Shown: piece after piece, positions 1-64,000 of the stretch
How positions within the stretch are numbered: the first letter of the stretch is position 1
How the letters are laid out: each line of letters opens with the position of its first letter
Assembly: GCA_965247115.1 (NCBI GenBank)
Contig: CBDFGR010000003.1
Location: 2,176,001-2,240,000, forward strand
Origin: Myxococcota bacterium
Lineage (GTDB): Bacteria > Myxococcota_A > UBA9160 > SZUA-336
DNA length: 64,000 nt
Direction of reading: 5' to 3'
The notes under the pieces: generated by a model
Seen by the model: only the letters and a program-made list of their open reading frames with translations
The model's database searches: none
What the model was told of the DNA's origin: nothing
Program-made: the position numbers and the translations under genes

Positions 1-1060
1 GGCGCAGCAGGTGATCGCACAGAACGAGACACACCATGGCCTCGACCATGGGCACCGCGCGAGGGAGTACGCACGGATCGTGGCGGCCCTGGGCCTCCAG
101 GACGACAGACTCCAGGTCCCGGTTCACGGTCTCCTGCTGCTTTCGGATGGTGGCAGTGGGCTTGAATGCGGCGCGTACGACGATCGGCTCGCCGTTCGAG
201 ATCCCGCCCTGCACGCCGCCCGAGCGGTTGGAACGAGTGCGCACCTGACCCGCTTCGGCGTAGAACGGGTCGTTGTGTTCGCTCCCTTTCAACAGCGTGC
301 CCGCAAAGCCAGATCCGATCTCGAAACCCTTGCAAGCAGGAAGCGAGAGCAGCGCCCGTGCGAGCTCAGCCTCGAGCTTGTCGAACACCGGCTCACCCAG
401 ACCGGGTGGGACAAGGTGCGCCACGCAGGTCACGACGCCACCGAGGGAGTCCCCCTCGTTGCGCGCGAGATCGATGCGATCGATGATGGTCTGGGCCGCT
501 TCGGGATCCGGGCAGCGCGTTGGACCGGCCTCCACCTGCGCGCGTGTCACCCGAAGCGGATCGGACTTGCACTCGATGGTGTGCACGCGACTCACGAACC
601 CGGTGATCTCTCCGAGGCCCGCGAGCGCCAGCACCTTGCGCGCGATCGCTCCCGCGGCAACACGCCCGATGGTCTCGCGCGCACTTGCGCGCCCCCCTCC
701 CTGCCAGTTGCGGACCCCGTACTTCGCCTCGTAGGTGTAGTCCGCGTGCGAGGGTCGATAAACGTCGCGCAGCTCCTCGTACGCTTCGGGCCGCGCGTCC
801 CTGTTGTCGACGGCGATCAGAATGGGCGTTCCGAGAGTCTCTCCCTCGAACACCCCAGACAGAATCCGCGCCCGGTCCTCCTCCTGCCGCGGTGAAGTCA
901 GCCGACTCTGCCCAGGCCGCCTCCGATCCAGCTCAACCTGAATCTCCTCGACCCCGAGCGAAATCCCCGGCGGACACCCATCGACCACCACCCCGACCCC
1001 GCCCCCGTGCGACTCCCCCCAGGTATGCACCCGAAACAACCGCCCAAAAGAAGACCCCAT
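1..1060 (-). CDS. aroC: Chorismate synthase (3' end outside window)
   Basis: Manual translation from ATG at 1060: [32 protein letters not shown]...RRRPGQS, the chorismate synthase N-terminal signature. Missing from the ORF track because it runs off the left edge. Confidence 0.95.
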
Positions 1061-1075
1061 CCCCAAATTCTAGCG

Positions 1076-2065
1076 CCGAACTTAGGGACGGTCCTTAATC
1101 CGAACTTTTCGGATCACGACCACTCCGAGCACCAGCGCCTCGTCGCACATGGCGGCTGACGGCCGAATCTGAGACGCCGAGCGCCTCGGCGATGAAGATC
1201 TTGGACAGCCCCAGTTCGACTGCTGCGCGATAGGCGATCTCTGTGCGGGCTCTTGAAGTCGCGCGATCTCTGCGACCCTGGATCAGGCCCACCGGATCGA
1301 TGCCATGAGTACGGCAGACCTCGTGGATTAGATGTTGGACTCGACTCGGCGGAGTCTCTCCGCTGGAGTCTGACGCCGGGTCGACGCCCGCCTGCATGAA
1401 GCGATTCAGCACGCTCCGCGCTCTGGTCAGGTCGCTGGCGAAGAGAGCGAGCGCCTTGGTCGAATGATGGAACTGTTGCGGGCGAATCGCCCATGAGTGC
1501 CGCGTGTCCGGACCAAGGATAGCGTCTGAGAGACGCCAAGGAGTCTACGATCCCGGCGGTCACCGGATTCAGATGGACGTAGCGGATCAGATTCAGGAGG
1601 TCGTTATCATCACGGACGAGTCGCGACTTGAACCTGTTCTGGACTAGATGCCCCACACGCCCGTGGCGCTGGTTGAAATACATCGCGTAGCCAGTGCCAA
1701 CTCGGGCCATCACGCGGCCGACTGGGACCTCCCCTGTCCGAACGACGAGATGGTAGTGATTCGACATCAACACCCAGGCGTAGCACGAGCAACCAGACTC
1801 GGGGAGGACATCCGAGAGACGTCTCAGGAGGTCTCGGGCGTCCCGATCGTCTTTGAAGATGTCGCGGCGATCGACTCCGCGAACCATCACATGATGAACG
1901 GCGCCAGGAGCATCCAGACGAGGGCCACGCGGCAAGAGATGACCTCAAGCTTCGGGACCCTGTTGAGGGAGTCGATAACATGCTTTCGGCAAACTCTCCA
2001 GTTGTCGGCGATCGAAAAAGTTCGGATTAAGGACCGTCCCCAAGTTCGGGACCGTCCCCCAGTTC
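1076..2065. mobile_element. RAYT (REP-associated tyrosine transposase) locus bounded by 34-bp inverted repeats
   Basis: Left IR CCGAACTTAGGGACGGTCCTTAATCCGAACTTTT (1076-1109) and right IR AAAAGTTCGGATTAAGGACCGTCCCCAAGTTCGG (2016-2049) differ at one position. An extra partial copy lies at 2049-2065. The IRs enclose an HUH transposase gene. Confidence 0.85.
1095..1935 (-). pseudogene. RAYT / Y1 HUH transposase with C-terminal HTH, frameshifted near 1476
   Basis: Motifs HHVMVRG, NHYHL (HUH), GHLVQNRFKS, RYVHLNP (catalytic Tyr) and YPWSG. The C-terminal HTH-like part (IAEALGVSDSAVSR) is in another frame (1095-1412); 841 nt = 280 codons + 1. Confidence 0.8.
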
Positions 2066-3109
2066 TAGGTGGAGGACCTTTTTGGTGAGGGTGGAGAGGG
2101 GGAGGGTGTTTGCGGTTTTGCTTGTGCACCAGCGGGCTTCTTTCGCAAGGCCGGGGCGGAGGCGGCTTGGGAGGAGGCAGAGGGTGAAGAGGTTCAGGGT
2201 GAAGGCGCGGTGGGAAAGGGCGTGATGGATCGTGCCCACCGGTTCACCCGGTTGCGTCTTCAGGCCTGTGCGGTCTTGTAGGCCCTCGATGAGGGCGTTC
2301 ACACTTGTGCCTTCCGCGGTCGGGACTTCCCAGAGACCGCCCAGGATGCCTTTGCTGGGGCGGCGGAGCATGAGGAGTTTGTTCGCCCGTTTGACGATGC
2401 CGCAGGTGAGCGTGACCTCGCGCGGGGGGCTCTTCTCTTTTCGTGCTGGGTAGCGATTCGGGTCTCCGGAAGAGGCGGCGCGGCAGGACCGTCGCAAGGG
2501 GCAGGCCAGGCAGTTGGGGTTGCGCGGTTTGCAGACGGTGGCGCCGAGCTCCATGAGCGCCTGGTTGAAGCGTCCGGGTGTCTGGTCCGGGACGAGCTCC
2601 TCGGCTTTGGTCCAGGTGTCTGCGTCGGAGAGTGCGGGCTCCGCAACCAGGCGTGCGATCACTCGTCTGACGTTTGCGTCGACAATGGCGGCAGGCTCGT
2701 CGAACGCAATGCTGCGGATGGCTCCGCTCGTGTAGCGGCCGATGCCGGGCAGGTTGCGCAGTGCAGCGGCATCGCGCGGCACGGCGCCGTCGTGCTCCCG
2801 CAGCATCAGTTCTGCGGCGCGCTTCAGGTGACGCGCTCGTGCGTAGTACCCGAGGCCGGCCCACTCACGCAGGACGTCTTGCTCGTCCGCGACCGCGAGC
2901 GAGCGCAGCGTGGGGAAGCGCTCGATGAAGCGGTCGTAGTAGGGAATCACGGTCTCGACCCGGGTTTGCTGCAGCATCGACTCCGAGAGCCAGATGCGGT
3001 ACGGGTCTTTGGTCCTGCGCCAGGGCAAGTCCCGCTCGGCGCCGCGATACCAGTCGAGCAGGTGTCGCCGGATGGTGTCGCGTCTGTCGCGGGTGAAGCG
3101 GGGGATCAC
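2027..3109 (-). CDS. mutY: A/G-specific adenine glycosylase
   Basis: LPWR, SESMLQQT, GLGYY, LPGIGRYT and the C-x6-C-x2-C-x5-C FeS motif. GTG start overlaps the upstream stop; the stop lies inside the RAYT right IR. Confidence 0.93.
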   Translation of the reverse strand: MIPRFTRDRRDTIRRHLLDWYRGAERDLPWRRTKDPYRIWLSESMLQQTRVETVIPYYDRFIERFPTLRSLAVADEQDVLREWAGLGYYARARHLKRAAELMLREHDGAVPRDAAALRNLPGIGRYTSGAIRSIAFDEPAAIVDANVRRVIARLVAEPALSDADTWTKAEELVPDQTPGRFNQALMELGATVCKPRNPNCLACPLRRSCRAASSGDPNRYPARKEKSPPREVTLTCGIVKRANKLLMLRRPSKGILGGLWEVPTAEGTSVNALIEGLQDRTGLKTQPGEPVGTIHHALSHRAFTLNLFTLCLLPSRLRPGLAKEARWCTSKTANTLPLSTLTKKVLHLELGDGPELGDGP

Positions 3110-4434
3110 GGGGTCTGGGCGATCGGGACCTCGAACTTGACCTCGATGTGCTCCTGGATCCACTTCTCGTCAAACCACTCGAGTGGATCTACGAATACTC
3201 CGCTCACCAGCATGGCGTAGTGCAGGTGATCGCCACCGGCGAGCCCCGTCGTGCCTGTGTGCCCGAGCTCGTCGCCGCGAGAGACTAAGGCGCCGTGCTC
3301 GACACTGAAGTCGGAGAGGTGGCCGTACATGCTGAACAGCCCGAGCCCGTGGTCGAGAATGACGCAGTTTCCGTAGATGCCCAGGTTGTCCGCGTAAACC
3401 ACCACCCCGTCGTTGGCCGCCGGGATCGGCGCTCGCGCGGTGGAGGCCAGGTCGTAGCCAAGATGCACCTGGCGGTCGACGGCCTCGTCCAGGTAGCGAT
3501 AGGTTCGGCGTGCGGCGAAGCTCGTTCCCACGCTCGAGTTGGGCAGCTGAAGGAACGCGCCCTGCCAGAGTCGATCCTGGCTCGAGTCCGAGCAGATTTC
3601 GCTGATGCTCGCCGCGTTCTCTGCGCGCACGTCGCGGTTGAGGGTCAGGTAGCCTGCGAGCACGTCCTGGGCCTGGCCCCCGGAGATCTCGGCGATCTTG
3701 GCGCTCATGAACTGCTCATTGAGACCGATCGAGTCCTCGGGAAAGCTGCGTTCGATCACTTCGATACGGACCGCCACGGAGGACTCGTTTCCAGCCCGAT
3801 CGGCAGCCATGAGGGAGGGAACCGCGTCGGGCGGCGTATCCGGAGGCAGCGCGTAGAACGCGACCCTCTTGGTCGGCTCGGAGGGATGCGGGAAGCCCGG
3901 GAAGAAGAGCTCGCCGAGCAGCACGCCGTCCGTCGCGGGCTCCTCGTCGACCTCGTACACGACCAGCTCGGTCCCGCCGCGGCGCACGTACGTGAGTCCG
4001 GTCTCGAGTCGAATTCGGGGGGTGCGGGTGTCGATCACCAGGGGTACGGACTCCCTTGCGATGTTTCCGGCCCACGAGTAGTCCATCGCCTCGATGTGGA
4101 GAACGGCCTGCCCGTCTGCCAACCCCATTGCGAGGGGATCGACGACGGCCTCAAGACGCTGGGGGCCGCTGCGATCGCCTCCGGTGAAGAGATTCCCCGG
4201 ATACGTGACATCCTCGAGCTCGTGCTCCACGCCGTCCTTCTCGAGCCAGATCCGGACGTGCTGCACGCCCGTACCCTCGTCCGAGATCCCGACCTCGTGG
4301 GGGTAGGTCTCCCCGATCCACTCGACTGCTGTTCTCGTCCTGATCTCGGGGGCGCTTCTCTCGAAGCGAGTGAACAGGTAGCCGGTCAGCCCACCGGCAA
4401 GTCCAATGAGTAGAATCCAAACAGCGATGCGCAT
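3106..4434 (-). CDS. M23 family metallopeptidase
   Basis: N-terminal TM segment; HLGYD, MYGHL and GDHLHY M23 motifs. Confidence 0.9.
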   Translation of the reverse strand: MRIAVWILLIGLAGGLTGYLFTRFERSAPEIRTRTAVEWIGETYPHEVGISDEGTGVQHVRIWLEKDGVEHELEDVTYPGNLFTGGDRSGPQRLEAVVDPLAMGLADGQAVLHIEAMDYSWAGNIARESVPLVIDTRTPRIRLETGLTYVRRGGTELVVYEVDEEPATDGVLLGELFFPGFPHPSEPTKRVAFYALPPDTPPDAVPSLMAADRAGNESSVAVRIEVIERSFPEDSIGLNEQFMSAKIAEISGGQAQDVLAGYLTLNRDVRAENAASISEICSDSSQDRLWQGAFLQLPNSSVGTSFAARRTYRYLDEAVDRQVHLGYDLASTARAPIPAANDGVVVYADNLGIYGNCVILDHGLGLFSMYGHLSDFSVEHGALVSRGDELGHTGTTGLAGGDHLHYAMLVSGVFVDPLEWFDEKWIQEHIEVKFEVPIAQTP

Positions 4435-4473
4435 CGCGGGCTCACCCCCCTTGCGATGTCGTGAGAGAGCGGA

Positions 4474-6438
<1,965 letters not shown>

Positions 6439-6446
6439 GTCGTCTC

Positions 6447-7763
6447 CTAGTCGCGCATCCAGCTCTCGACCTCGTCGACGATCTTCGGGATCGCCGCGGT
6501 GAGGTTCTCGAAGCCGTCTTCCGTGATGACAAGGTCGTCCTCGATGCGAACCCCGATGCCGCGCAGGTGATCGGGAGACTTCTCCTCCGTCGTGCTGAAG
6601 TAAAGGCCGGGCTCGACCGTGAAGCACATGCCAGGTTCCAGCGGTCGGGGCTTTCCGTCGAGGTAGTAGTTGCCCACGTCGTGCACGTCGAGTCCCAAAA
6701 AGTGGCCGGTCCGATGCATGTAGAAGGGCTTGTAGGCCTCGGTCTTGATCAGCTCGTCCTTGTCGCCGCTGAGCGCGCGGAGCTCCACCAGGCACTCGAC
6801 CAGCTTGTCCAGTGCGGCATCGTGAATGCTCTGCAGCGTGGCGCCCGGCCGCGTCGCTGCGAAGGCGGCTTCCTGGGCCTCGAGCACGGCCTGGTAGACG
6901 TCGCGGGTGGCGCCTTCGAAGCGGCCTCCGACTGGGTAGGTGCGTGTGACGTCCGAAGCGTAGGAGTCCAGCTCCACGCCTGCGTCGATCAGGACCAGGC
7001 TGCCCTCGACGAGGGTGTCGCTGTTCTCGATGTAGTGCAGGATCGTCGCGTTGTCGCCCGACCCCACGATGCTGGAGTAGGCCGGGCCGTTGCCGCCCCG
7101 CTTGCGAAAGATCCACTCGAGCTCCGCCTGGATCTCGTACTCCGTGCGGCCCGGCTGGCACAGCCTGGCCGCGGCGTGGTGCGCCTCACACGAGATGACT
7201 GCGGCGGCGCGCATGATGTCGAGCTCGGCTTCCGACTTGCGCATGCGCATCTCGTGAACGAGCGCCTGGGGCGAAACGACCTCGTTGGGAAGCGTAACGC
7301 CCCTGCGTACCCTTCCGCGCACGTCATCCTGGGCTGCGAGCACCACTTCGTCGATCGCAGGGTCGAGCCCGAAGCTGTGATACAGGCGCGGTCGATTCTC
7401 GATCAGGTCGGGCAGCCTCGTGCGGAGCTGGTCGATCGGATACGCCTCGTCGGCTCCGAACTGCTCGATGGCTCCCGCCGTTCCGGGGCGCCGCCCGTTC
7501 CACGTCTCCATGAGCGGGTCTCTCGGCTGTACGAAGAACAGAAAGCGATCCCGGGTGAGGACAGCGACGGCCTCGGGCTGGTCGAACCCGGTCAGGTAGT
7601 GCAGGTCGGAGTCCTGGCGAAAGACGTAGTCCGTGTCGTTTGAGCGCTGGCGCAAGCGCGCACCAGGAACGATGGCCACGCCCTCGCCCAGCTCCGCCTG
7701 AAAGCGCTTCCGTCGCTGTGCGTGCTCTGCCTGGGGTATGAACTCGGGCTTGCTCAAGGACAT
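6447..7763 (-). CDS. pepP: Xaa-Pro aminopeptidase
   Basis: [36 protein letters not shown] and GVRIEDD motifs. Confidence 0.93.
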
Positions 7764-7780
7764 CCTCGTCTCCAGCGGCG

Positions 7781-9019
7781 TCAGCCCTTCAGCGGGGCGC
7801 CCTTCGAGCTGCGCCGTCCCCGGCTGCGCGTGCGCTTGCCGGGCGGCTCTCCCGTCGAACGGGCCATCTTGTCCGCGCGTTCGGTCGCCGTGACCAGCAG
7901 CGCCTCATCACCGAAGGCATCGACCCACCACTCCTTGAGCATGCTCAGCTTGCGGAGCTCGTCGACACTCGCACAATCCGCACAAGCGATCTCCTCGAGC
8001 GTTGCGTTGGGACAGAACACTCCCGGGTCGAGCTCGAGATCCTTGGATTGCTTCGCGCGCCACTGCTTAAGCTGCTCGAGGCGTCCCTCGCCGCGTCGAT
8101 CGAGGCGCCTGCGGACACCGCGTGCGGGCTTCGGCTCGATGGGCTCGTGCTCCGGGCCCTCCAGACCCCGTGCCACGGCGTCCGTGAGCTCTTGGCCCAT
8201 GCGCCGCATCACGAGCTCCGTCACACCCTTGCGCTTGGTGTAGGAACGTCGGGAGCGCGGCGGATTCTGGGCCAGGTCTATCAGCGTTCCGTTTCCGAGC
8301 AGCCGAAAGGGAGGCCGATCGGCGGCGCGCGCGCGCTGATCGCGCATCAAGAAGAGCTCGCGCAGGATCGCCAGCCCTCGAGCCGAGAGCTTCTTGGCAC
8401 CTTTGATCTTGAGATACCCCTGCTTGTCGAAGCTCCGCTCGGGCCAGACCCGCTTCTCGAGTGCATGGAACTCCTCCATCGCCCAGCTCAAGCGCTTCTT
8501 CGCCTTGAGCTCACGCTCGAGGATCCGCGAGATCTCGATCAGGTACTTCACGTCCGCGCCCGCGTACTCCAGCTGCGCGGGGCGCAGCGGGCGGCGCGAC
8601 CAGTCGGTACGCTGCTGGTCCTTAGAGAGCTTCACGTCGAAGTGTCGTTCAACGAGTGAAGCCAGCCCGACGGATTCGTACCCGAGCAGCTGTGCAGAGA
8701 CCATCGTATCGAACAGGTTCTGGACCCGGATGCCGCTGTGGCGCTGGAGCACGTACAGGTCGTACTCGGCGGCATGAAAGACCGTGCGAACGGCCGGGTC
8801 CGCAAAGATCCTGGCGAGCGGCTTCAAGCCGTTCTGTCCCAGGGCCAGGGGATCAATCAGATAGATGCCGGACCTGGCCGAGATCTGCACCAGGCAGATC
8901 TTCTCGAAGTAGTGGAAAAACGAGTCCGCCTCCGTGTCGACACCGATCACGGGCTCACCACGCAGCTTTCTGGCGAGGTCCTCCACTGCTTTGGTCGTCT
9001 GAAGAAAGGGGTAGGACAT
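7781..9019 (-). CDS. rnd: Ribonuclease D (3'-5' exonuclease + HRDC)
   Basis: VDTE, FHAAEYD, FDT and DWSRRPL motifs. Start at 9019 or 9052. Confidence 0.88.
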   Translation of the reverse strand: MSYPFLQTTKAVEDLARKLRGEPVIGVDTEADSFFHYFEKICLVQISARSGIYLIDPLALGQNGLKPLARIFADPAVRTVFHAAEYDLYVLQRHSGIRVQNLFDTMVSAQLLGYESVGLASLVERHFDVKLSKDQQRTDWSRRPLRPAQLEYAGADVKYLIEISRILERELKAKKRLSWAMEEFHALEKRVWPERSFDKQGYLKIKGAKKLSARGLAILRELFLMRDQRARAADRPPFRLLGNGTLIDLAQNPPRSRRSYTKRKGVTELVMRRMGQELTDAVARGLEGPEHEPIEPKPARGVRRRLDRRGEGRLEQLKQWRAKQSKDLELDPGVFCPNATLEEIACADCASVDELRKLSMLKEWWVDAFGDEALLVTATERADKMARSTGEPPGKRTRSRGRRSSKGAPLKG

Positions 9020-9197
9020 GGGTCCCGGGGACTGCTCCTTCCCGATCGGCATGACCTGGACAGCACGGCCTGGGGAGGAGTCCGGCGAGCCAGGCGAAAG
9101 CCGAGTCATTCTAACCGCTTGCCTGGCCAGGGCCAATCCGAGCCGGCCGTTTTCTGAGCGGGTGATTTACCCCGCAATTGGCCGGGTTGCAGTGTAT

Positions 9198-9611
9198 TTA
9201 GGAGTCTCCGGAGCTCTTGAGGACCTGGAGGAGCTGGTCTTCCAGGCGCTCGTGGGCGCTGAAGCTGTTCAGAAAAGCCTCGAGCATCGCTCGAGCCGCA
9301 TCGAGATGCACCCGGCCGATCTGCTCGCCGATGCGCTCGAGATCGTCTCGGATCCCGATGTGGGCCAGGCGCAGGCTGTGGATTGGCTGGGCCTGCTCCG
9401 GGCTGCGTTCCTCGGTCAGCGGGAAGACGACCTCGTCCTCCGTCCGGAGGTGGTCGCGGATCACGCTCTCGAACTCGCGGAAGGCCGTACCGACCTGCTC
9501 CGCCTCCCCGCTGTCGAGCGCCGCGATCAGCTTGCGAATCAGCCCGCTGACCTCGCCGCGCTCGGCCCACCAACCCCTGAGATCCCGAACGTCGCTCGGT
9601 GTCTCTGTCAT
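9198..9611 (-). CDS. Hemerythrin/HHE-domain protein
   Basis: HLRTEDEVVFP, H and HERLED motifs. Confidence 0.7.
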   Translation of the reverse strand: MTETPSDVRDLRGWWAERGEVSGLIRKLIAALDSGEAEQVGTAFREFESVIRDHLRTEDEVVFPLTEERSPEQAQPIHSLRLAHIGIRDDLERIGEQIGRVHLDAARAMLEAFLNSFSAHERLEDQLLQVLKSSGDS

Positions 9612-9629
9612 CGCGCCGCCAGTCTACTA

Positions 9630-9692
9630 CGCACGCGGACCGCGGTCCTTCGCACGGCTACTGCGGTCCTCCGCACGGCTGCTGCGGTCGCC
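9630..9692 (+). repeat. Imperfect 21-bp tandem repeat, three copies
   Basis: cgcacgcggaccgcggtcctt / cgcacggctactgcggtcctc / cgcacggctgctgcggtcgcc. Confidence 0.75.
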
Positions 9693-11069
9693 ACACTGGC
9701 CTGGGTCACCCTGCTGTCCCCGCATGGCGCCGCGTGGGCGAATGGGTTGGCCTGGAGGCCATGCGGGGACGGGCTCGAGTGCGCTGCCCTCCGGGTCCCA
9801 GTGGAGCACGAGCGCCCCGAGCGTGCGACTCTGGAGATCGCACTGATCAGGCGACCGGCTGGAGACCCCGCTCGACGGATCGGCCCACTCGTCGTCAACC
9901 CCGGCGGACCGGGAGCGTCGGGCGTCGGCTACCTGCGCGCGACGGTTTCGCAGCTGGACCCGAAGCTGCTTGCCCGCTTCGACGTGGTGAGCTTCGATCC
10001 GCGCGGGGTCGGTAGAAGTGCGGGTCTCGACTGTCACGACGATCTCGCGCGCTGGCTCGGTGTGGATCCTTCTCCAGACGACGAAGCGGAGTGGCTGGTC
10101 CTGGCGGAATCCGCGCGAGCGTTGGCGCAGCGTTGCGCGGACCGCCACGGCGGGGTGCTGCCTCACGTCGGTACCCCCGACGTGGCGAGGGACCTCGAGC
10201 TGCTGCGCAGGGCGCTGGGAGCGGAGCAGCTGTCCTATCTCGGCTTGTCCTATGGCAGTCTGCTGGGCGCCGTCTACGCGGAGCTCTATCCCGAGCGCGT
10301 GCGGGCCTTCGTGCTGGACGGCGCCCTGCTGCCCGGCCAGACGCTCGCCGAGTTCACGCTCGAGCAGTCCGTTGCCCTGGAGCGCGCCTTCGAGCCGCCG
10401 GCCGAGCTGTCACGCGTAACGGTGCGGATCGAGCGAGAAGGTATTCCTTCGTCAGATGGCGCTCGGCCTGCGGGACCCGCCGATCTGACCCTTGCCCTCG
10501 CCCAGTCGCTCTACCTGCCGCACACGGGTTCGCGCGCGCTGCGCCGGGCGCTGGCTCGCGCGCTCGAAGGTGATGGCTCTGGACTCGTCTCCCTGGCGGA
10601 CACCTACCTGGAGAGGCGCCCCGACGGCAGCTATCCGAACAGTTTCGAGGCGAACCTGGCAGTTACGTGTCTGGACCTGGCTGCCCCCAGGAGTCTGGCG
10701 GAGTGGCGCGCGGTGGCCGAGGAGATTTCACGGGCGGCCCCCCTGTTCGGTCTCGCGAACTGGAATTGGGCAATGCCCTGCGTGTTCTGGCCCGCGGCTC
10801 CCGCTCCACTGTCGACACTCCGTGCCAGCGGCGCCGCCCCCATTCTCGTGGTGGCGAGGATCGGGGACCCTGTCACTCCCTTCGCCTGGGGCGAGGGACT
10901 CGCCACGGCTCTCCAGTCGGGGGTGCTGCTCCCAGTCGACGGGCCCGGCCACACCTCGAGCACCCGTGGAGACGAGTGTGTGGATGCGGTCATACGCGAC
11001 TACCTGCTCGAGGCGCGTCTCCCCCAGGCTCGAGGTTCTGAGCCCGCGACGCTCCCCCCCTGTCCTTGA
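9630..11069 (+). CDS. Secreted TAP-like alpha/beta hydrolase (start uncertain)
   Basis: NPGGPGASG, FDPRGVG, GLSYG, DPVTP and GH motifs; signal-peptide-like N-terminus. Confidence 0.85.
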   Translation, partial: RTRTAVLRTATAVLRTAAAVATLAWVTLLSPHGAAWANGLAWRPCGDGLECAALRVPVEHERPERATLEIALIRRPAGDPARRIGPLVVNPGGPGASGVGYLRATVSQLDPKLLARFDVVSFDPRGVGRSAGLDCHDDLARWLGVDPSPDDEAEWLVLAESARALAQRCADRHGGVLPHVGTPDVARDLELLRRALGAEQLSYLGLSYGSLLGAVYAELYPERVRAFVLDGALLPGQTLAEFTLEQSVALERAFEPPAELSRVTVRIEREGIPSSDGARPAGPADLTLALAQSLYLPHTGSRALRRALARALEGDGSGLVSLADTYLERRPDGSYPNSFEANLAVTCLDLAAPRSLAEWRAVAEEISRAAPLFGLANWNWAMPCVFWPAAPAPLSTLRASGAAPILVVARIGDPVTPFAWGEGLATALQSGVLLPVDGPGHTSSTRGDECVDAVIRDYLLEARLPQARGSEPATLPPCP

Positions 11070-11161
11070 TTGGCGCTCCGCGCCTCGGCGTGACGGCGCC
11101 CGCGCCTCGGGGTTGACCGGCGCTCGGCTGCCCAGCAGGACCCTGCTATCTTGCGTCGATC

Positions 11162-12862
11162 GTGCGCTGGTCCGAGCTGTTCATCCCGACTTTGCGCGAC
11201 GACCCCTCGGATGCCGAGGCGGTCAGTCACAAGCTCATGTTGCGCGCGGGTCTGCTGCGCCAGCTCCAAGCCGGCATCTACTCCAAGCTGCCGTTGGCCC
11301 GTCGCGTGCACCGCAAGATCGAGGCGATCATGCGCGAGGAGATGGAGCGCATTGGTGCGCAGGAGTTCCAGCTGCCGATCCTCCAGCCGGCCGAGCTCTG
11401 GCGGGACAGCGGCCGATGGGAATCCATGGGCGAGGAGCTGTTTCGCCTCCACGACCGCAAGCGCTCGGAAATGTGCCTCGGCTACACGCACGAAGAGGCG
11501 TTCACATCGATCTCACGCGAGCTGCGGAGCTATCGTCAGTTACCGCAAATCTGGTTCCACCTTCAGACCAAGTTCCGCGACGAGGCGCGGCCGAAGTCAG
11601 GCGTACTGCGCAGCCGCGAGTTCACCATGAAGGATTCCTACTCCTTCGACGTCGACTTCGAAGGACTCGACCGCTCCTTCGATCTACACACAAGAGCGTA
11701 CAATCGCATCTTCGAGCGCTGCGGTGTGCCGGTCATGGCCGTCGAGGCGTCCTCGGGAGTCATGGGCGGCAGCGAGTCTGTCGAGTTCATGGCGCTCTCC
11801 GATGCGGGCGAGGATTGGGTCGTTACCTGCGAGGGTTGCGGGTATGCCGCGAACCTGGAAAAAGCCGTCGCGGTTCCCAGGCCCGTGAAGGATCCCGAGG
11901 AGTCGCCACCGCTCGAGAAGTTTGCAACTCCAGGCGTGCGCACGATCGAAGAGCTGGCCGCTCTTGCTGGCGGCGCAGCGGCAGAGCGCCAGATCAAAAC
12001 GCTGGTTCTGGTGGTCCGAGACGAGCTTACACTTTTCCTTCTGCGTGGCGACTACGAGCTGAACGAGGTCAAAGTCGCGGAGCTCTGTGGCACGACGGAC
12101 TTCCGACCTGCGCACCCCGAGGAATGTCGGGAGGCGCTCGGCGCGCTCCCCGGGAGTCTCGGGGCTGTGGGAGTGACGGAGCTGCCCGTGTTCGCGGATG
12201 AAGCGCTCCGGGATCGGCGCGGCATGAGCACGGGCGCGAACGAGGATGACTTCCACCTGCGCAACGTCGATGTAGCCCGTGACCTGGGACAGGTGCGCTG
12301 GGTCGACCTGCGCTGCGCGGAGGAAGGCGACTCCTGCGCGAGCTGTGGCAAGCCCGTGAAGCTGGACAAGGCCATCGAGGTCGCCCACATCTTCAAGCTC
12401 GGCGTGCGTTATTCGGAAACGATGGGGTCCCGCGTGCTGGGTCCGGACGGCAAGGAGGTCCCGATCGTCATGGGCTCCTACGGCATGGGTGTCGAACGCC
12501 TCATGGCCTCCGCCATCGAATCGCACCACGACGAGAACGGCATACGCTGGCCGGTGTCGATCGCACCGTTCGAGGTGGTCGTCGCTCCTGTTCGGATCGG
12601 TGACGCGGAGCAGGCGGAGAGGGCGGAGGGGATCTACTCGGATCTGCGCGAGGCCGGCTTCGACGCGCTGCTCGACGATCGCGACGAGCGCCCGGGCGTC
12701 AAGTTCAAGGACGCGGATCTGATCGGCTTTCCGTTGCGCATCGTGCCCGGTCCGCGCTCGCTCGCAAAGGGCTGTGTCGAGCTCGTCGATCGCGTTGCCG
12801 AGGAGTCTGTCGAGGTGCCGCTGGCTGATCTCGTGGCAGAGGCGCGCAGGAGAATTCGATGA
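11162..12862 (+). CDS. proS: Proline--tRNA ligase
   Basis: SHKLMLRAG, KFRDEARP, REFTMKDSYSF, INS editing domain, HIFKLG and GVKFKDADLIG. Confidence 0.96.
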   Translation: MRWSELFIPTLRDDPSDAEAVSHKLMLRAGLLRQLQAGIYSKLPLARRVHRKIEAIMREEMERIGAQEFQLPILQPAELWRDSGRWESMGEELFRLHDRKRSEMCLGYTHEEAFTSISRELRSYRQLPQIWFHLQTKFRDEARPKSGVLRSREFTMKDSYSFDVDFEGLDRSFDLHTRAYNRIFERCGVPVMAVEASSGVMGGSESVEFMALSDAGEDWVVTCEGCGYAANLEKAVAVPRPVKDPEESPPLEKFATPGVRTIEELAALAGGAAAERQIKTLVLVVRDELTLFLLRGDYELNEVKVAELCGTTDFRPAHPEECREALGALPGSLGAVGVTELPVFADEALRDRRGMSTGANEDDFHLRNVDVARDLGQVRWVDLRCAEEGDSCASCGKPVKLDKAIEVAHIFKLGVRYSETMGSRVLGPDGKEVPIVMGSYGMGVERLMASAIESHHDENGIRWPVSIAPFEVVVAPVRIGDAEQAERAEGIYSDLREAGFDALLDDRDERPGVKFKDADLIGFPLRIVPGPRSLAKGCVELVDRVAEESVEVPLADLVAEARRRIR

Positions 12863-14010
12863 GCAGGCCCGCGCTCACCGTCCTCTCGGAAGAAGAGGAG
12901 ATCTTCCGCGCCACCGTTCGCGACTTTGCGGAGGCCGAGCTCTCGCCGCGTGCCGCGAAGATGGATCAGCAGGGCTACTACGATCCGGAGATCATTCCCA
13001 TGCTCTTCGAGCTCGGGATCATGGCAATCGAGACTCCGGAGGAGCTCGGCGGGGCTGGTGGGACCTTCTTTTTGAGCGTGCTCGCAATCGAGGAGCTCTC
13101 GCGCGTGGACGCGGCGGTGGCTGTGCTCGTTGACGTGCAGAACACGCTGGTTGCGAATGCCATCCTGCGCTGGGCCAACGACGATCTGAAGGCGCGCGTG
13201 TTGAGCGAGATGGCGAACGGCATGCTCACGTCATACGCGCTTTCGGAGGCCGGCTCCGGGAGCGACGCCTTTGCGCTCAAGACCAGGGCCGTCGACGACG
13301 GAGACTCGTACGTTCTCAGCGGACGCAAGCTCTGGATCACGAACGCCGCGGAGGCGGGGCTCTTCCTGGTCATGGCGAACGTCGATCCTGACGTGGGGTA
13401 CAAGGGCATCACGAGCTTCCTGGTCAGCAGGGACTCGGAGGGGCTGCAGGTCGGGAAGAAGGAGGACAAGCTCGGCATCCGCGCCAGCTCGACCTGCGAG
13501 CTCATCCTGGACGGCGTGCGCGTTCCGAAGGCCAACGTGCTCGGCGAGCCCGGGCTAGGCTACAAGATCGCGATCGAGACGCTGAACGAGGGGCGGATCG
13601 GCATCGGAGCGCAGATGGTAGGGATCGCCGACGGAGCGCTGCAGGATGCGCTCAACTACACGCGCGAGCGACAGCAATTCGGCCGCGCCATCGGGGAGTT
13701 CCAGGCGGTTCAATTCGACCTGGCTCAAATGGCGACCGATATCGAGGCGGCGCGGCTGACCGTCTACAATGCCGCCCGACTGAAGGACGCCGGCGAACCG
13801 TTCCTGACCCAGGCTGCCATGTCCAAGCTCTTTGCGTCGCAGGTTGCGGGGCGGGTGACATCCCGTGCGCTCGAGCTCTTCGGGGGCGTCGGCTACACGC
13901 GCGAGTATCCGGTGGAGAAGCGCTACCGGGACGCGAAGATCGGCACGATCTACGAGGGTACGAGCAACATGCAGCTTGCGACGATCGCCAGGCAGATCCA
14001 GGGGGCATGA
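12859..14010 (+). CDS. Short/branched-chain acyl-CoA dehydrogenase
   Basis: YALSEAGSGSDA, KLGIRASSTC and IYEGTSN motifs. Confidence 0.92.
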   Translation: MSRPALTVLSEEEEIFRATVRDFAEAELSPRAAKMDQQGYYDPEIIPMLFELGIMAIETPEELGGAGGTFFLSVLAIEELSRVDAAVAVLVDVQNTLVANAILRWANDDLKARVLSEMANGMLTSYALSEAGSGSDAFALKTRAVDDGDSYVLSGRKLWITNAAEAGLFLVMANVDPDVGYKGITSFLVSRDSEGLQVGKKEDKLGIRASSTCELILDGVRVPKANVLGEPGLGYKIAIETLNEGRIGIGAQMVGIADGALQDALNYTRERQQFGRAIGEFQAVQFDLAQMATDIEAARLTVYNAARLKDAGEPFLTQAAMSKLFASQVAGRVTSRALELFGGVGYTREYPVEKRYRDAKIGTIYEGTSNMQLATIARQIQGA

Positions 14011-14020
14011 CCCGGAGCTG

Positions 14021-14545
14021 ATGGCGAACGCGCTCTCCGCGTTCCGGCTCCTGCTGGTGCTGCCCTTCGCCTGGACCGTCCTCCAGGTGTCTGCGCAGGC
14101 TGCGGCGCTCTTCTTCATACTCGCGATCGCGAGCGATTTGCTGGACGGGCGCATCGCGCGCAGGCGGGGCACGGCGGGCCCTGTCGGCCGGGCGCTCGAC
14201 CACGGTGCCGACTTTGCGTTCGTCACAGCCGGCCTGGCAGCGGCCGCAGCCAGGGATCTGCTGAGCTGGCTCTTGCCTGTGCTTGTCACGCTCGCGTTCG
14301 CGCAGTACGCCATCGACTCGTACCTGCTCCACCGCGAGCGTCAGCTGCGCATGAGCGCGCTAGGACGCTGGAATGGGGTGCTCTACTTCGTGCCGGTGGG
14401 AGGCGTGATCCTTGCGGACCTCGGCCTCGCCTGGCTCGCGCCGCTGATGCCAGCTGTCGCCTGGCTTCTCGTGGCGTCGACGCTCGCGTCTATCGCGGAT
14501 CGGTTGTTCGAGCTGGGACGTCGTCGCCCAACAGCTCCCGATTAG
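14021..14545 (+). CDS. CDP-alcohol phosphatidyltransferase family protein
   Basis: DLLDGRIARR...G...DHGAD motif; hydrophobic. Confidence 0.85.
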   Translation: MANALSAFRLLLVLPFAWTVLQVSAQAAALFFILAIASDLLDGRIARRRGTAGPVGRALDHGADFAFVTAGLAAAAARDLLSWLLPVLVTLAFAQYAIDSYLLHRERQLRMSALGRWNGVLYFVPVGGVILADLGLAWLAPLMPAVAWLLVASTLASIADRLFELGRRRPTAPD

Positions 14546-15491
14546 CCCTGCGCAGGAAGAGCAGTCCGATCGCGGCGTTGAAGAAGATGAAGAAATTGTG
14601 CTGCACGAAGCCGAAGGCGGCAGCTTCGCCAGGATGCTCGGGAAACAGGATCACCCAGAGGGTGATGGCCACGCTGCGCATGGGACCGGGCGTCGCCGCA
14701 CCGAAGAAGACGATCGGCGCGTAGCCGAGCATGGTCGCCAGGTTGATCTGGATGCCGAACAGGCCGGCTGCTTGCGAGTAGACGAAGACGGCGCCCAGCA
14801 ACGCAGGAGAGCGCAGCAGGATCAGGGTGCCGTACTGCCAGACGCTGGCCTGCCGGAAGGAGCTGAAGACCGCCCGTTCGCGCAACGCGCGACCGAGAGT
14901 GAAGCGGCCGCTGAAGAATACGGCGAAGGCGGCGAAGAAGAGCAACGCTGCGATGGCGATGCTCGGCACGAGTCCGAATACCTGTGGCAGAGAGGCATGG
15001 CTGATGGCGTAGCCGATCGTCGCCCAGCCGAGCAGATAGTAGAACTCGCAAAACATGATGAAGAGCATGCTCGAGCCGACTTCCCAGCCGGGCACGCCGT
15101 GACGTCGATACAGGTAGAGGCCCATCGCACCCTTGCCGACCTGCTCGTTGATGATGGACAGGATGTAGCTGCTGCCTCGAATCGGGAGGATGTCCCCGAA
15201 GCTCACTCGCGTGTTGAACCAGTTCACGACCCGCCAGACGATGAGCGAGTCGATCAGGAAGAAAAAGGCGGAGTAGGGGATCATCAGCGCGAGCCAGCGT
15301 CCCCAGCTCACGCTCGCGAAGATCCCGCCGAGATACGAAATCAGAGTCTGCTCGGGACCGGCTGCGGCGCCGAGCTTCCGATAGAGGTAGGCAAAGCAGG
15401 TCGCCGCGATGAGCCAGGGCAGCGTCCGCTGCCAGAGCGCGGGTCTGCGCGCGACTTCCGCGCCCTGCTCGCTGTTTATGGCATCGCTCAC
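14490..15491 (-). CDS. Multi-pass membrane protein, lysylphosphatidylglycerol-synthase-TM-like
   Basis: Many TM segments; family assignment is by general resemblance only. Confidence 0.55.
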   Translation of the reverse strand: MSDAINSEQGAEVARRPALWQRTLPWLIAATCFAYLYRKLGAAAGPEQTLISYLGGIFASVSWGRWLALMIPYSAFFFLIDSLIVWRVVNWFNTRVSFGDILPIRGSSYILSIINEQVGKGAMGLYLYRRHGVPGWEVGSSMLFIMFCEFYYLLGWATIGYAISHASLPQVFGLVPSIAIAALLFFAAFAVFFSGRFTLGRALRERAVFSSFRQASVWQYGTLILLRSPALLGAVFVYSQAAGLFGIQINLATMLGYAPIVFFGAATPGPMRSVAITLWVILFPEHPGEAAAFGFVQHNFFIFFNAAIGLLFLRRANRELLGDDVPARTTDPR

Positions 15492-16405
15492 TGTGCGCTC
15501 GTGTCCTCCAGACTGCGGCGGATCGTATCATCGAGACCGCTGAGCTCGATGCCGAGTGCGCGCGCCGCGGGCTCGGGATCCATGCGCACCTCGCTTTGCA
15601 TGACGTCGATCACGTCGGGCGAGAGACCGCCTCTCGTGAACCTGCTGCGCAGAGCGAGGAGCAGCTTCAAGAGTCTCGGGGGAAGCGAAACGACGCGTAG
15701 CCGGGCTCCGCGCAGGCGCGCACCTCGTCGCACCAGCTCGTGCATGGGGAGCGACTCCGGTCCGACGAGGTCGAGCACGCAGTTTCGCGCTTGCGGCGCG
15801 CCAGTTGCGGCGTTCAGGGCTCCCGCGGCGAGGTCGCGCGCATCGATCGGCTGCTCGCACGCGCGCCCGCCCCCGATCAGGGGCACGAGCCCGCCCGCGC
15901 TGTCGCGTGCGAAGGCCCTGGCTCCCTCGGAGGCGCAGCCCAGCACGAGGGGAACTCGCAGCACGGTGTAGGCGAGACCGGAGTGGGTCAAGAGCTGCTC
16001 GCCGATGCCCTTTGTGCGAAGGTACGGATTCGCCGAGCCGGAGTCCGCGCCCACCGAGCCGACGAGCACGAAGCTCGCGACGCCTTCCGCGCGCGCAGCG
16101 CCGATCGCGACCCGGAGTGTGTCCACGTTCGCACTCTGGTAAGAAGAGCTCGCCGTTTCGATCAGGAGTCCGGGAAGGTGGATGACTCCGGCTGCGCCGC
16201 GGAAGGCGTGACGCAAGCTTTCAGGGTCTTCGAAGTCGACGCGGGCGGCATGACCGCGAGCAGCTGGGATCGGTGGGAGCTGGGAAGCGGCCCGCTCGGA
16301 TCGCACGCAGGCGACGATCTCGATGTCGCCACGGGCGAGCGCACGGCCTACGACGACTCGGCCCACGGCGCTGTTGGCCCCGGTGATGGCTACCCGAACG
16401 CTCAG
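15488..16405 (-). CDS. NAD-dependent epimerase/dehydratase (SDR)
   Basis: AITGANSAVG Rossmann motif and YLRTK. The only nearby candidate start is a CTG overlapping the upstream TGA. Confidence 0.8.
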   Translation of the reverse strand: MSVRVAITGANSAVGRVVVGRALARGDIEIVACVRSERAASQLPPIPAARGHAARVDFEDPESLRHAFRGAAGVIHLPGLLIETASSSYQSANVDTLRVAIGAARAEGVASFVLVGSVGADSGSANPYLRTKGIGEQLLTHSGLAYTVLRVPLVLGCASEGARAFARDSAGGLVPLIGGGRACEQPIDARDLAAGALNAATGAPQARNCVLDLVGPESLPMHELVRRGARLRGARLRVVSLPPRLLKLLLALRSRFTRGGLSPDVIDVMQSEVRMDPEPAARALGIELSGLDDTIRRSLEDTSAQ

Positions 16406-17475
16406 ACGAACTTCCCCCGACCGATGATCGGCCAGACCTCCTCGACCTCTTCCCCGCGCACAGCGTAGTAGCGCTCGTGCAGGTTGATGGTCGTGTCTCC
16501 GTGGCTGGGCAGGATCCGGATCCGGTCGCCGATCGAGAGGTCGAGCTCGTGACCCTCGTCGATCCCTACGTGTCCGTGCTCCTCTGAGAGCCCGAGACAG
16601 GTGACCGGCAGGTCGTAGCCTGTGGGAAGTCCGAACTCGTGACTCAATGCCTTCATGCCGCAATCCGTGATCAGCACGCGACGGCGCCTGTGGATCACGG
16701 TCGTGAGGACGCTGAGTGCGCACTCGAGGTCCGAGCGCACGCGCTGGTACGCCCCGTCCATGAATACGTAGCTGCCGGCCTGGATCTCGGTGACGCCCGG
16801 CGCGGTTGCGGTGGTCTCGCAGGTCCCGGTTCCGCCAGCGCTGACGATCTTCGGCGCAAGATCGGCGTCGACCAGCGCTTGTCGGTGCTCCAGCAGGCGC
16901 GCGACCGCGGTCTCCGCCAGCACCTTCCGCTTGGCGTCGTCTGGAACCAGGACCGCGTGTCCCTCGTAGCCCATCATGCCGCGGTACGCGATCCTGCTGG
17001 CCTCGACGTGTCGTGCGAGCTCCACGGTCTGCTCGGGCTTGTCCGTTCCACAGCGGCTCATCCCGACGTCTACCTCGATCAGGGCGCCGACTGTTGTGCC
17101 GCGCTTTCCGAGCTCCGCGTCGATCGCATCGATCTGACTCGAGTCGTCGATGGCGACGAGGAGCTCCGGAACGCGTTCGGCAAGCGCCGCGAGTCGAGCA
17201 ACCTTGGCTGACCCAACGATCTGGTTGGCGATCAGCACGGACGTGAGTACGCCCGCATCCGCTAGGGCCTCGGCCTCGCCGAGCTTTGCGCAGGTCACGC
17301 CAATTGCTCCTGCTTCGAGCTGTCGCCGCAGCACCTCCGCGCACTTCGGCGTCTTCCAGTGCGGGCGCAGGTCAGAGGTCTGTGTCGCGAAGAAGCGCGA
17401 CATGTGGGAGATGTTCCGCTCCATTCGCTCCAGGTCGACGATCAGCGCGGGCGTATCGATCTCTTGGAGCTTCAT
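16402..17475 (-). CDS. DSD1 / D-threonine aldolase family PLP enzyme
   Basis: TPAL, RPHWKT, YEGH, GGTGT, EIQAGSY and SEEHG motifs. Confidence 0.88.
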   Translation of the reverse strand: MKLQEIDTPALIVDLERMERNISHMSRFFATQTSDLRPHWKTPKCAEVLRRQLEAGAIGVTCAKLGEAEALADAGVLTSVLIANQIVGSAKVARLAALAERVPELLVAIDDSSQIDAIDAELGKRGTTVGALIEVDVGMSRCGTDKPEQTVELARHVEASRIAYRGMMGYEGHAVLVPDDAKRKVLAETAVARLLEHRQALVDADLAPKIVSAGGTGTCETTATAPGVTEIQAGSYVFMDGAYQRVRSDLECALSVLTTVIHRRRRVLITDCGMKALSHEFGLPTGYDLPVTCLGLSEEHGHVGIDEGHELDLSIGDRIRILPSHGDTTINLHERYYAVRGEEVEEVWPIIGRGKFV

Positions 17476-17479
17476 GACC

Positions 17480-17493
17480 GCATGCTAGCATGC
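17480..17493. promoter_or_regulatory. Palindromic bidirectional extended -10 element
   Basis: Perfect palindrome GCATGCTAGCATGC gives TGcTAGCAT on both strands, 6 nt upstream of each divergent start codon (17475 and 17498). Confidence 0.6.
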
Positions 17494-17497
17494 AGGA

Positions 17498-19042
17498 GTG
17501 AGCGCACGGATCGTCTATGGCGGAGCCGCAGCTCTTCTCGTCTGCGCGTTGCTGGGTGTGCGCTCCGCGGGCCAGAGCAGCTACGCCATATGGATCGAAG
17601 ACTCGCTGCCGCTGCTAATCCACGAGCCCGATGCGGCGACGTCGCGCGACGGAGAGCGCCTGCCAGTGGTCGTGCTCTCGCACGGATCCCTCGGCAACAG
17701 CAGCTTGTTGAACTCGTTGGCGCGGCGCCTGAGTGCTCAGGGATTCGCGGTGATCACCTTCGACTCTCGCGGTCAAGGGCGTAGCCGGCGCCCTTTCGAG
17801 CGAAGTGTGGGCTTTGTGCCCGAAGGCCTGATCGAGGACTTCGACCAGGCCGTGCTCTGGGCGCGTTCGCAGGCGCGCTACGATGGTCAGCGCCTCGCCG
17901 TAGGAGGCCACGGAACGGGCGCGGCCGGCGCGCTCGCCTACGCGGCGCGGCGCGATCCCGGAGTGGCCGCCGTCGTTGCCATCTCCGGTAGCGCTTCTCT
18001 GGACGGGCCCTACACGCCACCGAACGTGCTGTTACTCTGGGGGGAGCGTGCCCCGTCAGCTCTGCGCGCGCTCTCACGGCAGCGCGGGGCCGAGCTGATC
18101 TCTGCGAACCGGGCCGTGCTCGAGCGTACCTACGGCAGCTTCGAGCGGGGTACGGCCGTGCGCCTGGCCGAGGTGGAGGGAGCGAACCATCTCTCCGTTC
18201 TTTACGCTCAGGGCGCCGCCTCCGAGATCTCGAGCTGGTTGGCCGGCGCGCTGACACCCACGCCCGACCTCGGGCCTGTCCCCCGGGACGCGTCGCTTCT
18301 CTGGGCGCTTGTCGGGATGTTGGGCGCGCTCGCTCTGCTCTTGGGAATGCCGCAGGCCGTCGCACCGCTCGCGCCGCGCGTCGCACTTCCCGCGGTGACA
18401 CATCCCTGGCAGCGGCTCGGGCTCGTAGCCGCTGCTCTGGCCGCCAGTACGGTGCTGCTCGTCGGCGCCGACCAGGTTGCGGGCAGCGCGCCTCTCGCCG
18501 TCTTCCCGCTCTCCGGCGCTCGTGACGTGCTGGGCTTCTTCGCCATCGCGGGAGTCGGTCTGCTCGCCTACGCCGCCAGGGATACGCGCGTGCGCGCCGA
18601 AGGGCTTCGAGACTGGCGCACCTGGACCAGCGCTGGACTCATTCTGGGTTTCATCTATGTCAGCATCGGGGTGCTGAGCCAGCCGTTCTGGGATCCGTTG
18701 CTGAGCTCCCGAAGGCTATTGCCCTGGGCCGCTGCCACGCTGCTGTTGCTGCCCTGGTTCGGCGTCACCGAGTGGCTGCTCCGCGGCCCCCTGCTCGCTC
18801 AGGCCTGGCTCCCCGCTGCGGCCCGCCTCCTGACCCTGGCCGCCCTCGCGTCCGCAGCGTTCTTCGGCCTGGTCCCCCGCGCACTTCTCGCCGCCCTCGT
18901 CCCGCTCGTTCTCCTCTTCGCCATCTTCGAGGCCCTGGCCTTCCGCCTCTCCCGTCAGCTCCCGAACCCCTGGCTCTCCGCCCTCGTCCAATCCGCCTGG
19001 TTCGCCTGGCTCCTAGCTGCATTCTTCCCCATCGAGGGCTAG
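17498..19042 (+). CDS. Alpha/beta hydrolase-fold protein with C-terminal multi-TM domain
   Basis: VVLSHG, FDSRGQG, GHGTG (no Ser at the nucleophile elbow), hydrophobic C-terminal half. Confidence 0.7.
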   Translation: MSARIVYGGAAALLVCALLGVRSAGQSSYAIWIEDSLPLLIHEPDAATSRDGERLPVVVLSHGSLGNSSLLNSLARRLSAQGFAVITFDSRGQGRSRRPFERSVGFVPEGLIEDFDQAVLWARSQARYDGQRLAVGGHGTGAAGALAYAARRDPGVAAVVAISGSASLDGPYTPPNVLLLWGERAPSALRALSRQRGAELISANRAVLERTYGSFERGTAVRLAEVEGANHLSVLYAQGAASEISSWLAGALTPTPDLGPVPRDASLLWALVGMLGALALLLGMPQAVAPLAPRVALPAVTHPWQRLGLVAAALAASTVLLVGADQVAGSAPLAVFPLSGARDVLGFFAIAGVGLLAYAARDTRVRAEGLRDWRTWTSAGLILGFIYVSIGVLSQPFWDPLLSSRRLLPWAAATLLLLPWFGVTEWLLRGPLLAQAWLPAAARLLTLAALASAAFFGLVPRALLAALVPLVLLFAIFEALAFRLSRQLPNPWLSALVQSAWFAWLLAAFFPIEG

Positions 19043-19063
19043 GAACGCGTAGGGGCCCCCAGT

Positions 19064-19220
19064 CCGAACTTAGGGACGGTCCTTAATCCGAACTTATTCC
19101 GCGCGAGACGACCGCAGCGACGCCTGGATGAACGAGTGTGCCCACGAGCCCCGCCAGAGTGACCAGAAGTTCCGACTTTCGGCCAAACAAGTTCGGATTG
19201 AGGACCGTCCCCAAGTTCGG
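19064..19220 (+). mobile_element. Non-autonomous REPIN/MITE-like element (family A)
   Basis: Same terminal IRs as the RAYT locus around a ~90-bp core homologous to 45751-45905 (inverted). Confidence 0.85.
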
Positions 19221-19226
19221 ATGGAT

Positions 19227-19297
19227 GCGGCGCGCGCAGCGAAGGGCGAAGCCCTGAGCGGAGGTGGGTGGCCGCGGGCGCCCTCGGCCGGGTCCCA
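19227..19297 (+). repeat. Multi-hairpin repeat, family B (partial copy)
   Basis: GCGGCGCGCGCAGCGAAGGGCGAAGCCCTGAGCGGAGGTGGGTGG...GGGTCCCA matches the copies at 31407, 31594 and 45613. Confidence 0.85.
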
Positions 19298-19306
19298 TGG
19301 GGTGCG

Positions 19307-19741
19307 CTACAAGACCTGACCGTGAGAGAACTCGCAGGTGTTGCCGCTGGGGTCGCGAACCATGGCGAAGTAGCCCACGATGGGTCCCGCATCGGTGGGG
19401 CCGTACTTGAGGCGACCCTCGCTTCGCGCGAGTGCGGCGATCTCGTCAACCTCTTCTCTCGAGCTCACGTCGAAGCCGAAGTGGTCCGTCGCGTTGGGCT
19501 CTGGCAGCGACTCGTGTGGCATCTCGAGCACGACGATCACGAAGTCGGGATCATCGCTCCGGTGGGCGAGCCAGGCTACATGGATGCCGTCGTCCTCGCG
19601 CTCGTGCACGATACGCAGTGCTGCGTAGCGTTGGTAGAAGTCGAGCGACTCCTGCATGCGGGTCGTTCGAATCGCAATATGGGTCATCCGCGCCGGCCGC
19701 TTCAGCGCGACGGACCGTGCTGCCTGCTTGCCCTCACTCAC
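19307..19741 (-). CDS. VOC/glyoxalase family protein
   Basis: THIAI, DHFGF and RDPSGNTCEF motifs. Confidence 0.85.
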   Translation of the reverse strand: MSEGKQAARSVALKRPARMTHIAIRTTRMQESLDFYQRYAALRIVHEREDDGIHVAWLAHRSDDPDFVIVVLEMPHESLPEPNATDHFGFDVSSREEVDEIAALARSEGRLKYGPTDAGPIVGYFAMVRDPSGNTCEFSHGQVL

Positions 19742-20876
19742 GTGGTACCTTCTCGCCGCGCTCAACATCGGTGAGGCGGAGCATGGGCCGGAGCGGGCTC
19801 ATGCCGTCGTGATTCCAGTCGATCGGGGGCAGCTGCATGCGGCCTAGCGGACAGATGCGCGACGCTCCCGAAGCGGTGGCGATCGCCGCGAGTTCCATGT
19901 CACTCTCCCATCCGCTGTGTCCAATGGAGGATAGGTGAGGTGAGAGCTCCTGGCAGCGTTCTCCGAGCTCGGCCACGCTCCGGATGGCAACGACGCGCGC
20001 GAACCGAAGCGCACCAGGTGACGGCAGCGGACCGCCAGCGTCGTATGCGACGGTCCAGCTCGTAGAGCCTTCGGACACCCAGACTCGGCTCTCCGGTCGC
20101 AGCGCGGCAAACGCACGCTGCTCGCGGATGTGCGCCTCTTCGGCCAGGTCGAGCGAGGGGCGGGGAAGCGTGCTTTCGCAGTCAGCGAGGGCGCGCGCCA
20201 GATCGGCGGCGAAGGACTCGGCTCGCCCCGCTGGCTCGTCCAGCAACAGCGCATAGGCGGGCGATAGACAGCCGCGGCCGTCCCAGAGCGATAGGTCTAG
20301 CGCCAGGTCCACTGCGGCCTCCGCAACACTCACATGTGTACCGATCGCGGCGAGCGAGAGCTTGTGCCCATAGCCCACGAACGGCAGCGTGGTTGGCACG
20401 CGGCGGCGGACCGCCTCGAGCGTCTCGTCGCTCCCGTGAGCGACCAGGCAGTCGACCTCTCGGAGCAGCTCGTCCTCCGGCGCGATCCGTATCACCTCGG
20501 ACAGTCCGGCCTCGGCCAACGTATCCCTGAACAGGGCAGGGGTCAGCGGATCGCTCGAAGATGGCTTTGCCCAGACCGCCGAGCCGGTCAGGAGCGGCAG
20601 CAGCAAGGCGGCGAAGGTTGCCGTCGGAACGGAGCCGGCCAGCCAGACGCCGGTCAGGCCAGGGACCCAGGCAGGCTCGACGAGCTCGCGCTCGCGCAGT
20701 GCCGCGAGGACATCGCGCGTCCAGTGCTCGACTCCACTGCGCACGCCGAGCGTGATGACCTCGGGCGAGAAGCCGCCGTGCTCGTCCGCGAGCCGGCGCA
20801 ACCAGGGCGAATCGGGGGCGCGCCACAGCTCGAGCGCGCGATCCAGCCGACGGACGAGCTCGGTGGGGGCGAGCAT
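19734..20876 (-). CDS. LuxC-like acyl-CoA reductase
   Basis: AGSVP, KPSS, HGSDET, YGHKLS, GRGCLSP (catalytic Cys), RICPLGRMQ and HDG. Confidence 0.8.
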   Translation of the reverse strand: MLAPTELVRRLDRALELWRAPDSPWLRRLADEHGGFSPEVITLGVRSGVEHWTRDVLAALRERELVEPAWVPGLTGVWLAGSVPTATFAALLLPLLTGSAVWAKPSSSDPLTPALFRDTLAEAGLSEVIRIAPEDELLREVDCLVAHGSDETLEAVRRRVPTTLPFVGYGHKLSLAAIGTHVSVAEAAVDLALDLSLWDGRGCLSPAYALLLDEPAGRAESFAADLARALADCESTLPRPSLDLAEEAHIREQRAFAALRPESRVWVSEGSTSWTVAYDAGGPLPSPGALRFARVVAIRSVAELGERCQELSPHLSSIGHSGWESDMELAAIATASGASRICPLGRMQLPPIDWNHDGMSPLRPMLRLTDVERGEKVPRE

Positions 20877-20878
20877 GC

Positions 20879-21967
20879 TCAGCGACCCGCGAATAGGGCG
20901 TCGGCAGCGATCGAGCAACCGCGCTCCTCAGCGCCCTGGAGGCGCCCCAGTACCTCGAAACCGTCGTCGCTGCGCAGCCCGAGGTCCGAGGTCTGGACTG
21001 CGAGCACCGAGCCGGTGTTTGCGAGATCGTAGTGCACGAGCACGCCAGTCTCCCCGGCGGGCACCTCCTGCCAGGTCGCGGGATCGAGCACGCGCGTGCG
21101 GACCCAGGGTGGAACGCGCTTCGTTTGCGTGGGTCGCCCCGTCAGGAGCGTAGCCTCGTAGAACTGGCTGCCCAGCTCGCACATGCCGTACTGGTTGACG
21201 ATTGCCGCCATCGGAACACCGAGTGCGGTCGAGATGCCGGTGTGGAGCTCCACCCTCGTCAGCTCGCGGGAGCGGCCCTTGAAGCCGCCCGTCTCCATGA
21301 CGCGCGATCCCTCGGGGAGTGCCAGGCGCACGCCGCGCCTCTCGAGCTCGTCGAGCAGGTGGACGAAGGAGAACGCGGTACCCACGACGGCGGCCGGCCC
21401 ATCCAGCTTGCCCAGGTCCGCGATGGCTCGCTCGGGATCCCAGCCGTGCTGTGTGACGTAGAAGGACGGCTCTCCTCGGCCGAGCTCGCGGGCCGCGCGC
21501 TCGAACATGTAGGACAGGGAGGAATCCGGGGCTTCGGTTGCGGACGGAGCCAGGACACCAAAGCGCAGGCGTTCGGCACCCCGGCACACGTAGGTTCCGA
21601 ACGTTGCCAGCAGCGAGGCGTCGTAGAGCTCGAGCGTGTCCAGATGGAGAGCGCCGCGTGCGGCGCTCGAGCTTCCGCTGGTCCGGAAGGTGCGGACCTC
21701 CTGCTCCTCGGGGAAGGTCGCGAGTCGCGCCTGCTTGAAGGCCCCGGTCGGAACCGCGGGGATGTCGGACCAGTGCTCGATGTTGGCTGGGCTCCGGCCA
21801 AAGGAGTCGCAGAGCACCCGGTACGCCTCGCCTGACTCGTACTGGTGCGCGAAGAGCTCGAGTGCGAGCGTGCCAAAGCGCCTGTCCGCGGCCGCGCGAT
21901 CGGTGACTGAGTCGACGCCCTCCGCGATCCAGGCCAGGATGCGCCGCTCGACGGCTCTCCGGCTCAT
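20879..21967 (-). CDS. LuxE-like acyl-protein synthetase
   Basis: FRTSGSS, METGGFKGR, YGMCELGSQ and C-terminal RGCS. Confidence 0.85.
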   Translation of the reverse strand: MSRRAVERRILAWIAEGVDSVTDRAAADRRFGTLALELFAHQYESGEAYRVLCDSFGRSPANIEHWSDIPAVPTGAFKQARLATFPEEQEVRTFRTSGSSSAARGALHLDTLELYDASLLATFGTYVCRGAERLRFGVLAPSATEAPDSSLSYMFERAARELGRGEPSFYVTQHGWDPERAIADLGKLDGPAAVVGTAFSFVHLLDELERRGVRLALPEGSRVMETGGFKGRSRELTRVELHTGISTALGVPMAAIVNQYGMCELGSQFYEATLLTGRPTQTKRVPPWVRTRVLDPATWQEVPAGETGVLVHYDLANTGSVLAVQTSDLGLRSDDGFEVLGRLQGAEERGCSIAADALFAGR

Positions 21968-23223
21968 GCGTGCAGGTGCGCCACCAGTCGATCCGTGGCG
22001 CGGTCGAGGAGCTCCTCGGAGATCGTCAGAGGCGGGGTCAGGGAGAGCACGCGACCCTCGACCCCCTCGGCGAGCAAGATCCAGCCTTCGCTGAGCATTG
22101 CCGCGACCACGCGCTGTGCGACAGCGGCGGTGTCGAGCTCGATCCCGAGCATGAGCCCGCGGCCGCGCACTTCGCGGACGCACGGCGCGTTGCCCAGCTC
22201 TCTGTGCAGCCGTTCGAGCAGGCGCGCGCCAACCCGGGTCGCACGCTGCGGGAGCCGGTCGCGCTCCAGGATCTCGAGCACCGCAGCGGCGACCCTGCAG
22301 CCGACGGGATTGCCGAGGTGGGTGCTCGTGTGGACGGCCTCTCCCGACGACGCTCTCCAGGCGCGCATGACGTGCTCGCGACCAACGCAGGCGGAGATGG
22401 GAAAGCCGTTGCCAAGTCCCTTTCCCAGCGCCACGACGTCGGGTAAGACGCCTTCGTGCTCGCAGGCCAGCCAGGAGCCCGCTCGACCTAATCCTGTGTA
22501 TACCTCGTCCACGACAAGCAGCGTGCGGGACCCATCGGCAAGCTCCCGCAGCTCGCGCAGAAAGCCCTGCGGAGGAACCACGCAGCCGCCACGCCCCTGG
22601 ATCGGCTCTACCAGGATGGCTCCCACCTCCCCGGCAGCGAGCGCCTCACGCACGGCCTTCGCATCGCCGTAGGGGACGAAGCGGGTGCGGCCGGGAAGCC
22701 GCGCCTCGAAGGGGGCGCGAAACAGCCGGCGGTGTGTCGTGTCGAGGGCGCCGAAGCCGAGGCCGTGATAGGCGCCCTCGAATGCGATGACGTCGGGGCG
22801 TCCTGTTGCGACAAGAGCCGTCTTGAGCGCGGATTCCACTGCGTCGGAGCCCGACGAGGAGAGGATCGCGCAGCCCAGGTCTCCCGGCAGGATGCGGGTC
22901 AGCGCCTCGAGCAGCTCGACCTTGACCCTTGCCGGGTACACGTCGCCCATGGCGTGGGGCAGCTCACCTGCCTGCGCGCCCCAGACCGTCGTGATGGCAG
23001 GGTGCGCGTGTCCGAGCGCTGCAACACCGAAGCCGGACAGCAAGTCCACGTAGCGATTCCCGTCCACGTCGATGACATTGGCGCCGCTCGCGCGCTCCCA
23101 GAAGATGGGTCCGTCCGAGAGGCACGTGACTTCGGGGCACTCCACCTGTGCGAGCCGAACCCCCAGGGCCTTCGAGCGGGGTCCCGGTACGGGTGTGCAG
23201 ATCTCGGGAAGGAGGTCGTTCAC
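21964..23223 (-). CDS. Class III PLP aminotransferase
   Basis: DVDGNRYVD, SGSDAVE, EPIQGRGG, DEVYTGLGR and LGKGLGNG motifs. Confidence 0.9.
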   Translation of the reverse strand: MNDLLPEICTPVPGPRSKALGVRLAQVECPEVTCLSDGPIFWERASGANVIDVDGNRYVDLLSGFGVAALGHAHPAITTVWGAQAGELPHAMGDVYPARVKVELLEALTRILPGDLGCAILSSSGSDAVESALKTALVATGRPDVIAFEGAYHGLGFGALDTTHRRLFRAPFEARLPGRTRFVPYGDAKAVREALAAGEVGAILVEPIQGRGGCVVPPQGFLRELRELADGSRTLLVVDEVYTGLGRAGSWLACEHEGVLPDVVALGKGLGNGFPISACVGREHVMRAWRASSGEAVHTSTHLGNPVGCRVAAAVLEILERDRLPQRATRVGARLLERLHRELGNAPCVREVRGRGLMLGIELDTAAVAQRVVAAMLSEGWILLAEGVEGRVLSLTPPLTISEELLDRATDRLVAHLHA

Positions 23224-23235
23224 TGGCTACTCAGG

Positions 23236-23886
23236 CTAGCTGATACGGGGCGAGGTCGCGCTGGCCAGGCGCTGGGCGCGTCGGAAGACCGCTCGCCACA
23301 TCGGACGGGTCAGGACACCGGTGTTCGTGTTCTGGCGGGACGGGTGGTAGCTCGACAGGAGCGGAGGGTGGCCGTCGACGCGGTGGATCGTGGCATGGCC
23401 GAACGGGTAGCGCTTGCGCGGGAGGGCCTGCCAACAGCGCAACACTGCCATGTGTGCGATCGCGCCCAGCGCGAGCACGACGCGCACGGACGACAGTAGG
23501 GCGAGCTCCTGCTCGAGCCAGCCGAGACAAGCAGCCTGCTCGGCGCCGTTCGGACGATTGCCCGGTGGGACGCACTTCACCGCGTTCAGCACGTACGCGC
23601 CTCTGAGTGACTTTCCGTCCCAGAGCTGCTGACGCTCGAGCTCCCCGTAGAGCCACTCGCCCGACGCGTCCAGCCAGAATGGCCGCCCGGAGCGATTCGC
23701 ACCGTGCAGGCCGGGGGCCAGGCCCACGATCGCGAGCCAGGCGCTCCGATCGCCGAAGCCCGGGACGGGGTTGTTCCAGTAGTCGGGATAGCGCTGACGC
23801 AGCTCGCCGAGATAGGCGCCCAGTCTCGGACAGCGACGGCAGCTCGGTATCTCTCGTTCGAGACGACGCAGCGCCGCGCCGCTCAT
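23236..23886 (-). CDS. Uracil-DNA glycosylase, family 5-like
   Basis: CRRCPRL, GLAPGLHGANRSGRPF, KCVPP and YHPSRQNTNTG motifs. Confidence 0.85.
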   Translation of the reverse strand: MSGAALRRLEREIPSCRRCPRLGAYLGELRQRYPDYWNNPVPGFGDRSAWLAIVGLAPGLHGANRSGRPFWLDASGEWLYGELERQQLWDGKSLRGAYVLNAVKCVPPGNRPNGAEQAACLGWLEQELALLSSVRVVLALGAIAHMAVLRCWQALPRKRYPFGHATIHRVDGHPPLLSSYHPSRQNTNTGVLTRPMWRAVFRRAQRLASATSPRIS

Positions 23887-23887
23887 C

Positions 23888-24439
23888 TCACTTGAGGAGT
23901 GCCTGGACCGACTTGAAGCTCGGGTGATCTGCGCTGCGCATGCACTCGAGCAGGATGCACTCGACGCTGCTACCGATGGCGCCGGAGCGCAGCAGCTTGT
24001 CGAGCGCAAGCGTGTGCTCGCGCTCGCTCCGGGCAGAGACGGCATCGACCGCCAGGTGGACAGAGCTCCCGCGACCGAGCAGGTCGTGCACCGTCTGATT
24101 GATGCAGGCCTGAGTCTCGATGCCCACAACGATGGCCTGGGAGCGCTCGAGCGTGGCAATGGTTTCGAGCAGCCCTGGGGCGCCCAGCGCCGACATCGTG
24201 CGCTTCTCGAAGCCCGGAACGCTGCCCAGGGCGTCCAGCACCTCTGGGGCCGTGGGTCCGAGGCCCTTCGGATACTGCTCTGTATAGAAGATAGGGAGCT
24301 CCAGCATGTGCGCGGCCCGGATCAGGACGCAGGCGCGCTCGACCGTGCGTTTCCATTCGAAGAGCTTGTCCCGATACGTTTCCTGCAGATCGACGACGAG
24401 GACGTAGGCCTGAGCGGAGTCGACCACATTTTCGTGCAT
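23888..24439 (-). CDS. Isochorismatase family hydrolase
   Basis: VVDLQE, TEQYPKGLG and GIETQACINQT motifs. Confidence 0.88.
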   Translation of the reverse strand: MHENVVDSAQAYVLVVDLQETYRDKLFEWKRTVERACVLIRAAHMLELPIFYTEQYPKGLGPTAPEVLDALGSVPGFEKRTMSALGAPGLLETIATLERSQAIVVGIETQACINQTVHDLLGRGSSVHLAVDAVSARSEREHTLALDKLLRSGAIGSSVECILLECMRSADHPSFKSVQALLK

Positions 24440-24522
24440 CTGGAGTGCACCTTACGTGCAGATGGGCCCGAGCTCAAGCTCGGAGGGGCTGGCGCCGATG
24501 ACATGCAAACGGAGGATCTGCC

Positions 24523-24822
24523 ATGCGCTCGCTCGGATTTGCAATCGTGGCCGCTTCCCTGGTCTTCAGCGTGGGAGGCGTGAGCGTTCGGGCCGGAGAT
24601 GCCGAGTCGTCGGAGCTGGCCATCGAGAACGGCGCTGCGGACAGCTGTCAGGTTCCAGAGGCGCCGACCACGCGCACCATCCAGATCAATCCGCTCCGGG
24701 GTGCGACCGCGCGCGCGAAGAACGTGTTCGTGCTCAACTCGCGCGGGTACAACTACCTGCGTCCCGGAGAGCTGCCGGTGCTCGAGCCGGGCGGCGACCC
24801 GCGGGAGAGTCCCGAGGACTAG
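24523..24822 (+). CDS. Small secreted hypothetical protein
   Basis: GGAGG SD, signal-peptide-like N-terminus, typical codon usage. Confidence 0.6.
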   Translation: MRSLGFAIVAASLVFSVGGVSVRAGDAESSELAIENGAADSCQVPEAPTTRTIQINPLRGATARAKNVFVLNSRGYNYLRPGELPVLEPGGDPRESPED

Positions 24823-24846
24823 CCCACCCGAGGTGAGATCCTCGGG

Positions 24847-25365
24847 CTAGAGACCGCGGCGCGAAGCGCCCAGACCGCGGCGCGCAGCGCCCAGACCGCG
24901 GCGCAGCGCCCGGTACAGGAGGAGCTGCCCCGCGACGAGCCCGGCCAGTGCGGGCACCAGCGATTCCGCCCAGATCAGCCGGAGCGCTGCGGCGAGCAGC
25001 AGCGGAGCTGCGCCGGTCCAGAGCGAGAGCCGTAGCCGCTGGAGCTCTCCGAGCGGGCTGAGCCCGCCGACCCGTCCCAGCCCGAACGTACTCACGAGGT
25101 GAAGCAAGGCGAGTCCGCCGGCAGTGCTCCAGTCCGGCACCGCCAGAGCCAGCGCGACCAGCCCAAGGAAGAGGCCTATCCGCCCGCCCCGGCGAGCTCC
25201 GAGTACCCTGCGCTGGGCAACGGGCTCGGCGCGGCAGACGCCGAGCAGGAGCCCAGGCACCTCACTCGCGCGCAGGAAGACGCGCCGCGGTGGCGCCTCC
25301 TTCTTCAGGTGGCTGCTCTCGTCCCCTGTCGGGACCGACGGATCTGAGCGCCCCACCCCCTCCAC
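24847..25365 (-). CDS. Hypothetical membrane protein
   Basis: Hydrophobic segments; GTG after a GGAGG SD. The C-terminus comes from a 21-bp tandem repeat (24851-24911, RRGLGAA). Confidence 0.45.
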   Translation of the reverse strand: MEGVGRSDPSVPTGDESSHLKKEAPPRRVFLRASEVPGLLLGVCRAEPVAQRRVLGARRGGRIGLFLGLVALALAVPDWSTAGGLALLHLVSTFGLGRVGGLSPLGELQRLRLSLWTGAAPLLLAAALRLIWAESLVPALAGLVAGQLLLYRALRRGLGAARRGLGASRRGL

Positions 25366-25435
25366 GAATCGTGCCCTCCGCTGGTTCGAGTCTGCGGGCT
25401 TTCGGCGCGGGATTGTAGCCCGTACTTTGTGAGAC

Positions 25436-26740
25436 ATGGCCCTTTCGCAGCCCCCCCGGAGGCCCTCAGTGGAGCGAACACACGTACTGATCGCGGGTGG
25501 GGGCATCATCGGCTCGGCGATTGCCTGTGCGCTCGTCGAGCGTGGGGTCGGGGACGTGTGCGTCGTCGACCTCGACCTCCAGGGCACCTACGCCTCGTCG
25601 GAGCTGAACGCGGGCGGTGTGCGCGCCACCTGGTGGCAGGAAGTCAACATTACGAGCTGTCTGGACACGCTTGCCTTCTTCGAGGACCACGCGGAGGAGT
25701 TCGGCTTGCGCCAGGCCGGCTACCTGTGGCTCTACGACGACCGGGAGCTGTTCGCGAAGGCACTCCGCCGCCACTCGCTGCAGGAGCGTCTGGGTGTCGA
25801 GGTCGAGATGTTGTCCGCGGGCGAAGTCGCTGCTGGGTTCCCACTGCTCGATCGCAACATGGACGAGCTGATCGGCGCCACGTTCTCGAAGCGGGACGGG
25901 CTGATCAATCCGAACGCGGTGCGCTCGTACTACCGAAGGCGCGCCGAGGCTGGCGGAGCGCGCTTCCTGAACCGTCACTACATCGAGGGAGTCGAGGTCA
26001 CGGAGCGCGAGCCGGGTGTGCGCCAGGTCAGTCTGGTGCACATCGTGGAAGTCGCGAAGGGGGACGTCGCTGACGAGAGCCACGCCATCCACCGCATTCT
26101 TACACAGCATCGCGTAACGCCAGAGATCGCGGTCGATCACCCGTCGATCAAGCCAGAGTTCTTCATCAACGCGCTGGGAGCCTGGAGTCCCGTGCTCTCC
26201 TCAAAGCTCGGCGTGCTCGATGTGGCGCTCCCCGTCCGGCGCCAGATCGCGATGGTCGACGTGCGCGCGCGCGATATCCGAGAAGAGGTGAACCTCGGGT
26301 CGCTGGGCATGATCGTCGATCCTTCTTGCCTGTATTTCCACCCCGAGGGTGCCTACCTCCTTGCGGGCTATTCGGAGCCCGCCGAGCCCTCCGGCTACGC
26401 CTTTCACTACGACGGGGACGAGTACTTCGAGCAGCAGCTCTGGCCCCGCCTCGCTCATCGCGCGAGCACGTTCGAGCGCTGTGGTCACGTGCGCGGCTGG
26501 GCCGGCCTGTATTCCGTCACGCCGGATCGCAGCGGCATCGTCGGGCTTGTGCCGGGCTTCAGCAACCTGATCGAATCGCACAGCTTCACTGGTCGGGGGG
26601 TCATGCAGTCTCGGGCCATCGGCCGGGGCGTTGCGGAGCTCGTCGTGGGTCAGCGGTTCGAGACGCTGGACCTGTCTCCTCTTGCCAGCAGCCGCTTCCT
26701 CGGAGACGGCCCGCTCGTCACCGAGGATCTGCACATCTGA
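25436..26740 (+). CDS. FAD-dependent oxidoreductase (DAO / sarcosine oxidase beta-like)
   Basis: IAGGGIIG, NAGGVR and WAGLYSVTPD motifs. Confidence 0.88.
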   Translation: MALSQPPRRPSVERTHVLIAGGGIIGSAIACALVERGVGDVCVVDLDLQGTYASSELNAGGVRATWWQEVNITSCLDTLAFFEDHAEEFGLRQAGYLWLYDDRELFAKALRRHSLQERLGVEVEMLSAGEVAAGFPLLDRNMDELIGATFSKRDGLINPNAVRSYYRRRAEAGGARFLNRHYIEGVEVTEREPGVRQVSLVHIVEVAKGDVADESHAIHRILTQHRVTPEIAVDHPSIKPEFFINALGAWSPVLSSKLGVLDVALPVRRQIAMVDVRARDIREEVNLGSLGMIVDPSCLYFHPEGAYLLAGYSEPAEPSGYAFHYDGDEYFEQQLWPRLAHRASTFERCGHVRGWAGLYSVTPDRSGIVGLVPGFSNLIESHSFTGRGVMQSRAIGRGVAELVVGQRFETLDLSPLASSRFLGDGPLVTEDLHI

Positions 26741-26753
26741 GCAGGCTGGGGTC

Positions 26754-27569
26754 TCAGCGCAGCCCGAGAATCAGCTTCCCCTCGAGCTCTGCCAGGTCGA
26801 TCCGATAGGTTCGTTGCAACGCGCGGTCCACGCTGTTCGTCTGGGTGATGCGTTTCAGCAGGCGTCCAAGCGAGTCCGCACCCCGCTGCCTGACGAGCAG
26901 CTCGACCGCGGCATAGGACTCGAGGTAGGCGAGCCGCGCCCTCTCCGACTCGAGGTGTCCGAAGCTCGGGGGCCCGAGCTCTGCGAGCGGGATCCACTGA
27001 TCCTTCGCGTGTGCGTCGCGAAGGGCCGCGTACTCGCCGAAGCTTGGAGTGCGCCTGCCGAGTGCGAGACGTTCGAAGTACCCTGCGATTCCCTCGTTCA
27101 GCCAGCCGGGGAAGCTCCCGCGCGGGGATGCGGCGTCGAGCGTAGCGTGCACGAACTCGTGATGGAGCGTGCCTGTCAGCTCCGCGCTGACATTCGTCGC
27201 ACCGCGGACATGGATCACCCCATCGTAGAAGCCTGCGGCCTGGAATCGGAACAGGCCATCGTACTGGCGCCCGAAGAGCTCGGGATCCCAGACAACCACT
27301 TGCACCGCGCGCGGGGGAGCGACGCCCAGGCTGCTCCGCACGTCGCGGTAGGCGTCTTCCAGAATGTCGAGAACGCGTTGCTCGAAACGTCGGGACCCGT
27401 TCCACCCCGTGTAGCGGTCGATTCCGACATCCTGATAGAGCACGAAGTGAAGAGAGCGGCGCTCACTGAACTCACCGTCCGCTCCGCCCCCTGCAGCGAT
27501 CGACCCCGGGCTCGCACAGATCAGGATTGTCACCAGGCTCCCAGCAACCTGACAGGCGGCTCGATGCAT
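26754..27569 (-). CDS. Peptidase MA-like zinc metalloprotease
   Basis: HEFVH and PGWLNEGIAGY motifs. Confidence 0.78.
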   Translation of the reverse strand: MHRAACQVAGSLVTILICASPGSIAAGGGADGEFSERRSLHFVLYQDVGIDRYTGWNGSRRFEQRVLDILEDAYRDVRSSLGVAPPRAVQVVVWDPELFGRQYDGLFRFQAAGFYDGVIHVRGATNVSAELTGTLHHEFVHATLDAASPRGSFPGWLNEGIAGYFERLALGRRTPSFGEYAALRDAHAKDQWIPLAELGPPSFGHLESERARLAYLESYAAVELLVRQRGADSLGRLLKRITQTNSVDRALQRTYRIDLAELEGKLILGLR

Positions 27570-27704
27570 CGCGTCACGATAGCAGGATCCCTCGGGCGCT
27601 CTTGCTTTTGCGCAGGTCGATGGTATTGACGACTGCCGCGCATGAAGCGCGTCGAATCGGTGTCGCGCCGGAGCGCAACCAATCAGGGGAGAGGAATCAC
27701 AGCA

Positions 27705-27932
27705 ATGGCAGCCAGGAAGAAGGCGGCAGGACGGAAAAAGGCGGGGCGGAAGTCGGCCGCAGGGGGGCCCATGATCATCTCGAAGTCACGCGTCAAGGCG
27801 GCGGCGAAGAAGTGCAACGTGGGAGCTGCCTTCTATGATGCGCTGGAAGACCGGGTTCGGGAGTCGATCGCGAGCGCCGAGGATCGGGCCATCGCGAACG
27901 GCCGCAAGACCCTGCGTCCGCAGGACGTTTGA
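27705..27932 (+). CDS. Bacterial histone-fold protein with basic N-terminal tail
   Basis: GGAGAGG SD. Core MIISKSRVK...ALEDRVRESIASAEDRAIANGRKTLRPQDV carries the RKTxxxxD histone L2/alpha3 motif. Confidence 0.85.
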   Translation: MAARKKAAGRKKAGRKSAAGGPMIISKSRVKAAAKKCNVGAAFYDALEDRVRESIASAEDRAIANGRKTLRPQDV

Positions 27933-27988
27933 CGGCCCGGGCGTAGCCCTGGACTCCGCGGGCGGTCTCGCCCGGCGGCGCGGCCAAG

Positions 27989-28023
27989 AAAAAAGCCGGC
28001 GGACCCCTCAGGGTCCGCCGGCT
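27989..28023 (-). terminator. Intrinsic terminator (minus strand; possibly bidirectional)
   Basis: 13-bp stem AGCCGGCGGACCC/GGGTCCGCCGGCT followed by a T-run on the minus strand. Confidence 0.8.
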
Positions 28024-28044
28024 CTCCCACGGACGAGCGCTGCT

Positions 28045-28212
28045 CTATTGCGCAGGGATTACAGGGAATGCAGGAACTGCGCGGAGATGCGCGGCCTCGC
28101 GGGGTTCGAGCACCGAGCCGACCGGGAGAGGGGCTGGGGCGGTCTCACACGTCCACGGGAGTCCGTCGCGGCTAGGTCTCGCGCGAAACTGGAGGGGCTC
28201 TCTGATCATCAT
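28045..28212 (-). other. Candidate 55-aa small ORF or sRNA under ECF control
   Basis: Lies between an ECF-type promoter and the terminator; translates MMIREPLQFRARPSRDGLPWTCETAPAPLPVGSVLEPREAAHLRAVPAFPVIPAQ. Confidence 0.4.
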
Positions 28213-28241
28213 GGACTGTGTACCTGGTCCTCTATCAGAGG

Positions 28242-28304
28242 TACGATTCGCAGTGTTGCGCGGTTACGGCGGGGGGGAGTAACCGAGGGCGAGGCACGGA
28301 CGTA
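28242..28304. promoter_or_regulatory. Two back-to-back ECF sigma promoters, GTAACC-N16-CGTA
   Basis: Plus strand: GTAACC 28279-28284 and CGTA 28301-28304. Minus strand: GTAACC 28267-28262 and CGTA 28245-28242. Both spacers are 16 nt. Confidence 0.7.
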
Positions 28305-28873
28305 TGAGCGATAGCGGGGAGGGCGACGTTCCTCCTGAGTCCTCGTGGTGTGAGCTCATGGAGGCCGCTCAGGGCGGAGACCGCGCTGCCTATGAGCGTC
28401 TGCTGCTCGCGATCCTTCCCGTGCTTCGTCGGCTGGTTTTCGCGCGTCTCGGAGATCCCGCCGGCGTGGAGGATGTGGTTCAGAACGTGCTCCTCTCCAT
28501 CCATCGCGCGCGGCACACCTACCAGCCGGGCCGGCCCTTCGGACCCTGGATGCGCGCGATCGCGCGCAACGCGGTCGTGGACTCCCAGCGGCAGCGGAAC
28601 GTGCGCGTGCGCCGCGAGCAGCCCCTGTCCGAGGTCGAGGAGCTCCCGGACCCGGCGGCCCCCGCTCCGGAGTCGGGGCTCTCGGACCCGCTGCGCCGAG
28701 CCCTGGAGTCCCTTCCGGCTGGCCAGAGGCAGGCCGTGGAGCTGATCCAACTTCGCGAGCTCTCCGTCGCAGAGGCGGCCAAGCAGGCTGGGATCTCACC
28801 GGGGGCGCTGAAGGTGCGCGCCCATCGGGGCTACCGTGCGTTGCGCGCATTGCTCTCGGGACAGACTCGGTGA
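28304..28873 (+). CDS. ECF sigma-70 factor
   Basis: GDRAAYERLL, EDVVQ and ALKVRAHRG motifs (regions 2 and 4). Confidence 0.9.
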   Translation: MSDSGEGDVPPESSWCELMEAAQGGDRAAYERLLLAILPVLRRLVFARLGDPAGVEDVVQNVLLSIHRARHTYQPGRPFGPWMRAIARNAVVDSQRQRNVRVRREQPLSEVEELPDPAAPAPESGLSDPLRRALESLPAGQRQAVELIQLRELSVAEAAKQAGISPGALKVRAHRGYRALRALLSGQTR

Positions 28874-29544
28874 ACGATCGGCACGAAGCGCTCATCCTGG
28901 AGCTCGCGAGCGAGCTTCAGCCCGTGCAGCCGCTCTCCACGCTGCGCCGGGTTGGAGTAGCGATCGCCGGGGCAGCGCTCCTGAACGCGTGCTTGTTCCT
29001 CGGGATTCCCCTCGCGCTCGGAGTATCAGTCGAAAGCCAGACCGCCGCCGAGCTGTGGACCCTGGCCGCTCACCTGGAGCTCGCGAGCGGCGGACTCGCC
29101 CTCGCGCTCGCCTCGTCCGTCCCGGGAAGGCAGCAGCTCGAGCGAGCGGGGCTCGCGATCCTGGTGGTGGGTGTCGCCGTCGCCGTTGCGTCGGCCCCCG
29201 CGCTGCGAGGGGCTGGGCTGGAGAGGATCGAAGTCGCCTGGCTCGGGGGTGCAGGGGTCTGCACCCTGGCAGCCACCGTGCTCGCCGTTTTCCCCGCTGC
29301 AATTCTGCTGCGCTTCGTAGCTCGCGCCGAGCCCTTCCGACCCTCGTGGACGCTCGCCTTTGGAGGCCTTGGAGCACTGGCGCTGGGAGCCGTGCCTGTC
29401 CGCATAGCCTGCAACTCCGACGGTCCGTTACACGATCTCGTGGCTCACTCGTTGGCGCCGCTGACCGGTGGGCTGCTGCTCGCTATTGGACTGCTGCTCC
29501 TCTACCAGCGTCGGCTCAGGCTCTCCGAGCGTCGCACCGTCTAG
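28870..29544 (+). CDS. NrsF/DUF1109-like membrane anti-sigma factor
   Basis: Translationally coupled to the sigma gene; multiple TM segments with two Cys and C-x6-H-x4-H. Confidence 0.72.
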   Translation: MNDRHEALILELASELQPVQPLSTLRRVGVAIAGAALLNACLFLGIPLALGVSVESQTAAELWTLAAHLELASGGLALALASSVPGRQQLERAGLAILVVGVAVAVASAPALRGAGLERIEVAWLGGAGVCTLAATVLAVFPAAILLRFVARAEPFRPSWTLAFGGLGALALGAVPVRIACNSDGPLHDLVAHSLAPLTGGLLLAIGLLLLYQRRLRLSERRTV

Positions 29545-30398
29545 CTCGTCCCGAACTCCTCCGGGATCGGCGCGCTGGCCGCGAAATCTCCGATCCGGAT
29601 CGAGTGGGCATGGAGCAGGTGGCGGGATAGCTCGACGGTCGAGCCGTAGAGAACGTCGCCAACCACGGGGTGGCCCAGGTGAGCCAGGGAGACGCGGAGC
29701 TGGTGGCGCAAGCCAGTACTCGGCCGCAGCTCGACGAGGCTGGTCTTCGCTCCCGGCTCGAGCGGCGCGAGCTGCGTGATCGCTTCTCTTCCGCCGCTCG
29801 TGACGACGCGCGCGTGGTCGCCCCGGTTCTCCAGGCGAAGAACGAGGGTGCTGGCGGCGTCGAGCCGACCGTGTACTCGTGCCACGTAGCGCTTCTCGGC
29901 CGATCGCTCTCGGAATGCCCGACGCGCTCGCCGCCAGGACTCTGCCTCGGTGGCGAAGAGCTGGACTCCCGAGGTGAGCACATCCAGGCGGTGAACGACG
30001 CCTGAGAGCAGGCCGCCCTCGCCCACTCCAGCCAGCCCTGGATAGTGCGCAAGCAGACCGTTCAGCAAGCTGTTCCTCTCCTCGTAGTCGAGCGGGTGGG
30101 TCGGTATTCCAGCAGGCTTGTCGACGGCAACCAGACCCAGCTCCTCACGCAGCACCGGAACTGCGAGATCGGAGTTGGGTGCCGGTCCCTCGCTGGGGTG
30201 GCGGAGCTCGAGGAGCTCCACCAGATCGCCGCGGCGCAGCATGGCACCCTTTCTGGCTGGCTGACCGGCCAGCAGGATCAGCCCGTGACCGATCAGGCGC
30301 CGCACGTAGCCCCGAGTGATGGCAAGCTCCTTCGCGACGACCACGTCGAGTCGCTGACCGGCCAGAGCTTCGCTCACCACGATCGAGCGGGGCTTCAT
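29541..30398 (-). CDS. RluA/RluD family pseudouridine synthase
   Basis: S4-like RLD, DKPAG, VHRLD, TGLRHQLRV and GHPVVGD motifs. Confidence 0.9.
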   Translation of the reverse strand: MKPRSIVVSEALAGQRLDVVVAKELAITRGYVRRLIGHGLILLAGQPARKGAMLRRGDLVELLELRHPSEGPAPNSDLAVPVLREELGLVAVDKPAGIPTHPLDYEERNSLLNGLLAHYPGLAGVGEGGLLSGVVHRLDVLTSGVQLFATEAESWRRARRAFRERSAEKRYVARVHGRLDAASTLVLRLENRGDHARVVTSGGREAITQLAPLEPGAKTSLVELRPSTGLRHQLRVSLAHLGHPVVGDVLYGSTVELSRHLLHAHSIRIGDFAASAPIPEEFGTS

Positions 30399-30417
30399 CG
30401 GTGTAGGACGAGGGCGC

Positions 30418-31374
30418 TCACGCGCCCCGGAAAGAGATCCGGGCGCCACTCTTCTCCAGATCGCGCAGGATCCGGGCCGGGGGGAGCCCTTCGCGCGGGG
30501 TCAGGAGACCCGCGGGAAGCTCGCGCGCGAGGATCGCCTCGACGAGCGAGCCTGCCACGGCGCATGCCGCAGCCGGCGCGTCGCTGCAGCTGACGTCGAT
30601 CCTGGCCTCGGGCTCATGCTGGCTCGCGTCCATCCTGGCCTCGGCACTGACGATGAAGGGCCCCCGGCTCCTGGCTTTCGTAATGGGCTCGAGGAGACGG
30701 CCGGGGAGCCAGGGGTACGGCTCCAGGTAGAGAAGACGCTCCACGCAGTGCGCCCCCGCGAAGCCCGCAAGGTCGAGGCTCTCGGAGCCCCCTAGCCACT
30801 GCGATCCCAGCGGTGCGGGGAAGCGAAAACGAACGGGCAAGCCGCGCGTCGTCCTTGCTCGCGCCTCGTCTGCGTCGCCACGTGCGGTCTCCGTCTGTTG
30901 CCAAGGGCCGGTCGACGCGATGCGCAGCTCGCGAATGAAGCGAAAGCGACGCACCAGGCTCTCAGCAAGCACGCCGGGCAAACCGGGCACAGCCCCCGCC
31001 TGGAGCACCACGGGCACCTGCGCTTTCCACGCGGTCTCGCCGAGCACGTCAAGCGATCGCTCGTCGAGCCGCAACGCGCTCAGACCGACGAAGGGCACTC
31101 GCGTGGAGAGTGCCGCGGAGATCGCCGACGTGAGCTCGCCTCCGCAACAGGCGACGACCGCGTCTGCCCCCTCGAGGACTCGGCGCAGCGGGCGCATGTC
31201 TCTGGCGTCGCAGTACGCGCCGCGGACGCGATCCCCGAAGCCCACCGCCACAGCATCCGCACGCTGAACGCTTCGCCCGGCGACGACAACGTGCGCGCCT
31301 GTTCGCTGCACGAGCTCGCGCACACAGCACCGACCCAGATGTCCGTACCCCCCGAGCACGACCACCTCTGGCAT
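30418..31374 (-). CDS. Saccharopine dehydrogenase-like NAD(P)-binding protein
   Basis: VLGGYGHLG, VAGR and AGAVPGL motifs. Confidence 0.7.
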   Translation of the reverse strand: MPEVVVLGGYGHLGRCCVRELVQRTGAHVVVAGRSVQRADAVAVGFGDRVRGAYCDARDMRPLRRVLEGADAVVACCGGELTSAISAALSTRVPFVGLSALRLDERSLDVLGETAWKAQVPVVLQAGAVPGLPGVLAESLVRRFRFIRELRIASTGPWQQTETARGDADEARARTTRGLPVRFRFPAPLGSQWLGGSESLDLAGFAGAHCVERLLYLEPYPWLPGRLLEPITKARSRGPFIVSAEARMDASQHEPEARIDVSCSDAPAAACAVAGSLVEAILARELPAGLLTPREGLPPARILRDLEKSGARISFRGA

Positions 31375-31406
31375 ACCGAGAGAGTCTAGCGGGTCTTGCG
31401 GGCCTG

Positions 31407-31732
31407 GTCTTGTGGGACCCGGCGCGCGAGCGGTCGCGCGCCACCCACCTCCGCTCAGGGCTACGCCCTTCGCTGCGCGCCGCGTTCGCGGCGCTTGCAT
31501 AGGTGCCAAGCCCCGTAGGATGGAACCTGAACTTGGAGGACCGTCCCTAGGTTCTAACGGAATAAGTTCAGATTAAGGAGTCCCTAAGTTCAGATTCCGT
31601 GGAGAACCGGCTACCTTCTGCGGGGCTTGGCAACCGTGCAAGCGCCGCGAACGCGGCGCGCGCAGCGAAGGCCGTAGGCCTGAGCGGAGGTGGGTGGGCC
31701 GCGGACGCCCGCGGCCCGGGTCCCACAAGACT
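31407..31732. repeat. Mosaic repeat: inverted pair of family-B elements around a degenerate family-A remnant
   Basis: B on minus (31407-31520), A-like segment (31526-31595: GGACCGTCCC and CGGAATAAGTTCAGATTAAGGAGTCCCTAAGTTCAG), B on plus (31594-31732). Confidence 0.85.
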
Positions 31733-32525
31733 AAGGAGCGGGCTCGGAGGTGATGGCGTAGCCGGCGTCGGCGCGGATGGTGAGCTGGCGTTTGCCATCG
31801 AGGTCCTTGATGACGGGGAGGACGGGGACGACAGGGCGTTTGCGCGAGGCGGTGAGGGCGGCCTCGGAGCTCTCGAAGCCTGCGAGCGTGTCCAGGTTGC
31901 GGGCCGTGGGAAAGATGAGTCGGAGCTCTCCGCGTTTGGAACGCTCGAGCGCATCTTCCGGGCGGGTCCAGACGTGGTTCGTGGACTCGATCCCATCGTG
32001 GAGTGCCAGCTGGCCCCGAGGTGTGAGTGTCGAGAAGAAGATCGTGTCGAAGCGGCGCGGCACGTCCTCTGGGGTGATCCAGTGTGCGTGGGCTGCGAGC
32101 AGGTCGGCGGCGAGGTCGAGGCCTTCTTTCTCGATCAGCTCACGAAAGGGAGTTTTTCCGCTTTGGACCTCGAGCCGGTGCTGCGCCAGTGCCGTTGCGC
32201 CGGCCGCGTCGATCAGCCCGGCGGAACCGCGCCTGCGGGCGAGCAGGATCCCGGACTCCTCGAACGTCTCGCGGATCGCGGCCACGAAGAAGCCAAGCGC
32301 CAGCTTCTCGTCGATCGTCGGCAGCGCGGCGCTGGCCTGCTCCGCGCTGAGCCCGCTTACGTGCTCGGCGATCTCGTGATCCTGATCTTCCACGCGTCCG
32401 CCGGGAAAGACGTACATGTCGGGGAGGAACTGGCTCCTGGAATGGCGCTCGAGCATCAGCACCTCGGGCGACACAGGTCCGTCGCGGAACAGGATCACGG
32501 TGGCAGCTGGGACGGGCCTTGGCAT
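31731..32525 (-). CDS. NUDIX hydrolase (acyl-CoA diphosphatase NUDT19-like)
   Basis: YVFPGG, AAIRETFEESG, WITP and RRFDT motifs. Confidence 0.85.
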   Translation of the reverse strand: MPRPVPAATVILFRDGPVSPEVLMLERHSRSQFLPDMYVFPGGRVEDQDHEIAEHVSGLSAEQASAALPTIDEKLALGFFVAAIRETFEESGILLARRRGSAGLIDAAGATALAQHRLEVQSGKTPFRELIEKEGLDLAADLLAAHAHWITPEDVPRRFDTIFFSTLTPRGQLALHDGIESTNHVWTRPEDALERSKRGELRLIFPTARNLDTLAGFESSEAALTASRKRPVVPVLPVIKDLDGKRQLTIRADAGYAITSEPAP

Positions 32526-32573
32526 GGTGCTCCCTCACCGCCATCCTACGCGTTTCCCTGATAGAATTGATGG

Positions 32574-33119
32574 ATGGGGGGAGCCGCAAGCGAGCCCAAG
32601 CTGCGAGAGATCTACTCCGCGCAGCACGTTCGCGAACGCATCGACTCGATCGGTGCCGCAGTGGAAGCCGATTACGCCGAACTGACGAGCGCACCGCTGC
32701 TGGTCGTGATCGCGGAGGGAGCGATCCGCTTTGCCACCGGCCTGGCCGAGAGTATGAAACGGCGTGGGCTGGTGCCCGAGATGCGCGTGGTGCGCGCGCG
32801 GCGGACGGTAGGGACGCGGCTTGGGGAGGTAGAGGTCGAGCACATGGATCCCGAGGTGTTCCGCGGCCGCGACGTGATCGTTACCGATGACATCGCCGAC
32901 GAGGGCCGCACACTCGCAGCGGTAATGGAGCTCGTCGGCTCCGGTGCCCCCGCATCGGTGCGCGTGGCCGTTCTCGTCAACAAGCTCTCACGCCGCAGCA
33001 CCACCCTGCAGCTCGACTACGTAGGCTTCGAGATCTCGGACGGCTGGGTCGTCGGCTATGGAATGGACCTCGACGGCGTCTACCGCGACCTCGACTGCTT
33101 AGCGATCATAGATTCCTAG
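32574..33119 (+). CDS. hpt: Hypoxanthine phosphoribosyltransferase-like protein
   Basis: DDIADEGRTL PRPP motif and VVGYGMD. Confidence 0.8.
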   Translation: MGGAASEPKLREIYSAQHVRERIDSIGAAVEADYAELTSAPLLVVIAEGAIRFATGLAESMKRRGLVPEMRVVRARRTVGTRLGEVEVEHMDPEVFRGRDVIVTDDIADEGRTLAAVMELVGSGAPASVRVAVLVNKLSRRSTTLQLDYVGFEISDGWVVGYGMDLDGVYRDLDCLAIIDS

Positions 33120-33168
33120 CCCTGATCCGGCGTGGGCCTACCTCCGACTCCTTGCGTACACCACGTGA

Positions 33169-33888
33169 CTAGACCTGCAGCAGGATCGCGGTGACGTTGT
33201 CGGGGCTGCCGAGCTCGTTGGCGCGGGCGATGAGCTTGTTGATGGCGGCGTCGAGATCGGGTTCGGACGCGAGCTCGGCGATCTCCGCAGCGGGCACCAG
33301 GTCGTGCAGGCCGTCCGTCGAGAGCAGGAGGCGGGCGCCGCGCGCGATTCGCGCCTGGAGCAGCTCCGGCTCGACCGAGCCCTGTACGCCGACGGCGCGC
33401 GTGATGACGTTGCGATCCGGGTGCTGCCAGGCCTCCGCTTCGCTGATCACCCCGCTCTTTTGGAGGATCGCCACGAGTGTGTGGTCGGTCGTGAGTTGCT
33501 TCAGGTTCCCATCCTTCAGCCGGTACACGCGTGTATCGCCGACGTGCGAGATCACCGCGGTGCGACCGCGGAACTTGAGTGCGGTGAGCGTCGTGCCCAT
33601 GCCGCGCAGATCCCGTTCCGACGCGGCGCGATTCACCGCCTCGTTCGCCTCGAGGACCGCGTGACAGAGAATGGGGCCCTCGTCCTTGATGCGGCGGGCT
33701 GGCAGACGGCTGCGGTACACGGAGATCACGGTCTCTACGGCCACGGCGCTGGCGACCTCGCCGGCAGCGTGGCCGCCCATCCCGTCAGCGATCACGAACA
33801 GATCGAGCTCGGTGATAGCGTGCGCGGCGTCCTCGTTGTTGTCGCGCTGGATCCCCGTATCGGAGTGCAGCGCGTAAGGAACGCTCAT
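33169..33888 (-). CDS. PP2C/Stp1 Ser/Thr phosphatase
   Basis: NED, ADGMGGH, GMGTT, HVGD, DGL and DN motifs. Confidence 0.92.
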   Translation of the reverse strand: MSVPYALHSDTGIQRDNNEDAAHAITELDLFVIADGMGGHAAGEVASAVAVETVISVYRSRLPARRIKDEGPILCHAVLEANEAVNRAASERDLRGMGTTLTALKFRGRTAVISHVGDTRVYRLKDGNLKQLTTDHTLVAILQKSGVISEAEAWQHPDRNVITRAVGVQGSVEPELLQARIARGARLLLSTDGLHDLVPAAEIAELASEPDLDAAINKLIARANELGSPDNVTAILLQV

Positions 33889-34478
33889 GCCGGCTCTCCG
33901 TTGCGGGTCAGCGGCTTCGGCCGCAGCAGGGCGTACTGGATGTGATCCAGGTAGCGACCGTTGACGAACTCGACCTCGCGGGCGATGCCCTCTCGCTCGA
34001 AGCCGAGCTTGTCGACCACCCGCTGGCTCGCATGGTTCTCCAGCGCCACGTGCGCCTCGAGACGATGAAGGTGGTAGACCTGGAAGCCACGGTCGACAAG
34101 GGCGCCGACGGCCTCGGTGGCGATCCCCTTGCCCCAGCTGGACCGACGAATCCAGTAGCCGACCCCGGCGGAGCGTCGGATCCAGTCGATCCGATGCAGA
34201 CTGGTGATGCCGAGCAGGTCTCCCTTGTGTAGATCCTCGATGATGAACTCGTAGGCTCCCCGCCGGGCCAGCGTCGCGCGCGCCCCGCGCAGGTAGCGAC
34301 GCGTGTCTGCGCGTCGGTGTCCATCGTGCGCCCAGGGTAGCCACTGCACCAGGTCCGGCAGGGTCTCCATGATGCCTTCGTGCAGCGCGCCGACATCCGT
34401 GCGCCTGGGAGCGCGCAGCCTGAGACGGCGCGTGACGAGCTCACCTACCGCCGCTTCATCCGCAACAAAAACGCTCAC
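33885..34478 (-). CDS. RimJ/RimL-type GNAT acetyltransferase
   Basis: VGYWI, GKGIATEA and NHASQRVVDKLGFEREG motifs. Confidence 0.88.
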   Translation of the reverse strand: MSVFVADEAAVGELVTRRLRLRAPRRTDVGALHEGIMETLPDLVQWLPWAHDGHRRADTRRYLRGARATLARRGAYEFIIEDLHKGDLLGITSLHRIDWIRRSAGVGYWIRRSSWGKGIATEAVGALVDRGFQVYHLHRLEAHVALENHASQRVVDKLGFEREGIAREVEFVNGRYLDHIQYALLRPKPLTRNGEPA

Positions 34479-34497
34479 TCCGTACCACTCGACTCGC

Positions 34498-36747
34498 TCA
34501 GGCCCCGAGGCGGAGCTGCGCGTACTTGAGCATGATGGTCTTCATGCCGACTCGGTCAAACCGTATCCTGAGTTTCGTAGACTCCCCGGCGCCCTCCACC
34601 CGCTGGATCGTGCCAGCACCGAAGATCGGATGCTCCACGCGCATCTCCTGTTCCAGAGGCGGAAGCTCGTCGGCCCCCCACTGGCCCTCACTGTAGTCCA
34701 CGGTGATACCAGAGTGCTCGTCCAAAGTCCTCTCGCGCAAAGGAGGGGGCGGCATGGGCGCCCGGTGGCCTGCCCTGGGGAGCGATCCGCGGATCAGCTC
34801 GGGTGGGATCTCGGACAGAAAGCGACTGGGCTCGTTGTAGCGGATCGTGCCGTGCATCCGACGCAGGACCGCGTTACTGAGCGAGAGCCGTGACTCGGCG
34901 CGCGTCATTCCCACGTAACAGATACGCCGCTCCTCCTCCAAGGCTGCCGGATCGTCCAGCGAAGCGAAGTGGGGGAAGAGATGCTCCTCCATGCCCACGA
35001 TGAACACGTTCGGAAACTCGAGACCCTTTGCGACGTGGACGGTCATGAGCGCGATGCGATCTTCTCCCTCCTCCAGCGTGTCGGCCTCGGAGAGGAGCGT
35101 CACCTGCTCCAGGAAAAGGTCGAGGAGGCTTCGTTCCGCCTGGTCTCCGAACGCATCCTCCGCGGGCTCCTCACTGTTCTGGCGCTCGAACTCCTCGATC
35201 GCGGAGAGGAGCTCCTTCAGGTTCTCGGCGCGAACCTCGGCTTCGAGCGTACCCTCGCTCTCGAGCTTCTGGAGGTAGCCGCTGCGATCCAGAACGTACG
35301 CGAGCAGCTGCTCGATCGAGCCCCCGGATTCGTGCGCGCGGAGCTCGTTCATCAGCTGGAGAAATCGTTCAACGGAGCGGCCCTGCGCGCCGCGCAGGAG
35401 CTGCTCGCTCGTCGCTCGCTCGAGCGCCTGCCATACACTCGACTGGGTCTCCTGCGCCAGGGCCAGGATGCGCTCGATCGTGCCTCGCCCGATTCCCCGT
35501 GTCGGAGTGTTGATGATCCGCAGCAGGCTCTCCGCGTCCCCGGGGTTGTTGAGCACGCGCAGGTAGGCCAATGCATCCTTGACCTCTGCGCGGTCGTAGA
35601 AGCGCGTCCCGCCGACCACGACGTAGGCAACGTTGTACTTGAGCAGCTCCTCTTCCAGCGGTCGGGACTGGGCGTGCGTGCGGTAGAAGATCGCGCTGTC
35701 ATTGAGCGGCGTTCCGGACTCTCGCAGGCGCAACAGCTCTCCCACCACGTAGGCCGCCTCTGCACGCTCGTCCGCTGCCTCGTAGAAGCGGACGGGCTCA
35801 CCGCCGGCCTTGTCCGTGTAGAGCTTCTTCCCCTTGCGGTCGACGTTGTGCGACACGACAGCGCTGGCGGCATCGAGGATCGCCTGGGTCGAGCGGTAGT
35901 TCCGCTCCAGACGCACCACCGCCGCACCGGGGAAGTCCTTCTCGAAGCCGAGGATGTTGCGAATGTCGGCCTCGCGAAACGCGTAGATGGACTGGTCCTC
36001 GTCTCCTACGACACAGAGGTTGCGGTGGTCCGCGGTGAGCTGACGCAGGAACTGGTACTGGATCGGGTTCGTGTCCTGGTACTCGTCCACCAGCACGTAG
36101 CGCCAGCGCCGCTCGTAAGCCGCGAGCACGCCGGGATAGCTCTGAAAGAGCCGGGTGGTCAGCAGGATGAGATCGCCGAAGTCGAGGGCGTTCGAGCGGC
36201 GCAGCTCGGTCTGATAGCGCTGGTAGATATCTCCGATCTGCTGCGCTTCGAAGCCGGTCTCGCCGGCCAGATCGGCGGGCAGTAGCCCGCGATTCTTCAG
36301 GCGATCGATCTGCGCGCGCACGCCGGCGGGCGGGTACGCCTTCTCGTTGATCTTCATGCTGCGCAGCACGCGCTTGACCAGGTGTAGCGAGTCCGCCTGG
36401 TCGTAGATCGCGAAGTTCGATTCGTAGCCGAGATGCGAGATGTCGCGTCGCAGGATCCGTACACAAGTCGAGTGGAAGGTCGCTACCCAGACGCCTCTGG
36501 TCTCGTCGTCGAGCAGCGAGTATACGCGCTCCCGCATCTCGCGCGCCGCCTTGTTCGTGAACGTGACCGCGAGGATCTCCCACGGTCGGGCTTTGCCGGT
36601 CTCGATCAGCCAGGCGATCCGATGCGTGAGCATGCGGGTCTTGCCGCTGCCAGCACCGGCGAGGACCAGCAGGGGACCTTCGGTGTGCTGAACCGCCTTG
36701 CGCTGTTCCGGATTCAGTCCAGAGACGATCTGCTCGCTACCCGCCAA
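34498..36747 (-). CDS. pcrA: ATP-dependent DNA helicase PcrA/UvrD
   Basis: AGAGSGKT, DEYQD, GDEDQSIY, KGLEF and a C-terminal Tudor-like domain. Confidence 0.94.
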   Translation of the reverse strand: MAGSEQIVSGLNPEQRKAVQHTEGPLLVLAGAGSGKTRMLTHRIAWLIETGKARPWEILAVTFTNKAAREMRERVYSLLDDETRGVWVATFHSTCVRILRRDISHLGYESNFAIYDQADSLHLVKRVLRSMKINEKAYPPAGVRAQIDRLKNRGLLPADLAGETGFEAQQIGDIYQRYQTELRRSNALDFGDLILLTTRLFQSYPGVLAAYERRWRYVLVDEYQDTNPIQYQFLRQLTADHRNLCVVGDEDQSIYAFREADIRNILGFEKDFPGAAVVRLERNYRSTQAILDAASAVVSHNVDRKGKKLYTDKAGGEPVRFYEAADERAEAAYVVGELLRLRESGTPLNDSAIFYRTHAQSRPLEEELLKYNVAYVVVGGTRFYDRAEVKDALAYLRVLNNPGDAESLLRIINTPTRGIGRGTIERILALAQETQSSVWQALERATSEQLLRGAQGRSVERFLQLMNELRAHESGGSIEQLLAYVLDRSGYLQKLESEGTLEAEVRAENLKELLSAIEEFERQNSEEPAEDAFGDQAERSLLDLFLEQVTLLSEADTLEEGEDRIALMTVHVAKGLEFPNVFIVGMEEHLFPHFASLDDPAALEEERRICYVGMTRAESRLSLSNAVLRRMHGTIRYNEPSRFLSEIPPELIRGSLPRAGHRAPMPPPPLRERTLDEHSGITVDYSEGQWGADELPPLEQEMRVEHPIFGAGTIQRVEGAGESTKLRIRFDRVGMKTIMLKYAQLRLGA

Positions 36748-36753
36748 GAGGCC

Positions 36754-38586
36754 TTACTCGACCGTTACACTCTTTGCGAGGTTGCGGGGTTGATCCACGT
36801 CCGTCCCCTTCATGGTGGCAACGTGGTAGGCGAGCATCTGGAGCGGCACCGTCGCCAGGACGGAGCCGTGCGCCTCGGGTGCCTTCGGCACCGCGATCAC
36901 GTCATCGGCATGGTTCGCGGCGTCGCGATTGTCCTGCTCGACCACGGCGATGACGGTGCCACCGCGTGCGCGGACCTCTTCTGCGTTCGAGATCACCTTC
37001 TGGTAGACCGAGGGCTGATTCGCGACGATCACCACGGGGACGTCCTCGTCGACGAGCGCGATCGGCCCGTGCTTCATCTCGCCCGAGGCGTAGCCTTCGG
37101 CGTGAATGTAGGAGATCTCCTTGAGCTTGAGTGCGCCCTCGAGCGCTACCGGGAAGCCGTAGCCGCGCCCGAGAAACAGGAAGTCCCGGGCGTTCACGTA
37201 CTTGCGCGCGATGCTCTCGGTCAGCGACCAGAGGCCGAGCGTCTCTTCCACCAGGCGCGGCAGACGCCGCAGCGCCTCGACCTCGTCGCGGATCTGAGCC
37301 CGGGTGAGCGTGCCGCGTTCGCTCGCGAGCGCGAGCGCGATCAGGTGCAGGGCCACGACCATCGACGTGAAGCACTTCGTCGACGCGACGCAGATCTCGG
37401 GGCCGGCATGCATGTAGAGGACCGAGCCCGCCTCACGAGCAATTGTGCTCTCCTGTCCGTTGCAGATCGCGAGCGAACGCGCGCCGAGGCGTTCCCCCTG
37501 GCGCAACGCCGCGAGGGTGTCCGCGGTCTCGCCCGATTGGGAGACGGGGATGATCATGTGTTCTCGGGTGAGGAGGGGGTCGCGGTAGCGAAACTCGCTG
37601 GCGAAATCGACGTCGCACGGAATCCGCGCCATGCGCTCGATCATCAGCCTCCCGAGCAGGCAGGCGTGCCAGGCCGTCCCGCAGGCCACCAGCTGGATTC
37701 CGCGCAGATTGCGCACGAAGTCGGGATCCAGCTCGATGCCGTCGAGGGAGACGCTGTCGTCCTCGAGCAGGCGCGACGCGAGCGTGTCGGAGATCGCTCG
37801 CGGCTGCTCGAAGATCTCCTTCTGCATGAAGCGGTCGTAGCCGCCTTTCTCCGCCTGCACGGGGTCCCACTGGATGTGTCGCTGGTCGCGCTCGATCAGC
37901 GCTCCCCCGAAAGTCGAGATCTCCACACCCGCCCGGCTCACGAGGCCGATCTCCTCGTCTTCCAGGATCAACACGTTTCGCGTATAGGGCAGGATGGTCG
38001 GGATGTCGGAGGCGACGAACTGCTCCCCATCGCCGAGGCCCACGACGATCGGGTTTCCGCCGTTCTTCGCGATCACGATCTCGTCGAGGGCGTTCTCATC
38101 GATGACGGCGATAGCGTAGGAGCCGTCCAGGTGGCGCACCGCGGCGCGCACCGCCTCGAGAAATGGCGCGCCCCGCTTTCGTTCCTCGCTGATCAGGTGC
38201 GCGATGATCTCCGTATCCGTGTCGGAGTTGAACGTGCAGCCGCGTCCGAGAAGCTCCTCGCGTAGCCCGTGGTAGTTCTCGATGATGCCGTTCCCGACGA
38301 CGGCGACGTTGCCCGCAACGTGCGGGTGTGCGTTCTGCTCCGAAGGCTTGCCGTGCGTGGCCCAGCGCGTGTGGCCGATGCCGACGGTCCCGCCGACCGG
38401 CACGTCACGCAAGGCGGATTCCAGGTTCACGAGCTTGCCGACGGCGCGCACCACACGCAGCTTCCCGTCCTCCAGCACTGCCATCCCTGCTGAGTCGTAG
38501 CCTCGGTATTCGAGCCGGCGCAGCCCATCGAGAATGACGTCCTGGGCGCGTTCCGCGCGGCCGATGTATCCGACGATTCCGCACAT
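36754..38586 (-). CDS. glmS: Glutamine--fructose-6-phosphate aminotransferase
   Basis: MCGIVG, GHTRWATHG and PRNLAKSVTVE motifs. Confidence 0.97.
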   Translation of the reverse strand: MCGIVGYIGRAERAQDVILDGLRRLEYRGYDSAGMAVLEDGKLRVVRAVGKLVNLESALRDVPVGGTVGIGHTRWATHGKPSEQNAHPHVAGNVAVVGNGIIENYHGLREELLGRGCTFNSDTDTEIIAHLISEERKRGAPFLEAVRAAVRHLDGSYAIAVIDENALDEIVIAKNGGNPIVVGLGDGEQFVASDIPTILPYTRNVLILEDEEIGLVSRAGVEISTFGGALIERDQRHIQWDPVQAEKGGYDRFMQKEIFEQPRAISDTLASRLLEDDSVSLDGIELDPDFVRNLRGIQLVACGTAWHACLLGRLMIERMARIPCDVDFASEFRYRDPLLTREHMIIPVSQSGETADTLAALRQGERLGARSLAICNGQESTIAREAGSVLYMHAGPEICVASTKCFTSMVVALHLIALALASERGTLTRAQIRDEVEALRRLPRLVEETLGLWSLTESIARKYVNARDFLFLGRGYGFPVALEGALKLKEISYIHAEGYASGEMKHGPIALVDEDVPVVIVANQPSVYQKVISNAEEVRARGGTVIAVVEQDNRDAANHADDVIAVPKAPEAHGSVLATVPLQMLAYHVATMKGTDVDQPRNLAKSVTVE

Positions 38587-38598
38587 GGTCCCTCTCCT

Positions 38599-39990
38599 CT
38601 ACTCGTCGTCGGAGCCGAAGCGGCGCTTGCGCCAGCCCTCGATGTTGCGCTGGCGTGCGCGGGCAACAGCCAGCGCGGCCCCTGGAACTTGCTTGGTGAT
38701 CGTCGAGCCTGCGGCGACGTAGGCCTCGGACTCGACCTCGACAGGCGCGATCAAGTTCGCGTTGCAGCCCACGAACGCACCATCGCCGATCGTGGTGCGG
38801 TGCTTCTCGATCCCGTCGTAGTTCACGGTAATCGCCCCGCAGCCGATCGTGACACCAGAGCCCACGTCGGCGTCTCCAATGTAGGAGAGGTGATCCGCCT
38901 TCGTGCCGCGCCCGAGCCTGGAGTTCTTGACCTCCACAAAGTTACCGACGCGCACCTCGTCAGAGAGCTCCGTGCCGGGACGCAGGTGAGCGGATGGACC
39001 CACCTCGCAGTTGTTGCCGATCCGCGCCTGCTCGACAAAGCAGTGTGGCTTGAGCGAGACGCCATCGCCGAGCGCCGAGTCGTCGACGATGCAGCCCGCA
39101 TCGATCTGGCAGCCCGCGCCGATCCGGGTCGCGCCGCGCAGCATGGTCCCCGGTGCGACCACGGTATCGGGACCGATCTCCACATCGGCCTCGATGTAGG
39201 TCTGTCCCGGGTCGATCAGGGTCACGCCCTCGCGCATCCAGCGCTGCGCAATGCGCTCACGCATGCATGCCTCTGCCCGCGCCAGCTCGGCTCGCGTATT
39301 CACGCCAAGGGCCTCGTTCCAGTCTTCTACGGCGTGGCTCGCGACGCGGCGTCCGCAGCTCGACGCCTGCTCGACCATGTCGGTCAGGTAGAACTCTCCC
39401 TTCTGGTTCGTGTTGTCGATCTGCTCGAGCGACGCGAACAGGAGCTCTGCGTCCGCCACGTAGACCCCGAGGTTGACCTCGTGGATGGCGCGGATCTCGT
39501 TCGACGCGTCGAGCGCCTCGACGATCCGCTCGGGTCGGCCATCCGCTCCCCGCACGATCCGGCCGTATGCGTCGGGCTCGGGCGAGTCGGCCACGAGCAG
39601 CGCCAGGTCGGCCGACTCCGCGCGGTAGGTGTCCAGGAGCCCGGCCAGGCTGTGGGGGCGGAGCAGCGGATGATCCCCGTTCATGACCACGATGGGTCCA
39701 GCGTGCTCTTCCAGGATGGAGCGGGCCTGCAGCGCGGCGTGGCCCGTGCCGAGCTGCTCCGCCTGGCGGACGAGCTCGACCTCCTGCTCCGCGAGCGCCT
39801 CGCGCAGCGCCTCCTCGCCGCTCCCTACGACCACGACGACTCGCTTTGCGCCGACCTCGCGGCCGAGGCGCAGTGCGTGGAGCAGGATCGGCCGCCCGCA
39901 GACCGGGTGGAGCACCTTCGGCAGACGTGAGCGCATGCGCGTGCCTTCCCCTGCGGCCAGGATGATCAGCGCGAGCTCGCCTGCGGCCAT
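38599..39990 (-). CDS. glmU: Bifunctional GlmU
   Basis: LAAGEGTRM, hexapeptide repeats, GNFVEVK and HLSYIGDA. Confidence 0.96.
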   Translation of the reverse strand: MAAGELALIILAAGEGTRMRSRLPKVLHPVCGRPILLHALRLGREVGAKRVVVVVGSGEEALREALAEQEVELVRQAEQLGTGHAALQARSILEEHAGPIVVMNGDHPLLRPHSLAGLLDTYRAESADLALLVADSPEPDAYGRIVRGADGRPERIVEALDASNEIRAIHEVNLGVYVADAELLFASLEQIDNTNQKGEFYLTDMVEQASSCGRRVASHAVEDWNEALGVNTRAELARAEACMRERIAQRWMREGVTLIDPGQTYIEADVEIGPDTVVAPGTMLRGATRIGAGCQIDAGCIVDDSALGDGVSLKPHCFVEQARIGNNCEVGPSAHLRPGTELSDEVRVGNFVEVKNSRLGRGTKADHLSYIGDADVGSGVTIGCGAITVNYDGIEKHRTTIGDGAFVGCNANLIAPVEVESEAYVAAGSTITKQVPGAALAVARARQRNIEGWRKRRFGSDDE

Positions 39991-40045
39991 CACGTCTCCT
40001 CGGTTCGGCTGGGGAGCAGGAGGTCTGAGGGTACCGGCGTCTCGC

Positions 40046-41068
40046 TCATGCCACCACGAGGAAGTCCTCGCCTTCACGGAGCTCGCGCGCGCGGAGGTGC
40101 GTACGGATCTCGTCACGCGCTCCCCTGCTCGCCACCGCGACGAGCAGACGCAGTCCCTCGGCACGCCAGGAGGCCATTCGTGTCGTGAGCCGGTCAGGGG
40201 AGAAGACGGGAATCCCCATCCACGTGGTCCCGATCCGGCGCGGGTTCACATCGAGCAGGGTACGGGTGGGGAGGCCCTCGGCCTCGAGCAGCCGGACCAG
40301 ACGGCGACCGGTCCGCCCGGCCCCCCAGACGACGGCGGCGGGCATGGGGTGCAGCCTGGGCAGGAAGTGGGCCTTGACCCGCGCGAAGGCCTCTCGCTTG
40401 TAGTCAGGAGAGACGCGCGACATGCGCCCTGGGTGATCACGCCAGCGGTGCAGCACCCGACCGAGCTTCCCGACGCCGGCACCCGACTCGAGCATGCGGT
40501 AGAGCAGGTCCAGGTCCTCGGGCCAGCCCCGCTCGCGATAGCCTCCAAGCTTGCGAATCACGTCGCGGCGAAAAGTCCAGGTGGGGTGAGGGATAGGGCA
40601 CTCCACGAAGACCTGGCGCACGATCTCTTCCGGCTCCACCAGGCGGTTCACCCACTCCGCGTAGATCCGATAGCCCTCGCCAAGGCCACCGCGCCGGAAG
40701 CACTCGACCTGGCAGCCGACCAGGCAGTGCTGCGGATGGCGCTCGAGGTGCTCCGCCTGAGCCGAAAGGCGCTCGGGCAGCATCTCGTCGTCCGCGTCCA
40801 TTCGCGCCACCAGCGGGGCGCGCGCGCGCTCGAGCCCGGTGTTGAGGGCAGCTACGATGCCTCTGGGAGGCGTGTGGATCACGCGGAGGCGTACGTCTGC
40901 GGCCGCCGCCTCGTCGAGGAGCTTCGCGCTCGCGTCGTCGGACCCATCATCGATGCAGATCAGCTCGAGCTCGACCGCGCGGCTGGCGAGCACGGAGGCG
41001 AGCGCCGCCTCGAGCGTCTCGGCGGCGTTCCTGACCGGCATGACGACACTGATGCCCGGATGCGCCAC
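40046..41068 (-). CDS. Family 2 glycosyltransferase
   Basis: DDGS, ARMDADD, HPT, ED and WGAG motifs. Confidence 0.88.
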   Translation of the reverse strand: MAHPGISVVMPVRNAAETLEAALASVLASRAVELELICIDDGSDDASAKLLDEAAAADVRLRVIHTPPRGIVAALNTGLERARAPLVARMDADDEMLPERLSAQAEHLERHPQHCLVGCQVECFRRGGLGEGYRIYAEWVNRLVEPEEIVRQVFVECPIPHPTWTFRRDVIRKLGGYRERGWPEDLDLLYRMLESGAGVGKLGRVLHRWRDHPGRMSRVSPDYKREAFARVKAHFLPRLHPMPAAVVWGAGRTGRRLVRLLEAEGLPTRTLLDVNPRRIGTTWMGIPVFSPDRLTTRMASWRAEGLRLLVAVASRGARDEIRTHLRARELREGEDFLVVA

Positions 41069-41178
41069 GGGCCACACTCTACTTGACCCACGCTTCCGGG
41101 CATCCGTACAGTCACTGTGGTTGCGAGAAGTGGCGTCCCCGGGTTGAAGCGCGCTCGCAGCCCCGAGAGGGGGAGGCA

Positions 41179-42840
41179 ATCTCCGAGCTCCACGGTCAAA
41201 CCTACGGTCTGAAGGCGAGCGAGCTTCGCCGCCTGAGGAACCTCTACAAGCGCCGGCTCCCGCGCAACGCGCTGGTGTCGCCGGAGTTCGCGCGTCAGCT
41301 GTCGGAGCTCTCGGCAGAGATCGGCCGCAGGATCGGTGCGCTCGTGTCGCGCGCGGGCCGAGTCGAGTTCGTCGCCATCGGTGACGCGCTGGGGATCGAG
41401 CTGCCTGACTTCCGCCGCGTGCGCGGCGGGACGGGCCGCTTCCGCGGACTGCGCTTCATCCACACCCACCTCGGTGGGGACGGGCTCACGCGCGACGACC
41501 TCACCGACCTCAGCCTGCTGCGACTGGACGCCAGCGCCGCGATCCTGGTCGGCGACGACGGCTTGCCCCGGGTGGTCGACTACGCCTCGCTGCGACCACC
41601 CGACGAGTCGGATGAGTTGGTCGATCGCCACGAGCGCGTCCACCCGGCGCGACTCGACTTCGACTTTCTGGAGTGGATCGACGATCTCGAAGACCGCTTC
41701 GGGCAGGCACAGCGCGGCATCTCCATCCAGGCCAAGGGTGAGCGGGCGGTGCTCGTCGGGGTCTCGATCGGGCGGGATCCCGGGGCGGAGGAGCGTCTTG
41801 AGGAGATGCGCGAGCTCGCCAGGACTGCGGGGGTTGCAGTCGTGGATTGCGTCGTACAGAAGCGCTCGAAGCCCGATCCGCGCTACCTGGTCGGCAAGGG
41901 AAAGATGCGCGACATCGTGATCCGCGCCTGGCAGCGCGGCGCCCAGCTCGTGCTCTTCGACTGCAACCTGACGCCGGCACAGCTGCGGCACATCACGGAC
42001 CTGGTCGAGGAGCGCATCGTGGACCGCTCTCAGCTGATCCTGGACATCTTCGCGCAGCACGCTCAGAGCAAGGAAGGGCGCCTGCAGGTCGAACTGGCTC
42101 AGCTGCGCTATCGGCTGCCGCGCCTGACCGGCAAAGGGGAATCGATGAGTCGCCTGGCCGGCGGGATCGGGGGCCGCGGCCCCGGCGAGTCGCGGCTCGA
42201 AGTCGACCGGCGGCGGGTTCGCGAGCGGATTCGGCAGCTCGGACGCATGCTCGACAGCGTGGCGAAGCAGCGTGCCACGCAACGTTCCCGCCGCAGTCGC
42301 GGCGGGCTGCCGGTCCTGTCCATCGTGGGTTACACGAACGCGGGGAAGTCGACCCTGCTAAACCGCATGACGAACAGCCAGGTACTCGTCGAGGACAAGC
42401 TCTTTGCTACGGTCGATCCGTCGTCGCGCCGTCTGCGTTTTCCCCGCGAACGCGACGTGATCATCACCGACACGGTGGGCTTCATTCGCGACCTGCCGCC
42501 GGATCTCATCGCGGGCTTCAAGGCGACGCTGGAAGAGATTCGCGAGGCGACCGTGCTGCTCCACGTCGTCGATGCGAGCAGCCCGGCCATCGAGGACCAG
42601 ATCGCCGCGGTGCGCGAGATCCTGGAAGAGCTCGGTCTGGGAGACAAGGCGGAGTGCCTCGTGCTGAACAAGTCCGACCTCGTCGCTGCGGATGAAGTCG
42701 CGGGCCTGGCACATCTGCTCGGTGGCGTGTCGGTCTCGGCGCTCGACGGCAGGGGAATAGAAGAGCTGCTGCAGCGCCTCGAGCTAATGATGTTTCGGGG
42801 CGAGCCAGGCGACGACGTGCGCCTCGCCGCGGGGAGCTAA
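41179..42840 (+). CDS. hflX: GTPase HflX (long form), probable ATC start
   Basis: LILDIFAQHA, GPGE, GYTNAGKST, DTVGF and NKSD motifs; purine-rich SD directly before ATC-TCC-GAG. Confidence 0.9.
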   Translation: MSELHGQTYGLKASELRRLRNLYKRRLPRNALVSPEFARQLSELSAEIGRRIGALVSRAGRVEFVAIGDALGIELPDFRRVRGGTGRFRGLRFIHTHLGGDGLTRDDLTDLSLLRLDASAAILVGDDGLPRVVDYASLRPPDESDELVDRHERVHPARLDFDFLEWIDDLEDRFGQAQRGISIQAKGERAVLVGVSIGRDPGAEERLEEMRELARTAGVAVVDCVVQKRSKPDPRYLVGKGKMRDIVIRAWQRGAQLVLFDCNLTPAQLRHITDLVEERIVDRSQLILDIFAQHAQSKEGRLQVELAQLRYRLPRLTGKGESMSRLAGGIGGRGPGESRLEVDRRRVRERIRQLGRMLDSVAKQRATQRSRRSRGGLPVLSIVGYTNAGKSTLLNRMTNSQVLVEDKLFATVDPSSRRLRFPRERDVIITDTVGFIRDLPPDLIAGFKATLEEIREATVLLHVVDASSPAIEDQIAAVREILEELGLGDKAECLVLNKSDLVAADEVAGLAHLLGGVSVSALDGRGIEELLQRLELMMFRGEPGDDVRLAAGS

Positions 42841-42843
42841 GGC

Positions 42844-43848
42844 GTGCAGGAGCTACGCAGGGTACGCATCGCCGGAACCGGGATGTTCGTCCCGCCGCGG
42901 GTGGTCACGAACAAGGATCTCGAGCAGCTCATGGATACGAGCGACGAGTGGATCCGTCAGCGAACCGGGATCGCCGAACGTCACCACGTGGATCCCGGCG
43001 TCGGCCCCGCGGACCTGGCAAAGGAGGCCGCAGTTCGGGCGCTCGACGCCGCAGGGATCCGCGCGAGCGAGCTGGACGCGATCATCGTCGCCTCGCTCTC
43101 GCCACACCACGACTTTCCCGGCATCTCTGCCTTCCTGCAGGATCGACTCGACGTCGCCGGTTGCCCGGCACTGGACGTGCGCTCGCAGTGCACGGGTTTC
43201 ATCTATGCCCTGCAGGTCGGACAGCTGTTCGTTGCCTCGGGTCAGTACGAGCGCGTGCTCGTGGTCGGTGCGGAGGTCCACTCGACCGGCCTCGACTTCA
43301 GTACGCGCGGCCGCGACGTCAGCGTGATCTTCGGCGATGGCGCGGGGGCCGTGATCCTCGAGCCCTCGACCGACACCGAACGCGGGATCCTCTCGGTCCA
43401 CATTCACGCCGAAGGAAAGCACGCGAAGCGCCTCTGGGTCGAAGCGCCGGGCTCCGTCTACCATCCGCGCATCGACCAGAAGCTGCTCGAAGAAGGTCGA
43501 CACTTCCCATACATGGATGGGCGCTTCGTGTTCAAGCACGCGGTTACCCGCATGCCCGAGGTGATGCGCGAGGCGCTCGACCACAACAGCCGCGAGATCG
43601 AGGATCTCGACCTGGCCCTCTTTCACCAGGCCAACCTCCGTATCAACGAGTACGTGGCCGGCCAGCTCGGGCTTCCCGAGGAGAAGGTCTACAACAACAT
43701 CGAGCGTTTCGGAAACTGCTCCGCCGCATCCATCCCCATGCTGCTCGACGAGTGCGTGGCTGCGGGGCGGCTCAGGGAGGGCGACCTCCTGGCGCTGTGC
43801 GGCTTCGGCTCGGGCTTTACCTGGGGGGCCGCGCTCATCCGCTGGTGA
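42844..43848 (+). CDS. fabH: 3-oxoacyl-ACP synthase III
   Basis: WIRQRTGI, QCTGF, FGDGAGA, HQAN and GN motifs. Confidence 0.9.
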   Translation: MQELRRVRIAGTGMFVPPRVVTNKDLEQLMDTSDEWIRQRTGIAERHHVDPGVGPADLAKEAAVRALDAAGIRASELDAIIVASLSPHHDFPGISAFLQDRLDVAGCPALDVRSQCTGFIYALQVGQLFVASGQYERVLVVGAEVHSTGLDFSTRGRDVSVIFGDGAGAVILEPSTDTERGILSVHIHAEGKHAKRLWVEAPGSVYHPRIDQKLLEEGRHFPYMDGRFVFKHAVTRMPEVMREALDHNSREIEDLDLALFHQANLRINEYVAGQLGLPEEKVYNNIERFGNCSAASIPMLLDECVAAGRLREGDLLALCGFGSGFTWGAALIRW

Positions 43849-43970
43849 CCAGCCGCGTCACATTCCAGCGCAAGGCGCTACCTAAGATACTGATTTTGAA
43901 CAGTTAACGCGGGTGCTTGACAGTATGACGCACCGTGTTGCTTTGCCGCCATCCAGACGGAGGAAACACC

Positions 43971-44375
43971 GTGGCAGAGCCAAGCAACGGCGGCTTCGAG
44001 CGCCTGAACGACGCGTTTCGCAACCTCGACGATCAGCTTCAGGAGCTGCGCGGGCGCTTCGACGATCAGCTGCGGCGCGTCGAGAGCAGCTGGAACGAGC
44101 GGCGTGAGGAGATCCGGGCCCAGCTCCGCAGCACCGCTATCTACAAGCGCAGCGAGCAGGTTCGAAAGGACCTCGAGGAGCACGTGGATCGCGGGCGATC
44201 GCAGCTCTACGAGGTCTTCGGGATCGCGTCCAAGTCGGAGATCCAGAAGCTCTCCCGCAAGCTCAACACCCTTTCGAAGAAGCTGAGCGAGCTCACAAGA
44301 GAGCAAGTCGTGGAAGAGCCGGAACCGGAACCGGAAGACGAGCGGCAGGCTGAGCAGGAGCGCGCGCTGGGCTAG
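43971..44375 (+). CDS. Phasin-like / coiled-coil protein
   Basis: GGAGG SD; FGIASKSEIQKLSRKLNTL resembles the C-terminal coiled coil of PhaF/PhaI-type proteins. Confidence 0.55.
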   Translation: MAEPSNGGFERLNDAFRNLDDQLQELRGRFDDQLRRVESSWNERREEIRAQLRSTAIYKRSEQVRKDLEEHVDRGRSQLYEVFGIASKSEIQKLSRKLNTLSKKLSELTREQVVEEPEPEPEDERQAEQERALG

Positions 44376-44440
44376 ACGCGCCGCGCGTCGCGAGAGGCCC
44401 CACCGAGCGGGGGTGGTAAGCTGCGGAGTGGAGGCTTGCC

Positions 44441-45613
44441 TTGGCGTTTGAAGCGCTTGACTTCTTTCGAATCGACGACGATCTCGCCGACGAGGAACGG
44501 ATCGTGCGCGACACGGTCCGCGACTTCGTAGAGCGCGAGTTCCTGCCAAGGGTCGTCGAGCACGTCCGGCAGGACGGCTCCTTTCCGATGGAGCTCGTCC
44601 CACAGATGGCCAGCCTTGGGCTCTTCGGCGCCAACCTGGAAGGCTACGGCTGCGCCGGGATGAACGCCGTTGCGTACGGGCTCGTCATGCAGGAGCTCGA
44701 GCGGGGCGACTCCGGGCTGCGCAGCTTCTCGTCGGTTCAGGGCGGGCTCTGCATGTACCCGATCTACGCGTACGGAACCGAGAAGCAGAAGGACCGCTGG
44801 CTGCCCCCGATGGCGCGGGGCGAGGTGATCGGCTGCTTCGGGCTGACCGAGCCGGACTACGGCTCGGACCCCGGCGGGATGCTCTCGCGGGCCGAACGCC
44901 GCGGCAACAGCTGGATCCTCAACGGGACCAAGCGCTGGATCACGAACGGGAGCGTTGCCGACCTCGCGATCGTCTGGGCGCAGACCGAGGACGGGATCCA
45001 GGGCTTCCTCGTGGAGAAGGAGTTCCCTGGTTTCGAAGCCAGGGACATGAAAGGCAAGTTCTCGCTGCGCGCGTCGATCACGAGCGAGCTCTTCCTGTCC
45101 GATGTCGAGGTTCCGGAAGAGAATCGGCTCAGCGGCGTCGTGGGTCTGCGCGGACCGCTCGGCTGTCTCAGCCAGGCGCGCTACGGCATCGCCTGGGGGG
45201 CGCTCGGTGCCGCCATGGCCTGCTTCGACGAGGCCCGTCGCTACTCGAAAGAGCGGATCGTGTTCGGGCGTCCACTCGCCTCGCTGCAAATCCCGCAACA
45301 GAAGCTCGCCTGGATGGCCACCGAGATCACCAAGGGACAGCTGCTCGCGCTGCGCCTCGGTCGCTTGAAGGACAGCGGTAAGCTGCATCACTCGATGGTG
45401 TCGATGGCCAAGATGAACAACGTGGACATCGCACTCCAGGTGGCGCGCGCGGCCCGCGACATGCTCGGTGCGAACGGGATCGTGGACGACTACTGCGCGA
45501 TGCGCCACATGGTGAACCTGGAGACCGTGCGCACCTACGAAGGCACGCACGACATCCACACGCTCATCCTGGGCCGCGAGCTCACCGGCCTCGGCGCCTT
45601 CGGAGACGAGTGA
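44441..45613 (+). CDS. gcdH: Glutaryl-CoA dehydrogenase-like acyl-CoA dehydrogenase
   Basis: ELERGDSG, GCFGLTEPDYGSDP and TYEGTHDIH motifs. Confidence 0.88.
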   Translation: MAFEALDFFRIDDDLADEERIVRDTVRDFVEREFLPRVVEHVRQDGSFPMELVPQMASLGLFGANLEGYGCAGMNAVAYGLVMQELERGDSGLRSFSSVQGGLCMYPIYAYGTEKQKDRWLPPMARGEVIGCFGLTEPDYGSDPGGMLSRAERRGNSWILNGTKRWITNGSVADLAIVWAQTEDGIQGFLVEKEFPGFEARDMKGKFSLRASITSELFLSDVEVPEENRLSGVVGLRGPLGCLSQARYGIAWGALGAAMACFDEARRYSKERIVFGRPLASLQIPQQKLAWMATEITKGQLLALRLGRLKDSGKLHHSMVSMAKMNNVDIALQVARAARDMLGANGIVDDYCAMRHMVNLETVRTYEGTHDIHTLILGRELTGLGAFGDE

Positions 45614-45750
45614 GTCTTGTGGGACCCGGGCCGCGGGCGTCCGCGGCCCACCCACCTCCGCTCAGGCCTACGGCCTTCGCTGCGCGCGCCGCGTTCGCGG
45701 CGCTTGCAGGTTGCCAAGCCCCGTAGGAGGTTGCCGGTTCTCCACGGAAT
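45613..45750 (-). repeat. Multi-hairpin repeat, family B
   Basis: Near-identical reverse complement of 31594-31732. Confidence 0.88.
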
Positions 45751-45905
45751 CCGAACTTGGGGACGGTCCTTAATCCGAACTTGTTCTGCCGAAGTCGGAC
45801 TTCTGGTCACTGAAGCGGGACTCTCGGGCACATTCATCCATCTAGGCGTTGCTGCGGTCGTCTCACGCGGAATAAGTTCGGATTAAGGACCGTCCCCAAG
45901 TTCGG
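45751..45905 (-). mobile_element. Non-autonomous REPIN/MITE-like element (family A)
   Basis: RAYT-type IRs at both ends; core homologous to 19064-19220. Confidence 0.85.
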
Positions 45906-45919
45906 CGGCAGTTGGAGGG

Positions 45920-46753
45920 CTAGTGCTCTAGGTGGGCTAGGGCGCGTTCGAGGCTGCCGTCGCAGGTGTCGAGGGCTGCGGTTGCCTCGGGCTCGGGTCG
46001 ACCGGAGAGCTCCATCAGGATGGCGATCGCTCGTTCCCGGAGCTTGCAGCTCGACGGGCGGATTCCCGTCATCAGGTTGCTGCGCACGAGACCGAGTCGG
46101 ACCATGACCGAGGTCGAGAGGGCGTGCAGGATCATCTTCTGGGCCAGGCCGCCCTTCATGCGCGTGGAGCCTGCGACGACTTCGGGGCCAACGTCCACGA
46201 CGATCGCGATGTCGACCAGGTTCGCGAGCGGCGAATCCGGGGCACAGGTGACACCGATCGATGTTGCGCCAAGCTCTTGCGCAAGCTCGACTCCGGCCAG
46301 GGCGTAGGGCGTGTGACCGCTCGCGGAAAGGGCCAGCAGCGCATCTTCTCTCGTGAAGAAGCGCGCACGGAGGTCGTGCGCCGCAGCCGTCGTGTCGTCC
46401 TCCGCGCTCTCGACCGCACGCAGCAGCGCTTCCTCCCCGCCCACGATGATTGCCTGCACCCGGCTCGGATCGAGGCCGTAGGTGGGCGGGATCTCGGCCG
46501 CGTCGAGTGCTCCGAGGCGACCGCTCGTGCCTGCCCCAATGTTGAACCAGCGCCCGCTGCCTTGAAGCACCTCGAGTAGCGCGTCGCTGGCCTCCTCCAG
46601 CTGCGGGAGGGCGTTGCGCACCGCGGCGGGCACGGTCGCGTCCTCGTCCAGGATCCGGGTGAGCAGCGAGCGCGGCGACATCCGGTCCAGGTCCAGGGTC
46701 CTGGGGTTCCTCGCCTCGGTCGGCCGCCGCGCGGGCGTCTTCGGAGCGGCCAC
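45920..46753 (-). CDS. murQ: N-acetylmuramic acid 6-phosphate etherase
   Basis: TEARNP, GAGTSGRLG and GPEVVAGSTRMK motifs. Confidence 0.92.
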   Translation of the reverse strand: MAAPKTPARRPTEARNPRTLDLDRMSPRSLLTRILDEDATVPAAVRNALPQLEEASDALLEVLQGSGRWFNIGAGTSGRLGALDAAEIPPTYGLDPSRVQAIIVGGEEALLRAVESAEDDTTAAAHDLRARFFTREDALLALSASGHTPYALAGVELAQELGATSIGVTCAPDSPLANLVDIAIVVDVGPEVVAGSTRMKGGLAQKMILHALSTSVMVRLGLVRSNLMTGIRPSSCKLRERAIAILMELSGRPEPEATAALDTCDGSLERALAHLEH

Positions 46754-46768
46754 CTAGAATGGGCTCCC

Positions 46769-49177
46769 GTGAGCTTTCGGTGTGAGCCCGGAACCCTGGC
46801 CCGACTCGAGTGGCCGCGACTGGCGCGGTGCCTGGCCGTCGAGGCCGCGACGGCTCGCGGCGCGGAGGCCTGCCAGAGCGATCTCTTCCAGCCGACGCGA
46901 GCCGCTGTCCGCGAACGTCTCACCGAGACGACGGAGGCGCGGGCCCTGCTGGACGCGGGAAAGTCGCTTCCGTTCGGCGGGGTGGAGGAACTGAGCGCGG
47001 CCCTCGAGGCGCTTCAGAGGGGAGCAAGCCTGGCAGCGCGGGACTTCGCGGCTCTGCTCACCACGCTGCGCGCGGCAGAACGCATCGGCAAGTTCCTTGC
47101 GCAGCGATCCGGCGAGTGTCCGGCCCTCGCAGCCCTGGCGGCCACACTCCCCGAGCTCGCCTCCCTGATCTCGCGGCTGGCCCGGATCGTCAGCGAGGAG
47201 GGAGAGATCCGGGCGGACGCGAGCAGCGAACTCCGTCGGGCACGCGGGCGAAGCCGCGAGCTCGAGGCCGAGATCGAGCGGAGCATGGCCGCGTGTCTCG
47301 GCAGCTCGGCGATCCAGCCGCACCTGCAAGATCGCTACGTGACCTTCCGGGAGAGCCGGTCGGTGCTGCCCATTCGGGCAGACGCCCGCCACCGGGTGAG
47401 GGGGATAGTCCACGATGTCTCATCGAGCGGAACCACGGTCTTTATTGAGCCCGAAGCCGTGGTCGAGGCGGGAAACTCGCTGCGGATCTCCCAGACGGAG
47501 GTGGAGCGCGAGGTTCAGCGCCTGCTCCGGGATCTGGCGCTAGCCGCACGAGAGCGGCTGGCCGAGATTGCGGGTCTGTGCGCGACTCTCGGGGCGTTGG
47601 ACGTCGCGATGGCGCGCGGCCACTTGTCCCATCGCCTGAGCGCCCGCCCCCCAACGCTGCCAGAAGACGCCGAGCTGGAGCTGCGCGAGCTGCGGCATCC
47701 GTTGCTCCTGCTCGAGGCGGGCCTGTCCGAGGATGAGGTCGTCGCCAACGACCTCGTCCTGCGTGAGGGAGCTCGCTGTCTCGTCATCTCCGGCCCCAAC
47801 GCCGGCGGCAAGACGGTCGCGGCCAAGGCCCTGGGGCTGGCGGCCCTGTCCCTGCGGGCGGGGTTGCACGTCGCCTGCGGGGAGGACAGCCAGATGCCCA
47901 TCTTCGATGCCGTGCAGGCGGACATCGGCGACGATCAAGACCTGCGCGCGGGGCTCTCCACCTTCTCCGCCCGCATGGCCAACCTGGCCGCGATTGTGAG
48001 CGCGGCGGCGCCAGCGACGCTCGTGATCGTCGACGAGGTGGGCGAGGGAACCGAGCCCGCCGAGGGTGCGTCGCTTGCCCAGGCGATTCTGGAGGCGCTG
48101 GTCGAGCGCGGGTCCACCGTCGTTGCGACCACACATTTCAACCAGCTCAAGCGCCTGGCCGCCGCGGACCCGCGCTTCGTGAACGCAAGCGCCGAGTTCG
48201 ATCCCGAGACCCTGCTCCCCACCTATCGCATTCAGATCGGAGCGCCCGGCTCGAGCGGAGCCCGGTGGGTCGCGAGCCGGATGGGGCTCGAGGAGTCCAT
48301 CGTCGAGCGTGCGGGCGCCCTCGTCGGAAGCGAAGGCCGCGAGCTGGAAGAGCTCTCGCAGAGCCTCGCCGACCTGCGAAAGGAGCTGCAGGTCGAGCGC
48401 GTCTCGGCCGCGCACGCCCGCGAGCAGGCCGAGGAGCTACGGGTGGAGTACGAGCAGCGCCTGGCGGCCCTGCGTCTGGAGCGCGAGAAGGCGCTGGCCG
48501 AGATGAAGTCAGAGCTCGCGCAGGCGTACGCCGGGGCGAGGGAAGAGATCGCCGGCGTGGTTCGAGCGTTGCAGCGCGGGGAGGGCGGCGCCGGGCAGGC
48601 AGCGAACCGGGCCTATCACGAGCTCGAGCAGGTCCGGGAGCGAGTGGGGAAGGTAGAGGCGCGGCACTCTCCGCCGGAGCCCGAGAGCCGGGAGACCGTG
48701 ACGCCGGAGCAGCTCGTTCCGGGTAGCCGCCTCGCGGTGGAGGGTCTCCCCGGGCCGGCCGTCGTCGTCGAGGCTCCGGATCGACGGGGGCGCGTGGCGG
48801 TTCGCGTCGGGGCAGCGCGCATGTCGATCCCGCTCGAGCGGGTGATCCGGCTGCTCGGGTCGCCGGAGCCCGAGGCGCGCCCGTCACGGCGCCAGGCCGC
48901 GGTCCACGTACCAGAGGGGTCCGAAGAGGATCCGGGTCGCGAGTGCGACCTGCGAGGCCTGCGCGTGGATGAGGCCCTCGACCGTGCCGACGCTCACCTG
49001 CAGCGCATGCTCGGTCACGGCGAGCCGCGACTGATCCTGATCCACGGTCACGGCACTGGCGCCCTGCGCCAGGCCCTACGTGCCTGGCTACGCGAGCTCC
49101 CCGAGGTCGCCGACTACGGCCCTGGAGAAGAGGGCGAGGGTGGGAACGGAATCACCTTCGTCCGGCTCACTCACTGA
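46769..49177 (+). CDS. mutS2: Endonuclease MutS2
   Basis: SSSGTTVFIEP, GPNAGGKT, DEVGEGTEP, TTH and the Smr motif IHGHGTG. Confidence 0.92.
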   Translation: MSFRCEPGTLARLEWPRLARCLAVEAATARGAEACQSDLFQPTRAAVRERLTETTEARALLDAGKSLPFGGVEELSAALEALQRGASLAARDFAALLTTLRAAERIGKFLAQRSGECPALAALAATLPELASLISRLARIVSEEGEIRADASSELRRARGRSRELEAEIERSMAACLGSSAIQPHLQDRYVTFRESRSVLPIRADARHRVRGIVHDVSSSGTTVFIEPEAVVEAGNSLRISQTEVEREVQRLLRDLALAARERLAEIAGLCATLGALDVAMARGHLSHRLSARPPTLPEDAELELRELRHPLLLLEAGLSEDEVVANDLVLREGARCLVISGPNAGGKTVAAKALGLAALSLRAGLHVACGEDSQMPIFDAVQADIGDDQDLRAGLSTFSARMANLAAIVSAAAPATLVIVDEVGEGTEPAEGASLAQAILEALVERGSTVVATTHFNQLKRLAAADPRFVNASAEFDPETLLPTYRIQIGAPGSSGARWVASRMGLEESIVERAGALVGSEGRELEELSQSLADLRKELQVERVSAAHAREQAEELRVEYEQRLAALRLEREKALAEMKSELAQAYAGAREEIAGVVRALQRGEGGAGQAANRAYHELEQVRERVGKVEARHSPPEPESRETVTPEQLVPGSRLAVEGLPGPAVVVEAPDRRGRVAVRVGAARMSIPLERVIRLLGSPEPEARPSRRQAAVHVPEGSEEDPGRECDLRGLRVDEALDRADAHLQRMLGHGEPRLILIHGHGTGALRQALRAWLRELPEVADYGPGEEGEGGNGITFVRLTH

Positions 49178-50444
49178 GCAAGCGCGATCTCACAACGGCA
49201 GCGATCCTCGCTCCCGATGCCGCGGCTCCTTCGGCATGGGGTCCGACGAGGTAGTCCCCGCAGAAGAAGATGCGCCGCGAACGAGCCTGGCGCTGCTCGC
49301 TCCAGAGCCGCTGCGCAGCGCGGTACCTACCCGGGCTGAAGCACGGCACGCTTGCCGGCAGGCGCAGCAGCTTGCTCGTCTTCGTTCCGGAGCGCAGTCC
49401 GGGGTGGATGCGCTCGGCGGACTCGAGCAGGGTCTGGCTGAGCTCCGCGTCCGCGTGCTGGCCCTGGGCCACCGCGAAAGCGGGGCGAGCCACCAGAAGA
49501 AGCAGCTGGCGCCCGCCAGACTCTGTCAGCAGCTCGACGCTGCCGGAGAGGGAACCGCCCTCCGACTCCGGTATCCAGGTAACGGGAGCGGAGGCCACTT
49601 GAGTGCACGACACCGCCAGGTGTAGTCCGTCCAGATAGCGCGCCGACTCGAAGACCTCGCGCTCGGGGGGACTGAGCTCTTTCACGAGGCCCGTGACGTG
49701 CGTAGCGGGGACGGCAAGCACGACGGCGTCTGCGCCGATCTCCTCACCGGATGCAAGACGGACCCCGCTTCCCCCGGACAGCACCGAGGTCACTCTTGCT
49801 GCGGTGCGCAGCTCCAGCCCCGAGGCGAGAGCGGGCGCCAGCGCACTCAGCCCAAAGGCCAGGGAGAGCTCGACGTCCCCCCAGGCGTCGAGGAACGTGA
49901 AGAGCAGCTGGCGACTCGTCTCGCAAACGTCGTGGGCGAAGTGGAGCTCGAGCAGGGGCCCGAAGAGCCGTGCGACCGAGCGCGCTCCGAGCGTGAGGTG
50001 CCCGAAGTCCGCAACGCTCCGGTCGTCGAGACGCGTCGCGCGGTCGGGGGCCTGGGGATCTACGGCGGCGCCGAGCCACTCCACCAGGCAGCGCAGGCGG
50101 CGAGCGCGGAGCACGCGCAGGGGTCCCGGAGCGAGGGAGTCGACACTGCGCATGCTCGCCGACACGATGGACCCGCGCTGTAGGCGCCGGACCTGCTCGA
50201 GCGGCGTGCGCCGCACGGACTTCCTCATCCCGAGCTCTGCGATGAGGCCTCCGATCACGGGCGCGCTGCGGGGCAGGGCGTGGAGTGCGGGCTCGAAGCG
50301 GACACCGTCAAGTGTCTGCGCGCGTAGCCGGCCGCCGATCTGTGAGCTGGCCTCGACCAGAAGGCAGTCGACCTGCGCGTCCTGCAGCCGCTGGGCGGCG
50401 ACCAGGCCAGCGAGTCCGGCCCCAACGACAACGACCCGGCTCAC
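49167..50444 (-). CDS. Flavin amine oxidase / protoporphyrinogen oxidase-like protein
   Basis: GAGLAGL, GGR and CGDY...EGA motifs. Confidence 0.75.
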   Translation of the reverse strand: MSRVVVVGAGLAGLVAAQRLQDAQVDCLLVEASSQIGGRLRAQTLDGVRFEPALHALPRSAPVIGGLIAELGMRKSVRRTPLEQVRRLQRGSIVSASMRSVDSLAPGPLRVLRARRLRCLVEWLGAAVDPQAPDRATRLDDRSVADFGHLTLGARSVARLFGPLLELHFAHDVCETSRQLLFTFLDAWGDVELSLAFGLSALAPALASGLELRTAARVTSVLSGGSGVRLASGEEIGADAVVLAVPATHVTGLVKELSPPEREVFESARYLDGLHLAVSCTQVASAPVTWIPESEGGSLSGSVELLTESGGRQLLLLVARPAFAVAQGQHADAELSQTLLESAERIHPGLRSGTKTSKLLRLPASVPCFSPGRYRAAQRLWSEQRQARSRRIFFCGDYLVGPHAEGAAASGARIAAVVRSRLLSE

Positions 50445-50977
50445 GCGGGCTTTGCGCTCACCTCGAGACCAAGCTCCGTGGCGACCTCGTCGAGGGACTT
50501 CTGAAGCCGCGAGCCGTCGAGGGTCTCGGGAACCTCGGCGGCGACCGTCATGCCGTAGAGCGCGGCTCCCGACGGAGAGGGCAAGGTGGTGGAGCGGAGA
50601 TCGGCGATGTTCACCTTGAGATCGGCGAGCACGCGACAGATCCGCGCCACGATCCCGGCGCGGTCCTCACCCTGGGCCTGGATCTCGAAGAGCCGATAGC
50701 CAGGCGCGGGTACGGGGGGGCGGGGCTCGCCCTCCAGCGGCCGCAGCAGGATCGTGAGCCGATTCTCCCACTCGAGGCGCCTGGCGCCGGTCGCCAGCCG
50801 CTCGCCGAGGTCGTCGGAGGTTCCGGAGCAGAGCAGGATCGAGGCGAACTCGTTGCCCAGCAGGGCCATGCGCGAGTCCTCCAGGTTGGCCTCGCAGTCG
50901 AAGACCAGCTGAGCCAGATCCGCGACGACCCCTGGCCGATCCCGGCCCACGGCCGAGAGAATGAACCACTTTCGCAC
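50441..50977 (-). CDS. GcvR-like tandem ACT domain protein
   Basis: GRDRPGVV and GEDRAGIV motifs; GGAGG SD. Confidence 0.85.
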   Translation of the reverse strand: MRKWFILSAVGRDRPGVVADLAQLVFDCEANLEDSRMALLGNEFASILLCSGTSDDLGERLATGARRLEWENRLTILLRPLEGEPRPPVPAPGYRLFEIQAQGEDRAGIVARICRVLADLKVNIADLRSTTLPSPSGAALYGMTVAAEVPETLDGSRLQKSLDEVATELGLEVSAKPA

Positions 50978-51174
50978 TGTGCCTCCTCCGCCGAGCCTCA
51001 TTGTAAGGCACGCGGGAGCGCCCCATTGCGTCAGCGCGACCGCAAATTGGGGCCACCTTGCGCAGCCCCTTCCACGCCCCTGCGCACGCGTGGACCGTTC
51101 TGCCCCTCAGCGGATATCGCTTTTATTCACCACGACTTAGAGATCGCATGGAACCTGCGCGCGAGCCGCTTCCA

Positions 51175-51190
51175 TGGCACGTCAGTTGCT
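51175..51190 (+). promoter_or_regulatory. Sigma-54 (-24/-12) promoter
   Basis: TGGCACG-TCAG-TTGCT is an exact consensus match. Confidence 0.75.
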
Positions 51191-51200
51191 CAGAGCCAGG

Positions 51201-51297
51201 GGCGTAGCTGCTGAGTGGTGGTCGCTCGGCGGCATGGGAGTGCCCGGGTCGGATACCCCTCCCCTCGCATGTGCGAGGATCCGGCCCGGGCTTTCCT
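51201..51297 (+). ncRNA. Candidate sigma-54-dependent small RNA
   Basis: No plus-strand gene follows the promoter. 13-bp stem 51242-51254/51279-51291 with an inner hairpin and C-rich bulge, then TTTCCT. Confidence 0.5.
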
Positions 51298-51449
51298 GTC
51301 TCTAGGGCTCGGCTTTGGCCGTCCTGACCCCGAAGACCAAGCGGGCGAGCCGTGGGATTCATGACGCGAGCACACTTCGCTGGAAGGGCGGCGGCCGGTG
51401 GAAGAGCAAGAGCGCCAAAGCGCCTCGAGGCTCCGGCTGGACGGGCCCG

Positions 51450-52307
51450 CTAGCCTAGATGCTTGGCGAGAAACTCGGCCAGCGGATCGAACGAGGCGCG
51501 TGACGCCCGCACGGCGTCGTCGATGTAAAGGACCTCGATGTCGCCGCCCGCTTCCCGGTAGCGATGGGCGAAACGCTCGGGCTCCTTGACGCCGAGCTCG
51601 GACTCCGGATCGAGATAGTCGTGGACGGCGTCGGGCTGGCCCTGGATCCAGACCGCCGGTGGCGTCTCGACCGCCTCGCCCGACTCCAGCGCGACGACCG
51701 GATTGCCGTCGGTCATGTTCTCGTCGGTGACCCAGTAGAGGTCGTGGGACTCCGGGATGTCGCCGACCCATTCGGCCGGCGGTGACTTGGCCCGTTCCCT
51801 GAGCGCGTGGCGGTAGCGCGACAGCGGGTTGATCACCGGCCACAGCATGCCGACGCATTGGACGCGTGCGTCGACGTCGGGCTCGCTGGCCTCGAGAGCG
51901 ATGGAAGCGTACCGCGAATCCGCTGGCCGCATCGCCGCCAGCATGGCGAGGTGTCCGCCGCTCGACTGGCCGACCAGGGCGAACCGGTCCCGATCGAGCC
52001 CGAGATCGCCGGCATGTGCCTTGAGCCAGCGGACCGCGTAGTTGATGTCGATCAGCGAGGTCGGGTAGCCGTCGCCGGCATGGCGGAAGTCGAGCGCGGC
52101 AGCGGCGAAGCCTGCCTCGGCCAGCATCTCGCCGCGTGGATCGCATGCGGTGAGATCGTTCTTGCACCACGCGCCGCCGTGCAGATCGACGACCGTCGGA
52201 AGCGGACCCGCGCCGGTCGGCCGATGGAGCCGGAGCTTGAGTCCCGCATCGCCGTGACGCAGATATTCGATGTCCCCGGTCGTGAAGGTTTCGGTCTCGG
52301 TCAGCAT
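51450..52307 (-). CDS. Alpha/beta hydrolase (esterase)
   Basis: HGGAW and GQSSGG motifs. Confidence 0.85.
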   Translation of the reverse strand: MLTETETFTTGDIEYLRHGDAGLKLRLHRPTGAGPLPTVVDLHGGAWCKNDLTACDPRGEMLAEAGFAAAALDFRHAGDGYPTSLIDINYAVRWLKAHAGDLGLDRDRFALVGQSSGGHLAMLAAMRPADSRYASIALEASEPDVDARVQCVGMLWPVINPLSRYRHALRERAKSPPAEWVGDIPESHDLYWVTDENMTDGNPVVALESGEAVETPPAVWIQGQPDAVHDYLDPESELGVKEPERFAHRYREAGGDIEVLYIDDAVRASRASFDPLAEFLAKHLG

Positions 52308-52788
52308 TCGATCTTCCTCCCAGAAATCGCGCTCGCGCGGTACTGGAATACTATGAGGGCGGCGCGGGGCTGTCTATCGGCGGGCCGCGCCGGGTGACGC
52401 ACTTGTAAACTCCCTATCCCACGAGGTTCGGAAAGAGAACCGGCGCGCTCATCCCGCCGTGGGCGGTCGCCCAGGCCGAGCGGTGCGCACGTACTCGATC
52501 ATTGCGTCGCTCAGGCCTGCACCGCGTCGTGCGCTCGTGCTGAAGGCCCGGCCCTTCGCACGCGCGGCACCGAGCGGGAACGGGACCGACACCTCATACG
52601 CCTCGACGTCGCTCTCGTCGGGACGCTTCAGGCGCTCGAGCCAGTAGGCCGCAAGTTTCACGTGGACACGCTGCGAGACAAAACGGTGCGCGGACCGGCC
52701 ATCGGAGAGAAACTAACGCGCGACTTGACCCGCGCCCCTGCTCGTGTACAGGATACTGCGCAGCGACGGCTCCCAGAGAGGACTCCGC

Positions 52789-53340
52789 ATGTCGAGAGAG
52801 CTAGATAGCCTGGACAGACCGATCCCGCCGGCGTACATGGCGCATTTCGTCCTGCGCACCCGCGACCTCCAGAAGCTGAAGGCCTGGTACGAGAAGGTGC
52901 TCGGCGCGCGCGCCGTGTTCGAGAATCCGATCGCCGCGTTCATGACCTTCGACAGCGAGCACCACCGGCTCGCCATCATCCAGAACTCGGACTTCAAGCC
53001 TGCCGAGGAGCAGTCGGTCGGTGTCGACCACGTGGCCTATACGTTCTCCTCCCTGGACGACCTGCTCCACACGTACAAGCGGCTGTCGGCCGACTCCATC
53101 GTGCCGTACCGGTGCGTCAACCACGGCCCCACCACCTCCATTTACTACCGCGATCCCGACGGCAACGGGGTGGAGCTACAGGTCGACAACTCCGAGTCGA
53201 AAGAGGAGCTCCAGGCCTGGTTCCAGGGCTCGGTGTTCGAGAAGAACGGTTACGGTGTGACGTTCGACCCCGACAAGCTGCTCGGACGCTGGGAGAACGG
53301 CGACCCGATCGAGGAGCTCGTCCAGCAGGGCTCCGCCTAG
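52789..53340 (+). CDS. VOC family protein
   Basis: AHFVLRT, EHHRLA, DHVAY and YYRDPDGNGVELQ motifs. Confidence 0.85.
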   Translation: MSRELDSLDRPIPPAYMAHFVLRTRDLQKLKAWYEKVLGARAVFENPIAAFMTFDSEHHRLAIIQNSDFKPAEEQSVGVDHVAYTFSSLDDLLHTYKRLSADSIVPYRCVNHGPTTSIYYRDPDGNGVELQVDNSESKEELQAWFQGSVFEKNGYGVTFDPDKLLGRWENGDPIEELVQQGSA

Positions 53341-53487
53341 GGGGCGCGCCTGGGAACAGCCGCTCTCGTCGTCACCGATCATCGAGTGGCTGCGCCAGGC
53401 CTCGTCCTGGCCCGTACGCAGGCGTGCCTTTCCGGGTGCGGCTGAACCGCTCTCTGACTAGGATGCGGGCTACGAAAACCAGGGGAG

Positions 53488-55038
53488 ATGGAGATGCGGA
53501 TTGGCGTGGATGTCGGCGGCACCAATACCGACGCGGTGCTGATGGACGGCGGCACCGTCGTGGCGTCGGTCAAATCGCCAACGACCGCAGACGTCGGCTC
53601 GGGCGTCGTAGCGGCGATCAAGAACGTCCTCGCCGGCTCCGGCGTCTCGCCAGGTGCCATCATCGGAGTGATGATCGGCACGACCCAGTTCACCAACGCG
53701 ATCGTCGAGCGCCGCAGGCTGGTGCCGGTCGGGATCATCCGCCTCGCCCTGCCGGCCACCGAGAGCCTCAATCCGTTGATCGACTGGCCGAAGGATTTGG
53801 TCGAGGTGATCGGCCGCAACGTCTACATGGCAAAGGGCGGCTATGAGGTCGACGGGCGCGAGATCTCGCCGCTGGACGAGCAGGAGATAGCCGGAATCGC
53901 CCGCGACATCCGCGCTATGGGGCTCCGCTCGATCGCGATCTCCTCAGTGTTCGCGCCGCTCAATAACGCGCAGGAGGAGCGCGCGAGCGAAATCATCCGC
54001 GCGGAATACCCCGACGTGCAGGTCACGCTCTCCAACGAGATCGGCCGGGTCGGGCTCATCGAGCGCGAGAACGCGGCGGTCATGAACGCCGCGCTGGTCG
54101 AGCTTTCCATCAAGGTCGTCGGCTCGTTCCGGGAGGCGTTAAAAGAGCTCTCGATCGAGGCGCCCCTCTTCATCAGCCAGAATGACGGCACGTTGATGAG
54201 CGCCGACTACGTCGAGCGTTATCCGGTGCTCACCTTCGCCTCGGGCCCGACGAACAGCATGCGTGGTGCGGCCTTCCTTTCGGATCACGAGGATGCGGTG
54301 GTGGTCGACATCGGCGGGACGACGACCGATGTCGGCGTGCTGGCCCGCGGCTTCCCTCGTGAATCAGCGGTCGCCGTCGATGTCGGTGGCGTGCGGACCA
54401 ACTTCCGCATGCCCGACGTCCTTGCCATCGGGCTCGGTGGTGGCAGCCTCGTGCGCGGCGAAGACCCGGTGACGGTGGGGCCGGAGTCGGTCGGCTTCGA
54501 GCTGACCAGCAAGGCGCTGGTCTTCGGCGGCGACACGCTGACCACCACCGACATTGCCGTGGCCGGCGGCCTCGCCGAGATCGGCGACGGTTCGGCTGTC
54601 AAGGTGCTCGGCGGCGCCAAGGTGACGCGCGCGCTCGACCGCATCCACGCGATGGTGGAGGACGCGATCGACCGGATGAAGACCAGCGCCGCGCCGGTGC
54701 CGGCGATCCTGGTCGGCGGCGGGGCAATCCTCGTCACCCGAGATCTCGCCGGCGTCTCCGCGCTCAACGTGCCGGAGCACTCCGCGGTCGCCAATGCAAT
54801 CGGGGCCGCGATCGCCCAGGTCGGCGGCGAGGTCGATCGGGTCTTCTCCTATGAAAGCGAGGGCCGCAATAGCGCGATCGATCAGGCTAACAAGGAAGCG
54901 ATCGCCAAGGCGATCGACGCGGGCGCCGAGGCCGAGAGCGTCGACATCATCGAGGTCGAGGAAATTCCCCTCGCCTATCTGCCGGGCGCCGCGTGCCGCG
55001 TCCGGGTCAAGGCGGTCGGTGATCTCGCGGGCGGCTAG
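53488..55038 (+). CDS. Hydantoinase/oxoprolinase family protein
   Basis: DVGGTNTD, SGPTNS, DIGGTTTD and ANAIGAA motifs. Confidence 0.9.
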   Translation: MEMRIGVDVGGTNTDAVLMDGGTVVASVKSPTTADVGSGVVAAIKNVLAGSGVSPGAIIGVMIGTTQFTNAIVERRRLVPVGIIRLALPATESLNPLIDWPKDLVEVIGRNVYMAKGGYEVDGREISPLDEQEIAGIARDIRAMGLRSIAISSVFAPLNNAQEERASEIIRAEYPDVQVTLSNEIGRVGLIERENAAVMNAALVELSIKVVGSFREALKELSIEAPLFISQNDGTLMSADYVERYPVLTFASGPTNSMRGAAFLSDHEDAVVVDIGGTTTDVGVLARGFPRESAVAVDVGGVRTNFRMPDVLAIGLGGGSLVRGEDPVTVGPESVGFELTSKALVFGGDTLTTTDIAVAGGLAEIGDGSAVKVLGGAKVTRALDRIHAMVEDAIDRMKTSAAPVPAILVGGGAILVTRDLAGVSALNVPEHSAVANAIGAAIAQVGGEVDRVFSYESEGRNSAIDQANKEAIAKAIDAGAEAESVDIIEVEEIPLAYLPGAACRVRVKAVGDLAGG

Positions 55039-55052
55039 GAAAGGAACGCACA

Positions 55053-56144
55053 ATGAAGATGCATCTCGACCTGCTGCCCGATTTTCTGCGCGGCACCGCG
55101 TTTCTCGGCACCGGCGGTGGCGGCGATCCCTATGTCGGCGGGCTGATCCTGCGCCAGAAGCTCGAGGAAGGCGCGGACATCACGATCATGGACCCGATGG
55201 ACCTCGACGATGACGCGTTCGTCGTCTCCGTCGCGACTATGGGCGCACCGACCGTGATGGTGGAGAAGATCCCGAGCGCGCGATCCATGGTGAACTGTCT
55301 CCGTTCGATGGAGCGCGAGAAGGGCCGTACGGCGGATGCGCTGATTGCCGCCGAGGCCGGCGGCATCAACGGCACGCTGCCGATGGTGATCGGTGCCCTG
55401 ACCGAGCTACCGGTGGTCGATGGCGACGGCATGGGCCGCGCCTTTCCCGAGCTACAGATGTGCACCTTCGGGGTCTATGGTGTGCCGGCTTCGCCGATCG
55501 TCCTGCGCGACGAGCACGACAATGAGGTCATCGTGCGCGCCCGCAGCAACCTCGAATCCGAATGGTTTGCTCGCGTGGTGTGCACGCGGATGGGCACCAA
55601 GTCAGAGATCGCTCTCTATGCCATGTCGGGCAAGGAGGCGAAGGGGACCGCGGTTCTTTATACGACGACGCTCGCGATGGAGATCGGGCGCTCGATCCGC
55701 GAGGCGCGCGAGACCCAAAGCGACCCCTTCGAGGGGCTCGCACGCTACTTCCAAACCTCGAAGGACAGGCGCTTCTGCAAGGTCTTGTTCGAGGGCAAGG
55801 TGGTCGATCTCCTGCGCGAGACGACGCGCGGTTGGGCCATCGGGCGGGTGATCTTCGAGGGCATCGGCGCCAGCAAGGGCCAGCTCGAGGTACGCTTCCA
55901 GAACGAGTTCCTGGTGGCACAGCAGGGCGATCGGATGCTCGCCATGGTGCCCGACCTGGTCTGTATCCTCGATCAAGAGAATGCGGAGCCGATCACGACC
56001 GAGGGCCTCAAATATGGCCAGCGTGTGCGTGTGGTCGGCGTCAGCGTGCCGCCGGTGATGAGGACCCCCGAGGCGATCGAGGTTTTCGGCCCGAAATATT
56101 TCGGCATTTCGGACGTCTACACACCGATCGAGGAACTCGTGTGA
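55053..56144 (+). CDS. DUF917 family protein
   Basis: LGTGGGG, EAGGIN and DGDGMGRAFPELQM motifs; usual partner of the hydantoinase-like gene. Confidence 0.85.
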   Translation: MKMHLDLLPDFLRGTAFLGTGGGGDPYVGGLILRQKLEEGADITIMDPMDLDDDAFVVSVATMGAPTVMVEKIPSARSMVNCLRSMEREKGRTADALIAAEAGGINGTLPMVIGALTELPVVDGDGMGRAFPELQMCTFGVYGVPASPIVLRDEHDNEVIVRARSNLESEWFARVVCTRMGTKSEIALYAMSGKEAKGTAVLYTTTLAMEIGRSIREARETQSDPFEGLARYFQTSKDRRFCKVLFEGKVVDLLRETTRGWAIGRVIFEGIGASKGQLEVRFQNEFLVAQQGDRMLAMVPDLVCILDQENAEPITTEGLKYGQRVRVVGVSVPPVMRTPEAIEVFGPKYFGISDVYTPIEELV

Positions 56145-56275
56145 GCGAGGCGCCGGCGCCCTGGCGAGTTTCACCGGAGGCTGCAGGGCTCCACGCCGAC
56201 GCGTTGGTCAAAGCAGTGCCCCTCGAACGTCGTCTCGCTGCCATCCTCTTCACCGACATCGTCGCGTACACGGCC
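56141..56275 (+). pseudogene. Fused N-terminal remnants (possible dipeptidase start plus class III nucleotide cyclase start)
   Basis: VSEAPAPWRVSPEAAGLHADALV followed by VPLERRLAAILFTDIVAYT; the resemblance then stops. Confidence 0.55.
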
Positions 56276-56399
56276 CCGAACGGTCGTCCAGCCAGGAGAC
56301 TTCAGAGCTTTTTATCCCCAGCGCGGTTCAACTCTCGTTCTTTCGGGGAGACTGGGATTTGCGCTCAGCAACAGGGTGGTGCAAGGGGACTCGGGTTGG

Positions 56400-56552
56400 C
56401 TGCCCTTCGTGCACGAGGTCCGCGCCCAGCTCGCCAGCGTCTGCGGCGACGAAGCGACCTACGAGCGCGAGCGCGCCGAGGCCGAGCGCCTCTGGACCGA
56501 GATGGGCGCGACCGGGCACGCGGAGCGAGTGGGGAGGGAGCTGGGGCTGTAG
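56400..56552 (+). pseudogene. C-terminal remnant of a cyclase/ATPase-TPR-type protein
   Basis: LPFVHEVRAQLA...EAERLWTEMGATGHAERVGRELGL*. Confidence 0.55.
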
Positions 56553-56734
56553 CGCCTGAAGTCGGTGCCTCTCGACTGCGAGGGGGTCGGCGGGCACGCT
56601 CAAATCTCGCTTCGGCTCTCATATCCTCACGTCGCACCCTCTTCGCACACTTGGTGTTGCATCTAGTTGAGCCCGCTCCTGTTTCTGCAATCGCGGCAGC
56701 GTCGCACACGGTCGAACGACCACGGAGGGAGGGG

Positions 56735-57346
56735 CTAGCTGGCTTCGGAAATGGCCTCTTCCAGGCGCTGGGGGCTGAAGCCCTTCAAGATGGTGCCCTC
56801 GACGTCGATCACGGGGATCGAGCGCCCCCCGGAGACCTTGACGAGTTCCTCCTTGTACCGGGGCTCGTCGACGTTGCGCTCCTCGTACTGGTAGCCGTTC
56901 GACTCCAGGTAGCGCTTGGCCTTAACGCATGCGGGGCACCAGTCGGCGGAATAAATGACGATCTCGGGTCCGCGCTTGCGCTCGGCGACGCGCGCGGCGA
57001 GCCGCGTGGCCCTGGCCTCGATCGCGCGCTTCATGTCCTGCGGCGACATCGGCGGAGGTAGGGACATCTCGACGTGCCCGACGCGGTCACGCCACGCCTC
57101 CGGCACAAGCTCCAGGCTCGTCACGAAGCGCACGCGCCGTTGATCGTCGACGAACTGGTAGTACACCTGCGTGACGGTTCCCTCGTCGAGGGACTCGATG
57201 TCACTTCCCGCAGGCCTCTCCGCGGCGGGGGCGGCCGCGGCGATTTCGCTCGTCGACTCGGTCAGGATCTGAACGACGTCACAACCCCACAGCGCGACGG
57301 CGAGCGACAACCAAAGACACCGGGGCCAACGGAGTAGTACGCGCAT
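56735..57346 (-). CDS. Lipoprotein with C-terminal glutaredoxin (NrdH-like) domain
   Basis: Lipobox-like LWGC; WCPAC, IPVI and GF motifs. Confidence 0.78.
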   Translation of the reverse strand: MRVLLRWPRCLWLSLAVALWGCDVVQILTESTSEIAAAAPAAERPAGSDIESLDEGTVTQVYYQFVDDQRRVRFVTSLELVPEAWRDRVGHVEMSLPPPMSPQDMKRAIEARATRLAARVAERKRGPEIVIYSADWCPACVKAKRYLESNGYQYEERNVDEPRYKEELVKVSGGRSIPVIDVEGTILKGFSPQRLEEAISEAS

Positions 57347-57535
57347 CTCCCCGGCTTTTCGGCTGAGAAACGCGGCTTCGTGAGGTAGAGGCAAATCTCG
57401 GAGGCGCAGCGGAGGCGAGCCTGCGAGCTGGCTCGGACGCCGTCACGATCGCACAATGTCAGGGGGCGAGGCCCCATGAGTGCCAGGCACAGATCACACT
57501 GGCGCGGGCGTTTTTTTGGGAGCGAGAATACTGAC

Positions 57536-57727
57536 AGCCCTGCGCTGGACCGCGCACGAGAGTTAGCAGAAGATATGGGTGCCAGGCCCTTCGAGGCTCA
57601 GATTCACGAGGTGTCCGCTGAACTCGCCGCGCTCCTGGCCGATGATGCGGGCCGAGATCGCGAACTCCGCGAAGCCCACCACCTCTACACCGAGATGGGC
57701 ACGCGGAGCGGGTGGGGAGGGAGCTGA
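57536..57727 (+). pseudogene. Second C-terminal remnant paralogous to 56400-56552
   Basis: QIHEVSAELA...ELREAHHLYTEMG, followed by a 10-bp deletion between GGGC direct repeats. Confidence 0.55.
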
Positions 57728-57804
57728 AGAAGGCTAGCGCGTAGCTTCATAGACTACGCCGAAGTCATCTTCCAACGCGTGGGTGTGAACGTGCGTTCGC
57801 CTGG

Positions 57805-58625
57805 CTACGAGCTCGGAGCCCTCCTGCACCTGCGAATTAGCCTGCGCTCCACCTGGCTCGGGTCCTCGATGGTCTCGTAGAACTCGTCGAGGTAGTCCAC
57901 CATCTGGTTCGCGCGCCGGGAGTGGAGGCGCTCCTCGGCGCGGTAGAGCGCGTAGATGTCCTGCTTGCGCGCCCGAAAGGCCTGTAGCGTGCTCTCGAGC
58001 TGCGCCTTGGGTCCGCAGAACCCCCGGTACAAGCGCTGCCGCACGCTGAGGAGGTGCAGATTCGGGTCAGGAGTCGCGTACGGCGCGTCGACGGCTCCCG
58101 CCAGGTCGAAGTCGAAGGGAACCGAAACAACAGCGCCGTTGTCCCCACGCATCGGGGTGGTATTGTGGCAGCAGTCGTCGTCCATCCCGCGAATCGCGGA
58201 CCAGTCGGTGTTGCCCACCATGTACTGGAAGACCTCTAGGCGGTTCAGGTCGGCTTTGACCAGGTCGTCGAAGTCCACCTCGGGCTCTTCGATGGCGACG
58301 AAGCCGTTGCGCTCCGCCATGGTCTGCTTGTCTTCGATGAAGAACGCGTAGCGGGTGATGGGATCTCGCTTCTGCGCGGAGTCGACGTACGTGATCTCGA
58401 CCAGCCGCACGCGGTAGCTGCGATCGGTCAGCAGGTTGTACGCGCGGTACAGCAGATGCTCTCGCAGCACCAGCTGCTCGTATGATTTCCGGCAGTGAGT
58501 CACGAGCTTGAGCTTGTCCTGCTTCGCAAATACGGTTCCCTTGGCCTGCTTGGTCACGAAGTTGAGGCGCAGCGGCGGGAAGCTGCAGGTGCCGCGCTCG
58601 CGTCGGTTTGCCCGATGAGACGCGC
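57805..58625 (-). pseudogene. Probably 5'-truncated CotH-kinase-like hypothetical protein
   Basis: CSFPPLRLNF, KLKLVTHC, GNTDWS, HN and PFDFD motifs; no credible start or signal peptide upstream of ~58625. Confidence 0.5.
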
Positions 58626-58874
58626 GGGAGCAGTCAGATATTACTCGGGGCGAGGGGGCCAAGCCCGGGATCCGGAGAACGAAGTGCGAATGACGCTCGC
58701 CTGGCTGTCCCCCGCCGCGAAAGTGGCTGGGATGGAGTAAGAATTGGCGCCCCGGCCGCGTCTCACCGGCATGGATGACGCGGTGCGTTTTCCGGCTTGG
58801 GCAGCGCAAGAAGTTGAGACTGGCTCGGCTGTGGCCCCGCTTCCCCCGACCCGAAGGCGTACTCTGGTTGCGGC

Positions 58875-59486
58875 ATGAGGGCGCGCACCAACGACCAATG
58901 GCTGCGGGATCTACGGGCTGAGGGGCCCCAGCAGGCAAGAGCGTTGGAGGACCTGCGCACCTACCTGCTCCGAGCTCTGCCAGCGTGTTTGAAACGCCAC
59001 GGCGCGGTGCCTGAGGATCTGGTGGAGGATGTCGTGCAGGAATCGCTGATCCTTACCCTCGACCGTATCGACAGCTTCGAGGGACGCAGCCAATTCACAA
59101 CATGGATGACCACGATCGCGGTCCGGGCGGCGCTGACCGAGCTCCGGCGGCGACACTGGAAGGATCTGTCCCTCGAGGAGCTCACCGCCGGTGGAGAGCT
59201 GGCGCCTCGAGAGTATGTGGACAGCGCCGCGGACCCAGAGACCGAAACCGCGCAGCTGGGCATCGTCCACGCCTTGCAAGAGATCCTCGAGACCGAACTG
59301 ACCGAGCGGCAGCGGACAGCTGTCGTCGCGAAGCTGCGCGGTATGCCGCAGGAGGAGGTCGGCCGGCGCCTCGGGATCAACCGGAACGCGGTGTACAAGC
59401 TCACGCACGACGCGAGGAAGAAACTGAAGCAAGGACTCGAGGCCGCGGGGTTCGGCGCTGCCGAGATCCGCGCGGCGTTCTCGTAG
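58875..59486 (+). CDS. ECF sigma-70 factor
   Basis: EDVVQE, FEGRSQFTTW and YKLTHDARKKLK motifs. Confidence 0.9.
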   Translation: MRARTNDQWLRDLRAEGPQQARALEDLRTYLLRALPACLKRHGAVPEDLVEDVVQESLILTLDRIDSFEGRSQFTTWMTTIAVRAALTELRRRHWKDLSLEELTAGGELAPREYVDSAADPETETAQLGIVHALQEILETELTERQRTAVVAKLRGMPQEEVGRRLGINRNAVYKLTHDARKKLKQGLEAAGFGAAEIRAAFS

Positions 59487-59496
59487 GAGCAGCGGC

Positions 59497-59745
59497 ATGT
59501 CCCTCGAAAAGCAACAGGTAGCGGCTCTTCTCTCCTCTGTGGCGGACACGCGCGAGGACGAGATCGGGTGTGACGAGTGTCTCGCAGGAATGGCGGAATT
59601 CGTAGAGAGAGAACTCGTTGGTGCCGAGATCCCCACCGCTCTCCGACGCATTCAGGCACACATTGCGTTCTGCCCCGAGTGCGCAGAGGAGTATGAACTC
59701 CTCCTCGACATGGTGGGCGCCACTTCTCCTGGCTCCTCCGACTAG
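59497..59745 (+). CDS. Soluble zinc-binding (zf-HC2/ZAS) anti-sigma factor
   Basis: CDEC...HIAFCPEC. Confidence 0.8.
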   Translation: MSLEKQQVAALLSSVADTREDEIGCDECLAGMAEFVERELVGAEIPTALRRIQAHIAFCPECAEEYELLLDMVGATSPGSSD

Positions 59746-59926
59746 CTCCCAGCGCACTTTTTGGCGCCCCGCGCCACCGCCCGACTCCCTGTTACGGGAG
59801 CGGCTCTCTCCAGGCACCTCCCAATCAGGCCCCTCGTCTCCTTGGTCAGTAAGGTGCCGCGGGTTCAGCGCGTCTCATGGCAACCCCAATACGGCGCAGA
59901 GCGCCGAGTTCACAAGGAGAGACACG

Positions 59927-60730
59927 ATGAGCACCTATCTGACTCTGATGCGAAGTCCCCTACGGACTCTCGTCATGGTGGCCGCAATGGCTACAGCGGC
60001 CTCGTTCGCGCTTCCTCAGGAGGTCCAGGCGCAGCACTTCGGACACGGCTTCGGGCACAGATCGAGCTTCGGGCATAGCTTCCACGGTTCGAGCTTCGGG
60101 CATGGCTTCGGTGGTTCCGCGTTCTATGGTCCTGCCTACCGGCCCAACCGCGGATCCGTTCGGATCTCGAACGAATTCCGGGCTGATGCCCAGGTCTACG
60201 TGGACGGCGCGCACGTCGGTGTCGTTGACGACTTCGATGGGATCTTCCAGAGCCTGCGGCTGTATCCGGGAACGTACGAGCTCGAGATCGAGCTCGACGG
60301 CGATCGGAGCTTCCGGCAGCAGGTCTTCGTCAGCCGTGGTCGAACGTACAAGCTTCGCTACGGGGTCGACGCCAACGACGCGGTCGGACTGGCCTCGGCA
60401 ACGGAAGACTCCCCTCGAGCAAGGCGGACTGCCTATGTGCGGGACCGCTTCGCCTCTGGAGGCATCCGGATCCAGGTGAAGCCGGCGAAGGACGAAGCTC
60501 AGGTCTATGTAGACGGCGCGCGTGCCGGCGTGGTCGGCGACTTCGACGGCGTCTTTCAGAGGCTCAATCTGCCGACGGGAAGACACGACGTGGAGATCAG
60601 ACTTGCTGGACATCGAACCTTCCAGAAGATGGTGTTTGTCAGCCCCGGTCGGACCTACACGCTCCGCCACCAGCTCGAGCCCGATTCTGGGCAGATGGCG
60701 GCCAAGGAGTCTCAGTCCCACGAGTCTTGA
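59927..60730 (+). CDS. Secreted double PEGA-domain protein
   Basis: AAGGAG SD, signal peptide, G/H/F/S-rich tract, two AQVYVDG...DFDG.FQ.L.L..G repeats. Confidence 0.8.
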   Translation: MSTYLTLMRSPLRTLVMVAAMATAASFALPQEVQAQHFGHGFGHRSSFGHSFHGSSFGHGFGGSAFYGPAYRPNRGSVRISNEFRADAQVYVDGAHVGVVDDFDGIFQSLRLYPGTYELEIELDGDRSFRQQVFVSRGRTYKLRYGVDANDAVGLASATEDSPRARRTAYVRDRFASGGIRIQVKPAKDEAQVYVDGARAGVVGDFDGVFQRLNLPTGRHDVEIRLAGHRTFQKMVFVSPGRTYTLRHQLEPDSGQMAAKESQSHES

Positions 60731-60886
60731 GCGAGACGAGTTGGCCTGTCCAAGTTACCGCCGGAATACGGGCGGCTCAGTCGCTGGCGTGGTGGGTCGA
60801 AGTCGATCCACCACGCATGCGATTGGTGGCGCAACGAACTCCTGCGGCGCGGGCGGCTCGGGTAAGGCTCACTGATGGAGAATGTG

Positions 60887-61165
60887 ATGATGACGCTGAG
60901 CAAGATCTTCGGACACCTGTGCATCATCGTGGGCGCCGTCGCCCTCGCAGCTGCGCCTGCGGCCGGAGCGGAGACCGATCCCGAGAGAGCCCTGCGCTCG
61001 CTCTGGTCGATTCCGCTGGATGCCGCCGGGGATGCGATTGCTGCGGGTGGGCGACTCGAGGATGGTGAGAGTCACCTTTCCACCGTCGGCCGGGCATACA
61101 CCACAGGACGTTGGCCTGCACCAGCGCTTGTCCCGCAACCCATGTGGCCGCCTGGCGCGCGGTAA
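60887..61165 (+). CDS. Small secreted hypothetical protein (possibly frameshifted)
   Basis: GGAG SD and signal peptide; the C-terminal part may continue in another frame to 61241. Confidence 0.35.
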   Translation: MMTLSKIFGHLCIIVGAVALAAAPAAGAETDPERALRSLWSIPLDAAGDAIAAGGRLEDGESHLSTVGRAYTTGRWPAPALVPQPMWPPGAR

Positions 61166-61260
61166 CCGCTACTTGTGGGACCGCGGTTGTGGCGACATGT
61201 CCTACGATCTGGTGGACTTCGAAGAGGTCCGAGGGGATTGACCCTGAACTCGGCTCGCGC

Positions 61261-61720
61261 TCAAGAAGTAGGGGAGCCGGCCTGTCTCGCTCCCATGCGG
61301 CGGAGCAGGTCCGCGAAGCGGGGATCCGCGCGGACCTGGGCGTAGCGGGGGTCGGTGAGGACGCTGGGTAACAGCGTCGCGCGCGCGTCGTAGGCACGCT
61401 CCAGCCACTCGAAGGCCTCGTCGGACTCGCCGAGGCCCACGTGGACCAGTGCGGGAGTCATGGGCGCGATCTCGTCCCGCTGCTGTTCATCGATCTCTCT
61501 CAGGAGGTTCCGCGCTTCTGCCTCGTTGCCTGCTTGCACCAGGCAGTAGCCGAGCTCGGCCACGATCACCGGGTCGCTCGTCGAGACGCTCCGGGCTCTG
61601 CGCAGCTCCGCCAGGCCCACGGCAAAGTTCCCTCGCTCGCACTCGAGCCGGCCACGCGATCGGTGCGCGGCTGCGGAGTCCGGGTCCAGCTCGAAGGCTC
61701 GTTCGAACTGCACGATCTGG
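61261..61720 (-). pseudogene. C-terminal TPR remnant of a kinase/cyclase-TolB-TPR-type protein
   Basis: ERAFELDP...EAFEWLERAY...DPRFADLLRRMG; no start codon region. Confidence 0.65.
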
Positions 61721-62049
61721 TCGCCGAGATCCTGGCGATCCAGCATACTGACCACTCGGTGAATCGGGATTTCGACCACTACGGGGGCCATGTCCAGCTC
61801 GGCTACTCCCTCGGCTCCTGGAAGCCGTACTACCGGTTCGACTTCCTGAACACCGAGAGCGGTGATCCGTTCTACACCGACTTCAGTACGGGATCGCCTC
61901 GCTTCGGGTCCGAGGACACGACCCAGCACACCGTCGGCGTGCGCTGGGACGTCCGGACCTACCTGGCGCTGAAGGCCGAGTTCCGCAGGCTGGTGAACTC
62001 GAGCCTGCGCGACAGCAGCGCGACCCTTCAAGCCGCTTTCGCGTTCTGA
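61717..62049 (+). pseudogene. C-terminal remnant of an outer-membrane beta-barrel protein
   Basis: Amphipathic strands (GVRWD, LALKAEF) and terminal Phe (QAAFAF*); 5' part absent. Confidence 0.6.
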
Positions 62050-62063
62050 GACGTTTGCAGCAG

Positions 62064-62525
62064 ATGACCCGCTCGGCCTACCTGCTCCCTGCTCTCCTGA
62101 CCCTGTCCCTGGGCAGCGGGATCGGGAGCGCCTCGCCCGCACGAGCGCAGGACCTGGTCGTCATCGTGAACGGTGCCAACAACGTCTCCGAGGTGTCGGT
62201 GCACGACCTGTCGCGGATCTACAAGCTCTCCCGTCGCCGCTGGCCGGACGGCACACCGATCGCGCTCTACCTGCCACCCCCCACCAGCGACGCGGCGAAG
62301 TTGCTGGCGACGAAGCTCCTCAAGGTGGGCGGAGAGGCGGACATGTTCAGCTTCTATCTCAGGGCGATCTTTCGCCAGAAGATCACGACGGTGCCCGAGA
62401 GCATGCCCGGAGCCCCCCTCGCCATCGAGCGAGTGGCGAGCACGCTCGGCGGGATCGCGCTCGTCAAGCGAGACGACGTTGCGTCGGTCGGGCGCGTCCG
62501 CGTGATCGAGGTCGACGGCCTCTGA
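62064..62525 (+). CDS. Small periplasmic PstS-like binding protein
   Basis: Signal peptide; LVVIVN, LSRIY, WPDG and GGIALV motifs; this type is typically found next to a porin gene. Confidence 0.7.
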   Translation: MTRSAYLLPALLTLSLGSGIGSASPARAQDLVVIVNGANNVSEVSVHDLSRIYKLSRRRWPDGTPIALYLPPPTSDAAKLLATKLLKVGGEADMFSFYLRAIFRQKITTVPESMPGAPLAIERVASTLGGIALVKRDDVASVGRVRVIEVDGL

Positions 62526-62578
62526 GCGGACCATGTACCCTTGATGCTCGTCCCTAGCCACATCGGGAGGTTCGCGGC

Positions 62579-63721
62579 ATGCGCGTGGGTACCTGCTTCT
62601 TTGTCCAGAACTACGACGACTGGGACCGCTTCGAGGCCGAGGAGCGCGGCGAGGAGGTAGCGGAGCGACCCGCGACCTCAGATCGCTCGATCTTTCTCGA
62701 CGAGATCGGGTTGGCACAGATCGCGGACGAGCTTGGCTTCGACAGTCTGTGGACCATCGAGCACCACTTCACCCCGTACACGATGGTGACCAACCCGCTG
62801 CAGCTTCTGACCTACCTCGCGGGCGTGACCAAGTCGGTCGATCTCGGAACCATGGTCGTGGTTCTCCCCTGGCACAACCCGGTGCGGGTGGCCGAGGACG
62901 TGAACATGCTCGACGCGCTGCTCGGGCCCGACCGCGAGATCCTTTGCGGCGTCGGGCGCGGTCTCGGCCGCCGCGAGTACCAGGGCCTGAGCGTGGATCA
63001 GAACGAGGCGCGCGGGCGCTTCGATGAGGGCCTGCAGATCCTCCACGAGCTCCTGCGGACCGGCCACTGCACATTCCAGGGTGAGCACTTCCAGGTCAAG
63101 GACGTCCGGCTCCGGCCGCAGCCCGACCGCGATCTGAGCCAGCAGCTCTATTGCGCGGGAGGCACGGCCGAGACGGTCCAGATCATCGCGAAGCACGACG
63201 TCAAGCCGCTCGTCATTCCCACCATGTCCCTGGACCTGGCACAACAGAATTCACGCGACTACGCAAACCTGCGCAAGGAGGCGGGACACGGCCCGGCCCA
63301 CACCAAGCTGGCGCTCTGGACCTACTGCGCCGACTCCCGGGCCGAGGCCGAGTCGACCGCAGAGAAGTACATCATGCAGTACACGGACTCCGCGTTGCGA
63401 CACTACGAGCTGCTCGGAACGCACCTGAAGGACATCAAGGGGTACGAGACCCACGCTGCGACCGCCGATGCACTGCGAGCGGACCCGACGAGCTTTCTGC
63501 GCGGTTTTTTGAAGGGTCACCCCTGGGGCACACCGGACGACATCATCACCCAGACAAAGGATCTGGCCGCTGCGTTTGGCACCTCGGAGATCATGTTCAT
63601 CTTCAAGTACGGCGGGATCCCCATGCAGCAGGCGGAGCGGAGCATGCGGTTGTTTGCCGACGAGGTAATGCCGGCGCTGAAGGAGTTCCACCCCGGCCCG
63701 GTCGAGCCCTCGCTGAGCTGA
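62579..63721 (+). CDS. LLM-class flavin-dependent oxidoreductase
   Basis: GFDSLWTIEHHF, NPVRVAE, GVGRG and FADEVMP motifs. Confidence 0.9.
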   Translation: MRVGTCFFVQNYDDWDRFEAEERGEEVAERPATSDRSIFLDEIGLAQIADELGFDSLWTIEHHFTPYTMVTNPLQLLTYLAGVTKSVDLGTMVVVLPWHNPVRVAEDVNMLDALLGPDREILCGVGRGLGRREYQGLSVDQNEARGRFDEGLQILHELLRTGHCTFQGEHFQVKDVRLRPQPDRDLSQQLYCAGGTAETVQIIAKHDVKPLVIPTMSLDLAQQNSRDYANLRKEAGHGPAHTKLALWTYCADSRAEAESTAEKYIMQYTDSALRHYELLGTHLKDIKGYETHAATADALRADPTSFLRGFLKGHPWGTPDDIITQTKDLAAAFGTSEIMFIFKYGGIPMQQAERSMRLFADEVMPALKEFHPGPVEPSLS

Positions 63722-63749
63722 CCCTGCGCTACGAAAGGGAGACGTCATC

Positions 63750-64000
63750 ATGTCGAGGCTATCGGAAGACCCGAGAATCGATCCGCGTCTGAAGAAGGTA
63801 TTCGCTGCTCTCCCCGACTTCGCCAACCCCGGCGACGTCCCGAGCCGCGAGAAGCTCCTGGAGTTTGCGAACTCCGACGAACAACGGGCCGCGGCGGCTG
63901 GCCTGCGGGCATTCCTCGCGATGTGTGATACCGAGGAAATCGCTCCTTCGGAAGGTCTCACGGTCACCACCAGGACGTTCATCTCGGAACCCGACGGGAA
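63750..64000 (+). CDS. Probable esterase/alpha-beta hydrolase (partial)
   Basis: GGAG SD; MSRLSEDPRIDPRLK...FISEPDG open to the window end. Confidence 0.55.
   Translation, partial: MSRLSEDPRIDPRLKKVFAALPDFANPGDVPSREKLLEFANSDEQRAAAAGLRAFLAMCDTEEIAPSEGLTVTTRTFISEPDG

Follow-up and report, generated by a model that had tools for sequence, protein, structure and literature searches.

Base composition beside dispersed repeats of a Myxococcota bacterium is skewed in a strand-polar manner, and this skew is genuine and genome-wide. The window analysed here is a stretch of 64,000 nucleotides from this genome (G000). The strand running 3' away from an element is called the away strand, its complement the toward strand, and the skewed flank a halo. 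Around 197 repeat elements, C and A are depleted and G and T are enriched at four-fold third positions of the away strand. The shift has the same direction at 182 of 214 gene 3' ends and at 75 of 109 gene 5' ends. The first-pass annotation of the window had described a depletion of C; the loss of C is seen, and A is lost too on the away strand.

Polarity and reach of the halos

The halos reach about 300 bases, with an exponential decay length of 148 ± 10 bp and a maximum strength of 1.7 log odds. The decay with distance that had been anticipated is confirmed genome-wide, and the composition is near background by 300–600 bp. In genes reading toward the 5' edges of the M motif, the frequencies at 0–50 bp are 0.72 for C and 0.11 for G (expected, 0.43 and 0.40). 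The T:A log odds on the away strand are 0.38–0.57, while those of the control are −0.01 to 0.17. Amino-acid use is shifted as well: Pro, Thr, and His are about 20% up, and Gly, Trp, and Met are down. Skewed segments number 230, against 35–40 expected by shuffling, and an element is located at the origin end of 58 of them and at the far end of 3.

The polarity was claimed to hold whatever the gene orientation, and genome-wide it is indeed seen in both orientations, as mirror images across all four gene arrangements. At 0–100 bp, the halo is 1.05 ± 0.09 in the convergent arrangement, 0.86 and 0.68 in the tandem arrangements, and 0.20 ± 0.16 in the divergent arrangement. M-bearing elements show 0.84 at convergent 3' ends, 0.82 at tandem 3' ends, 0.63 at tandem 5' ends, and 0.54 at divergent 5' ends, and divergent elements without M show 0.13 ± 0.10. 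The C family of repeats also bears halos.

Skew at repeat-free gene ends had been named beforehand as evidence against a link to the repeats. It is absent: no shift appears at position-matched control ends lying over 3 kb from any element. Strong single-copy hairpins have no halo (0.12 ± 0.06 at 53 3' ends and −0.01 ± 0.08 at 26 convergent ends), which rules out a generic effect of hairpins or intrinsic terminators. The halos are similar for the two directions of replication (0.66 vs. 0.70) and show no leading/lagging-strand dependence. The flanks of IS5-like elements show 0.10 ± 0.06 over 39 ends, but with 99.9% identity among the 27 copies these elements are of too recent an age to serve as a control. 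It is extremely improbable that the halos are an artefact of assembly or gene calling, or that they reflect the codon use normal for gene ends. Our home-made gene calls do under-call starts inside halos (aroC at 853 instead of 1060), but such errors dilute the signal and cannot have created it. Besides, the skew appears frame-free and in an independent assembly, and not at the matched control ends.

Elements and halos in the window

The first element lies between aroC and mutY. The aroC gene (chorismate synthase; 1..1060, minus strand; TIGR00033, 450 bits; PF01264) is truncated by the window start and has its ATG at 1060. The mutY gene (A/G-specific adenine glycosylase; 2027..3109, minus strand; TIGR01084, 308.8 bits) has a start taken from our own gene model. 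Between them is a Y1/HuH transposase gene, probably of the TIRYT type (1095..1935, minus strand; PF01797, E 1e-7). Repeat comparison places the left terminal inverted repeat, which belongs to the M family with a core of the GGGGACGGTCC type, at about 1075..1115 (plus strand), and the right one, with a partial second copy, at 2010..2064 (minus strand). The left and right repeats (2010–2049 on the right) are 93% complementary. The M-family motif is present in 99 copies at 65 loci of the genome. The last codons and the stop of mutY are supplied by the right terminal inverted repeat (2010..2064).

The halo at the aroC 5' end (900..1060, minus strand) is seen on the coding strand as the away strand, and third positions are rich in G/T and poor in C/A. 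At the mutY 3' end (2057..2300, minus strand), the coding strand is the toward strand, and it is rich in C/A and poor in G. At four-fold sites, away-strand C is observed 6 times against 14.3 expected in aroC (911–1057; P 0.002) and 4 times against 14.3 expected in mutY (2057–2206; P 1e-4). Codons 1–33 of aroC use GGG for 8 of 9 Gly as originally described (genome rate 0.234; P 6e-5), and the 3' codons quoted for mutY are found in the sequence. Compared with the sister genome G002, aroC 860–1060 contains 24 amino-to-keto and 5 keto-to-amino differences. The aroC–mutY halo is also present in G002, where there is no transposase gene at that site. The gene in our genome has a frameshift near 1450–1465, based on the alignment to two intact relatives. 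These facts indicate that the halo does not require the transposase gene at the locus. Among the strain contigs, none of the 40 listed differences (968 in total) falls within a halo. The pieces covering 1–1101 hold more differences (17–37), which is suggestive only.

Three composite elements follow. The one at 19061..19297 consists of an inverted M pair, a spacer, and a partial C-family repeat. It is flanked by halos at the 3' end of an alpha/beta hydrolase gene (18890..19039, plus strand; away-strand C 3 vs. 14.6 expected, P 2e-5) and at the 3' end of a glyoxalase-family gene (19310..19459, minus strand; 3 vs. 9.7, P 0.004). The latter had been regarded as weak and is stronger than claimed. 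Two inverted C-family repeats flanking degenerate M motifs constitute the element at 31395..31736. The strongest halo of the window is beside it, at the 3' end of a NUDIX gene (31734..31883, minus strand; 1 vs. 13.9, P 5e-7), and the flank at 31222–31371, listed at first as skewed, is weaker than claimed and borderline (12 vs. 16.8, P 0.08). The element at 45610..45916 comprises a C-family repeat, a linker, and an inverted M pair. The 3' end of a SIS-domain gene next to it bears a halo (45923..46072, minus strand; 6 vs. 12.0, P 0.02). The weak skew reported for 45500–45610 is absent, and the flank at 45461–45610 shows no halo (10 vs. 9.9). In total, away-strand C at four-fold sites reaches P < 0.05 at 6 of the 8 flanks tested in the window.

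Classification of the transposase and comparison with other repeats

The transposase was originally called a RAYT. It does belong to the Y1/HuH enzymes, and in a motif-based assignment TIRYT (HuH subclass 2.1) appears to fit better than classical RAYT. The catalytic part, with NHYH and YVHLNP, is in one open reading frame, and the C-terminal helix–turn–helix (HTH) tail is in another. The former motifs match NH[YF]H and Y[IV]HLNP of subclass 2.1, as tabulated in the accessible text of PMC6006769. The tail gives HTH_23 with E 7e-4, below the Pfam cut-off, and aligns with the tails of the two intact relatives. Terminal inverted repeats flank the gene, and of seven related loci inspected, five have flanking pairs of the GGGG type. 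The repeat core GGGGACGG matches the consensus of terminal inverted repeats (TIRs), GGGG[AT][CG]A[CG], at 7 of 8 positions; as far as the accessible parts of PMC3733652 and PMC6006769 report, this motif occurs in most, not all, TIRs. The M consensus lacks the GTAG tetranucleotide, the fold of one M alone is weak (−7 kcal/mol), and the protein scores 76.2 bits against NCBIfam NF047646, under the cut-off of 80.

TIRtrons/TIRYT, in the accessible text of Di Nocera 2013 (PMC3733652) and Quentin 2018 (PMC6006769), likewise have a Y1 gene between TIRs with a GGGG core, NHYH, YVHLNP, and a C-terminal HTH, and their repeats are dispersed as singles and inverted pairs. The element described here differs in its core, which is one base off GGGGWSAS, and in the frameshift of its gene. 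The same parts of these two papers contain no mention of flanking base composition. REPtrons, namely E. coli TnpA-REP (group 2) and Pseudomonas RAYT/REPIN (group 3), share the HuH/Y1 chemistry with 5'-phosphotyrosine and 3'-OH and are likewise accompanied by numerous palindromic copies between genes, close to stop codons (PMC8266576, PMC3116915). They differ in the GTAG tag, in the family score, and in the flanks of classical REPs, which skew oppositely. The dissemination mechanism of REP-like repeats is regarded as unresolved (PMC8266576).

The polarity is not restricted to the M and C repeats. A second Y1 family, with 16 units lacking these repeats, shows the same polarity (1.04 ± 0.30 and 1.10 ± 0.20), and so do GGGGAC repeats in six other genomes (0.56 ± 0.13, 15 genes). 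The sign is opposite at enterobacterial REP flanks (−0.28 ± 0.07, 63 genes chosen with looser gene picking) and at Pseudomonas REP flanks (−0.50 ± 0.07, 48 genes). G001 (14 elements), G043, G017, and G113 with G132 each have too few flanking genes to be judged alone. A broad 14-mer scan across genomes returned mostly chance matches.

Possible origin of the halos

The two genomes differ in their transposases: G000 contains 17 Y1 matches and the TIRYT gene, while G002 contains 4 and no match to this TIRYT protein. Repeat-free orthologs with the same bias had been named at the outset as counter-evidence, and the comparison is in part unfavourable. At clean-empty orthologous sites the halo is kept (0.44 ± 0.10 in G000 and 0.28 ± 0.11 in G002; control, 0.08–0.10), yet it is weaker. 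The skew of G000 minus that of G002 is +0.23 and +0.25 where G000 is occupied and +0.03 where it is empty. At these G002-only sites the interval is −0.08 to +0.12, which barely covers the +0.11 that uniform scaling would produce. Four-fold divergence is not lowered (0.29–0.31 vs. 0.26–0.29). A model with reduced reverse rates is about 16 lnL units worse. Simple cytosine damage, as suggested at first, is not supported. Relative to a model that adds C>G and T>G as direct changes, the fit drops by about 78 lnL units in a deamination-only model (C>T, A>G) and by about 19 in a C-only model, and both are rejected. Deamination alone fits badly because C>G is needed, and C>G is favoured after a purine (net 139:51 after purine, 186:155 after pyrimidine; P 3e-5, control P 0.16). 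A model of the selection/conversion type fits young halos equally (168.5 vs. 168.1 lnL gain) and is only 4–5 lnL units worse for old halos. Mutation and selection are inseparable with two genomes, as the likelihood is non-identifiable.

It is somewhat probable that the halos are mutation footprints of Y1/HuH transposases, which nick the repeats repeatedly and initiate error-prone outward processing of one strand. Nicking by HuH enzymes produces a 3'-OH and a 5'-phosphotyrosine. The 3'-OH could prime outward synthesis that displaces the 5'-bound strand. As synthesis would run outward, the newly made patch would correspond to the away strand, and so would the strand displaced by it. Two sources of C>T, C>G, A>G, and T>G on the away strand are then conceivable: errors of a low-fidelity polymerase over a patch of about 150 nt, or lesions in the exposed strand that are copied by translesion synthesis. 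These two routes are indistinguishable from the present data. The halos might accumulate over long residence and fade slowly once the element is lost, which would account for the weaker halos at empty orthologous sites.

The link to Y1/HuH elements is supported, and the polarity fits a strand held at its 5' end by a HuH enzyme; the earlier interpretation as a whole is partly supported. The mirror polarity, the halos of the second Y1 family and of the GGGGAC repeats, the undiminished divergence, and the poor fit of reduced reverse rates all speak for nicking, as do the exponential decay, the halo-free single-copy hairpins, the indifference to replication direction, the purine context of net C>G, and the excess skew of G000 where it is occupied. 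The genome also has three Y-family polymerase-like genes. A mutation signature 5'-GX>GG is associated with Pol IV. Other observations count against nicking. The selection/conversion model fits the two-genome data as well if halos are young, clean-empty sites are still haloed, the local transposase gene is frameshifted, and no transposase gene is linked to the C-family repeats. Differences among the repeat copies, compared to place the origin inside the element, have no clear strand bias. The weak divergent halos hint at a role of transcription or residence time.

Selection at the RNA level beside hairpins is unlikely. It would shape synonymous sites through a signal for termination or read-through, as at E. 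coli REPs, with the base preference reversed. Rho is present, halo strength tracks transcription over the element from convergent to divergent, repeat-free convergent gene ends show a small same-sign shift (0.08–0.15 in most classes), and selection fits the two-genome data. The single-copy hairpins are free of halos, however, and rut sites on the toward strand would fall in translated codons or antisense. The toward strand is also T-depleted without a YC preference. The accessible text of PMC6061677 describes C-rich rut sites, with C over G, downstream of E. coli REPs; as here, the C/G skew is strand-specific and lies a few hundred bases or less from an intergenic repeat. The sign of our halos is opposite, and they are stronger, include an A/T skew, and are missing at single-copy hairpins. 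The published Rho sign is recovered at the enterobacterial and Pseudomonas repeats, not here.

Biased gene conversion is improbable. Nicks would start recombination hot spots, and mismatch repair would reject G/T alleles of the invading 3' strand more often than C/A alleles, G:G and G:T mismatches being repaired and C:C and A:C escaping. MutS, which repairs C:C poorly, is present, and the predicted amino/keto skew, strongest for G-to-C, with little rise in divergence is as seen. Under conversion, short recombination tracts would have to form often at nearly 200 sites, and the purine context of C>G is not an obvious prediction. The specificity of NucS would fit such a repair bias best, and NucS was not found in the 98% complete genome, so a NucS-type bias is rejected. 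It is quite improbable, too, that the skew has another cause and predates the elements, which insert or survive preferentially there. Halos at clean-empty sites agree with an older skew, as do 105 of 4262 element-free 3' ends scoring above 3 (16 of 4126 with reversed polarity). However, several of the top element-free ends hold degenerate or related repeats or Y1 units. An older skew leaves the two-sided, centred, and decaying pattern unexplained; G000 exceeds G002 only at G000-occupied sites, and elements lie at the origin end of skewed segments far more often than at the far end.

Returning to nicking by HuH enzymes, similar footprints are known beside DNA breaks. In resection, it is the 3' end of the exposed strand that lies at the break. 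Here, the element is at the 5' end of the depleted strand, which is not a 3' overhang as at human meiotic breaks. According to the accessible text of Hinch 2023 (PMC7615360), those breaks are likewise nuclease-targeted sites flanked by mirror-image, one-strand C>N and A>N changes, and their C>G, C>T, and A>G are ascribed to translesion synthesis. They are eukaryotic double-strand breaks with resection of 1–2 kb, against about 150 bp here. Mutagenic break repair in E. coli shares error-prone polymerase mutation (Pol IV) near a DNA break; it is stress-induced, forms clusters of about 100 kb with mostly indels, and the accessible part of PMC5542668 describes no fixed strand-polar footprint. Targeted searches of the openly accessible literature returned no description of such halos.

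It can be speculated, tentatively, that TIRYT-class HuH enzymes are site-specific chromosome mutators. The repeats might be error-prone outward micro-origins that recode core genes, partly in their amino acids, and relic halos might be a fossil map of insertions and in vivo nicking. A strand-polar footprint would be a readout, from sequence alone, of the processed strand and its length. If selection is the cause, the halo would be an undescribed RNA-level signal. The sign of the footprint sets TIR-type systems apart from classical REPs. Several hundred gene ends, among them those of the core genes aroC and mutY, carry a local distortion of codon use, GC skew, and substitution models.

The Y1 transposase gene between aroC and mutY

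A Y1 transposase gene (window 1935–1095, minus strand), bracketed by two inverted 40-nt repeats, lies between aroC (1–1060) and mutY (2027–3109). Its catalytic part is open and its HTH tail is in a different frame, with the break near 1450–1465. The NF047646 score is 76.2 bits (cut-off 80). The first-pass annotation labelled the gene a RAYT; it is an HuH/Y1 transposase, but a poor fit to RAYTs of the GTAG type. Based on the motifs NHYH and YVHLNP, the HTH tail and the GGGGAC-type terminal repeats, it fits the TIRYT group and HuH subclass 2.1, as described in PMC3733652 and PMC6006769, respectively. This type of element is already known.

The slot between the terminal repeats (1101–2018) looks polymorphic across strain-level samples. 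In sample X10, the depth is 0.13 in the bin 1335–2001 versus 39–46 in the flanking bins. Contigs of samples X3, X6 and X14 match the window up to 1101, followed by different sequence. The single gap in one X3 piece across 1082–1979 may correspond to the transposase frameshift. At 2027–2064, the terminal repeat provides the last codons and the stop of mutY, which reads into the repeat. The mutY of the sister genome appears to do likewise, with a shorter tail.

Strand-polar base shift beside repeats

The away strand has its 5' end at the element (a repeat copy or cluster) and runs outward; the toward strand is its complement. We express the shift at silent sites, here called the halo, as lnOR. 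This is the log odds of G against C, read on the away strand at four-fold third positions and normalised to how the genome as a whole uses the codon boxes concerned. Genes were called by our own procedure (5040 genes, 88% coding), which misses true starts within halos, so the 5' signal is weakened.

The source genome contains 197 elements of the families M (terminal inverted repeats of the Y1 gene), C and D. The codons quoted in the first-pass annotation are correct, including GGG for 8 of 9 Gly (P = 6 × 10^-5). The away strand, claimed to be C-poor at the window flanks, is significantly so at six of eight, borderline at one and flat at one. At M 5' edges, the composition of toward-reading genes at 0–50 bp is C 0.72, G 0.11, A 0.13 and T 0.04, against expected values of 0.43, 0.40, 0.08 and 0.09. 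Two-fold sites move in the same direction as four-fold sites. Away-reading genes show the mirror image there; the polarity occurs in both gene orientations, as had been proposed. When only edges with 12 or more sites are counted, the shift is positive at 182 of 214 toward edges and at 75 of 109 away edges. The predicted decay with distance is seen, with a length of 148 ± 10 bp for M and 97 ± 17 bp for C 5' edges, and repeat-free control ends >3 kb from elements give 0.00–0.06. C is lost, but not C alone. A is lost too (T:A 0.38–0.57 vs −0.01 to 0.17), which makes the shift amino-to-keto. Amino-acid use near elements moves the same way (Pro 1.25, Thr 1.22, His 1.20, Gly 0.88, Trp 0.88, Met 0.68). 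Leading or lagging orientation has no effect on the halo in this genome.

By gene arrangement, lnOR at 0–100 bp is 1.05 for convergent, 0.86 for tandem 3', 0.68 for tandem 5' and 0.20 for divergent ends. Divergent ends give 0.54 ± 0.17 at M-bearing elements (12 edges) and 0.13 ± 0.10 at others (41 edges). The strongest hairpins among 3663 single-copy spacers give 0.12 ± 0.06 (53 3' ends) and −0.01 ± 0.08 (26 convergent ends), compared with 0.74 ± 0.03 at 224 repeat-adjacent 3' ends. A second Y1 family (16 units, none near M, C or D, several adjoining IS481-like remnants) gives 1.04 ± 0.30 and 1.10 ± 0.20 in the first 150 bp. GGGG-type palindromes (n = 13) give 0.63 ± 0.16 at 3' ends and −0.48 ± 0.23 at 5' ends 150–300 bp off.

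The second Y1-like family has open frames of about 230–330 aa, often next to IS481-like remnants (e.g., C3:117656–118750). Its 16 copies, versus 4 hits in the sister genome, carry the same halo. The 13 palindromes are perfect, 16–28 nt long, with two GGGG-type half sites each (e.g., C3:2441951); one is near an HNH-like gene. Element-adjacent stop codons are TAG 100, TGA 65 and TAA 50, against 1594, 2360 and 313 elsewhere, in part because the stop itself is supplied or targeted by elements. Two extended segments with a strong skew, C1:49117–50858 and C1:65439–66579, have no element at their origin, and their upstream sequences end alike; they are probably duplicated highly expressed genes.

Sister genome and origin of the shift

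The sister genome was aligned over 1.33 Mb at 87.6% identity. The aligned portion came from 1.6 Mb of this 5.8-Mb genome, most of it picked near the sister's repeats. Of the 197 source elements, the sister shares 92 and lacks 39, and 66 are unmapped; 54 of 150 sister elements are absent from the source genome. At aroC–mutY, the sister genome has the repeat and lacks the transposase gene, and no match to the locus transposase protein was found in that genome. Within 150 bp, lnOR (source/sister) is 0.81/0.58 at shared sites, 0.65/0.39 at source-only sites, 0.38/0.35 at sister-only sites and 0.10/0.08 in controls. The halo was expected to follow the repeat. It is weaker at clean-empty orthologous sites, which still show 0.28–0.44, indicating that halos largely predate the split or that sites get reused. 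At sites occupied in the source genome, the source-minus-sister difference is +0.23 and +0.25; at sites empty in the source genome, it is +0.03 (−0.08 to +0.12). NF047646 hits number 17 versus 4. For this one lineage pair, the contrast agrees with activity requiring both an element and a transposase-rich lineage, and is also compatible with a uniform scaling (+0.11).

Net away-strand differences at shared sites from sister to source, unpolarised by an outgroup, are C>G 255:156, C>T 139:88, T>G 104:74 and A>G 142:116; controls are symmetric. Net C>G is much stronger after a purine, at 139:51, than after a pyrimidine, at 186:155 (P = 3 × 10^-5; control P = 0.16). The simple cytosine damage first suggested is not supported: in rate models whose background rates were taken from distant sites, raising C>T and A>G alone cannot yield the halo composition. 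Likelihood gains at shared sites are 90 for deamination only, 149 for C only, 152 for reduced reverse rates, 164 for three raised rates and 168 for four (C>T 2.5, C>G 2.1, A>G 1.8, T>G 2.2).

PMC8266576 describes HuH enzymes as leaving a 5'-phosphotyrosine together with a 3'-OH able to prime synthesis. Repeats may be nicked on either strand, followed by outward strand-displacement synthesis of limited length. Errors would fall in the new patch, or in the displaced strand if it is rejoined; both would be the away strand, contrary to the situation at resected double-strand breaks. Misinsertion of G into the new strand would correspond to three of the four raised classes, and C>T, A>G and C>G would also match damage followed by translesion copying of the kind that PMC7615360 reports beside human breaks. 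The source genome contains MutS, Rho and three Y-family hits; a search of it for NucS was negative. We slightly favor errors or damage from such nick-initiated strand displacement by an HuH transposase as the origin of the halo, with a putative nick site and with the C family having no assigned enzyme.

Selection at the RNA level is an unlikely source, and biased conversion a still less likely one. Their common form gains 168.5 if the ancestor had almost no skew, and 163–164 if the halo is old. The observed divergence is 0.290, and old-halo predictions are 0.29–0.30 under raised rates and 0.26 under selection. Under these models, the comparison leans towards mutation without settling it against selection. 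The purine context of C>G would be expected of an enzyme more than of selection on composition. A target preference of the elements, by which the skew would be what they insert beside, appears the least probable of these explanations.

Repeats in other genomes

The exact M motif is present in 2 of 61 relatives, the source genome included, and a looser version of its core occurs in 25 of 151 genomes. From six of these 25, 40 stretches gave 34 elements after duplicate removal, with 0.56 ± 0.13 (15 toward genes) and 0.24 ± 0.13 (19 away genes) within 150 bp. C-like repeats in a genome of another genus give 0.60 ± 0.10 (27 elements, drawn from 30 of the 48 matches). Inverted pairs of the GGGGACGGTCC core are seen in low-GC Clostridia and other Bacillota (L159, L172, L205, L206, L209, L240 and L265), indicating that the repeat type spans phyla. 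Targeted literature searches, with supplements and subscription journals outside their scope, found no published description of such a halo.

Classical REPs show the reverse sign, with distal codons as the sole control: −0.28 ± 0.07 in enterobacteria (64 elements; 73 of 80 full loci, seven non-enterobacterial records excluded) and −0.50 ± 0.07 in Pseudomonas (65 elements). This sign agrees with the C-over-G enrichment downstream of REP hairpins reported in PMC6061677 and is opposite to the halo here, so the known Rho geometry fails to explain the latter. In the REP and REPIN stretches (L269–L348 and L392–L471), with no repeat-free control, tandem 3' ends are likewise skewed the opposite way (−0.24), as are divergent 5' ends in Pseudomonas (−0.28 ± 0.10); read-through termination by itself would not predict this.

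Follow-up and report, generated by a model that had tools for sequence, protein, structure and literature searches.

A tailed alpha3 histone, of the face-to-face type by sequence and monomer fold, near-universal in one uncultured class of Myxococcota

The window analysed here, a 64,000-nucleotide stretch of a Myxococcota genome, contains a stand-alone gene for a 75-aa histone that, from its sequence and predicted monomer fold, is of the face-to-face (FtF) type like HLp and HTkC and not of the Bd0055 dimer type, and whose basic N-terminal tail is very probably translated. The gene is near-universally present in one uncultured Myxococcota class: of 201 genomes sampled from the class of the host, 188 gave matches, nearly all single-copy, and among the 118 good ones the figure was 116; in a sample of the phylum 21 of 22 class members matched, against 4 of 99 others, weakly. 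In the reading that we regard as probable, the protein is a stand-alone FtF alpha3 histone, for which we infer a ring that would wrap DNA and tails that would add electrostatic grip. The gene, its signals, and its immediate neighbors are as follows (window positions).

26754-27569, minus strand: Peptidase_MA_2 (HExxH) gene, divergent from the histone gene across a gap of 135 bp
27685..27695, plus strand: ribosome-binding site AGGGGAGAGGA, purine-rich, 9 nt 5' of the first ATG, duplex energy -11.5 kcal/mol
27705-27932, plus strand: histone ORF, 75 aa, from translation of the window
27705..27770, plus strand: N-terminal tail MAARKKAAGRKKAGRKSAAGGP, 22 codons, with 5 Lys, 3 Arg, and zero acidic residues, predicted to be disordered
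27771..27932, plus strand: predicted 53-aa alpha3 histone fold and stop codon, starting at Met (Leu in many homologs), from profile, model, and structure matches
27885..27929, plus strand: putative FtF signature, with R61 and N65 (dimer-dimer contacts) and R67-K68-T69 plus D74 (RxTxxxxD, RD clamp), from the register with HLp
27994..28023, strand not given: perfect 13-bp hairpin with a 4-nt loop and an A-run 5' of it, z-score -6.35
From 28304, plus strand: ECF sigma/NrsF pair

The translation agrees with the ORF originally described, a basic tail followed by a ~53-aa core ending in NGRKTLRPQDV, and the strong Shine-Dalgarno (SD) sequence claimed for the first ATG is present. The gene stands alone, with the divergent peptidase-MA-like gene on its 5' side and the ECF sigma/NrsF pair on its 3' side. 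None of 200 shuffles was as stable as the hairpin at 27994..28023, which is probably a terminator; a promoter and terminator scan of 27400-28320 returned 0 sites and did not call this hairpin. The histone is encoded once in its own genome, where the profile gave no second match at E up to 1; a search there for a DUF1931 double histone was also negative, with a control that matched in 3 of 14 genomes. Elsewhere in the window, on the minus strand at 19734-23223, a cluster of acyl-CoA reductase, acyl-protein synthetase, and aminotransferase genes was recognized by eye from translations and includes what looks like a LuxC/LuxE-like pair.

Across 80 homologous loci, the recurrent close neighbors were the peptidase-MA gene (21), an RluA-type pseudouridine synthase (19), and an FAD oxidoreductase (17); the first of these was the most constant and, in an overlapping set of short loci, was present at 16 of 29. 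A tree on 52 columns was too short to resolve origins, and the submitters' phylum labels were scattered over it.

Searches of Pfam and NCBIfam gave zero family matches for the histone protein at E up to 1, and the core sequence compared with the PDB matched HTkC (PDB 9F2C) at E 1.1e-4. A 66-sequence profile, with members picked from the query and the 120 homologs listed of 241, ranked HTkC first (1.2e-10), then HLp (2.3e-5), then HBb/Bd0055 (0.058), which supplies the HMM search proposed with the original prediction. The AlphaFold2 monomer has pLDDT values of 44-47 at residues 1-20 and 89-97 thereafter, with helices at 27-33 and 41-64 and an alpha3 of one turn (3 residues), the truncation that marks alpha3 prokaryotic histones. 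In structure comparison, this model came closest to HLp, with Z 7.0 and an rmsd of 1.1 across 54 residues, followed by HTkC at Z 6.8 and HBb at Z 6.5, values of Z that amount to a tie and, being below 8, are modest for a small helical domain; eukaryotic and nucleosomal folds scored Z <= 4.8, and the top three in Foldseek were again HLp, HTkC, and HBb, all at E >= 0.001. Profile, monomer model, and structure matches thus agree that the fold is that of a histone, as first proposed. The full-length alpha2 and long alpha3 of nucleosomal (HMf-type) and eukaryotic cores are absent from the 53-aa core. Among wider profile relatives, we also observed tandem double-alpha3 histones of ~120 aa without basic tails (P0154, P0160, P0162, P0164, P0169, and P0174).

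The tails were compared at 81 DNA loci, namely the present one and the best 80 among 183 loci that had been confirmed in GTDB genomes. They range from 8 to 28 residues (median 18), consist of 31% Lys, 30% Ala, and 13% Gly, and have a median net charge of +5, with at least +4 at 63 of the 81 loci; core length, in turn, is equal at all 81. Among the 120 protein homologs listed (of 241), 119 have a basic tail, and the suggested check of tail conservation therefore has a clear outcome: the sequence of the tail is free to vary, and its charge is kept. Even the charge is dispensable in some lineages, as three of the 81 tails (L021, L024, and L034) are short and barely basic; in L024 and L034 an 11-residue non-basic N-terminus (MAQGTTG...) replaces the Lys-rich tail, a natural loss of tail charge that makes these two handy natural controls.

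Eukaryotic H3 is modified at ARTK and ARKS motifs, and the ARK and RKS of the present tail had been read as sites of this type. However, RKS occurs in only 3 of 73 unique tails, which is chance level (shuffle mean 1.1, with the count reached by 58 of 500 shuffles), ARKS in 1 and ARTK in 0; among 119 protein homologs, the counts are 12 for RKS, 5 for ARKS, and 0 for ARTK. For RK[ST] there is a mild enrichment (8 of 73 tails, with 2.3 expected; 2 of 500 shuffles). The conserved element is the start, M[AG]x[KR]K, found in 64 of the 73 unique tails as against 3.5 in shuffles, and in 113 of the 119 protein homologs; at position 4, R and K are interchangeable, and 23 of the 73 have MxARK. The conserved ARTK and ARKS of a eukaryotic H3 tail are therefore lacking, and ARK is part of a MAARKK start common to unrelated proteins, so that the H3 reading of these motifs falls away: judged by its sequence, the tail resembles H3 superficially, in composition only, and is no H3 mimic. 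The further suggestion that the tail is convergent with eukaryotic tails was judged likely.

A genome-wide ORF scan recovered 7 ORFs with a start of the MAARKK type and an SD, or 13 under a looser filter. Besides the histone, four ORFs begin with MA[AT]R[KR]K, two of them H1-like, one ParB/Noc-like, and one SnoaL-like.

G000:C1:104329-104631 (L113:1001-1303), plus strand: 100-aa ORF of nearly all RKKA/RKKG repeats, SD -15.2
G000:C1:178367-178738 (L114:2365-2739), minus strand: 124-aa protein of RKK repeats, with below-cut-off matches to the HC2 (Pfam) and H1-like (NCBIfam) models
G000:C3:749582-750241 (L115:1001-1663), plus strand: SnoaL/NTF2-like protein, 220 aa
G000:C3:1885904-1886911 (L116:1001-2011), plus strand: ParB/Noc-like protein, 336 aa, with a MAARKK-type tail; weak match, E 0.003-0.013

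The 100-aa ORF, which has no match in Pfam or NCBIfam, resembles a DNA-condensing protein of the H1-like or protamine-like kind that stands alone, and on the opposite strand an IHF/HU gene lies ~0.5 kb from the 124-aa gene. A sequence translating as THLRSGLRPSLRAP is intergenic both beside the latter gene (L114, about 2750-2900) and in the window at 19039-19270, which suggests a dispersed intergenic repeat. The ParB/Noc-like protein matches in the N-terminal domain and has orthologs in 18 of 29 relatives; the gene directly before it is presumably selD. The SnoaL-like protein begins with a long basic tail and ends in an acidic C-terminus rich in Pro and Ala, and its gene is present in 17 of 17 same-family genomes; it joins a small-molecule-binding fold to a DNA-tether-like tail. 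Among the 29 relatives, 17 of 18 ParB-like and 18 of 19 SnoaL-like orthologs have at least six Lys/Arg in the first 20 residues, counts obtained with queries that included the tails and after one SnoaL locus, for which no start was found, had been dropped. These sequence comparisons mark the tail as a Lys/Arg/Ala low-complexity module typical of the lineage, which places it on other proteins as well. There is a parallel in Actinobacteria, where PAKK/KAAK tails are reported on HupB, Ku, and TopA, and the HupB tail is described as required for DNA binding (PMC5676037).

The strong conservation of the M[AG]x[KR]K start would also suit a tail that serves as a regulatory platform, on which dedicated enzymes would add and remove acetyl, methyl, or phosphoryl groups at specific lysines or the serine and so switch chromatin as in eukaryotes and Asgard archaea, a role that we nevertheless consider unlikely. 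Modification of such regions has been reported, by acetylation in mycobacterial HupB (PMC6640162) and on Asgard histone tails (bioRxiv 10.64898/2026.07.02.735847), and the genome holds two SET-domain genes, one HDAC-family gene, and one sirtuin gene, as well as GNAT and PP2C genes near the histone.

33885-34478: RimL/RimJ-like GNAT gene, 5-6.5 kb from the histone gene
To 33891: Stp1-type PP2C gene, 5-6.5 kb from the histone gene
G000:C3:2002714-2002998 (L082): SET-domain gene, unlinked to the histone gene
G000:C2:1226099-1226353 (L083): SET-domain gene, unlinked to the histone gene

Past its first residues, however, the tail has no conserved site, the conserved start is common to non-histone proteins, and bacteria that have no histones commonly possess HDAC and sirtuin genes (9/14 and 10/14 control genomes). 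The GNAT and PP2C genes lie within ~12 kb of the histone gene in 13 (one a fragment) and 12 of 17 same-family genomes, the rest being on other short contigs; but the same 12 genomes also have UvrD, an unrelated control, on the contig of the histone, so the proximity reads as inherited family-level gene order. In 12 genomes of two other families, a comparison limited by fragmented assemblies, PP2C (6) and UvrD (8) matches were obtained, none on the histone's contig, and GNAT was not found with the query used; the tailed histone persists in these genomes. A narrower test with 4-kb flanks (PP2C at 0 and GNAT at 1 of 80 loci) was set aside, as its flanks did not reach across the 5 kb in question and whole-genome searches reversed its result within the family. 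The original caution that GNAT and PP2C genes 5-6 kb away are not demonstrably linked to the histone is thereby upheld. Bromodomain and chromodomain searches of the genome gave no match, and neither did their controls; from the sequence, no dedicated writer or reader of the tail is evident. We are just as doubtful of a class-wide histone chromatin in which an enzymatically modified M-A-A-[RK]-K-K end switches wrapping or condensation, with the same tag as a nucleoid address of the histone and of the two H1-like, the ParB/Noc-like, and the SnoaL-like proteins. If true, this would represent the first bacterial histone-tail modification system, independent of those in Asgard archaea and eukaryotes.

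Because the structure scores for HLp, HTkC, and HBb are tied, the assignment to a subfamily rests on residues. Schwab et al. (2024, PMC11390915) describe FtF histones as ring tetramers held by R48 and N52, residues given as absent from bacterial dimers, and in HTkC the R45A variant is reported to act as a dimer; Hu et al. (2025, PMC12701072) name R49, N53, R55, and the terminal F63 in HLp. In the present protein, R61, N65, R67, T69, D74, and the terminal V75 are in register with R49, N53, R55, T57, D62, and F63 of HLp, and the chain runs R67-K68-T69...D74-V75-stop, so that the RxTxxxxD motif is present and the chain ends one residue past the clamp Asp. Equivalents of R61, N65, R67, T69, and D74 occur in all 120 homologs listed (of 241), a protein list used here because the counts of N, R, T, and D from the 81 DNA loci were imposed by the search pattern. 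At the tetramer positions, the 66-sequence profile alignment shows R/N in HLp, as here, and S/D in HBb. The conserved lysines at the start of alpha1, the paired end of the helices, that characterize FtF histones are likewise found: S26, K27, R29, and K31 are invariant in the 66 sequences and align with ASK of HLp and KSK of HTkC. Alignment gaps indicate that alpha1 and L1 are ~three residues shorter than in HLp and HTkC, which could change DNA wrapping.

A DNA-bending dimer in the style of HBb/Bd0055, with the tail adding affinity, would fit a monomer fold equally near to HBb and HLp (Z 6.5 vs. 7.0) and a host lineage, Myxococcota_A, that is listed among the hosts of bacterial dimers (Schwab et al., 2024, PMC11390915); it is nonetheless highly improbable, as all of the listed homologs retain the residues that dimer-class histones lack by definition, the chain end matches the requirement for the ring contact, and the profile gives E 0.058 for HBb against 1e-10 for HTkC. 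The likeness to short-alpha3 histones that had been proposed accordingly stands, and the subfamily can be narrowed to the FtF type of HLp, with its residues in register, as opposed to the Bd0055 type, R61 and N65 being present.

The reading of the protein as a tailed histone depends on translation from the first ATG. With a generic anti-SD sequence, duplex energies are -11.5 kcal/mol for 27705, -9.9 for the internal ATG at 27771, and -2.9 for an upstream in-frame ATG at 27642; the value at 27771 comes from a G-run at 3-nt spacing and falls to -5.3 without the last 5 nt. The comparison of SDs across loci is biased, as the tail start was picked as the best-scoring candidate. CTG can, in rare cases, serve as a start codon. 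The codon at the tail-core junction is CTC at 30, CTG at 26, ATG at 23, and TTG at 2 of the 81 loci, leaving 56 loci without ATG, GTG, or TTG at this position. The closest relative among the best loci (L001, Myxococcota bacterium; 89% identical, and the same sequence as L098 of the same-genus genome G022) retains the first SD (-11.3) but no longer has a G-run 5' of the internal ATG (-2.2); its tail differs from the present one by 5 synonymous and 4 non-synonymous codon changes, and the 20 codons upstream by 3 and 10. The tail is Lys-rich in a genome of 66% GC, and the frame is kept through length changes. An alternative 96-aa reading from the ATG at 27642 was rejected on account of its SD, which reaches only -2.9, and of a stop codon that interrupts this frame in the closest relative, 12 codons 5' of the start of the tail.

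RNA-library contigs matched the histone gene at >=99% identity in four runs from two studies, one labeled sponge metagenome. Contigs from three of the four span the SD and tail (27643-27855, 27646-27805, and 27661-27981), a weak hint that the tail is real, and contigs of the two studies stop at 27981-27982, a weak hint of a terminator; the runs had been found with the histone gene itself, the libraries possibly contain DNA and also yielded contigs on neighboring genes, and the contigs give neither start, strand, nor level. Contigs X1 and X2 have G for T at 27864, which changes Ser54 to Ala, the residue of most close homologs, and is probably a strain difference.

With CTC or CTG at 56 of 81 junctions, and with the first ribosome-binding site alone preserved in the same-genus relative, translation of the basic tail is very probable. 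Initiation at the internal Met (27771), with the tail as a gene-calling artefact, is what the original prediction named as its refutation and is extremely unlikely: the G-run before 27771, the database entry P0017 (98% identical, and the one exception among the 120 listed homologs), which is called from the internal Met, and the longer annotated form of HLp, which was judged wrong (PMC12701072), speak for it, against the junction codons, the loss of the internal SD in L001, the Lys-rich composition and preserved frame, and, weakly, the RNA contigs over the first SD and tail. A minor tailless form may be made from 27771.

Among known systems, HLp of Leptospira perolatii (PDB 9QT0-9QT2) shares the short alpha2, the one-turn alpha3, the equivalents of R49/N53/R55/T57/D62, and a single histone gene per genome, at 32% identity over the structural match given above. 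It differs in being 63 aa long with ~7 unresolved N-terminal residues, those aligned just before the fold not being basic, whereas the present tail has 22 aa with 8 Lys/Arg; in addition, Leptospira is reported to be without HU (PMC12701072), whereas the present genome has two HU/IHF genes, and the HLp gene lies near smc, which is absent from the recurrent neighbors listed here. HTkC of Thermococcus kodakarensis (PDB 9F2C) is the best sequence match (43% identity over 54 aligned residues) and has the same tetramer Arg, but is archaeal, 59 aa long, described as tailless, and bears His where the clamp Asp would be (PMC11390915; bioRxiv 10.64898/2025.12.06.692711). HBb/Bd0055 (PDB 8CMP, 8FVX; PMC10627809) shares the fold of the alpha3 superfamily and the RKT motif, but differs at the positions of the tetramer Arg and Asn, which are S and D there; it bends DNA in dimeric form and is described without a long basic tail. 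The H1-like modules of Chlamydia Hc2 (Pfam HC2) and the HupB C-terminus (PAKK/KAAK; PMC5676037) are likewise Lys/Ala/Arg low-complexity regions of variable length reused within a lineage, whereas the present module is short, N-terminal, and on a true histone fold.

The nearest counterparts are the tailed bacterial FtF histones of Myxococcota, Planctomycetota, and Bdellovibrionota (PMC11390915), which also have a positive tail without conserved sequence on an FtF core and from which no difference was found in what that paper reports; at 75 aa, the protein falls within the 51-127 aa given for bacterial FtF histones in its source data. Schwab et al. (2024, PMC11390915) state that most bacterial FtF histones carry positive "H3-like" tails and name Myxococcota, so that the basic tail as such is not novel, and the present clade may already be in the supplementary figures of that paper. 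The statement that short-alpha3 bacterial histones lack basic tails accordingly holds for HLp, whose residues before the fold are not basic, and fails for most bacterial FtF histones; Hocher et al. (PMC10627809) and the introduction of Hu et al. (PMC12701072) call tails mostly absent in prokaryotes, which explains the surprise expressed in the original prediction. In the open-access literature searched, we found no study on the function or modification of such tails.

For the probable reading, a stand-alone tailed FtF histone, HLp and HTkC suggest how the protein would act: monomers would dimerize via alpha2, two dimers would shut into a ring via R61, N65, R67, and the C-terminal carboxylate, and ~50-60 bp of DNA would be wrapped round the ring without sequence preference, the wrapped length being about 50-60 bp in the papers on each relative (PMC12701072; bioRxiv 10.64898/2025.12.06.692711). 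The four disordered tails would give each tetramer 32 positive charges beyond those of the core, which has a net charge of +4 per chain, and, judging by composition, could work as H1-like electrostatic arms that raise DNA affinity, reach to linker or neighboring DNA, and favor compaction; lysine acetylation could tune them by charge. Given the two HU/IHF genes and two H1-like ORFs of the genome, the histone need not be the main DNA packager.

HLp and HTkC, the FtF histones characterized in the papers cited, are without a long basic tail, and the 75-aa protein is a convenient reagent for tail function, with versus without its tail, although the existence of such tails has already been published. 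For the class itself, the histone gene is a near-universal marker and points to a class-specific histone chromatin.
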